This document shows, piece by piece, positions 1 through 40,525 of a stretch of 40,525 nt of DNA. This DNA is from a virus. The notes under the pieces were generated by a model. That model saw nothing but the letters and a program-made list of their open reading frames with translations. It was not told the origin of the DNA and did no database searches. The position numbers were made by a program, and so were the translations under genes. Location of the stretch: the UHGV virus genome UHGV-0146833; one strand, 5' to 3'. Within the stretch, counting starts at the first letter, position 1; every line of letters begins with the position of its first letter.

Positions 1-180
1 TGAATTATGTGCTAATCTTTAGAACAAAGTCAAGGAACAAATTTTAGAGTTCCGATATTGTGTTTTTGTCTATTGTCCGTTATTGTGTTCTGTTAGTTTG
101 TGACTAAGTTAACGCGTTATTAGTTATCTTATTCTCAAATTGTGTTACGATAATCCGAGCGGATAATCAGGAGAGGAAAG
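1..180. promoter_or_regulatory. telN upstream / telomere-proximal regulatory region: ATTGTGTT direct repeats (57-64, 82-89, 139-146; variant 71-78), 10-bp palindrome TAACGCGTTA (110-119), tandem GATAATC (149-155, 162-168) ahead of the telN RBS
   Basis: Repeats read directly from sequence. First 17 nt (TGAATTATGTGCTAATC) loosely resemble the TelN-binding flank of the N15 telRL site as I recall it. No complete telomere palindrome is present in the window. Confidence 0.3.
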
Positions 181-2076
181 ATGAGCAAAGTAAAAATCGG
201 TGAATTAATAAACTCACTTGTTAGCGATGTTGAGTCAATAGATAACTCTGACCGTCCTCAAGGGGAAAAAACAAAAAAAATAAAAGCTGTTGCATTAAAA
301 TTTAAAAATGCATTATTTAATGACAAGCGAAAGTTTAGGGGGAAAGGATTAGAAAAAAGAATTACAGCCAACACATTCAATGCCTATATGAGCAGGGCCA
401 GAAAACGGTTTGATGATAAACTTCATCATAGCTTTGAAAAAAATATACATCGCCTATCTGAAAAGTATCCTTTATATAATGAGGAGCTATTGTCATGGCT
501 TTCTCTACCTGCTGCCGATATTCGCCAGAGAATGTCAGCTTTACAGGCAAAATTAAAATTAATTCTCCCTTTATCAGAAGATTTATCTAATATCAGAATT
601 GGTGATAACAAAAGTCATAATAAGTTATTAAAATTATCAAATAAATATAAAGAGTGGCAATTCGCCATTTCTGATTTAACTAGCGATAACTGGAAAGATA
701 AGCGCGATTATTTATATAAATTACTACAGCAAGGATCTGCCTTACTTGAGGAGTTGAATCAGCTAAAAGTTAACCATGAGATTCTCTATCATCTTCAACT
801 AAGCCCTGCCGAACGCGCATCTATCCAGCAACGATGGGCAGACGTTCTGCACAATAAGAAACGTAACGTGGTGGTCATTGATTACCCTAAATATATGCAA
901 GCTATTTACGATATTATAAATAGCCCTGCTACATTAAATAATCTAAACACTCGTTCAGGTATGGCTCCTTTGGCATTTGCACTTGCTGCATTGTCAGGAA
1001 GACGAATGATTGAGATTATGTATCAAGGTACATTCACTGTTTCTGGTAAGTATACCGTTGATTTTTTAGGCCAAGCTAAAAAAAGAACTTCTGATGATAT
1101 AACCAGAAAAATATATACATTATGCGAAGCGAAAACATTTGTTTATTTAATAAATGTACTTCGCTCATGCCCAGCAGCATCTGATTTTGATGATGTCGTT
1201 AAAGGTTATGGAGATAACGACACACGCTCTGAAAACGGACGTATTAATGCCATATTAGCAAAGGCTTTTAACCCGTGGGTTAAATCATTTTTCAAAGATG
1301 ACCGCCGTGTTTATAAAGATAGTCGTGCTATTTATGCCCGTATTGCGTATGAAATGTTTTTCCGCGTAGATCCTCGTTGGAAAAATGTAGATGAGGATGT
1401 TTTCTTTATGGAAATTTTAGGACATGACGATGAAAACACTCAATTACACTATAAGCAATTCAAGCTGGCCAACTTCTCAAAGACATGGAGGCCAAATACT
1501 GGAAACGAAAATACCAGGCTGGAAGCATTGCAGCAGCTTGATGACGAAATGCCTGGATTCGCCAGAGGAGATGCCGGGGTTCGTCTGCATAACACAGTTA
1601 AGCAGCTGGTAGAGCAGGACCCCTCTATAAAAATCACGAACAGCACTCTAAGAGCATTCAAATTTAGCCCAACAATGATTAGTCGATACCTGGAATTTGC
1701 TGCTGATGCTCTGGGGCAATTTGTTGGCGAAAATGGACAATGGCAGCTGAAAATAGATACTCCAGAAATCGTTATGCCTGACGAAGAAGAGCTGGAAGCA
1801 ATACCTGAACAGGTGGATGAATTATCAGAGGATGACGATCTGGATGACGACGAAATTGAGATAGAGGAAGAGATAGAGGAAGAGAGCATAGAAGAACAGC
1901 AACCGCCCGCGCCTTCTTCACCTGTATCTAAGCCGGTATTTAAGCCTGTGAGAAATATTGGTGATGGCTCATACGTTGTTGAGTTTCATTATAATGGCCA
2001 GAATTATGCTTGGTCCGGCAGTGCAAACAGCCCTATGTCAGCAATGCAGTTAGCATGGCTGACATATTTCGGATAA
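181..2076 (+). CDS. telN: Protelomerase (telomere resolvase) TelN
   Basis: 631 aa, same length as N15 TelN; near-colinear similarity to remembered N15 TelN over the whole protein (MSKVKIGELIN..., RDYLYKL, GRINAILAKAFNPWVKSFF, acidic C-terminal tract). RBS AGGAGAGGAAAG upstream. Confidence 0.92.
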   Translation: MSKVKIGELINSLVSDVESIDNSDRPQGEKTKKIKAVALKFKNALFNDKRKFRGKGLEKRITANTFNAYMSRARKRFDDKLHHSFEKNIHRLSEKYPLYNEELLSWLSLPAADIRQRMSALQAKLKLILPLSEDLSNIRIGDNKSHNKLLKLSNKYKEWQFAISDLTSDNWKDKRDYLYKLLQQGSALLEELNQLKVNHEILYHLQLSPAERASIQQRWADVLHNKKRNVVVIDYPKYMQAIYDIINSPATLNNLNTRSGMAPLAFALAALSGRRMIEIMYQGTFTVSGKYTVDFLGQAKKRTSDDITRKIYTLCEAKTFVYLINVLRSCPAASDFDDVVKGYGDNDTRSENGRINAILAKAFNPWVKSFFKDDRRVYKDSRAIYARIAYEMFFRVDPRWKNVDEDVFFMEILGHDDENTQLHYKQFKLANFSKTWRPNTGNENTRLEALQQLDDEMPGFARGDAGVRLHNTVKQLVEQDPSIKITNSTLRAFKFSPTMISRYLEFAADALGQFVGENGQWQLKIDTPEIVMPDEEELEAIPEQVDELSEDDDLDDDEIEIEEEIEEESIEEQQPPAPSSPVSKPVFKPVRNIGDGSYVVEFHYNGQNYAWSGSANSPMSAMQLAWLTYFG

Positions 2077-2087
2077 ATCATACGGTA

Positions 2088-2119
2088 AAGGCACCGAATT
2101 ATCGGTGCCTTGTTGTGTG
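2088..2119 (+). terminator. Hairpin (AAGGCACCGA-ATTA-TCGGTGCCTT) followed by GTTGTGTG after telN; weak U-tract
   Basis: 10-bp perfect stem 12 nt after the telN stop; convergent with the minus-strand operon ending at 2249. Confidence 0.4.
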
Positions 2120-2248
2120 GCCTACCTCGCCTGCCCCCTGCAAAGGGCAGAAGTAACGGAGGAAACGCGGCTGCAACCACAGACATCACCGCCCCGACTG
2201 CGAGGCTTCCCTTCTCGAAGAAGGGCATAAATTCGGGCTGGCCAACCC

Positions 2249-3031
2249 CTATTTATTGGTGATTTCTGCTGGCTTTAGCTGCGCGGACAACTGCTCAAGT
2301 TTTTGAACTGCCAGTTCAAAATGCGCGGGTAACGCCTTTTCCAGATCAGAGTTGATATCGGTGATGGGCAAATCACCACACGACATACTCCGCCTACCAC
2401 CACGAACAACATCACGCAACAACTCTCGTTCATACGTGCGCATGTTCCCCAATGCCGACTCAGCAGCCGTCAAAATCCGGCGCAGTTCTGCCGTAATTGC
2501 TGGCAAATCATCAACAGTTATGGGGTTCGGGGATGGATTACGACACGCCCGACGCAAAGCCAACCATACACCGCTAATCCAGGCATTTCGGTATTGAAAA
2601 CTTTGTGCAATATCGTTAATCAGCCCTCGCAGATACTCCTTCTGCCTCCAGTTCAACGGCTCCGCTGCTCGCATTGGCTCTGGCTCGACGTAAACGTACT
2701 CTCCATTTTTGCGAATAGAGGGCAAGACTTCGTTCGTTACCCATTTGCGAAACCGCCAAGCTGTTGTGCCTTGCTTCACCGCGTCACGGCAGCGGAGGAT
2801 CAGGGTGTATAGACCTGACTCTGAAATAATATTTAGCTTTTGCTCTCCGCCAGGGGTGTAACTTAAAGTTACACCCTTTTCATCCTCATCCAGAGACATT
2901 AGCGCCTTCCGGGAGTTAACGAGTCTTAAAGCATCACATACATCCTTAGCCACAAACCACGGCTCACCGTTAATCATCACTACACGAATCTGATGCTCTT
3001 CCTGAAACGAAAATACAGCTAACGCGCTCAT
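2249..3031 (-). CDS. Bro-N / KilA-N domain antirepressor-like protein (AntC-like position)
   Basis: N-terminal motif FQEEHQIRVVMINGEPWFVAKDVCDAL is typical of the Bro-N family; last gene of a three-gene coupled operon next to telN. Confidence 0.75.
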   Translation of the reverse strand: MSALAVFSFQEEHQIRVVMINGEPWFVAKDVCDALRLVNSRKALMSLDEDEKGVTLSYTPGGEQKLNIISESGLYTLILRCRDAVKQGTTAWRFRKWVTNEVLPSIRKNGEYVYVEPEPMRAAEPLNWRQKEYLRGLINDIAQSFQYRNAWISGVWLALRRACRNPSPNPITVDDLPAITAELRRILTAAESALGNMRTYERELLRDVVRGGRRSMSCGDLPITDINSDLEKALPAHFELAVQKLEQLSAQLKPAEITNK

Positions 3032-3261
3032 TTAGCCTCCTTATTGTGCTGCAATTGCGACGAGAGAGATGCTGAATACCCCTGTGCTTCGTGTGTTAGC
3101 TCACACGCAATTTGAAGGAGCTTCCCGGCTTCTGATAGATAAATCGACGCCTCACAGCTGGATACTGTCCGATGGGCTGATGACACGAGCGCATAGACCT
3201 GAGCCAGACGTTCATCCAACGACTCCAGCAGGCCAACAGTGTTCATTTTTACCTGATTCAT
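3028..3261 (-). CDS. Hypothetical 77-aa protein, middle gene of the antirepressor operon
   Basis: ORF in track; 4-bp overlaps with the ORFs on both sides (translational coupling). Confidence 0.55.
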   Translation of the reverse strand: MNQVKMNTVGLLESLDERLAQVYALVSSAHRTVSSCEASIYLSEAGKLLQIACELTHEAQGYSASLSSQLQHNKEAK

Positions 3262-3422
3262 GCAGCCACCTCGCGCACCGGAATACGGGCAGACAATACC
3301 AGGACAAACCGGCTGGCGAACTGGCGACGAGCTTCCCGTTCAGATGACGCGATGGTGGAAAGATGATGGATATGTGACTTTTTGTCTGTGCGAACGACTG
3401 CCGCAAATTTGAATTTGAACAT
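3258..3422 (-). CDS. Icd-like small protein (54 aa), first gene of the antirepressor operon
   Basis: Not in ORF track (<60 aa). Hand translation: MFKFKFAAVVRTDKKSHIHHLSTIASSEREARRQFASRFVLVLSARIPVREVAA. GGAG RBS 8 nt upstream; stop overlaps next start (ATGA). The ASSER-AR-FVL-RIPV pattern resembles Icd-like cell-division inhibitors as I recall them. Confidence 0.5.
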   Translation of the reverse strand: MFKFKFAAVVRTDKKSHIHHLSTIASSEREARRQFASRFVLVLSARIPVREVAA

Positions 3423-3423
3423 G

Positions 3424-3719
3424 GTATGCACTCCGTTTAATTGGTCGTGCTACCACCAGAGTTCTCACGCTCTTGAATGGTGGTAGCCCAAGCGGGGGTG
3501 AGAATACCGGCAAACGAAGAAACCGGCCTGACCGAAGTCAGCCCCGCCTGAGCCACCATAAATCGGATATGCGCAGGTATATACACACAAAAAAACACGC
3601 TGGCGCGTGTTGTGCGCTTCGTTTATCCGGGTTCTCACGCCCGGCTGCGGGATTTACCGCAGCGGAGTAACTTTACCGTCAAAACGACGCACACGTCAAT
3701 AATTTGCAAAGACATTTTA
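3424..3719 (-). promoter_or_regulatory. Structured non-coding leader upstream of the antirepressor operon; candidate promoter plus c4/CA-like regulatory RNA
   Basis: ~300 bp without a credible ORF; several inverted repeats (GCTACCACCA...TGGTGGTAGC; CTGCGG...CCGCAG; ACACGC...GCGTGT) and a repeated GTTCTCACGC motif. RNA assignment is by analogy with P1/N15 immunity regions, not shown. Confidence 0.25.
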
Positions 3720-3739
3720 CCCCGTGACCAGTCACGGGG
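3720..3739. repeat. Palindrome CCCCGTGAC-CA-GTCACGGGG (family CGTGAC-YR-GTCACG, copy 1 of 3)
   Basis: Read directly; 9+2+9 inverted repeat followed by a T-run on the plus strand. Confidence 0.7.
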
Positions 3740-3800
3740 ACAGGTGTTTTTATAGTTTGCTTGAACGAGTGATCAGAAGTTGATCGTTAATCAAAGGCCA

Positions 3801-4112
3801 TTACTGATTAAGAGATTGGAAATACCTAACTAACTTACCGGCATCATCACATTTTTCTTTATCTTCGTCCTTAACATAGCCGCGACAAAAGGCTGAATAA
3901 AATTTTGCATTTTCAGAAGCAAAAGCAGCCGTCGAAAGGAGCAACTCTTTGCATGACTCTTTTGATGCAGCATCGGGATTATTTTTACATGCAAGCTCCG
4001 CTGATGAGTTAATAACAGAAATGCTATCTTCCTGGGCATAAACCGCAGCAGAAAAGGCAAAACATAAAACAAAAATAAAACTCTTCACTTTATCTCCTGT
4101 AACAGTCATCAC
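3801..4112 (-). CDS. Small secreted Cys-containing protein (signal peptide, ~80-aa mature part)
   Basis: N-terminal hydrophobic stretch ending ...AVYA-QE typical of a Sec signal peptide; four Cys in mature part; AT-rich codon usage. Confidence 0.6.
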   Translation of the reverse strand: MMTVTGDKVKSFIFVLCFAFSAAVYAQEDSISVINSSAELACKNNPDAASKESCKELLLSTAAFASENAKFYSAFCRGYVKDEDKEKCDDAGKLVRYFQSLNQ

Positions 4113-4115
4113 AAT

Positions 4116-4523
4116 TCAATCAACTTCTTTAGCATCAGCCATACGATTCAACCAGGAATCAACAATCGGTTGCTCATCTACAGAATGTTTACTAGGTATA
4201 ACTCGCCAGCTATCTTGCGAAAATCTGCCGTACTTACGCGGGAATAGGCCTTTCTTTATCTCCCGCCATGTACTAGGAAAACCATCCACAAAAGTACCAA
4301 TTAACAGGAGAGGGACAAAAATCAGAGCTACAAACCATCGTGCAAGAAAGTGTTCAACAACAACATTTTCACCGTTGTAGTAATACGCATACGCATCCAA
4401 TATGCGAATTTTCCTTACCTTAAAAATAGCCTTATGCTGAGAACGACTTAACTTGATACGAATGTATCCCTTATCCAAAGGGGATTCGTATTTGTATGAT
4501 TGAACAGCCATTTTTAACCCCAC
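4116..4523 (-). CDS. Hypothetical single-pass membrane protein (135 aa)
   Basis: Central hydrophobic helix WFVALIFVPLLLIGTFV; stop abuts next start; AT-rich. Confidence 0.6.
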   Translation of the reverse strand: MGLKMAVQSYKYESPLDKGYIRIKLSRSQHKAIFKVRKIRILDAYAYYYNGENVVVEHFLARWFVALIFVPLLLIGTFVDGFPSTWREIKKGLFPRKYGRFSQDSWRVIPSKHSVDEQPIVDSWLNRMADAKEVD

Positions 4524-4843
4524 TCACCATCAGCAAACAAAGCGTTATACTCTGATAATGGTAAATGATGCCCCTCAATTGCCAGATTAAGCCCCAAATG
4601 GGTAGATGGGTGCTCCTTATCTGGCTCCTCCTCCCACAATTCAGAAGCTAAAGAAGCTAAACGCTCAGCCGCTTTCACGTAGTTTTCGGTCCTGAACCAA
4701 CCCAAATTAATCCCACCATCAGTAATCGCCCAGGCTACTTTCTTCTCTTCTTCCTGAATAGCCTTAATGCGTCGATCGCACTCATCCCGGCAGAACTTCA
4801 GCTGACGGTAATCAAGTGTGTCCAAAAATGCAGTAGTAGACAT
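4514..4843 (-). CDS. Hypothetical cytoplasmic protein (109 aa)
   Basis: Strong RBS GGGGAG upstream of ATG; overlaps downstream gene start; AT-rich. Confidence 0.6.
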   Translation of the reverse strand: MSTTAFLDTLDYRQLKFCRDECDRRIKAIQEEEKKVAWAITDGGINLGWFRTENYVKAAERLASLASELWEEEPDKEHPSTHLGLNLAIEGHHLPLSEYNALFADGEWG

Positions 4844-4847
4844 ATTT

Positions 4848-5039
4848 TTACTCCCCGTTCACCGAAAAATCACGATAGAAACGTTTCCACATACGATAAG
4901 TCTGCGCGAGTTGTTCACCACGAAACATCGCCTTCCTGGCCTTCATGTTTTCCTTGTGAGACTTTCGATCTATGAACCAAAACCATTGCTGGAACACACA
5001 AAGCAAGAGACACAAAGATAATATCCACTGATTACCCAT
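4848..5039 (-). CDS. Hypothetical small membrane protein (63 aa), start overlapping the repA stop
   Basis: Internal ATG of track ORF 4848..5156; N-terminal hydrophobic helix (WILSLCLLLCVFQQWFWF); 4 nt before next gene's start. Confidence 0.4.
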   Translation of the reverse strand: MGNQWILSLCLLLCVFQQWFWFIDRKSHKENMKARKAMFRGEQLAQTYRMWKRFYRDFSVNGE

Positions 5040-8000
5040 AGAAAGCGCCCTGCTCTTCGTAGCTGCATGAGCTATTCCCGGTAATGTATTCTCGTAACCG
5101 CCGCAGTTCATTGCTAGACAAGTGATCCATGAACTCTGTGAGGTACAGAGATGCAAACGTCATAGCTATGCTGGCTGATGACCATGATGACATAGTGGCC
5201 AGCTCCTCACCGGAAAGCGCACTCATCGCCCAGGACTCAGGAACAGCCACAGGCAATACAGCCAAAGCCTGTGATATAGCTGAACGAGGGGGATCCTGTT
5301 CCTCCGTGTTTGTGGATCGCGTTTCACCATTCATATATATATTTAATGACAAATCGCGATCCACTTCGGTCGTTGATTTTTCTGCCTTGCGAGCTTTCAA
5401 CGTCATACCGTCCTCCTGACGTTGCGCAAGAATATCAAGCATAAATGCTACAGACTCAGGCTCAACAAAACGCAATGTCGGGCGCTTATCGCCATCTCTG
5501 CCGCGACGTTTTCCTGTTTTTAGGCCGAGAGAGTCGCAGATGTTTTTAAACAGTGCTTCCGGCACTTTAGGCTTCCCTTTTGGTGTCATAAAACCACCAA
5601 TGCGCAGAACGTTATTCAACAGGTCACGGCGTTCTGCTGTCATGAGATTATCTCGAGCGAACTTAAGGCGTTCCTGCGTCGCTTCGCCGGTCATAGTTTC
5701 AGGGTCGATACCGCAGTCGATAAAGTACTGCCGGAGAGTTGCTGATTTAAGCGCATAGAATCCGCGCATGCCGACCTCAACAGCTGGGGTGGCTTTTACC
5801 TTGTAGTCGATTATTCCCGGAAATTTCGCTTTGAATACATCATCAGCCTGCTCGCGTGTCATCGCGGTCACCACAAAATATTGCCACTGTCCGGTCTGGC
5901 GATATGCGTATGTAAAATTGATAGCCGCTTCTTCACGGTCATAACGACGGGCAGTGACTTCATCAAGCAGCATCGTTTCATAACGGCGAATTTTGTCTCG
6001 AGCGCCATCGAAATAGAATTTCAGTGTGCCTTCTTCAACCGGTAATTTCAGTTCGTTCTCAATATCCCAGCGGACCAGTTTTGCCTGTTCTTCAAGCGTT
6101 AGCGCACGTTTTTTTAGTAGTTCTTCACGCTCTGATTCTTCTGGTGTCTCTGTATTGAGGTGCAGATCCAGCGTCTGTTCCCACACAATATCCCGCGCTT
6201 CTTTGCGCAGCTCTTTACCAAAATCGTTCGCGGCATAATCGGTAGCTAATGGTGATACCTTATAACCGTCGCTGTGCATGATGCAGATCATGTTGCTGGC
6301 GTAGTCGTTACGCGCAGACGCTTCAATTGCGGCTGCTTTAATTTTCATCCTGGTAAAGTCGGTATTGGCTACCCCCATTGATATACGGTCGCCATCGAAA
6401 ATGACATCCGTCAGTTCACCGTTCATGCCTGCGGTAGCAAGTAATGCCTGGGCGAATGCACGTTCTATTTTTTGCGGATCAGTCTCGCGTTTTGCACGGG
6501 CTTTATCAAAGCCAATAATAAATTCTTTTGCTGTACGGTCGCGGCGTAGCATTTGCACTGCGTCGCTGGGCACAACTTCACCGCAGAACATGCCGAAATG
6601 ACGGTCAAAATGTTTTTTCTCAAATGACACCCCGGAGGAAATCGACGGGCTGTAGATCAGTCCATCGTATTTCATCACCATTACTTTTGGCTGGCTGGTA
6701 AAGGCATCGACTTCTTCATCCTGTTTGCTTTTCTGGTTTACGCACAGAAATTTCTTGCCAGGGAAATGCATTCTCAGGGTGGCGGTCACATCTTCTGCAA
6801 AGGTGGAGCTGTCGGTGGCCAACATAATTTTTTCGCCATCCGATACAGCTTTCACCACCTCGGTCATGATGCGATCTTTTTCTGTATAAAAAACCCGGAT
6901 TGGCTCACCTGTTTCGCGGTTGCGAACATCAACAGGTAATTCAATTACGTGGATCTGCAGCCATGCCGGTAAACCTAGTTCTTCACGGCGTTTCATAGCC
7001 AGTTCAGCCAGGTCAACCAGCAGATCGTTCGCATCAGCATCCACCATGATTGGGTGTTGTTCCGTTCTGGCCAGCGCGTCAATTAACGTATTGAATACAG
7101 CCACCGGGTTTTCCATAGCCCGACCGGAAAGAACGGCACGTAGCCCTTGTGTTGCCTCGTCAAAGCCAAAATAGTCGTGCTGGCGCATCAACGGTTGCCA
7201 GCAGTTTTTAACAATCGAGTTTATGCAGATGGTCAGTTTACTGGCGTATGGAGCCATTTCCTGATAGCCAGGGTCCTGATAGTGCAGGATATCGGCTTTT
7301 ACACCTTTTCCTTCTGTCATCATTTCCCACAGGCCACCAATAAGGGAGACACGGTGAGCAACAGAGATACCACGTTCTGAGCTATGCATTAACGGTCGTA
7401 ACAATCCAGTAGATTTGCCGGAACCCATACCAGCACGGACGATGACTATCCCCTGTAGTGATTGCACGTACTTCAGGACATCATCGGTCATTACCGAAGT
7501 TTCAAAACGCTTATAGGTGATATGTTGAGGGCGTTTATTGGGATCAGTTATGCGTTCGCTGAAAGAGCGCGGAGCCTGGGCAATACGGCACTTTTTATTC
7601 AGGCGACGGGCAATGTGGTCTTTTACCGTAGCGCGATAGATATTTTCCAGTCCCATTTCACGCAGAACGATGCAGAACATGTTAAATAAATCTGACGGAC
7701 TGTTAGGAACCGGACAGGTTAGCATGCCAATATCCACCGCTCTCAGCAGCTCTTTGGCAAAAGTACGACGGTTATCCCGCTTAATTGTCTTCAGGCGGTT
7801 GAGCGTCAGAGATAGCAAATCAGTGCCGGTTTTCAGGCGGTTTGCTGTTGCGAATAGTTGACGTGCTGTTTCACGAAGTCCACGTAGTTTGTGCAGGTCG
7901 TTGAAGTCACTGCACTCCATTTGCGGATCGTCTTCAAAAGTTGGGTAGACGCAGCGGACATCGTTGAATTTAGATAAGATTTCATAGCCAGTCCGCAGGC

Positions 8001-9027
8001 CGGTATTCCCTTTTCCTTCTGTGGCTGATTTCCGGTCATTATCCAGTGCGCAGGTGATTTTTGCCGCTGGGTACATGTTTACCAGTTGTTCCACAACATG
8101 AACCATGTTGTTAGCGGATACAGCGACAACCACAGCGTCAAAGCGTTTATCTTTTTTCGTGGCAAGCCAGATGGATGCACCAGTAGCAAAACCTTCTGTA
8201 ACAGCGATGTTTTGCGCCCCTTTCAGCTCACCGATAACAAAGCAGGCACCGACGAAATCGCCGCTGGTTACTGCGGTGGTCTGGTATTTCCCACCTTGTT
8301 TGTCGATTCGCTGCCAACCCACAATACGACCATCGTAACGACCGTCCAGATGAGCCAGAGGGATAGCCATATATGTGGTTGGCCCCCGGCTCCATTTCGC
8401 ACTGTCGTGACTGGTCACGCGACGCACATCACACGAATTAAAAACGTCACGAATACCTTTTTTAATCGCATATGGCCATGAGCCGTCTTCTGCAGGAGCA
8501 TGTTCCCACGCGCTGTGGAATGCCAGCCATCCCAGCAAACGTTCATGGTCCATTTGGTTGTTTTTCAGGTCATTAATTCGTTTTTGTTCTTCACGGCGAC
8601 GACGTGCTTCGGCCTGACGTTCTATTCTTGCCCGTTCTTCTTCCGGTTGTGCGACCACGGTCGCATTATTCCGTTGTTGCTCACGGCGATATTCAGAAAA
8701 CAGGAAGGAGAAACCGCTCCATGAGCCAGCATCGCTGCCTTTATGGACGAAGTTAATGAACGGGTAATCAATCCCTTTGCTGTGTTCCAGCCTGGAGTAA
8801 ATTTCTACGCGTCCTTTCAGGCTCTTTTCGAGAGCTTCTGGAGATGTTTTATTGTATGAAGAGTAACGCTCAACCCCCCCACGAGGGTTGAGTTGGATGT
8901 TGTCGGAACAGGCAGGCCAGTTGATACCAGCCATTTGTGCCAGCTCGGTTAGTTCATCCCGTGCTGCTTCAATTAGCGAGAACGGATCGCTGCCAAAGCG
9001 ATCCGCATAGAAATCGTTTAATGTCAT
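5032..9027 (-). CDS. repA: Replication protein RepA (primase-helicase multidomain, N15 RepA-like)
   Basis: 1331 aa (N15 RepA is about 1324 aa by recollection); Walker A-like GMGSGKST in the C-terminal half; position between the telN side and cB as in N15. Confidence 0.85.
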   Translation of the reverse strand: MTLNDFYADRFGSDPFSLIEAARDELTELAQMAGINWPACSDNIQLNPRGGVERYSSYNKTSPEALEKSLKGRVEIYSRLEHSKGIDYPFINFVHKGSDAGSWSGFSFLFSEYRREQQRNNATVVAQPEEERARIERQAEARRRREEQKRINDLKNNQMDHERLLGWLAFHSAWEHAPAEDGSWPYAIKKGIRDVFNSCDVRRVTSHDSAKWSRGPTTYMAIPLAHLDGRYDGRIVGWQRIDKQGGKYQTTAVTSGDFVGACFVIGELKGAQNIAVTEGFATGASIWLATKKDKRFDAVVVAVSANNMVHVVEQLVNMYPAAKITCALDNDRKSATEGKGNTGLRTGYEILSKFNDVRCVYPTFEDDPQMECSDFNDLHKLRGLRETARQLFATANRLKTGTDLLSLTLNRLKTIKRDNRRTFAKELLRAVDIGMLTCPVPNSPSDLFNMFCIVLREMGLENIYRATVKDHIARRLNKKCRIAQAPRSFSERITDPNKRPQHITYKRFETSVMTDDVLKYVQSLQGIVIVRAGMGSGKSTGLLRPLMHSSERGISVAHRVSLIGGLWEMMTEGKGVKADILHYQDPGYQEMAPYASKLTICINSIVKNCWQPLMRQHDYFGFDEATQGLRAVLSGRAMENPVAVFNTLIDALARTEQHPIMVDADANDLLVDLAELAMKRREELGLPAWLQIHVIELPVDVRNRETGEPIRVFYTEKDRIMTEVVKAVSDGEKIMLATDSSTFAEDVTATLRMHFPGKKFLCVNQKSKQDEEVDAFTSQPKVMVMKYDGLIYSPSISSGVSFEKKHFDRHFGMFCGEVVPSDAVQMLRRDRTAKEFIIGFDKARAKRETDPQKIERAFAQALLATAGMNGELTDVIFDGDRISMGVANTDFTRMKIKAAAIEASARNDYASNMICIMHSDGYKVSPLATDYAANDFGKELRKEARDIVWEQTLDLHLNTETPEESEREELLKKRALTLEEQAKLVRWDIENELKLPVEEGTLKFYFDGARDKIRRYETMLLDEVTARRYDREEAAINFTYAYRQTGQWQYFVVTAMTREQADDVFKAKFPGIIDYKVKATPAVEVGMRGFYALKSATLRQYFIDCGIDPETMTGEATQERLKFARDNLMTAERRDLLNNVLRIGGFMTPKGKPKVPEALFKNICDSLGLKTGKRRGRDGDKRPTLRFVEPESVAFMLDILAQRQEDGMTLKARKAEKSTTEVDRDLSLNIYMNGETRSTNTEEQDPPRSAISQALAVLPVAVPESWAMSALSGEELATMSSWSSASIAMTFASLYLTEFMDHLSSNELRRLREYITGNSSCSYEEQGAFYG
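8406..8419. repeat. Palindrome CGTGAC-TG-GTCACG inside repA (copy 2 of 3)
   Basis: Read directly. Confidence 0.7.
8650..8665. repeat. Palindrome TGCGACC-AC-GGTCGCA inside repA (centromere-like family, copy 1 of 6)
   Basis: Read directly; resembles the F-plasmid sopC inverted repeat (TGGGACCACGGTCCCA as I recall). Confidence 0.7.
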
Positions 9028-9078
9028 TTTTTAGCCATTCCATGCGAATTATGTTTTTTCGGGTTGAAAAAATCCGCA

Positions 9079-9140
9079 GGAGCAGCCACAATAAACGCAT
9101 CTTGAATTGACGGAATCCGTCGCGTTGTTGTGGCTGCTTC
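9079..9140. promoter_or_regulatory. Long-range inverted repeat (GGAGCAGCCACAA ... TTGTGGCTGCTTCC) upstream of repA; candidate repA promoter/operator or regulatory RNA structure
   Basis: 13-bp arms separated by ~35 bp containing a nested AACGC...GCGTT repeat; lies 50-110 bp upstream of the repA start. Confidence 0.3.
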
Positions 9141-9150
9141 CTGAAAAGGA

Positions 9151-9178
9151 CCCGAGTTTGCCGACTCGGGTTTTTTTT
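9151..9178 (+). terminator. Rho-independent terminator-like hairpin (CCCGAGT-TTGCC-GACTCGGG) plus T8, between cB and repA
   Basis: 8-bp GC-rich stem followed by TTTTTTTT on the plus strand, antisense to cB/repA; the minus-strand reading has a weaker U-tract. Confidence 0.5.
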
Positions 9179-9272
9179 CGTCTTTTTTCTGCTGCTGTAA
9201 CCTGAGTCAACCCACAGAACATATGCCCTGCATTAAACCAGATTTACAGCAAACAATAAACCCCGTATTAAG

Positions 9273-9869
9273 TCATCTACCCTCAACCATGAATGATTTG
9301 ATCGTTCCGACTATTTGGTGAACAAATTCAAGATCGCTTTTCCTGAAGATGGCGCGTTGTGAATTTGTTCCGTCCAAATAGTAATTTTCATCATCAAAAC
9401 GGGCCAGGCGCTGGATGGTGATATTTCCTGCAGTATCACGAACCAGAACATCCTCGCCGGGAACCAGTTCCAGCGCAGAATCGACCAGGAGAAAATCGCC
9501 TGGCTGATAGTTTCCCTGCGTCAGATTGCTGATAGTTAACGCATAAACAGTATTGCGCTGGCTGATGAATGGCAGGAATCGCTCAGTATTTGGAACCTGT
9601 CCTGGCTTCCACTCTTCATCAGGTCCACTTTCAGTTGTGCCAATAACAGGAATGCGATCAGGGTCATATTCTGTCCCATACAGCACCCAATGCACTGGCT
9701 TTCGTAAGCACTTAGCCAGGGCAATACCTATCTCCAGTGACGGCATTACGTCGCCACGTTCTAAGTTTTGGACGCCTGCAATAGAGATATCGACAGCCTC
9801 AGCAACTTCTCGCAACGTCAGCTTCATCTCTAAACGGCGTGCTTTCAGTCGTTCGCCTCGTGTTTTCAT
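9273..9869 (-). CDS. cB: Prophage repressor CB (CI-like: N-terminal HTH, C-terminal S24 peptidase-like domain)
   Basis: 198 aa; HTH segment LTLREVAEAVDISIAGVQNLERG; C-terminal LexA/CI-like fold; divergent from cro with operators between. Confidence 0.85.
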   Translation of the reverse strand: MKTRGERLKARRLEMKLTLREVAEAVDISIAGVQNLERGDVMPSLEIGIALAKCLRKPVHWVLYGTEYDPDRIPVIGTTESGPDEEWKPGQVPNTERFLPFISQRNTVYALTISNLTQGNYQPGDFLLVDSALELVPGEDVLVRDTAGNITIQRLARFDDENYYLDGTNSQRAIFRKSDLEFVHQIVGTIKSFMVEGR

Positions 9870-9891
9870 AGCTTAATCATAAATGATCTTC

Positions 9892-9933
9892 TTATAGCTG
9901 GCTATAAAATTTATTTATTATAGCTAGCTTTAA
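9892..9933. promoter_or_regulatory. Repressor operators in the cB-cro intergenic region: TTATAGC-TG-GCTATAA (9892-9907) and TTATAGC-TA-GCTTTAA (9918-9933); TATAAT at 9949-9954
   Basis: Two 16-bp palindromic sites read directly between divergent cB and cro. Confidence 0.7.
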
Positions 9934-9960
9934 ATGTGATTTATTGCTTATAATAACCGC

Positions 9961-10182
9961 ATGAAACCAGAAGAACTTATTCGCCACTTTGGCAGTGTAG
10001 AAAAAGCAGCGGCTGGGGTAGGTGTAACACCCGGTGCTGTTTACCAATGGTTAACCGCTGGAGAGATTCCTTCATTGCGGCAAAGTGATATTGAAGTTCG
10101 TACTGCTTACAAGCTGAAGAGTGACTTTACAACTCGGCGGGTAAAGCAGTCGATTAAGGAGAGCCGTAAGCGTGGAGCTTGA
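9961..10182 (+). CDS. cro: Cro-like HTH regulator
   Basis: 73 aa, HTH GVGVTPGAVYQWLTAGEIP; divergent from repressor. Confidence 0.8.
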   Translation: MKPEELIRHFGSVEKAAAGVGVTPGAVYQWLTAGEIPSLRQSDIEVRTAYKLKSDFTTRRVKQSIKESRKRGA

Positions 10183-10882
10183 GTATATACGCAGCTGCGT
10201 CTCTACGGCATTGGCTGATGTTCATTATCGCCAGCGTGGCATTCTGGAGGTCCAGCTTGAGCAGATGCGTCTCGGTAGATCAGGACGGTTTAACAATAAA
10301 CCAGTCCGGTTAATCAGTGTGGGGGATGATAACTCATACGAAGTGTCCGTTCCTGCTGAGCCGGTTAGATTCCACCAGGGGAAAACATTTAAACAATCAT
10401 CAATGTTGCTCACTGATATTGATTTTCAGAGCGCCAGCTGGCGCAGGGCTATTGGTCAGTTGAATAACGAGGAATCAGCCTGGCTTTATTATTGCTACGG
10501 ATGCAAGCCTGATTACAACAATGATGTGATTGTTTGTCAGTGGTTATGGCTTGATTTTCTGGTTGCTCATTCGGGGGGCGGCTTTAAAAAAATGAAGGCC
10601 TCCACGAAAAAAGCCATGCGGAAATTGATTTATTACGCGGCACAGCAGGTTAAATCAGAACTTACGTGTGCTGAGGCAGTTGATGAGAGAGAACAGGACA
10701 GGCATCTGAGTTTTCTACTGAATATATCTATTGATAGCTGGAGACAAGATTATAAAGAACGCTGGCTTTTAATTAAGTCGCGATGTCTGAGCTTAAATCG
10801 AACTGCATTATTAAATGCGGCGGAGAAGCGCAGTGAAATCATCAAACGCCATCGGGCAGGAAGTGCCATTCTGCCTTTGTAA
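10172..10882 (+). CDS. Hypothetical 236-aa protein; candidate late-gene antiterminator (Q-like) by position after cro
   Basis: GTG start with AAGGAG RBS, overlaps cro end; Cys cluster YYCYGC...C. Function inferred from N15 gene order only. Confidence 0.55.
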   Translation: MELEYIRSCVSTALADVHYRQRGILEVQLEQMRLGRSGRFNNKPVRLISVGDDNSYEVSVPAEPVRFHQGKTFKQSSMLLTDIDFQSASWRRAIGQLNNEESAWLYYCYGCKPDYNNDVIVCQWLWLDFLVAHSGGGFKKMKASTKKAMRKLIYYAAQQVKSELTCAEAVDEREQDRHLSFLLNISIDSWRQDYKERWLLIKSRCLSLNRTALLNAAEKRSEIIKRHRAGSAILPL

Positions 10883-10889
10883 ACAAGTT

Positions 10890-11135
10890 ATGTTCAGGAA
10901 ACCGTCGAAGCCAGAATTAAGATATTCGGGGGTAAGAAATGAATATGTTATCTGGTGTCCAACTTGTGGTTACAGGACACGACCAGATAGTAATAAGCAG
11001 TCTGTAATTGCCGATTGGTATTTATCAAATCAGCCAGGTAATAAGCATATAGAAAATCTTTGGATTAAGCGTTACTTGGAAATCAGCGAGGGTGCGACCG
11101 TGGTCGCACAAGAAAATGAAAATAACGCCATTTAA
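10890..11135 (+). CDS. Hypothetical small protein with CPTCG motif (81 aa)
   Basis: Internal ATG of track ORF 10815..11135, chosen because it follows the stop of the upstream gene. Confidence 0.45.
   Translation: MFRKPSKPELRYSGVRNEYVIWCPTCGYRTRPDSNKQSVIADWYLSNQPGNKHIENLWIKRYLEISEGATVVAQENENNAI
11093..11108. repeat. Palindrome TGCGACC-GT-GGTCGCA (centromere-like family, copy 2 of 6)
   Basis: Read directly; sits ~8 bp upstream of the next ATG. Confidence 0.7.
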
Positions 11136-11319
11136 GCAGGGGCCGATGACGCATGATGAAGCAGAGCGTCTTTCAGATACTTATCGGCGGCGTGGTAAGA
11201 AAGTTCTGGTTGTTCGTTCTGATTTTTTAGGTGATGGATATTGCGTTTATGTTCATTTACCTGAATCAGAAAGAGCGCCAAAACCATCCAGAACATATCA
11301 ACAGAAAATTTGGGTATAG
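11116..11319 (+). CDS. Hypothetical protein (67 aa)
   Basis: ATG downstream of palindrome; ORF in track (extended form 11092..11319). Confidence 0.45.
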   Translation: MKITPFKQGPMTHDEAERLSDTYRRRGKKVLVVRSDFLGDGYCVYVHLPESERAPKPSRTYQQKIWV

Positions 11320-11342
11320 ATAAACGTTGAGGAGAATTATTC

Positions 11343-11942
11343 GTGACTAATCAGATTATTTACGACAGGAAACGGTCTGATGTAATGATCGACCTTGAAA
11401 CAATGGGTACTAACACATGTGCTCCAATTGTTTCTATCGGGGCAGTGTTTTTTTCTCCAGAAAGTGAGGAATTAGGTCCTACTTTTTATGTGCCAGTGAA
11501 TCTCAGAAGCTCGATGTTGAATGGTGGTGTCGCCGATGGTGATACCATTTTATGGTGGTTGAAACAGAGCAAGGAAGCCAGTGCCGCAATTTGTACTAAT
11601 GATGCCCTTGATATTAAGGATGCACTTTTTGAATTATCACACTTTATTACTTGCCATGCATGTAATTTAAAAAAATTGAAAGTATGGGGAAATGGAGCAA
11701 CATTCGACAATGTAATTTTACGCGGTGCTTATGAGCGCGTTGGCTTAGCCTGTCCGTGGGAATATTTTAATGATCAGGATGTTCGAACAATCGTTAATCT
11801 TGGTCAGTTTATTGGTTTCAATCCTAAAAAAGATATGCCATTTGATGGCGAACGACACAATGCCCTGGCTGATGCTATTCATCAGGCTAAGTATGTATCC
11901 GCAATTTTCTCCCGTCTCATAAAAGGGAAAGGAGAATCGTAA
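11343..11942 (+). CDS. 3'-5' exonuclease, DEDDh (DnaQ-like) family
   Basis: Exo I motif MIDLETMG near N-terminus and Exo III-like HNALADA near C-terminus; GAGGAG RBS. Confidence 0.7.
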   Translation: MTNQIIYDRKRSDVMIDLETMGTNTCAPIVSIGAVFFSPESEELGPTFYVPVNLRSSMLNGGVADGDTILWWLKQSKEASAAICTNDALDIKDALFELSHFITCHACNLKKLKVWGNGATFDNVILRGAYERVGLACPWEYFNDQDVRTIVNLGQFIGFNPKKDMPFDGERHNALADAIHQAKYVSAIFSRLIKGKGES

Positions 11943-12361
11943 TGGCAAAAGTTTTTACACCAGAACAGCGTGAAGAACTGAAGAAACAAATTGTGGAACT
12001 CGTGCGCCTGAATGGGCGAGGAACGGTTAGGCAACTGGCAGATGAAATTAGTATTAGCCGATGTGCTGTTAATCGTTTATCCAGAGAGCTTGCCACCAGT
12101 GGTGATTTGTATATCTCTGGCTCCGGGATATTTCTGTCTGCACAAGCACGCAAGGACTGGCAAAAAGCCCGTAAAAAACTATCAAGAGTAAAGCCGAAGA
12201 CATCGGTAGTGGTTGATCCAGACCTTATCTGGTCATTACCTGACGGAGAAATACGTCGTTACGACAGGCGCTTGAACATGATTTGTCACGATTGCCGGAA
12301 AAGTGAAGTTATGCAGCGTGTGCTGGCTTTTTATCAGGGAAATTTTCAGGAGGTGGCGTAG
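11942..12361 (+). CDS. Hypothetical protein with winged-helix-like segment (139 aa)
   Basis: ATG overlaps upstream stop; segment TVRQLADEISISRCAVNRLSREL resembles an HTH. Confidence 0.55.
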   Translation: MAKVFTPEQREELKKQIVELVRLNGRGTVRQLADEISISRCAVNRLSRELATSGDLYISGSGIFLSAQARKDWQKARKKLSRVKPKTSVVVDPDLIWSLPDGEIRRYDRRLNMICHDCRKSEVMQRVLAFYQGNFQEVA

Positions 12362-12651
12362 TGAATATCGACACCACGATAACGATCGATACGGCCCTAA
12401 ATATCGGTCTGGCACTTCTCGGTTGGTTTTACATCATGTTCAGTGCGGGGAAGTGGGCGGCCTCTGTTTTTCTAAAGCAGTGGGGAAAGCACCGCAAACA
12501 GGAAAGACGCCAGAAAGTGTTAGAGGCGTTATATGACGCATTTGAACTTAGCCGCATTGAGCCAGGCACAACAGCCAAGATAGCGACAAAAGGTGACATG
12601 ATGATAGTGATGTTCCGACAGGAGAGAGCAGAGAAAGGGGAATCAGCATGA
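12361..12651 (+). CDS. Hypothetical small membrane protein (96 aa)
   Basis: GTG start overlapping upstream stop; N-terminal hydrophobic helix LNIGLALLGWFYIMF. Confidence 0.5.
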   Translation: MNIDTTITIDTALNIGLALLGWFYIMFSAGKWAASVFLKQWGKHRKQERRQKVLEALYDAFELSRIEPGTTAKIATKGDMMIVMFRQERAEKGESA

Positions 12652-13322
12652 AATTTTCCAAATTTTCTGAGTTGGTGAATCGTATTTTGTCCAACAACCA
12701 CAGCCATCGTCGCGATATGGATGTAACAATCGTTATTCATTCGCCTGGCAGCATTGGTTCAACACCTTCAGTTGAGGTTCAGTCAATTCACGCTGGTTTT
12801 GATTGGGATTCCGGGAAAGTGCTTATTTTCCCAGCACAGCCACTGACCACGCTAACACCAGAACAGATTACTGATATTACTGATAGTGTGCGCAAAGGTC
12901 AGTCTTGGCACGCATATCAGGAATACAAGAAGCATCAAGAGCAGTTGGAAAAATTGTCGATTGAACTGGATGCTGCAAAACAGCGCGTAGCAGAACTGGA
13001 GGCCAGTCGCGTGACGCTGGCGGAGGAGAACTCGTGGCTGAAGATGCTCATAGAAGATCATGCTGGTTGTACTGCTGTCTGCCCAAATTGCTCTCATGAA
13101 GAACCCAGTGAAACAGACGACATTGTTTGGTCTTACCGTTCACGGGAAACGCCAGCCACCGATGCTTTCCTGGCTGAAGTCCGGGCGCAGGGATTGGAGA
13201 TGTTTGCACAGAAATGTAACTCAAAATCCGAACAGTCGCTTGCATCTGATATACGCGATAACTGGAAACTACTCGGTGAGCATGCGACTGACTTTGCCGC
13301 AGAGCTTCGCAAAGGAGAGTGA
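12648..13322 (+). CDS. Hypothetical protein with coiled coil and CPNC zinc-ribbon-like motif (224 aa)
   Basis: ATGA overlap with upstream gene; coiled-coil segment QEQLEKLSIELDAAKQRVAELEASR; CxxC. Confidence 0.6.
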   Translation: MKFSKFSELVNRILSNNHSHRRDMDVTIVIHSPGSIGSTPSVEVQSIHAGFDWDSGKVLIFPAQPLTTLTPEQITDITDSVRKGQSWHAYQEYKKHQEQLEKLSIELDAAKQRVAELEASRVTLAEENSWLKMLIEDHAGCTAVCPNCSHEEPSETDDIVWSYRSRETPATDAFLAEVRAQGLEMFAQKCNSKSEQSLASDIRDNWKLLGEHATDFAAELRKGE

Positions 13323-13323
13323 T

Positions 13324-13818
13324 ATGACCACTATTACCAGAGAACAGGCTAAGAAAATTATTGAAGCAGCCGACGATGTTATTAGTGCGCTGGCCGGAAC
13401 TAACGAGGATGTTCACCCAGGTAGCGATAACATGCTACGTCTGTGGGATGACCTGAATGACCGTTACGCGCCGCCGGAAATTGTGCGGGAACTGGCACGA
13501 ATTGCACTGGCATCGCTGGAAGCAGAACCGGTGGCATGGCTGCATTCAGACAATGGCTTAGGTATTCCGGCAATAACCCGGAGTAAAAACATTGCTGACA
13601 GTTGGTTATCAAAGGGCTGGTATGTTCAGTCGCTATATGTAGCCCAGCCACTGCCGGTGGTGCCGGATGATAATCGTATTCAGTTTTCTGTTTCACTTCC
13701 TGCAGCGTTTGGTGGAGATAAATATTTTATTGATGGTGTATTTCAACCTTTGAGATATGAGCGTGACTGTGAAAAAGCGGTTGTGGCCGCTGGCGGTGTA
13801 GTTAATTGGGTTAAGTAA
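13324..13818 (+). CDS. Hypothetical protein (164 aa)
   Basis: ATG 1 nt after upstream stop; internal M of track ORF 13060..13818. Confidence 0.55.
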   Translation: MTTITREQAKKIIEAADDVISALAGTNEDVHPGSDNMLRLWDDLNDRYAPPEIVRELARIALASLEAEPVAWLHSDNGLGIPAITRSKNIADSWLSKGWYVQSLYVAQPLPVVPDDNRIQFSVSLPAAFGGDKYFIDGVFQPLRYERDCEKAVVAAGGVVNWVK

Positions 13819-13833
13819 TTTTCAGGAGGATTT

Positions 13834-14160
13834 ATGGCTCTGACACCGGCAGAACGGCAAAGGAGACGCAGGGAACGGTTGAAGAAGGAAGGCACATCAA
13901 GACGGGACTGGATTTTGGAGCCTGACGAGTTACGTATGTTGGGGGAAATTTGTGTATTGCGTAGACCAGGGCGAGTTCCATATTCGGAGAACGAAGTCAT
14001 CGGCCTTCTGATCAGGAAAAACTATAAGGAGTTGCAGAAGCAGCTATCTACTACTTGTCCGCGATGTGGTCAAAAAATGTCTGTTTCAGAATGCATTTTT
14101 GATGGCGAAGGCTCATGCCACCTTACAACCACGAGGCTGAAACTTGCGCTCAAAGCGTGA
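13834..14160 (+). CDS. Hypothetical Arg-rich protein with CPRCG motif (108 aa)
   Basis: AGGAGG RBS; basic N-terminus RQRRRRERLKK. Confidence 0.55.
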   Translation: MALTPAERQRRRRERLKKEGTSRRDWILEPDELRMLGEICVLRRPGRVPYSENEVIGLLIRKNYKELQKQLSTTCPRCGQKMSVSECIFDGEGSCHLTTTRLKLALKA

Positions 14161-14169
14161 CTGGTCACG
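14156..14169. repeat. Palindrome CGTGAC-TG-GTCACG (copy 3 of 3), overlapping the stop codon of the upstream gene
   Basis: Read directly. Confidence 0.7.
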
Positions 14170-14178
14170 GAGGGATAA

Positions 14179-14421
14179 ATGGATAAAAAGGCATTGCTTT
14201 TTGAAATGATACGAAAACGGAGCGAAAAGAGCTTTTCTGATGGTGGTGATGGGTTTGTTTTCGCTTCTATGCTTGCTTTTGATGTTGGGTTAAATAGCAG
14301 AATTGTTAAAAGGATGCTTGATTCTGCTGTCCGTACTGGACTTCTTGAGAAAGTTGATCGTGGCATAGGGAGAGAGCATAAGTATCGGGCCACACAGCAG
14401 TTTTTGCAGTTAATACATTGA
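14179..14421 (+). CDS. Hypothetical protein (80 aa), possible winged-helix fold
   Basis: ORF in track; GGAGGG RBS. Confidence 0.5.
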   Translation: MDKKALLFEMIRKRSEKSFSDGGDGFVFASMLAFDVGLNSRIVKRMLDSAVRTGLLEKVDRGIGREHKYRATQQFLQLIH

Positions 14422-14503
14422 AAATTGACCGTAAAGTTTGAGTTTTCCCCTGTAATTTTATACAGTATAAATAACCTTTTTTAGTTAAATGGTATGAGAT
14501 TTA

Positions 14504-14707
14504 ATGTCTGAAGCAGCCGTATCAACTCTTGAACAACTCGATTCAAATTTAAGAGATATTGACGCCGTTCTGGATCTGGTTAGCGTCACCCTGGCTTCTC
14601 CAGAAGCCAGCCTACATATTGGTGAGGTTTCACGGCTCATCAACATGTCGCGAGAGATTGCCCAGCATTGTCAGAAAACTATCGCTGTTGAGCGTTCACA
14701 TCATTGA
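14504..14707 (+). CDS. Hypothetical protein (67 aa)
   Basis: ORF in track; preceded by an AT-rich promoter-like gap. Confidence 0.4.
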   Translation: MSEAAVSTLEQLDSNLRDIDAVLDLVSVTLASPEASLHIGEVSRLINMSREIAQHCQKTIAVERSHH

Positions 14708-14749
14708 TGAACACCCCGCCCTTCAGGACGGGGTAGTAAAAGAGTCTAA

Positions 14750-15037
14750 TTAATAAACAGCGCGAATATTGATGGTTGCGCCGCAGGCATGAGCATATTT
14801 AGCCAAAGTTTTCATACTTGCCCCTAAAGGATTGCTTTCCAGGCGGCTGATGGCTGACGGGCGCAACCCCATTCGTTCAGCCAGAGCTGATTTCGTTAAA
14901 CCTGCTCTTTCCCTCATTTCGTATAACATTTCGACCATCTCCAGCTCTTTGTCGGCCTCTTCATATCCTTTGACGGCTTCTGGAGTGTTAAGAAGTTTTT
15001 CTTTTACTTCGTTAAACGGGATGCCTTTCGCTTTCAT
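14750..15037 (-). CDS. HTH (XRE-family) antitoxin, HigA-like
   Basis: 95 aa; HTH LTKSALAERMGLRPSAISRLE; start overlaps toxin stop (ATGA); toxin-first order typical of HigBA. Confidence 0.75.
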   Translation of the reverse strand: MKAKGIPFNEVKEKLLNTPEAVKGYEEADKELEMVEMLYEMRERAGLTKSALAERMGLRPSAISRLESNPLGASMKTLAKYAHACGATINIRAVY

Positions 15038-15348
15038 CAGTTCATCTCCTTCAGGCGAGTTCTGGCGATTTCGATAGCCTTCACCGGTGTTTTCTGTGTC
15101 TTTTTTACAAATGCATGCAATAGATAAATTTCGTTACCAGTCGCGTAGGCGTACAGCGTTCTTGCGATGTTTTTATCCCCTACTCGTAGTTCAAAAAGCC
15201 CTCCACCTATTACACGGCTATGGGGCATCTTCAGTTTGTTGCCTTCTTTCTCCAGTCGCTCAATTAATCTAGTCATGCGACCTCGCAAATCATCTGGTAG
15301 TTCAAGCAGTTCATTCAGTGCTGCAGGGTGGGTTATCACGTTAAACAT
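15037..15348 (-). CDS. RelE/ParE-superfamily toxin, HigB-like
   Basis: 103 aa from internal ATG with GGAGG RBS; fold-family assignment from overall pattern and the adjacent XRE antitoxin. Confidence 0.7.
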   Translation of the reverse strand: MFNVITHPAALNELLELPDDLRGRMTRLIERLEKEGNKLKMPHSRVIGGGLFELRVGDKNIARTLYAYATGNEIYLLHAFVKKTQKTPVKAIEIARTRLKEMN

Positions 15349-15407
15349 ATTATAGCCTCCATATCCATAAAATACACCAAAACAGGAAAACATAGCAAAT
15401 TAAAAAT

Positions 15408-15423
15408 TTCACCAAAAAGTGAA
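15408..15423. promoter_or_regulatory. Inverted repeat TTCAC-CAAAAA-GTGAA in the divergent promoter region between the toxin-antitoxin pair and gene 15496; candidate antitoxin operator
   Basis: Read directly; located ~60 bp upstream of the toxin start. Confidence 0.3.
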
Positions 15424-15495
15424 AAATAACACTGGATGTGTTCGTTTGGCAGAGTTACAGTTCGTGTCATTGAGGGGCAATAACCCACTAACCAT

Positions 15496-15735
15496 ATGAA
15501 TTTGGAGGATATTATGAATTATCAAGGTAACGAAAAAATGCGCGACGACGTTGCGGAGATAGCTAACGAACTGTATGAGTTGTGGCAGAAGGTTGAACGT
15601 TTCGAAAAGGAATATGGTTTCAACAGTACCAACCTAGCAGACCGACTGGCTGGTCGCTTAGTTGGGACTATGGGGCCAAAACTGGCTGAGTTGAACCGCT
15701 TTATGGCTGATGTTGATTTCCAGTTTCAAGATTGA
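15496..15735 (+). CDS. Hypothetical protein (79 aa)
   Basis: GGAGGA RBS; ORF in track. Confidence 0.5.
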   Translation: MNLEDIMNYQGNEKMRDDVAEIANELYELWQKVERFEKEYGFNSTNLADRLAGRLVGTMGPKLAELNRFMADVDFQFQD

Positions 15736-15748
15736 TTAGAGAGGCGTT

Positions 15749-15976
15749 ATGAATATTAATGAAATTCGTGGAAATATGACTGAAGCGGCCCTGAGTGTGG
15801 AATGTGTTATGCGTGGATACCCACGCATTTCCCTGAAAGAGTTAAGCGAAGCCTGTTTTTTGAGTCAAGCTGCCGTTGAATTTATCATCGAACAGATGAT
15901 CTGTTTTGGGGTTGCAAAGCGTAGCGGGTCTGGTCGATATTCTTTGACCGATGAATATAAGCAGGCAACTTTCTAA
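15749..15976 (+). CDS. Hypothetical protein (75 aa)
   Basis: GAGAGG RBS; ORF in track. Confidence 0.5.
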   Translation: MNINEIRGNMTEAALSVECVMRGYPRISLKELSEACFLSQAAVEFIIEQMICFGVAKRSGSGRYSLTDEYKQATF

Positions 15977-15982
15977 AAACTG

Positions 15983-15998
15983 TGCGACCACGGTCGCA
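15983..15998. repeat. Palindrome TGCGACC-AC-GGTCGCA (centromere-like family, copy 3 of 6; extended 22-bp symmetry CTGTGCGACC..GGTCGCACAG)
   Basis: Read directly, immediately after the stop of gene 15749..15976. Confidence 0.7.
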
Positions 15999-16018
15999 CA
16001 GCACAAAAACGAAAAAGC

Positions 16019-16047
16019 TTGGCAAAATGACGGTTTTTAGTTATTGT
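16019..16047 (+). promoter_or_regulatory. Sigma70-like promoter candidate TTGGCA-17-TATTGT, possible late promoter ahead of the methyltransferase-lysis-structural genes
   Basis: Hexamers and 17-bp spacing read directly; followed by hairpins and a terminator within ~80 bp, a layout reminiscent of lambdoid pR'/qut/tR'. Confidence 0.3.
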
Positions 16048-16085
16048 TTTGCTAAGTTGGGTTTTTTGTACCCAACAGCCAACAA

Positions 16086-16108
16086 GCCGCCTTTATGGCG
16101 GTTTTTTT
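16086..16108 (+). terminator. Rho-independent terminator (GCCGCC-TTTAT-GGCGG plus T7)
   Basis: GC stem and TTTTTTT run read directly; a further 10-bp-stem hairpin lies at 16126-16151. Confidence 0.55.
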
Positions 16109-16243
16109 GTGCCTGAAAAGTGGGCGCAGGACAAGTTGCAGCTTGTCCTGCGGTCAACCCATGCCAGAGCTATAGGCTGAACCCAAAGCCCACCCGCGAT
16201 GCGCATCGCCGGGTTAGCTTACCCAGGCAAAAAAATAATAGCT

Positions 16244-17320
16244 ATGTTCAAAACCACTAATATTCATGGCGCACAACTCGTTTGCGCAGATTCTCTGCAA
16301 TTTATCAAAACCATCCCTGATAACTCGGTCAATTTGATTGCAACAGACCCACCATACTTCGGCGTAAAGGCTAACGCATGGGATAACCAGTGGGATAGCG
16401 ATGCTGACTTTTTGGGGTGGATTGACGAATTTTTGGCAGAATTTTGGCGGATATTGGCCCCTAATGGCAGCCTGTATATGTTTACCGGCTCTCGCCTTGC
16501 GTCAAAAATTGAATTATTAACTCGCGATCGTTTCAATGTTCTGAACCATATCATTTGGGCTAAACCCAGTGGTATGTGGCGCGGTTGTCATAAAGAAAGT
16601 TTAAGGGCTTATTTTCCTGCTACTGAAAGAATATTATTTGCAGAGCATTACGGCGCGTCAGGTTATGCTAAAGGTCAGTCAGGTTATGCTTCAAAATGTG
16701 CAGATTTAAGAAAAAATATTTTTTCTCCACTAATTGATGCTTTTTCGCTGGCTCGCCGTCAGTTAGATATATCAGCCGCAGACATTAATTCAGCGACAGG
16801 AAAGCAGATGTGTTCGCACTGGTTTTCTTATTCGCAGTGGCGGCTTCCATCATTAATTGATTTTAATAAACTATGCGAATTATTTCGCAGGAAGGCAGAT
16901 TCACTCGGTGTCCCGTGTCCATATCCTTTTAATGTTGATTATTCAGAACATGAAAAGTGTTATAGCGATCTGAAATTGCATTATGAGGAAGTAAAGAAGC
17001 AGTATGATGATTTGAAGGCTCAGTATGAAAATTTGCGTCGCCCATTTCATGTTACTGCAGATGTGCCTTATACCGATGTATGGGAGTTTCCTCCTGTGCA
17101 ATATTATCCTGGCAAGCACCCATGTGAAAAACCTGCAGCGATGATGGAACATATTATAAAGAGTAGTTCACGCCCCGGGGATATCGTTGCCGATTTCTTT
17201 ATGGGATCAGGCTCAACTATTAAAGCTGCGCTGAAGTTAGGACGTCAGGCAATAGGTATTGAGATTGAGAGCGAACGTTATCTTCAGACAGTTGATGAAG
17301 TGAAAAAGTTATTTGAGTAA
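16244..17320 (+). CDS. DNA N6-adenine/N4-cytosine methyltransferase (beta-class, DPPY catalytic motif)
   Basis: ATDPPYF near the N-terminus and FFMGSGST (AdoMet-binding FxGxG) near the C-terminus, a motif order typical of beta-class amino-methyltransferases; no restriction endonuclease partner adjacent. Confidence 0.8.
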   Translation: MFKTTNIHGAQLVCADSLQFIKTIPDNSVNLIATDPPYFGVKANAWDNQWDSDADFLGWIDEFLAEFWRILAPNGSLYMFTGSRLASKIELLTRDRFNVLNHIIWAKPSGMWRGCHKESLRAYFPATERILFAEHYGASGYAKGQSGYASKCADLRKNIFSPLIDAFSLARRQLDISAADINSATGKQMCSHWFSYSQWRLPSLIDFNKLCELFRRKADSLGVPCPYPFNVDYSEHEKCYSDLKLHYEEVKKQYDDLKAQYENLRRPFHVTADVPYTDVWEFPPVQYYPGKHPCEKPAAMMEHIIKSSSRPGDIVADFFMGSGSTIKAALKLGRQAIGIEIESERYLQTVDEVKKLFE

Positions 17321-17415
17321 CTGGAGAATATATTCCCCTGCCGTTTTTGGTAGGGGTTATTTTCATCATATAGTTTCCAAGCCGAAACCTCAGCAACTAT
17401 TGCGAGGTAAGAGAT

Positions 17416-17688
17416 ATGAAGATGGATGAACGATACAGCAGTGCATCTTATGGTAGCGCTGGTCTTGCTGCGTTCTTTGCCAGCCTGTCATTGCAGGATT
17501 GGGGCTTCATTATCGGTGTCGCGTTCAGCATTATCCTCGGTGTGCTTACATACCGGCTCAATAAACGCGAGCAGATGAAGCGCACGAAGATATTGCAGGA
17601 CTTATTGGATAAAACTAATACCAATAATCTTTCTGCTACAGCGATGGTTATTGGAGAGCTGGGGAAGAGAGCACCGAAGGAAATATGA
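17416..17688 (+). CDS. Holin (class II / pinholin-like, 90 aa)
   Basis: Two adjacent hydrophobic segments; immediately upstream of and overlapping the endolysin. Confidence 0.65.
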
Positions 17689-18185
17689 TGCAGTCATCAT
17701 TACGCAAAGCTGTCACAGCTGCTATTGGTGGCGGGGCTATTGCCATAGCGTCTATGCTCATCACTGGCCCAAGTGGTAACGATGGTCTGGAAGGTGTAAG
17801 ACATAATCCTTACAAAGACATAGTTGGTGTATGGACTGTATGTTACGGGCATACAGGAAAAGACATCATTCCCGGTAAAACGTATACCGAAGCAGAATGC
17901 AAAGCCCTCCTGAATAAAGACCTTGCCACGGTCGCCAGACAAATTAACCCGTACATCAAAGTCGATATACCGGAAACAACGCGCGGCGCTCTTTACTCGT
18001 TCGTTTACAACGTGGGCGCTGGTAATTTCAGAACATCGACGCTTCTTCGCAAAATAAACCAGGGCGATATCAAAGGCGCATGTGATCAGCTACGTCGCTG
18101 GATATCTGCTGGCGGTAAGCAATGGAAAGGCCTGATGACTCGTCGTGAGATTGAGCGTGAAGTCTGTTTGTGGGGTCAACAATGA
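17685..18185 (+). CDS. R: SAR-type endolysin (phage lysozyme, phage 21 R-like)
   Basis: N-terminal Gly/Ala-rich signal-anchor [20 protein letters not shown] followed by the lysozyme catalytic region; close to remembered phage 21 R sequence. Confidence 0.85.
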
Positions 18186-18619
18186 GCAGGGTAACCGCGA
18201 TTATCTCCGCTCTGGTTATTTGCATCATCGTCTGCCTGTCGTGGGCTGTTAATCATTACCGTGATAACGCCATCGCCTACAAAGAGCAGCGCGATAAAGC
18301 CACATCCACAATCGCTGATATGCAGAAGCGTCAACGTGACGTAGCAGAACTCGATGCCAGATATACAAAGGAGCTTGCTGATGCTAACGCGACTATCGAA
18401 AGCCTCCGTGCTGATGTTTCTGCTGGGCGTAAGCGCCTGCAAGTCGCCGCCACCTGTGCAAAGTCAACGACCGGAGCCAGCGGCATGGGCAATGGAGAAA
18501 GCCCAAGACTTACAGCAGATGCTGAACTCAATTATTACCGTCTCCGAAGTGGGATCGACAGGATAACTGCGCAGGTTAACTACTTGCAGGAATACATCAA
18601 GACGCAATGCCTGAATTAA
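18182..18619 (+). CDS. Rz: Inner-membrane spanin Rz
   Basis: ATG overlapping the endolysin stop; N-terminal TM helix then coiled coil; position after endolysin. Confidence 0.8.
18381..18566 (+). CDS. Rz1: Outer-membrane lipoprotein spanin Rz1, embedded in Rz in the +1 frame
   Basis: Signal peptide ending in lipobox-like LLGVSAC followed by a Pro-rich segment [12 protein letters not shown]; fully nested in Rz. Confidence 0.7.
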
Positions 18620-18660
18620 TCCCTCTGTATCAAAAACGAGCTCAATTTGTTGGATAGTGA

Positions 18661-18972
18661 ATGAAAATTTATATTGCCGGGCCAATGACGGGATATGAGA
18701 ACTTTAATCGTGACGCCTTTAATAAAGAGGCAGATCGTTTGTCACGACATGGTCACTCTGTCTTGAATCCAGCCACTTTGCCTAATGGTCTGACACAACG
18801 TGAATACATGGATATTTGCTTTGCAATGCTTCGTTGTGCTGATGCTATTTTGATGCTTCCTGGCTGGAAAGCGTCTGCTGGAGCAACTGCTGAGTATCAT
18901 TACGCATACAAGATGGAGATGCCGGTATTCACTACGCTGAATTACCCGCCAGCTTGTTCCTCTGTAGCATAA
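18661..18972 (+). CDS. DUF4406-like protein (nucleoside 2-deoxyribosyltransferase-like fold), 103 aa
   Basis: N-terminal MKIYIAGPMTGY...N-RD-F pattern as I recall for this family; family assignment from memory. Confidence 0.5.
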   Translation: MKIYIAGPMTGYENFNRDAFNKEADRLSRHGHSVLNPATLPNGLTQREYMDICFAMLRCADAILMLPGWKASAGATAEYHYAYKMEMPVFTTLNYPPACSSVA

Positions 18973-18992
18973 AAATCTCTTTGTTTCTCGTT

Positions 18993-19008
18993 TGCGACCG
19001 TGGTCGCA
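18993..19008. repeat. Palindrome TGCGACC-GT-GGTCGCA (centromere-like family, copy 4 of 6)
   Basis: Read directly, 20 bp after the stop of gene 18661..18972. Confidence 0.7.
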
Positions 19009-19020
19009 CATTAAATACCG

Positions 19021-19288
19021 CGCTGTATCGTCGCTGTATTCCCGCATTAACCATGACCGTAGCCCGACGGGGAACTCATCTGCGCGAGTGTGCGGAAATA
19101 ATCAAAAACGATGCACACCGGGTTTTTACCGCGCTAATGATTCGCGGGTTTGCCCCTAACGCTCGCCAGTCCTGTGCGAGGGTGGAAGAAACAGGGCATG
19201 TATTCAGGAGCGTGCGACCGTGGTCGCACGGTATCTTTGTCAGGAGGTTTTGATGAAAGAGTTGCAAAAAATTAATTCAATAATGGAA
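19021..19288 (+). repeat. Direct repeat copy 1 (~268 bp, ~96% identical to 20804-21071); contains palindrome copy 5 (19213-19228), an RBS and the first 12 codons of gene 19253
   Basis: Base-by-base alignment of the two copies at a constant offset of 1783 bp. Confidence 0.85.
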
Positions 19289-20113
19289 AGGTTAAGTGCT
19301 CTTGAGCGTAAGCAGGACGATTGTGGAAAGCTGTGTGTTGAAAAGCAAAATGAGCTTTACCGGGGATTTTTTACAATCGTAAGTGAGCTGATGCCAATTG
19401 TTAATAACTGCCTAATGACATCCAGATTTTTTAATGTCGGTGCTACTACATCCAGAAAATTTACTGTGAAAATTCAAGAAAGAGTTTCTGGTAGTGTGAC
19501 AAGAGAGATGGCTGAACAGTTTGTGGCAATGAGTAATAAAACAAAAAGAAAAAAGGCATTGCTTGTAACAGTAAATCAGCTTTCAGGGCGCGTTGACTTT
19601 CAGGTCAGACAGGGTGGGCGTGTACTGGTAAACGATGCGTTCGTTGGACGTTGCTTTAGTCCTTACTCGATGAAATATGATGTTGATGCAGATGATCAGG
19701 ATATCAGCATTTCCTGGAAATCTGAGACAGCAGGGATTGTATTAACAGCAGAGTTGTTGAGTGATGATAAAAATGATGGCCAGCATCATTTGGACGAAAA
19801 AAATCATATTTCTGAAATTTGTATGAAGCCACGTAGTGGAATGACTTTATTGTCGCGAACTCTTGCTGCTGGCTTTTCTGCAACGGAGAAACGTGTGCTT
19901 CTGGTAGTGCCTGAAGATGCAGATATTCGTCCACTGAATGGCTGTGATGTTATTAGTGCAAAAACATTGCATACCCGCATCATGCCTGTACCGGATGTGG
20001 TCATCATTGATGATGTTGAGAAATGCAAGTCTGTTTCCTCAACTGCCACAATCAAACGAATTTTACGTTGTAGCTCGTCGGCTGTTGTATTCCGGAAGCA
20101 GTTACATAACTAA
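19253..20113 (+). CDS. Hypothetical soluble protein (286 aa), no recognised domain; AT-rich cassette gene
   Basis: ATG with AGGAGG RBS (internal M of track ORF 19220..20113); AT-rich relative to flanking phage genes. Confidence 0.7.
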   Translation: MKELQKINSIMERLSALERKQDDCGKLCVEKQNELYRGFFTIVSELMPIVNNCLMTSRFFNVGATTSRKFTVKIQERVSGSVTREMAEQFVAMSNKTKRKKALLVTVNQLSGRVDFQVRQGGRVLVNDAFVGRCFSPYSMKYDVDADDQDISISWKSETAGIVLTAELLSDDKNDGQHHLDEKNHISEICMKPRSGMTLLSRTLAAGFSATEKRVLLVVPEDADIRPLNGCDVISAKTLHTRIMPVPDVVIIDDVEKCKSVSSTATIKRILRCSSSAVVFRKQLHN

Positions 20114-20236
20114 CCAGTTTTGTTTTGCAGAACATCCTCAACTAAAAGCTTATAGAAAGAGAGCCTGAGATATTTTTTCTGTCTCTCGTAGTTGTTTATT
20201 TTTCTCGAACAGGCTTACAACTTACAGGATATAAAC

Positions 20237-20686
20237 ATGCAAGAAGAAGCAAATAAAATTCTTGTTGATTTATTGAAGAAGGCCAGCGATGGAATTGATT
20301 CCGCCATTGCATTCAGTCAGGCTCAGATTCCGGATGTTGTTCATCAGTTGCTGGTATGGAATATGGTTGATAGCCTGATTAAAACATTAATAGCCATTTC
20401 AACAATCCCGCTGGTTTTCTGGTTTATGAAAAAACAGTACCAAAAAGTTGAAATTGGTATATTCGATAATGAAGGACGCTCATGTGATAATGGACAGCCT
20501 AAATACAAACCGACTATGATTTGGGAAAGTGACGGTAGGTTAAGTGGTTTTGTCTTGCCATTAGTAGCACTTTTTATTCTATGGTTCAGTTTTATTATTG
20601 CTGTAGTAACCAATATGACATGGTTAAAAATCTGGTTGGCACCTAAGTTATATCTAATCGAATACGCAGCATCACTAATTAAATAG
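20237..20686 (+). CDS. Hypothetical membrane protein with two predicted TM helices (149 aa)
   Basis: Hydrophobic segments LIKTLIAISTIPLVFWFM and FVLPLVALFILWFSFIIAVV; internal ATG of track ORF 20192 (which begins with TTG). Confidence 0.6.
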   Translation: MQEEANKILVDLLKKASDGIDSAIAFSQAQIPDVVHQLLVWNMVDSLIKTLIAISTIPLVFWFMKKQYQKVEIGIFDNEGRSCDNGQPKYKPTMIWESDGRLSGFVLPLVALFILWFSFIIAVVTNMTWLKIWLAPKLYLIEYAASLIK

Positions 20687-20803
20687 TCCATTACAAAAGC
20701 CATTCGCTACTGAGTGGCTTTGATAATGGCTTATACCCTGCACGGGATAACTTAACTGATATCCCTTTTAACGGATAAAGGTATTCAAGCCTGACACATC
20801 ATG

Positions 20804-21071
20804 CGCTGCATCGTCGCCGTATTTCCGCATTAACCATGACCGTAGCCCGACGGGGAACTCCTCTGCGCGAGTGTGCGGAAATAATCAAAAACGATGCACA
20901 CCGGGTTTTTACCGCGCTAATGATTCGCGGGTTTGTCCCTCATGCTCGCCAGTCCTGTGCGAGGGTGGAAGAAACAGGGCATGTATTCAGGAGCGTGCGA
21001 CCGTGGTCACACGGTATCTTTGTCAGGAGGTTGTGATGAAAGAGTCGCAGAAATTTAATTCAATAATGGAA
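20804..21071 (+). repeat. Direct repeat copy 2; contains degenerate palindrome TGCGACC-GT-GGTCACA (20996-21011, copy 6)
   Basis: Aligned to copy 1; ~10 substitutions. Confidence 0.85.
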
Positions 21072-21146
21072 CGATTCTGTTCTCCTGAGCGAGAGGCTTA
21101 CAACATGCATTCATTGAGCGCCTGTTGTAATATCGCCAAACATTAA
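21036..21146 (+). pseudogene. 36-aa ORF whose first 13 codons (MKESQKFNSIMER) are homologous to the N-terminus of gene 19253; probable remnant or short alternative gene headed by repeat copy 2
   Basis: Shared RBS and N-terminal codons within the direct repeat, diverging immediately after the repeat boundary. Confidence 0.3.
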
Positions 21147-21278
21147 TCAGGTGCGCGAGATGTCGGCTAATACTGACCCTGACGAAATGTGACGCTGCTT
21201 TAATCTGAAAGATGGTGCAGACGGCCTATAGTTCGCATCCATTCCTGATTACCCGATTCAAGTTGATGAGACAGAAAC

Positions 21279-21524
21279 ATGACAGCTGCTAAAGAGCAGA
21301 TTGAATATGAGCTAAATGAATTCTTCGCGTCCGCCCTTGGTGATGTGTTTAAAAGTTGCCGACTGGCTGAAAGCGTATCGGATTACCAGATCTCTACTGT
21401 TAGTTTTCCAACGGAAAAAAACGCCTGGTTGGAGCTTGGTGAATTACCCGTGATTATCGAGTTGTCTAACGGACGTCGCTTTGAGATTAGTGCGTCTGAA
21501 TGGTTGCAGATCACACCGCTTTAA
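21279..21524 (+). CDS. Hypothetical protein (81 aa) upstream of cos
   Basis: ORF in track; function unknown. Confidence 0.45.
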   Translation: MTAAKEQIEYELNEFFASALGDVFKSCRLAESVSDYQISTVSFPTEKNAWLELGELPVIIELSNGRRFEISASEWLQITPL

Positions 21525-21596
21525 ATTAAGCCCGCTGCTCACCTTGGCTACAGGCATTCGCTAGTGGCTGGGTCCTTTCCGGCGATCCGACAGACT

Positions 21597-21788
21597 ACGG
21601 GGCGGAAGGCGCGCGGGTTTTCGCTATTTATGAAAATTTTCCGGTTTAAGGCGTTTCCGTTCTTCTTCTCCGTAACTTCATGTTTTTATTTAAAACACCC
21701 CCTGAAAAGAAAGGAAACGACAGATGCTGAAAACGGGCTTTTTGGCCTTTGTCGTTTCCTTTCTCTGTTTTTGTCCGTGGAATGAACA
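21597..21788. other. cos site: cosN around 21600-21611 and lambda-like cosB (terminase binding region) up to the Nu1 start
   Basis: Segment CGCGGGTTTTCGCTATTTATGAAAATTTTCCGGTTTAAGGCGTTTCCG... matches the remembered left end of lambda; the 12 nt corresponding to the cohesive end read GGGCGGAAGGCG here versus GGGCGGCGACCT recalled for lambda. Confidence 0.75.
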
Positions 21789-22308
21789 ATGGAAGTCAAC
21801 AAAAAGCAGCTGGCTGATATTTTCGGTGCGAGTATCCGTACCATTCAGAACTGGCAGGAGCAGGGAATGCCCGTTCTGCGAGGCGGTGGCAAGGGTAATG
21901 AGGTGCTTTATGATTCTGCCGCCGTCATAAAATGGTATGCCGAAAGGGATGCTGAAATTGAGAACGAAAAGCTGCGCCGGGAGGTTGAAGAACTGCGGCT
22001 GGCCAGCGAGGCAGATCTTCACCCCGGAACACTTGAATTTGAGCGCCATCGCCTGACTCGTGCTCAGGCGACGGCGCAGGAACTGAAAAATGCCAAAGAA
22101 TCGGCTGAAGTGGTGGAAACCGCATTCTGTACTTTCGTGCTGTCGCGTATAGCAAGGGAAATATCCAGTATTCTCGACGGTATTCCTCTGTCGGTGCAGC
22201 GACGTTTTCCTGAGCTGGATAACCGGCATATTGATTTCCTGAAACGGGATATCATCAAAGCCATGAACAAAGCAGCCGCGCTGGATGAACTGATACCGGG
22301 GTTGCTGA

Positions 22309-22334
<26 letters not shown>
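21789..22334 (+). CDS. nu1: Terminase small subunit Nu1
   Basis: 181 aa, near-identical to remembered lambda Nu1 (MEVNKKQLADIFGASIRTIQNWQEQGMPVLRGGGKGNEVLYD...). Confidence 0.95.
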
Positions 22335-26015
<3,681 letters not shown>

Positions 26016-26035
<20 letters not shown>

Positions 26036-27335
26036 TCTCCCGCATATTGCCAGCATGGCCTTTAATGAGCCGCTGATGCTTGAACCCGCCTATGCGCGGG
26101 TTTTCTTTTGTGCGCTTGCAGGCCAGCTTGGGATCAGCCGCCTGACGGATGCGGTGTCCGGTGACAGCCTGACTGCCGGAGAGGCACCCGCGACGCTGGC
26201 GTTATCCGTTAATGATGACGGACCACGACAGGCCCGCAGTTATCAGGTCATGAACGGCATCGCCGTGCTGCCGGTGTCCGGCACGCTGGTCAGCCGGACG
26301 CGGGCGCTGCAGCCGTATTCGGGGATGACCGGTTACAACGGCATTATCGCCCGTCTGCAACAGGCTGCCAGCGACCCGATGGTGGACGGCATTCTGCTCG
26401 ATATGGACACGCCAGGCGGGATGGTGGCAGGGGCATTTGACTGCGCTGACATCATCGCCCGTGTGCGTGACATAAAGCCGGTATGGGCGCTGGCCAACGA
26501 CATGAACTGCAGTGCAGGGCAGCTGCTTGCCAGCGCCGCCTCCCGGCGTCTGGTCACGCAGACCGCCCGGACAGGCTCCATCGGCGTCATGATGGCTCAC
26601 AGTAATTACGGTGCTGCGCTGGAGAAACAGGGTGTGGAAATCACGCTGATTTACAGCGGCAGCCATAAGGTGGATGGCAACCCCTACAGCCATCTTCCGG
26701 ATGACGTCCGGGAGACACTGCAGTCCCGGATGGATGCAACCCGCCGGATGTTTGCGCAGAAGGTGTCGGCATATACCGGCCTGTCCGTGCAGGCTGTGCT
26801 GGATACCGAGGCTGCAGTGTACAGCGGTCAGGAGGCCATTGATGCCGGACTGGCTGATGAACTTGTTAACAGTACCGATGCGATCACCGTTATGCGTGAG
26901 GCACTGGATGCACGTAAATCCCGTCTCTCAGGAGGGCGAATGACCAAAGAGACTCAATCAACAACTGTTTCAGCCACTGCTTCGCAGGCTGACGTTACTG
27001 GCGTGGTGCAAGCGACGGAGGGCGAGAACGCCAGCGCTGCGCAGCCGGACGTGAACGCGCAGATCACCGCAGCGGTTGCGGCAGAAAACAGTCGCATTAT
27101 GGGGATCCTCAACTGTGAGGAGGCTCACGGACGCGAAGAACAGGCACGTGTGCTGGCCGAAACCCCCGGTATGACCGTGGAAACGGCCCGCCGCATTCTG
27201 GCCGCAGCACCACAGAGTGCACAGGCGCGCAGTGACACTGCGCTGGATCGTCTGATGCAGGGGGCACCGGCACCGCTGGCTGCAGGTAACCCGGCATCTG
27301 ATGCCGTTAACGATTTGCTGAACACACCAGTGTAA
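26016..27335 (+). CDS. C: Head maturation protease / scaffold C (439 aa from GTG start)
   Basis: VTAALRNLPHIASMAFNEPLML... matches lambda C N-terminus; GTG start overlapping the B end. Confidence 0.9.
26940..27335 (+). CDS. nu3: Scaffolding protein Nu3 (in-frame internal start within C)
   Basis: Internal ATG in the C frame at MTKETQSTT..., as in lambda Nu3; by analogy. Confidence 0.6.
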   Translation: MTKETQSTTVSATASQADVTGVVQATEGENASAAQPDVNAQITAAVAAENSRIMGILNCEEAHGREEQARVLAETPGMTVETARRILAAAPQSAQARSDTALDRLMQGAPAPLAAGNPASDAVNDLLNTPV

Positions 27336-27344
27336 GGGATGTTT

Positions 27345-27677
27345 ATGACGAGCAAAGAAACCTTTACCCATTACCAGCCGCTGGGCAACAGTGACCCGGC
27401 TCATACCGCAACCGCGCCCGGCGGATTGAGTGCGAAAGCGCCTGCAATGACCCCGCTGATGCTGGACACCTCCACCCGTAAGCTGGTTGCGTGGGATGGC
27501 ACCACCGACGGTGCTGCCGTTGGCATTCTTGCGGTTGCTGCTGACCAGACCAGCACCACACTGACGTTCTACAAGTCCGGCACGTTCCGTTATGAGGATG
27601 TGCTCTGGCCGGAGGCTGCCAGCGACGAGACGAAAAAACGGACCGCGTTTGCCGGAACGGCAATCAGCATCGTTTAA
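27345..27677 (+). CDS. D: Head decoration protein D
   Basis: [27 protein letters not shown]... matches lambda D. Confidence 0.93.
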
Positions 27678-27732
27678 CCTGACCCTTCATCACTAAAGGC
27701 CGCCTGTGCGGCTTTTTTTACGGGATTTTTTT

Positions 27733-28758
27733 ATGTCGATGTACACAACCGCCCAGCTGCTGGCGGCAAATGAGCAGAAATTTAAGTTTGATCCGCTGTT
27801 TCTGCGTCTCTTTTTCCGTGAGAGCTATCCCTTCACCACGGAGAAAGTCTATCTCTCACAAATTCCGGGACTGGTAAACATGGCGCTGTACGTTTCGCCG
27901 ATTGTTTCCGGTGAGGTTATCCGCTCCCGTGGCGGCTCCACCTCTGAATTTACACCGGGATATGTCAAGCCGAAGCATGAGGTGAATCCGCAGATGACCC
28001 TGCGTCGCCTGCCGGATGAAGATCCGCAGAATCTGGCGGACCCGGCTTACCGCCGCCGTCGCATCATCATGCAGAACATGCGAGACGAAGAGCTGGCCAT
28101 TGCTCAGGTCGAAGAGATGCAGGCCGTTTCTGCCGTGCTCAGGGGCAAATACACCATGACCGGTGAAGCCTTCGATCCGGTTGAGGTGGATATGGGCCGC
28201 AGTGCGGCGAACAACATCACACAGTCCGGTGGCACGGAGTGGAGCAAGCGTGACAAGTCCACGTATGACCCGACCGACGATATCGAAGCCTACGCGCTGA
28301 ACGCCAGCGGCGTGGTGAATATCATCGTGTTTGACCCGAAAGGCTGGGCGCTGTTCCGTTCCTTCAAAGCCGTCAGGGAGAAGCTGGATACCCGTCGCGG
28401 CTCTCATTCCGAACTGGAGACAGCGGTAAAAGACCTGGGCAAAGCGGTGTCTTATAAGGGAATGTATGGCGATGTGGCCATCGTCGTGTATTCCGGACAG
28501 TACGTGGAAAACGGCGTCAAAAAGAACTTCCTGCCGGACAACACGATGGTGCTGGGTAACACTCAGGCACGCGGTCTGCGCACCTATGGCTGTATTCAGG
28601 ATGCGGATGCATTGAGTGAGGGTATTAATGCGTCTCCCCGTTATCCGAAAAACTGGAAGACATCCGGCGATCCGGCGCGAGAGTTCACCATGATTCAGTC
28701 AGCACCGCTGATGCTGCTGGCTGATCCTGATGAGTTCGTGTCCGTTCAACTGGCGTAA
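27733..28758 (+). CDS. E: Major capsid protein E
   Basis: 341 aa from MSMYTTAQLLAANEQKFKFDP..., lambda E-like. Confidence 0.95.
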   Translation: MSMYTTAQLLAANEQKFKFDPLFLRLFFRESYPFTTEKVYLSQIPGLVNMALYVSPIVSGEVIRSRGGSTSEFTPGYVKPKHEVNPQMTLRRLPDEDPQNLADPAYRRRRIIMQNMRDEELAIAQVEEMQAVSAVLRGKYTMTGEAFDPVEVDMGRSAANNITQSGGTEWSKRDKSTYDPTDDIEAYALNASGVVNIIVFDPKGWALFRSFKAVREKLDTRRGSHSELETAVKDLGKAVSYKGMYGDVAIVVYSGQYVENGVKKNFLPDNTMVLGNTQARGLRTYGCIQDADALSEGINASPRYPKNWKTSGDPAREFTMIQSAPLMLLADPDEFVSVQLA

Positions 28759-28799
28759 TCATGGCCCTTCGGGGCCATTGTTTCTCTGTGGAGGAGTCC

Positions 28800-29198
28800 A
28801 TGACGAAAGATGAACTGATTGCCCGTCTCCGTTCGCTGGGTGAACAACTGAACCGTGATGTCAGCCTGACGGGGACGAAAGAAGAACTGGCGCTACGTGT
28901 GGCAGAGCTGGAAGAGGAGCTTGATGACACGGATGACGCTGCCGGTCAGGATACATCTGTCAACCCGGAAAATGCGCGGACCGGACATGAAAATGAGGTG
29001 GTATCAGCGCAGCCGGATACCGTGATTCAGGATACTGCTGAACTGGTCACGGTCGTGGCACTGGTGACGCTGCATACAGATGCACTTCACGCCACGCGGG
29101 ATGAACCTGTGGCATTTGCGCTGCCGGGAACGGCGTTCCGTGTCTCTGCCGGTGTGGCAGCTGAAATGACAGCGCGCGGCCTGGCCAGAATGCAATAA
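28800..29198 (+). CDS. FI: DNA packaging protein FI
   Basis: MTKDELIARLRSLGEQLNRDVSLTGTKEELALRVAELEEE... lambda FI-like. Confidence 0.9.
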   Translation: MTKDELIARLRSLGEQLNRDVSLTGTKEELALRVAELEEELDDTDDAAGQDTSVNPENARTGHENEVVSAQPDTVIQDTAELVTVVALVTLHTDALHATRDEPVAFALPGTAFRVSAGVAAEMTARGLARMQ

Positions 29199-29209
29199 CG
29201 GGAGGCGCT

Positions 29210-29563
29210 GTGGCTGATTTCGATAACCTGTTCGATGCTGCCATTGCCCGCGCCGATGAAACGATACGCGGGTACATGGGAACGTCAGCCACCATGACAT
29301 CCGGTGAGCAGTCCGGTGCTGTGATACGTGGTGTTTTTGATGACCCTGAAAATATCAGCTATGCCGGACAGGGCGTGCGCGTTGAAGGCTCCAGCCCGTC
29401 CCTGTTTGTCCGGACTGATGATGTGCGGCAGCTGCGGCGTGGAGACACGCTGACCATCGGTGAGGAAAACTTCTGGATAGACCGGATTTCGCCGGATGAT
29501 GGCGGAAGCTGTCATCTCTGGCTTGGGCGTGGCGTGCCGCCTGCCGTTAACCGTCGTCGCTGA
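29210..29563 (+). CDS. FII: Head-tail joining protein FII
   Basis: 117 aa lambda FII-like. Confidence 0.9.
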   Translation: MADFDNLFDAAIARADETIRGYMGTSATMTSGEQSGAVIRGVFDDPENISYAGQGVRVEGSSPSLFVRTDDVRQLRRGDTLTIGEENFWIDRISPDDGGSCHLWLGRGVPPAVNRRR

Positions 29564-29574
29564 AAGGGGGATGT

Positions 29575-30153
29575 ATGGCCATAAAAGGTCTTGAGCAGGC
29601 CGTTGAAAACCTCAGTCGTATCAGCAAAACGGCGGTGCCCGGTGCCGCCGCAATGGCCATTAACCGCGTTGCTTCATCCGCGATATCCCAGTCGGCGTCA
29701 CAGGTTGCCCGTGAGACAAAGGTACGCCGGAAACTGGTAAAGGAAAGGGCCAGGCTGAAAAGGGCCACGGTCAAAAATCCGCAGGCCAGAATCAAGGTTA
29801 ACCGGGGGGATTTGCCCGTAATAAAGCTGGGTAACGCGCGGATTGTCCTGTCCCGACGCAGGCGTCGTAAAAAGGGGCAGCGTTCATCCCTGAAAGGTGG
29901 CGGCAGCGTGCTTGTGGTGGGAAACCGTCGTATTTCCGGCGCGTTTATTCAGCAACTGAAAAATGGCCGGTGGCATGTCATGCAGCGTGTGGCCGGGAAA
30001 AACCGTTACCCCATTGATGTGGTGAAAATCCCGATGGCGGTGCCGCTGACCACGGCGTTTAAACAGAATATTGAGCGGATACGGCGTGAACGTCTTCCGA
30101 AAGAGCTGGGCTATGCGCTGCAGCATCAACTGAGAATGGTAATAAAGCGATGA
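29575..30153 (+). CDS. Z: Tail completion protein Z
   Basis: 192 aa; lambda gene order and sequence. Confidence 0.9.
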   Translation: MAIKGLEQAVENLSRISKTAVPGAAAMAINRVASSAISQSASQVARETKVRRKLVKERARLKRATVKNPQARIKVNRGDLPVIKLGNARIVLSRRRRRKKGQRSSLKGGGSVLVVGNRRISGAFIQQLKNGRWHVMQRVAGKNRYPIDVVKIPMAVPLTTAFKQNIERIRRERLPKELGYALQHQLRMVIKR

Positions 30154-30545
30154 AACATACTGAACTCCGTGCAGCCGTACTGGATGCACTGGAGAAGCAT
30201 GACACCGGGGCGACGCTTTTTGATGGTCGCCCCGCTGTTTTTGATGAGGCGGATTTTCCGGCAGTTGCCGTTTATCTCACCGGCGCTGAATACACGGGCG
30301 AAGAGCTGGACAGCGATACCTGGCAGGCAGAGCTGCATATCGAAGTTTTCCTGCCTGCTCAGGTGCCGGATTCAGAGCTGGATGCGTGGATGGAGTCCCG
30401 GATTTATCCGGTGATGAGCGATATCCCGGCACTGTCAGATTTGATCACCAGTATGGTGGCCAGTGGCTATGACTACCGGCGCGACGATGATGCGGGCCTG
30501 TGGAGTTCAGCCGATCTGACTTATGTCATTACCTATGAAATGTGA
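30150..30545 (+). CDS. U: Tail terminator protein U
   Basis: 131 aa lambda U-like. Confidence 0.9.
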
Positions 30546-30552
30546 GGACGAT

Positions 30553-31293
30553 ATGCCAACACCAAATCCTCTGGCACCGGTGAAAGGGGCCGGAACCACC
30601 CTGTGGGTTTATAAGGGGAACGGTGACCCTTATGCGAACCCGCTTTCAGACGTTGACTGGTCGCGTCTGGCAAAAGTTAAAGACCTGACGCCCGGCGAAC
30701 TGACCGCAGAGTCCTATGACGACAGCTATCTCGATGATGAAGATGCAGACTGGACTGCGACCGGGCAGGGGCAGAAATCCGCCGGAGATACCAGCTTCAC
30801 GCTGGCGTGGATGCCCGGAGAGCAGGGGCAGCAGGCGCTGCTGGCGTGGTTTAATGAAGGTGATACCCGTGCCTATAAAATCCGCTTCCCGAACGGCACG
30901 GTCGATGTGTTCCGCGGCTGGGTCAGCAGCATCGGTAAGGCGGTGACAGCGAAGGAAGTGATCACCCGTACGGTGAAAGTCACCAACGTGGGACGTCCGT
31001 CGATGGCAGAAGATCGCAGCACGGTAACAGCGGCAACCGGCATGACCGTGACGCCTGCCAGCACCTCGGTGGTGAAAGGGAAGAGCACGACGCTGACCGT
31101 GGCATTCCAGCCGGAGGGCGCAACCGACAAGAGCTTCCGTGCGGTGTCAGCGGATAAAACAAAAGCCACCGTGTCGGTCAGTGGTATGACCATCACCGTG
31201 AAAGGCGTTGCTGCAGGCAAGGTCAACATTCCGGTTGTATCCGGTAATGGTGAGTTTGCTGTGGTTGCAGAAATCAACGTCACCGACAGCTAA
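30553..31293 (+). CDS. V: Major tail protein V (with C-terminal Ig-like domain)
   Basis: [22 protein letters not shown]... lambda V-like; internal start of track ORF 30523. Confidence 0.93.
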
Positions 31294-31308
31294 TCCGGAG
31301 AGTCAGCG

Positions 31309-31731
31309 ATGTTCCTGAAAACCGAATCATTTGAACATAACGGTGTGACCGTCACGCTTTCTGAACTGTCAGCCCTGCAGCGTATTGAGCATCTTTTTCT
31401 GATGAAACGACAGGCAGAACAGGCGGACTCCGACAGCAACCAACAGGTTGCTTTGGCAGACCTTATCAGAACCGGTGCTTTTGTGGTGGCGATGTCCCTG
31501 TGGCATAACCATCCGAAGAAGACGCAGATGCCGTCCATGAATGAAGCCGTTAAACAGATTGAGCAGGAAGTGCTTACCACCTGGCCCGCGGAGGCAGTTT
31601 CTCATGCTGAAAACGTGGTGTACCGGCTGTCCGGTATGTATGAGTTTGTGGTGAATGATGCTCCTGAACAGACAGAGGACGCCGGGCCTGCAGAGCCTGT
31701 TTCTGTGGGAAAGTGTTCGACGGTGAGCTGA
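31309..31731 (+). CDS. G: Tail assembly chaperone G
   Basis: 140 aa lambda G-like; ends shortly after slippery heptamer GGGAAAG at 31707-31713. Confidence 0.93.
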   Translation: MFLKTESFEHNGVTVTLSELSALQRIEHLFLMKRQAEQADSDSNQQVALADLIRTGAFVVAMSLWHNHPKKTQMPSMNEAVKQIEQEVLTTWPAEAVSHAENVVYRLSGMYEFVVNDAPEQTEDAGPAEPVSVGKCSTVS

Positions 31732-32147
31732 GTTTTGCCCTGAAACTGGCGCGAGAGATGGGGCGACCTGACTGGCGCGCCATGCTTGCCGGGATGTCAT
31801 CCACGGAGTACGCCGACTGGCACCGCTTTTACAGTACCCATTATTTTCATGATGTTCTGCTGGATATGCACTTTTCCGGGCTGACGTACACCGTACTCAG
31901 CCTGTTTTTCAGCGATCCGGATATGCATCCGCTGGATTTCAGTCTGCTGAACCGGCGCGAGGCTGACGAAGAGCCTGAAGATGATGTGCTGATGCAGAAA
32001 GCGGCAGGGCTTGCCGGAGGCGTCCGCTTTGGCCCGGACGGGAATGAAGTTATCCCCGCTTCCCCGGATGTGGCGGACATGACGGAGGATGACGTAATGC
32101 TGATGACAGTATCAGAAGGGATCGCAGGAGGAGTCCGGTATGGCTGA
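31713..32147 (+). CDS. T: T portion of the G-T tail assembly chaperone, made by programmed -1 frameshift at GGGAAAG (31707-31713); not an independent gene
   Basis: -1 frame ORF begins exactly at the slippery site and encodes FDGELSFALKLAREMGRPDW...; known lambda G-T mechanism. Confidence 0.85.
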   Translation: MFDGELSFALKLAREMGRPDWRAMLAGMSSTEYADWHRFYSTHYFHDVLLDMHFSGLTYTVLSLFFSDPDMHPLDFSLLNRREADEEPEDDVLMQKAAGLAGGVRFGPDGNEVIPASPDVADMTEDDVMLMTVSEGIAGGVRYG

Positions 32148-34689
32148 ACCGGTAGGCGATCTGGTCGTTGATTTAAGTCTGGATGCGGCCAGATTTGACG
32201 AGCAGATGGCCAGAGTCAGGCGTCATTTTTCCGGTACGGAAAGTGATGCGAAAAAAACAGCGGCAGTCGTTGAACAGTCTCTGAGCCGACAGGCGCTGGC
32301 TGCACAGAAAGCGGGGATTTCCGTCGGGCAGTATAAAGCCGCCATGCGTATGCTGCCTGCACAGTTCACCGACGTGGCCACGCAGCTTGCAGGCGGGCAA
32401 AGTCCGTGGCTGATCCTGCTGCAACAGGGTGGTCAGGTTAAGGACTCCTTCGGCGGGATGATCCCCATGTTCAGGGGGCTTGCCGGTGCGATCACCCTGC
32501 CGATGGTGGGGGCCACCTCGCTGGCGGTGGCGACCGGTGCGCTGGCGTATGCCTGGTATCAGGGCAACTCAACCCTGTCCGATTTCAACAAAACGCTGGT
32601 CCTTTCCGGCAATCAGGCGGGACTGACGGCAGATCGTATGCTGGTCCTGTCCAGAGCCGGGCAGGCGGCAGGGCTGACGTTTAACCAGACCAGCGAGTCA
32701 CTCAGCGCACTGGTTAAGGCGGGAGTAAGCGGTGAGGCTCAGATTGCGTCCATCAGCCAGAGTGTGGCACGTTTCTCCTCTGCATCCGGCGTGGAGGTGG
32801 ACAAGGTCGCTGAAGCCTTCGGGAAGCTGACCACAGACCCGACGTCAGGGCTGACAGCGATGGCACGCCAGTTCCATAACGTGACGGCGGAGCAGATTGC
32901 GTATGTTGCTCAGTTGCAGCGTTCCGGCGATGAAGCCGGGGCATTGCAGGCGGCGAACGAGGCCGCGACGAAAGGGTTTGATGACCAGACCCGCCGCCTG
33001 AAAGAGAACATGGGCACGCTGGAGACCTGGGCAGACAGGACAGCACGGGCATTCAAATCCATGTGGGATGCGGTGCTGGATATTGGTCGTCCTGATACCG
33101 CTCAGGAGATGCTGATTAAGGCAGAGGCTGCGTTTAAGAAAGCAGACGACATCTGGAATCTGCGCAAGGATGATTATTTCGTTAACGATGAAGCGCGGGC
33201 GCGTTACTGGGATGATCGTGAAAAGGCCCGTCTTGCGCTTGAAGCCGCCCGAAAGAAGGCTGAGCAGCAGAGTCAACAGGACAAAAATGCGCAGCAGCAG
33301 AGCGATACCGAAGCGTCACGGCTGAAATATACCGAAGAGGCGCAGAAGGCTTACGAACGCCTGCAGACGCCGCTGGAGAAATATATCGCCCGTCAGGAAG
33401 AACTGAACAAGGCACTGAAAGACGGGAAAATCCTGCAGGCAGATTACAACACGCTGATGGCGGCGGCGAAAAAGGACTATGAATCGACGCTGAAAAAGCC
33501 GAAGCAGTCCGGCGTGAAAGTGTCTGCGGGCGATCGTCAGGAAGACAGTGCTCATGCTGCCCTGCTGACGCTTCAGGCTGAACTCCGGACGCTGGAGAAG
33601 CATGCCGGAGCAAATGAGAAAATCAGCCAGCAGCGCCGGGATTTGTGGAAGGCGGAGAGTCAGTTCGCGGTACTGGAGGAGGCGGCTCAACGTCGCCAGC
33701 TGTCTGCACAGGAGAAATCCCTGCTGGCGCATAAAGATGAGACGCTGGAGTACAAACGCCAGCTGGCTGCACTTGGCGACAAGGTTACGTATCAGGAGCA
33801 CCTGAACGCGCTGGCGCAGCAGGCGGATAAATTCGCACAGCAGCAACGGGCAAAACGGGCCAGCATTGAGGCGAAAAGCCGGGGGCTGACTGACCGGCAG
33901 GCAGCGCGGGAAGCCACAGAACAGCGCCTGAAGGAACAGTATGGCGATAATCCTCTGGCGCTGAATAACGTCATGTCAGAGCAGAAAAAGACCTGGGCGG
34001 CTGAAGACCAGCTTCGCGGGAGCTGGATGGCAGGCCTGAAGTCCGGCTGGAGTGAGTGGGAAGAGAGCGCCACGGACAGTATGTCGCAGGTAAAAAGTGC
34101 AGCCACGCAGACCTTTGATGGTATTGCACAGAATATGGCGGCGATGCTGACCGGCAGTGAGCAGAACTGGCGCAGCTTCACCCGTTCCGTGCTGTCCATG
34201 ATGACAGAAATTCTGCTTAAGCAGGCAATGGTGGGGATTGTCGGAAGTATAGGCAGCTCCATTGGCAGCGGCGCATCAGTGTCAGGCGGTACAGCCATTC
34301 AGGCCGCTGCGGCGAAATTCCATTTTGCGACCGGAGGATTTACGGGAACCGGCGGCAAATATGAGCCAGCGGGGATTGTTCACCGTGGTGAATTTGTCTT
34401 CACGAAGGAGGCAACCAGCCGGATTGGCGTGGGGAATCTTTACCGGCTGATGCGCGGCTATGCCACCGGCGGTTATGTCGGTACACCGGGCAGCATGGCA
34501 GACAGCCGGTCGCAGGCGTCCGGGACGTTTGAGCAGAATAACCATGTGGTGATTAACAACGACGGCACGAACGGGCAGATTGGACCACAGGCGCTGAAGG
34601 CAGTGTATGACATGGCCCGCAAGGGTGCCCGTGATGAAATTCAGGCACAGATGCGTGATGGTGGCCTGTTCTCCGGAGGTGGACGATGA
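32140..34689 (+). CDS. H: Tail tape measure protein H
   Basis: 849 aa, lambda H-like. Confidence 0.93.
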   Translation: MAEPVGDLVVDLSLDAARFDEQMARVRRHFSGTESDAKKTAAVVEQSLSRQALAAQKAGISVGQYKAAMRMLPAQFTDVATQLAGGQSPWLILLQQGGQVKDSFGGMIPMFRGLAGAITLPMVGATSLAVATGALAYAWYQGNSTLSDFNKTLVLSGNQAGLTADRMLVLSRAGQAAGLTFNQTSESLSALVKAGVSGEAQIASISQSVARFSSASGVEVDKVAEAFGKLTTDPTSGLTAMARQFHNVTAEQIAYVAQLQRSGDEAGALQAANEAATKGFDDQTRRLKENMGTLETWADRTARAFKSMWDAVLDIGRPDTAQEMLIKAEAAFKKADDIWNLRKDDYFVNDEARARYWDDREKARLALEAARKKAEQQSQQDKNAQQQSDTEASRLKYTEEAQKAYERLQTPLEKYIARQEELNKALKDGKILQADYNTLMAAAKKDYESTLKKPKQSGVKVSAGDRQEDSAHAALLTLQAELRTLEKHAGANEKISQQRRDLWKAESQFAVLEEAAQRRQLSAQEKSLLAHKDETLEYKRQLAALGDKVTYQEHLNALAQQADKFAQQQRAKRASIEAKSRGLTDRQAAREATEQRLKEQYGDNPLALNNVMSEQKKTWAAEDQLRGSWMAGLKSGWSEWEESATDSMSQVKSAATQTFDGIAQNMAAMLTGSEQNWRSFTRSVLSMMTEILLKQAMVGIVGSIGSSIGSGASVSGGTAIQAAAAKFHFATGGFTGTGGKYEPAGIVHRGEFVFTKEATSRIGVGNLYRLMRGYATGGYVGTPGSMADSRSQASGTFEQNNHVVINNDGTNGQIGPQALKAVYDMARKGARDEIQAQMRDGGLFSGGGR

Positions 34690-35015
34690 AAACCTTCCGC
34701 TGGAAAGTGAAACCCGGGATGGATGTGACATCGGCTCCTTCCGTCAGGGAGGTGCGCTTTGGTGATGGCTATTCCCAGCGTGCGCCTGCCGGGCTGAACG
34801 CTGACCTGAAAACGTACAGCGTGACGCTGTCTGTCTCCCGTGAGGAGGCCACGGCGCTGGAGTCGTTTCTGGCTGAGCACGGGGGCTGGAAGGCCTTTCT
34901 GTGGACGCCGCCTTATGGTTACAGGCAGATAAAGGTGACCTGCGCAAAATGGTCGTCGCAGGTCAGTATGCTGCGTGTTGAGTTCAGCGCAGAGTTTAAA
35001 CAGGTGGTGAACTGA
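34686..35015 (+). CDS. M: Tail tip protein M
   Basis: 109 aa lambda M-like. Confidence 0.9.
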   Translation: MKTFRWKVKPGMDVTSAPSVREVRFGDGYSQRAPAGLNADLKTYSVTLSVSREEATALESFLAEHGGWKAFLWTPPYGYRQIKVTCAKWSSQVSMLRVEFSAEFKQVVN

Positions 35016-35713
35016 TGCAGGATATCCGGCAGGAAACACTGAATGAATGCACCCGTGCGGAGCAGTCGGCCAGCGTGGTGCTCTGGGAAATCGATCTGAC
35101 AGAGGTCGGTGGAGAACGTTATTTTTTCTGTAATGAGCAGAACGAAAAAGGTGAACCGGTCACCTGGCAGGGGCGGCAGTATCAGGCCTATCCCATTCAG
35201 GGGAGCGGTTTTGAACAGAATGGCAAAGGCACCAGTACGCGGCCCACGCTGGCAGTCTCTAACCTGTACGGCATGGTCACCGGTATGGTGGAAGATATGC
35301 AGAGTCTGGTCGGCGGAACGGTGGTCCGGCGTAAGGTTTACGCCCGTTTTCTGGATGCGGTGAACTTCGTCAACGGAAACAGCGACGCCGATCCGGAGCA
35401 AGAGGTGATCAGCCGCTGGCGCATCGAGCAGTGCAGCGAACTGAGCGCGGTCAGTGCCTCTTTTGTACTGGCCACACCGACGGAAACGGATGGTGCCGTT
35501 TTTCCGGGGCGCATCATGCTGGCTAATACCTGCACCTGGACCTATCGCGGCGATGAGTGCGGTTATAGCGGTCCGGCTGTCGCGGATGAATATGACCAGC
35601 CAACGTCCGATATCACGAAGGATAAATGCAGCAAATGCCTGAGCGGTTGTAAGTTCCGCAATAACGTCGGCAACTTTGGCGGCTTCCTTTCCATTAACAA
35701 ACTTTCGCAGTAA
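35015..35713 (+). CDS. L: Tail tip protein L
   Basis: 232 aa lambda L-like. Confidence 0.9.
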   Translation: MQDIRQETLNECTRAEQSASVVLWEIDLTEVGGERYFFCNEQNEKGEPVTWQGRQYQAYPIQGSGFEQNGKGTSTRPTLAVSNLYGMVTGMVEDMQSLVGGTVVRRKVYARFLDAVNFVNGNSDADPEQEVISRWRIEQCSELSAVSASFVLATPTETDGAVFPGRIMLANTCTWTYRGDECGYSGPAVADEYDQPTSDITKDKCSKCLSGCKFRNNVGNFGGFLSINKLSQ

Positions 35714-35718
35714 ATCCC

Positions 35719-36462
35719 ATGACACAGACAGAATCAGCGATTCTGGCGCACGCCCGGCGATGTGCGCCAGCGGAGTCGTGCGGCTTCGTGGTAAGCACGC
35801 CGGAGGGGGAAAGATATTTCCCCTGCGTGAATATCTCCGGTGAGCCGGAGGCGTATTTCCGTATGTCGCCGGAAGACTGGCTGCAGGCAGAAATGCAGGG
35901 TGAGATTGTGGCGCTGGTCCACAGCCACCCCGGTGGTCTGCCCTGGCTGAGTGAGGCCGACCGGCGGCTGCAGGTGCAGAGTGATTTGCCGTGGTGGCTG
36001 GTCTGCCGGGGGACGATTCATAAGTTCCGCTGTGTGCCGCATCTCACCGGGCGGCGCTTTGAGCACGGGGTGACGGACTGTTACACACTGTTCCGGGATG
36101 CTTATCATCTGGCGGGGATTGAGATGCCGGACTTTCATCGTGAGGATGACTGGTGGCGTAACGGCCAGAATCTCTATCTGGATAATCTGGAGGCGACGGG
36201 GCTGTATCAGGTGCCGTTGTCAGCGGCACAGCCGGGCGATGTGCTGCTGTGCTGTTTTGGTTCATCAGTGCCGAATCACGCCGCAATTTACTGCGGCGAC
36301 GGCGAGCTGCTGCACCATATTCCTGAACAACTGAGCAAACGAGAGAGGTATACCGACAAATGGCAGCGACGCACACACTCCCTCTGGCGTCACCGGGCAT
36401 GGCGCGCATCTGCCTTTACGGGGATTTGCAACGATTTGGCCGCCGCATCGACCTTCGTGTGA
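35719..36462 (+). CDS. K: Tail tip assembly protein K (JAMM/MPN plus NlpC/P60-like)
   Basis: HSHPGG JAMM-like motif; open from an ATG right after L (247 aa). The true start may be internal. Confidence 0.85.
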   Translation: MTQTESAILAHARRCAPAESCGFVVSTPEGERYFPCVNISGEPEAYFRMSPEDWLQAEMQGEIVALVHSHPGGLPWLSEADRRLQVQSDLPWWLVCRGTIHKFRCVPHLTGRRFEHGVTDCYTLFRDAYHLAGIEMPDFHREDDWWRNGQNLYLDNLEATGLYQVPLSAAQPGDVLLCCFGSSVPNHAAIYCGDGELLHHIPEQLSKRERYTDKWQRRTHSLWRHRAWRASAFTGICNDLAAASTFV

Positions 36463-37001
36463 AAACGGGGGCTGAAGCCATCCGCGCACTGGCCACACAG
36501 CTTCCGGCGTTTCGTCAGAAACTGAGCGACGGCTGGTATCAGGTACGGATTGCCGGGCGTGATGCAGGCGAAACCGAATTATCATCCCGTCTTAATGAGC
36601 CGCTGGCAAATGGTGCCGTGATCCACATCGTGCCGCGTCTTGCGGGAGCAAAAAGTGGCGGTGTGTTTCAGGCGGTGCTGGGTGCGGCGTTGATTGCTAC
36701 GGCAATCTGGATGCCGGGGATCAGTATCGCTTTCAGTGACATTCTCTTTTCAATGGGTGCGGCGATGACGCTTGGCGGTGTTGCACAGATGCTGGCACCG
36801 AAAGCGAGTACCGCAACAACGACCAGCACGGATAACGGTAAGCAGAACACGTATTTCTCATCACTGGATAACATGGTTGCCCAGGGCAATGTTCTGCCTG
36901 TTCTGTACGGTGAAATGCGTGTGGGGTCACGGGTAATTTCGCAGGAAATCAGCACGGCAGACGAAGGGGATGGTGGTGAAATCGTGGTGATTGGTCGCTG
37001 A
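36360..37001 (+). CDS. I: Tail tip assembly protein I
   Basis: MAATHTLPLASPGMARICLYGDLQRF... lambda I-like; overlaps K as in lambda. Confidence 0.9.
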   Translation: MAATHTLPLASPGMARICLYGDLQRFGRRIDLRVKTGAEAIRALATQLPAFRQKLSDGWYQVRIAGRDAGETELSSRLNEPLANGAVIHIVPRLAGAKSGGVFQAVLGAALIATAIWMPGISIAFSDILFSMGAAMTLGGVAQMLAPKASTATTTSTDNGKQNTYFSSLDNMVAQGNVLPVLYGEMRVGSRVISQEISTADEGDGGEIVVIGR

Positions 37002-37061
37002 TGCAGAATGTTTTATGTGAAACCGCCTCCGGGCGGTTTTATCGTTTATGGAGCATGACGA

Positions 37062-40000
37062 ATGGGTAAAGGCAGCAGTAAGGGGCATACCCCGCGCGAA
37101 GCGAAGGACAACCTGAAGTCCACGCAGTTGCTGAGTGTGATTGATGCCATCAGCGAAGGGCCGATTGAAGGGCCGGTGGATGGGTTAAAAAGCGTTCTGC
37201 TGAACAGTACGCCGGTGCTGGACAGTGAGGGGAATACCAATATCTCCGGTGTCACGGTGGTGTTCCGGGCCGGTGAGCAGGAGCAGACACCGCCGGAGGG
37301 CTTTGAATCCTCCGGCTCCGAGACGGTGCTGGGTACGGAAGTGAAATATGACACGCCGATCACCCGGACCATCACGTCGGCAAACATCGACCGTCTGCGC
37401 TTTACCTTCGGTGTGCAGGCACTGGTGGAAACCACCTCAAAGGGGGACAGGAATCCATCGGAAGTCCGCCTGCTGGTTCAGATACAGCGTAACGGTGGCT
37501 GGGTGACGGAAAAAGACATCACCATTAAGGGCAAAACCACCTCGCAGTATCTGGCCTCGGTGGTGGTGGATAACCTGCCGCCGCGCCCGTTTAATATCCG
37601 GATGCGCAGGATGACGCCGGACAGCACCACAGACCAGCTGCAGAATAAAACGCTCTGGTCGTCATACACCGAAATCATCGATGTGAAACAGTGCTACCCG
37701 AACACGGCACTGGTCGGCGTACAGGTGGACTCGGAGCAGTTCGGCAGCCAGCAGGTGGGTCGTAATTATCATCTTCGCGGGCGCATTCTGCAGGTGCCGT
37801 CGAACTATGATCCGGAAAAACGCACTTACAGCGGCATCTGGGACGGAACGTTAAAACCGGCATACAGCAACAACATGGCCTGGTGTCTGTGGGATATGCT
37901 GACCCACCCGCGCTACGGCATGGGGAAACGTCTTGGTGCGGCGGATGTGGACAAATGGGCGCTGTATGTCATCGGCCAGAATTGCGACCAGTCAGTACCG
38001 GACGGCTTTGGCGGCACGGAGCCGCGCATCACCTGTAATGCATACCTGACCACACAGCGCAAGGCGTGGGATGTGCTCAGTGATTTCTGCTCGGCGATGC
38101 GCTGTATGCCGGTATGGAACGGGCAGACGCTGACGTTCGTGCAGGACCGACCGTCGGATAAGGTGTGGACCTATAACCGCAGTAATGTGGTGATGCCGGA
38201 TGATGGTGCGCCGTTCCGCTACAGCTTCAGCGCCCTGAAGGACCGCCATAATGCCGTTGAGGTGAACTGGACTGACCCGGATAACGGCTGGGAAACGGCA
38301 ACAGAGCTTGTGGAGGACCCGCAGGCCATTGCCCGTTACGGTCGTAACGTCACGAAGATGGATGCCTTTGGCTGTACCAGCCGGGGGCAGGCACACCGCG
38401 CCGGGCTGTGGCTGATTAAAACGGAGCTGCTGGAGACGCAGACCGTGGACTTCAGCGTGGGCGCAGAAGGGCTTCGCCATGTACCGGGCGATGTCATTGA
38501 AATCTGTGATGATGACTATGCGGGGATCAGCACCGGTGGGCGTGTGCTGGCGGTGAACAGCCAGACCCGGACGCTGACGCTCGACCGTGAAATCACGCTG
38601 CCATCCTCCGGCACCACGCTGATAAGCCTGGTTGACGGTCAGGGTAATCCGGTCAGCGTGGAGGTCCAGTCCGTCACCGACGGCGTGAAGGTGAAAGTGA
38701 GCCGGGTTCCTGACGGTGTTGCTGAATACAGCGTGTGGGGGCTGAAGCTGCCGACGCTGCGCCAGCGCCTGTTCCGCTGTGTGAGTATCCGTGAGAACGA
38801 CGACGGCACGTATGCCATCACTGCCGTGCAACATGTACCGGAGAAAGAAGCCATCGTGGATAACGGGGCGCACTTTGACGGTGACCAGAGCGGCACGGTG
38901 AATGGTGTCACGCCGCCAGCAGTGCAGCACCTGACCGCAGAAGTCACCGCAGACAGCGGGGAATATCAGGTGCTGGCCCGCTGGGACACGCCGAAGGTGG
39001 TGAAGGGCGTGAGCTTCCTGCTCCGTCTGACCGTAACAGCGGATGACGGCAGTGAGCGGCTGGTCAGCACGGCCCGGACGACGGAAACCACATACCGCTT
39101 CACGCAACTGGCGCTGGGGAACTACAGGCTGACAGTCCGGGCGGTAAATGCGTGGGGACAGCAGGGCGATCCGGCATCGGTATCGTTCCGGATTGCCGCA
39201 CCGGCAGCGCCGTCACAGATTGAGCTGACACCGGGCTATTTTCAGATAACCGCCACGCCGCATCTTGCGGTTTATGATCCGACGGTACAGTTTGAGTTCT
39301 GGTTTTCTGAAACGAAGATTTCAGATGTCTCACAGGTGGACAAATCTGCCCGCTATCTTGGTACGGCACTGTACTGGGTAGCCTCCGGCCAGAATATTAA
39401 GCCGGGCCATGATTATTACTTTTATATCCGCAGTGTGAACACCGTTGGCAAATCGGCATTCGTGGAGGCTGTTGGTCAGCCGGGTAATAATCCTGAAGAG
39501 TATCTCAATTTTTTTGAAGGGAAAATAAACAGCACTCTGCTGGGGCAGGAGCTGAATGATCGTATTAATGCCTCTGCATTGCGCAGTGAAGTTGAGCAAC
39601 TGGAGGATGAGGTCAATCAGCGACTGGAGAGTGATATTGCCGAGGTGACCCAAAAAATCGGGGAAACAGAAAACAGCCTCACGCAGCTGGTTGCTAAAAA
39701 AAATGATGAGCAGTCACTGGCCATATCCCAGGTGAGTCAGAAAGTGGACAACGTCAGTAGCGAACTCACGCAAACGGTCAGTCAGAGTAATGAGGAGAAT
39801 GCACGCCAGATAGCGCAGGTTCGTCAGTATGTGGATGAAAAAAGCAGTGAAATCATCTCGACGACAGACAAAAAACTGGGCGAGCAGGAAGCAACAATCC
39901 AGCAGATACAAAAGGTTCAGACGGACACCAGTAATAACCTGAACAGTATGTGGGCCGTGAAACTGCAGCAGATGCAGGATGGTCGCCTTTACATTGCGGG

Positions 40001-40525
40001 TATCGGTGCCGGCATTGAGAATACCCCTGACGGTATGCAGAGTCAGGTGCTGCTGGCGGCAGACAGGATTGCGTTCATTAATCCGGAGAACGGTAACACC
40101 ACTCCGGCACTGGTCACGCAGGGGGGACAGACGTTTCTCAATGAAGCGCTGATTAAGACCCTTATTGCTCCCACAATTACCAGTGGCGGCAATCCTCCCG
40201 CATTTTCCCTGACATCAGACGGAAAGCTGACCGCTAAAAATGCGGATATCAGTGGCAGTGTGAATGCGAACTCAGGGACGCTCAACAACGTCACGATAAA
40301 TGAGAACTGTCAGATTAAGGGGAAACTGTCCGCCAACCAGATTGAAGGCGATATTGTCAAAACGGTCAGCAAGTCTTTCCCCCGCACGAGCACTTATGCC
40401 AGCGGCACCATTACGGTCACGATTAGTGATGATCAGAAGTTTGACCGACAGGTCATGATACCGCCAGTGTTATTCCGCGGTGGTAAGCATGAGAATTTCA
40501 ACAGTAATAACCAACAGTCATACTG
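37062..40525 (+). CDS. J: Central tail fibre / host specificity protein J, 3'-truncated by the window end
   Basis: [24 protein letters not shown]... matches lambda J; frame stays open to the last base; N-terminal two-thirds lambda-like, C-terminal third divergent. Confidence 0.9.

Follow-up and report, generated by a model that had tools for sequence, protein, structure and literature searches.

The window analysed here is a viral DNA of 40,525 nucleotides (UHGV virus genome UHGV-0146833) and is, on sequence grounds, an N15-like linear phage-plasmid. Its closest relative, PhiR46_1, is ~97% identical and has telL/telR, a protelomerase and ParA/ParB, the ParB being 74% identical to N15 SopB. 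At its end (40525) the window has not yet reached the position that sopAB occupies in the relatives, and the cognate SopB is seen in near-identical relatives only. Our attention centers on the variable interval that begins past the DUF4406 gene and closes at the cosQ-like sequence, with all relatives aligning again from 21570 onward. The 12-nt cosN end GGGCGGAAGGCG was placed at about 21600-21611 by comparison of the window sequence with the N15 ends. N15 has other genes at the same position, a dcm methylase and gp59. The features of the interval are as follows.

18661..18972, + strand: DUF4406 gene (Pfam PF14359, E=3.7e-34), the final conserved late gene 5' of the variable interval; it corresponds to N15 gene 57, which is annotated as DUF4406.
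18993..19008, no strand: IR site, perfect palindrome TGCGACC-GT-GGTCGCA, 11 bp 5' of repeat copy 1.
19020..19308, + strand: direct repeat copy 1, comprising element part B (19020 to ~19198), an IR site, a ribosome-binding site and codons 1-18 of the 286-aa gene.
19213..19228, no strand: IR site TGCGACCGTGGTCGCA, perfect, 24 bp 5' of the start codon of the 286-aa gene; also a terminator-like hairpin in the consensus scan.
19253..20113, + strand: gene for a 286-aa soluble orphan protein (phrog_2571) with a predicted N-terminal coiled coil, beta-rich middle and C-terminal RecA-like domain.
20237..20686, + strand: gene for a membrane protein of 149 aa with two TM segments (phrog_3054), from a broad phage family.
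20688..20802, + strand: element part A, beginning 2 nt past the 149-aa stop codon, with a 42-nt hairpin (20688-20729) inside.
20803..21091, + strand: direct repeat copy 2, comprising part B, a degenerate IR, a ribosome-binding site and an 18-codon gene remnant.
20996..21011, no strand: degenerate IR TGCGACCGTGGTCACA, one mismatch, with one half-site altered at position 4.
21036..21146, + strand: 36-aa ORF headed by copy 2, a remnant of a diverged 286-aa-family gene.
21279..21524, + strand: 81-aa hypothetical ORF, common to lambda-like chromosomal prophages.
21570..21611, + strand: cosQ-like sequence and cosN, the right-hand limit of the variable interval.

The two repeats span 289 nt in direct orientation with 94% identity, and each presents an AGGAGG ribosome-binding site. 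The first-pass annotation had described repeats of ~268 bp and ~96% identity; their existence stands, while they prove slightly longer and slightly less alike. It had the repeats bracketing genes 19253-20113 and 20237-20686 between the lysis genes and cos, and both ORFs are confirmed. Of the palindrome and ribosome-binding site that it assigned to each repeat, the latter is indeed in both, and the palindrome is perfect in copy 1 and carries one mismatch in copy 2. Also borne out are its description of a soluble protein with a two-TM companion (we found no hydrophobic segment in the 286-aa protein and two in the 149-aa protein, at ~43-65 and 100-132) and its view that copy 2 heads merely a 36-aa remnant, whose homology with the 286-aa gene covers the first 18 codons. 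The same remnant is found in chromosomal lambda-like prophages without the cassette. The 81-aa ORF, for which Pfam, PHROGs and NCBIfam gave no family match, is missing in most N15-like relatives, which are without window 20974-21569.

The repeat body was matched in 328 phage records and in 3181 of 5426 (59%) complete E. coli genomes; every copy in viral contigs (123/123) sits 3' of Rz and 5' of Nu1/TerL, in late-operon orientation. Judged by this spread among lambdoids, the repeat body is a non-coding element common in these phages and not specific to the cassette. The assignment as non-coding follows from the fate of a 66-aa ORF within the repeat (20836-21036), ruled out as a gene because in other phages 1-nt indels disrupt it and its ATG is lost. 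Part A runs directly into copy 2, the arrangement seen in ordinary lambdoid prophages (L022, L045). N15 is not among the matches listed for the element, and its IR4 begins 20 bp past gene 58.

The nature of the palindrome, which had gone unrecognised, can be addressed by comparison with N15. The sequence GTGCGACC-NN-GGTCGCAC occurs six times in the window (8650, 11093, 15983, 18993, 19213 and 20996) against 0.4 expected by chance, five times perfectly and once with a single mismatch. Its core is identical to that of the N15 IR1-4 oligonucleotides (Table 4 in PMC7205306). The centromere sites of N15 and F differ at one position only, 4/4' (PMC2910045); the window sites carry C there, the N15 type, and position 4, where the two centromere sequences diverge, is also the altered base of the 20996 site. 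The locations correspond as well. Sites 8650 and 11093 have flanks in common with N15 IR1 and IR2. Site 15983 is followed by a promoter-like site and a terminator, as N15 IR3 likewise precedes annotated -35/-10 signals and a terminator upstream of gene 52. In N15, the stretch between genes 58 and 59, just 5' of cos, holds IR4, and sites 18993, 19213 and 20996 fall in the same interval. Each of the dispersed N15 locations, within repA, past Q, ahead of the late promoter and ahead of cos, has its match in the window. Because their sequence is identical to that of N15 IR1-4 and their positions match, the palindromes most likely act in plasmid partition; the palindrome is a known element, predicted here as an N15-type SopB centromere site.

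The correspondence has its differences. N15 presents a single site at IR4, whereas in this lineage two perfect sites lie 220 bp from each other and a degenerate third accompanies them; furthermore, IR sites are joined here to the lambdoid non-coding element, a joining not seen in N15. The sopC locus of the F plasmid shows the same build (7-bp arms, 2-bp center) and is bound by a homologous ParB-family protein, but it has G at position 4/4' where N15 and the window have C (PMC2910045), and its ten copies stand in tandem while the window sites are dispersed. A SopB-independent role may exist, since the palindrome is predicted as a hairpin as well and perfect copies are found in lambdoid contigs without an IR3-like site.

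We turn to what lies between the repeats. The two genes are AT-rich, as noted at first pass, with GC of 0.404 (286-aa gene) and 0.362 (149-aa gene), where the window as a whole has 0.505 and the terminase genes have 0.51-0.54; low values are found in the neighboring methylase (0.417) and DUF4406 (0.446) genes too. Among the 26 N15-like plasmids listed, synteny comparison found the cassette intact in 19, partly deleted in 6 and cleanly removed in 1, the deletions in these 7 of 26 affecting the cassette region and some being internal. This variability, together with the different genes of N15, agrees with the earlier proposal that the Rz-to-cos interval receives acquired accessory genes. The data support the cassette as acquired, dispensable cargo of this variable interval, and our verdict is ordinary mosaic cargo at a known hot spot. 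It is present in some close relatives and absent from others, and its base composition deviates, as in morons. The bor gene of lambda exemplifies such cargo in the lambdoid lysis-to-cos interval. Lambdoid morons of that interval are likewise non-essential, AT-rich and variably present at a fixed position with a hairpin after them; here the hairpin at 20688-20729 directly follows the cassette. The cassette differs from them in its late-operon orientation without a predicted promoter of its own, in being bracketed by a duplicated junction element, and in the demonstrated excision by recombination between the flanking copies. A consensus scan of the repeats and of 20114-20236 gave no sigma-70-like promoter, and the single promoter-like site nearby (20232-20259) spans the 149-aa start codon.

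The cassette is lost when its two flanking repeats recombine. In the relative L006, which has one element only, this element is an exact chimera, identical to PhiR46 copy 1 on its 5' side and to copy 2 on its 3' side, and loss of the cassette therefore proceeded through the repeats. Exchange with prophages is suggested by the chromosomal prophage L022, which is colinear with window 20688-24000 at 97.5% identity and has the element, the degenerate IR, the remnant and the 81-aa ORF without the cassette. From this colinearity we infer that the cassette could be replaced or restored when the window recombines with relatives or with those integrated lambda-like prophages that have the element and the terminase region in common with it. 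The cassette is probably useful and not a mere passenger, as it is intact in 19 of the 26 listed plasmids and under purifying selection. With dN/dS values of 0.1-0.3, both of its ORFs qualify as real coding genes.

The reading that we favor, with a probability of roughly 0.6, treats the locus as a mosaic cargo slot of an N15-like linear phage-plasmid and not as a dedicated two-gene system. The two ~290-bp repeats would be two copies of the conserved non-coding element that lambdoids carry between Rz and cos, each copy ending in this lineage in a palindrome of the N15 IR family of SopB centromere sites that would serve partition. Between the copies, two unrelated accessory genes would ride as part of the late operon. 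The homology of the flanks allows the two copies to recombine and the cassette to be lost, and recombination with relatives and integrated lambda-like prophages would allow its exchange or return. Predicted partition sites, accessory cargo and a junction element conserved among lambdoids, which are usually treated separately, are joined at this locus. It offers a concrete case, with the recombinant in the public record, of direct repeats that let a phage-plasmid shed cargo, and the near-identity with integrated prophages from the element to the terminase suggests that cargo is traded across that boundary.

The 286-aa protein is represented by 15 protein clusters, all from Escherichia and confined to N15-like phage-plasmids, and its gene shows dN/dS of 0.11-0.31 against more diverged relatives. 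An exhaustive HMMER search of 1.84 billion representatives for distant homologues returned only fragments and two weak partial relatives, and a sequence-profile search of the PDB gave nothing better than E>=0.35. Homology to N15 gp59, encoded at the same position, was considered and rejected, as no similarity was found. The structure model has a mean pLDDT of 48, with the middle poorly modelled and the C-terminal domain alone usable; this domain is predicted to adopt a RecA-like alpha/beta fold with a Walker B-like VVIIDD. The Walker A motif GxxxxGK[ST] is not present in the protein. The Walker A-like loop, KPRSGMT(LL), has Met in place of the lysine, invariant in 10/10 aligned homologues. We regard the protein as lineage-specific, with a modelled RecA-like domain that probably binds, and does not hydrolyse, nucleotide or nucleic acid.

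The 149-aa protein belongs to a far-ranging family of 489 clusters across Enterobacteriaceae prophages, with relatives of 27-34% identity in virulent Vibrio, rV5-like and N4-like phages. The family is strongly conserved (dN/dS 0.14-0.27), and its C-terminal W-LKIWLAPKLYLIEYA motif is invariant. When the window is compared with its nearest relatives, dN/dS of the gene is ~0.8-1.1, with the changes concentrated in residues 74-117. Homologues of 70-73% identity adjoin sieB in the early-left operon of P22-like prophages, in a slot with varying neighbors (pentapeptide-repeat, HNH and Y8K6 proteins), and DNA homology to these copies spans exactly from start codon to stop codon. That slot differs from ours in belonging to an early operon of another phage type, the window cassette being in the late operon. 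The protein probably acts alone, at the inner membrane, in exclusion or in interaction with the host. A rival explanation of the locus makes it, on its own, a membrane-acting phage factor for superinfection exclusion, DNA-entry control or lysis timing, with the 286-aa gene as unrelated cargo. We hold this as possible though tentative: the breadth and conservation of the family in temperate and virulent phages, the invariant motif, the two TM helices and the sieB neighborhood argue for it, but Pfam, PHROGs, PDB sequences and BFVD folds gave no similarity to characterised exclusion, holin or spanin families. SieA, SieB, Cor, Imm and Sp were likewise without a sequence or fold match in Pfam, PHROGs, NCBIfam, PDB sequences and BFVD folds. 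Its one weak match is to a PHROG labelled 'membrane protein' (E=0.019), the structure model (mean pLDDT 67) had no informative BFVD fold match and the sequence no match in the PDB, and the literature search found no experimental data. Widespread, conserved and sieB-adjacent, the family taken singly would be cheap and reasonable to include in an exclusion screen.

The first-pass annotation had gone further and proposed that the two genes are one undescribed defence, abortive-infection or superinfection-exclusion system, in which a cytoplasmic effector or sensor works with a partner in the membrane. The AT-rich, variably present cargo, the sieB-adjacent homologues with their changing neighbors, the high dN/dS of the 149-aa gene among nearest relatives, with changes concentrated in residues 74-117, and the RecA-like domain speak for such a system; even so, we consider it unlikely. 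PADLOC-DB v2 gave no family at E<=1 for the 286-aa, 149-aa or 36-aa products, and Pfam and NCBIfam no match for the two proteins, which speaks against the proposed defence or exclusion module. A literature search with protein accessions, PHROG ids and PhiR46 found nothing. The profile and structure searches did yield the RecA-like fold of the 286-aa protein and, for either protein, no match that would give a function. The notion of a pair fares no better. The two genes do not keep company across lineages (15 clusters against 489), and no 286-aa homologue stood beside 149-aa homologues in the contexts read, P22-like prophages included. The two genes occur together in a narrow clade only, and the 149-aa gene spreads alone with ORF-exact boundaries, into virulent phages as well. 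The position inside the late operon without a predicted promoter and the missing Walker A lysine weigh on the same side. Taken together, the comparisons indicate that the two genes are not a pair, and nothing in them supports a two-gene defence system; the outcome on defence is mainly negative, and we advise against reporting the cassette as a candidate for one.

Improbable, in our estimation, is a role of the 286-aa protein with the adjacent SopB sites or cos, for example in remodelling of the partition complex before packaging. This role would explain the restriction of the protein to N15-like phage-plasmids, and it is consistent with a start codon 24 bp from a perfect IR, with a gene immediately 5' of cos and the terminase genes, and with a coiled coil next to a RecA-like C-terminal domain. 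The evidence is nonetheless one of position only, the N15 gene at the same place is unrelated, and 7 of the 26 listed relatives, still recorded as plasmids, have the 286-aa gene truncated or deleted. A toxin-immunity pair, in which a toxin is secreted or released and a membrane protein gives immunity, is highly improbable: the toxin-immunity cassettes of Klebsiella telomere phages, N15-like themselves, are likewise accessory and superficially alike in their soluble-plus-membrane build with an inner-membrane immunity protein (PMC12042878), but the telocin locus runs from repA to the protelomerase gene and not from Rz to cos, the 286-aa protein has no bacteriocin-like homology or fold, and the 149-aa gene circulates without a toxin partner. 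Telocin cassettes encode bacteriocin-like toxins and an immunity protein with four predicted hydrophobic helices (PMC12042878), and no sequence or fold similarity was found between them and the window cassette.

Within the mosaic-slot reading, the junction element itself deserves a comment. Rfam covariance models gave no hit in the repeat region at gathering thresholds, and a relaxed search gave chance-level results only (E>1). Identity with the prophage Pas sRNAs was rejected from their locations, PasA, PasC and PasD flanking the esterase/holin region and PasB lying within the structural operon; AgvB and AsxR were set aside as the Rfam models for both had no match. One rather unlikely idea is that part B (~180 nt; 19020-19198 and 20803-20985) functions in lambdoid late operons as a structured cis-element or RNA, so far undescribed, and marks a boundary for cargo exchange, the position of its 3' hairpin being where N15-like phage-plasmids carry, or co-opted, the cos-proximal SopB site. 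The unannotated element is a modest side lead, and its frequency in complete E. coli genomes merits a dedicated RNA or cis-element study.

The best-supported reading of this locus is a mosaic cargo slot. Two lambdoid junction elements, each ending in a putative partition site, bracket two unrelated accessory genes, the 286-aa and 149-aa genes that together form the cassette. Recombination between the element copies removes the cassette, and exchange with relatives can probably swap it or bring it back.

This interval matches Escherichia phage PhiR46_1, the closest relative of the window, and ~26 non-mobilizable plasmids (roughly 34–91 kb; hosts E. coli, E. albertii, E. fergusonii and Shigella) at ~95–97% identity. 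The annotation of PhiR46_1 lists telL/telR, ParA/ParB, a protelomerase and a RepA-type primase alongside lambda-like genes for head and tail, which makes the window an N15-like linear phage-plasmid. With N15 it shares the gene order methylase, holin, lysozyme, Rz, DUF4406; the two differ in the stretch from DUF4406 to cos, which in N15 holds a dcm methylase and gp59, and a comparison of gp59 with the 286-aa protein found them unrelated. In the window, cosN lies at ~21600–21611 and Nu1 starts at 21789. An Rfam search places a C4 antisense RNA (82 bits) and an adjoining isrK Hfq-binding RNA (64 bits) on the minus strand at 3476–3663, a P1/P7-type antisense immunity RNA module within an N15-like phage-plasmid.

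The first-pass annotation had described direct repeats around two AT-rich genes, and a repeat search of the window confirms the observation. There is one long direct repeat (19020–19308 and 20803–21091) of 289 nt at 94% identity, and the GC content is 0.404 in the 286-aa gene and 0.362 in the 149-aa gene, compared with 0.505 for the window and 0.51–0.54 for the terminase genes. Hydropathy places two TM segments in the 149-aa protein and none in the 286-aa protein. The repeat belongs to a lambdoid non-coding element whose complete form is copy 2, starting at 20688, 2 nt past the stop codon of the 149-aa gene; copy 1 consists of part B only, without part A.

Features of the cassette and its flanking elements (window coordinates)
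19020–19198: part B of the element, copy 1
19253–20113: 286-aa ORF, between the repeat copies
20237–20686: 149-aa ORF, between the repeat copies
20688–20802: part A of the element, opening with a 42-nt hairpin (20688–20729)
20803 to ~20985: part B of the element, copy 2
21036–21146: 36-aa ORF headed by copy 2, its first 18 codons homologous to the 286-aa gene

Outside the N15-like clade, matches are confined to the repeat and extend to 328 phage records at 84–93% identity, among them Stx phages, Ayreon and 2B8. Part B is present in 3181 of 5426 complete E. coli genomes, with up to six per genome, and is essentially unannotated (no feature beneath the match in 14 of 15 among the matches listed). 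All 123 viral-contig copies lie between Rz and cos, co-oriented with the late genes: downstream of Rz in 112/112 and of lysozyme in 89/89, and upstream of Nu1 in 80/80 and of TerL in 67/67. Homology between phages ends at recurrent points (window 20803, ~20909, ~20980 and ~21013), the first of which is the exact start point of copy 1. Past the shared GGAAGAAAC motif there are at least seven differing continuations, one of them joined straight to cos. A 66-aa ORF readable in the element was rejected as a gene on account of 1-nt indels and the lack of an ATG in other phages. In the hairpin at 20688–20729 the T-run is on the minus strand (TTTTGTAATGG); the structure resembles a terminator of leftward transcription more than one serving the late operon.

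Part B folds more stably than its shuffles on the late strand (z = −3.7, compared with −2.5 on the other strand). In the RNAalifold consensus of 47 distinct copies, 98.8% of the cells are paired on the late strand compared with 87.2% for the same pairs on the other strand, as many changes are G-C to G-U. One consensus pair divides into U-A 23 and G-C 20. Double-sided compensatory cells number 28, whereas column shuffling yields 13.2 ± 2.1 and none of 500 shuffles attains 28. The count was made on the same alignment that gave the structure and among related sequences, for which reason the evidence for an RNA structure on the late strand is suggestive only. An Rfam search with the element returned no family match, and its identity as one of the Pas sRNAs was ruled out.

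The state of the cassette varies among relatives. It is intact in 19 plasmids. In others (L002 and L003 among them) loss of window 19837–20663 cuts the 286-aa gene short and takes out most of the 149-aa gene; in L004 the deletion runs from 19606 to ~21535 (window coordinates). L005 (NZ_LT906558.1) has a different allele past the inverted repeat (IR), a diverged, truncated N-terminus of the 286-aa family at 3059–3367. The cassette is absent from L006, where a single element has the 5′ side of PhiR46 copy 1 and the 3′ side of PhiR46 copy 2 (identical), the switch falling within the repeat. This chimeric element shows repeat-mediated excision of the cassette by homologous recombination between the two copies.

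In most relatives copy 2 is shorter and more diverged (172 bp, 88%) and is joined to cos by 40 bp; the long copy 2 of the window carries the 36-aa remnant and an 81-aa ORF. Window 20688–24000 (3.3 kb), spanning the element, the remnant ORF, the 81-aa ORF, cos and the terminase genes, is colinear at 96–97.5% identity with two E. coli chromosomal lambda-like prophages, L022 (NZ_CP124475.1) and L023 (NZ_OZ043763.1). These two prophages lack a cassette and have a decayed palindrome; in the viral contig L045 the arrangement is alike, except that the IR is perfect. We infer that exchange with such a prophage, at a point in part A or part B, produced the right junction of the window. The similarity points to recent exchange between the plasmid-prophage and integrated prophages.

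The window has six copies of the palindrome TGCGACC-NN-GGTCGCA, compared with 0.4 expected by chance: perfect ones at 8650, 11093, 15983, 18993 and 19213, and one with a single mismatch at 20996. Oligonucleotides for rebuilding the N15 centromere (IR1–IR4, bound by SopB) bear exactly the core GTGCGACC-NN-GGTCGCAC (PMC7205306 Table 4). The 20996 copy departs from the palindrome at position 4 in one of its half-sites, where N15 and F sites diverge; position 4/4′ is the sole difference between the N15 and F centromeres in the SopB-DNA structure paper (PMC2910045). In N15 one site is within repA (33480), another follows Q (35931), a third precedes the late promoter (41125) and the fourth, directly ahead of cos, is in the gap between genes 58 and 59 (45562). 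IR1 and IR2 have flanking sequence in common with window sites 8650 and 11093, respectively. IR3 is followed by annotated −35/−10 signals and a terminator, upstream of gene 52; window site 15983 is likewise followed by a promoter-like site (16019–16047) and a strong terminator (16084–16104), and this arrangement precedes the methylase and lysis genes. The interval of the single IR4 of N15 is occupied in the window by three sites (18993, 19213 and 20996), and in the window clade two of these (18993 and 19213) are perfect and 220 bp apart. In each cassette-bearing member of the clade examined (L001, L002, L004, L005 and L011), this perfect pair stands on either side of copy 1 part B.

PhiR46_1 ParB and N15 SopB share 74% identity; as the window ends before sopAB, its cognate SopB is predicted from relatives. 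Sequence identity and matching positions argue that the palindromes are N15-type centromere sites with a putative partition role. Ravin et al. reportedly tied N15 IR2 and IR3 to late transcription in 2008, and by analogy an effect of the palindromes on late transcription is possible. Perfect N15-type palindromes also terminate the element in lambdoid contigs (L027 at 8819, L028 at 3035, L064 at 1678), with no IR3-like site in ~8 kb upstream, and phage 2B8 (at 2817) has the symmetric two-arm variant TGCAACC-GT-GGTTGCA. For these reasons the hairpin may serve some function that does not require SopB, or SopB may have co-opted it.

The cassette had been proposed as acquired accessory cargo and, further, as a two-gene defence system. 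The first part stands, the cassette being present, deleted or excised among relatives; the second fails the co-occurrence test, and the analysis found no evidence for a defence system of two genes. The two genes are not a pair: the 286-aa protein forms 15 clusters at 90% identity, all from Escherichia, compared with 489 clusters of the 149-aa protein from Escherichia, Salmonella, Citrobacter, Cronobacter, Klebsiella and Pantoea, and the genes do not co-occur across lineages. For the 149-aa protein on its own, a defence function retains some probability. It is unlikely that the two genes are a toxin-immunity pair of the telocin kind, as the telocin locus is flanked by repA and the protelomerase gene and telocin toxins resemble bacteriocins (PMC12042878).

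For the 286-aa protein, clusters on sufficiently long contigs mostly lie on ones of ~46–49 kb, the size of the N15-like plasmids, and exhaustive searching of 1.84 billion representatives with HMMER turned up nothing further beyond fragments and two weak, partial relatives. Its PHROG match is phrog_2571 (function unknown); Pfam, PADLOC and NCBIfam have no match to it. Its Walker A-like loop KPRSGMT invariably lacks the lysine, and VVIIDD resembles a Walker B motif. The dN/dS of 0.11–0.31 against more diverged relatives says that the gene is real and constrained. In P0144, a weak relative, the central beta domain leads and the coiled-coil-like segment stands at the end, suggesting that the order of domains is permuted.

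Structure and sequence searches with the 149-aa protein gave no functional match. In P22-like prophages its homologue lies directly after N and sieB in the early-left operon, with varying neighbours, and the DNA homology with these copies extends exactly from start codon to stop codon. Virulent Vibrio, rV5-like and N4-like phages carry relatives at 27–34% identity. Both termini are strongly conserved in the family (dN/dS 0.14–0.27); between the window and its nearest relatives dN/dS is ~0.8–1.1, with changes clustered in residues 74–117, mainly the loop linking the two TM helices and the beginning of TM2. Against PhiR46_1 there are 18.5 non-synonymous and 4.5 synonymous changes, and the window allele has lost a Trp conserved in 90% of the family.
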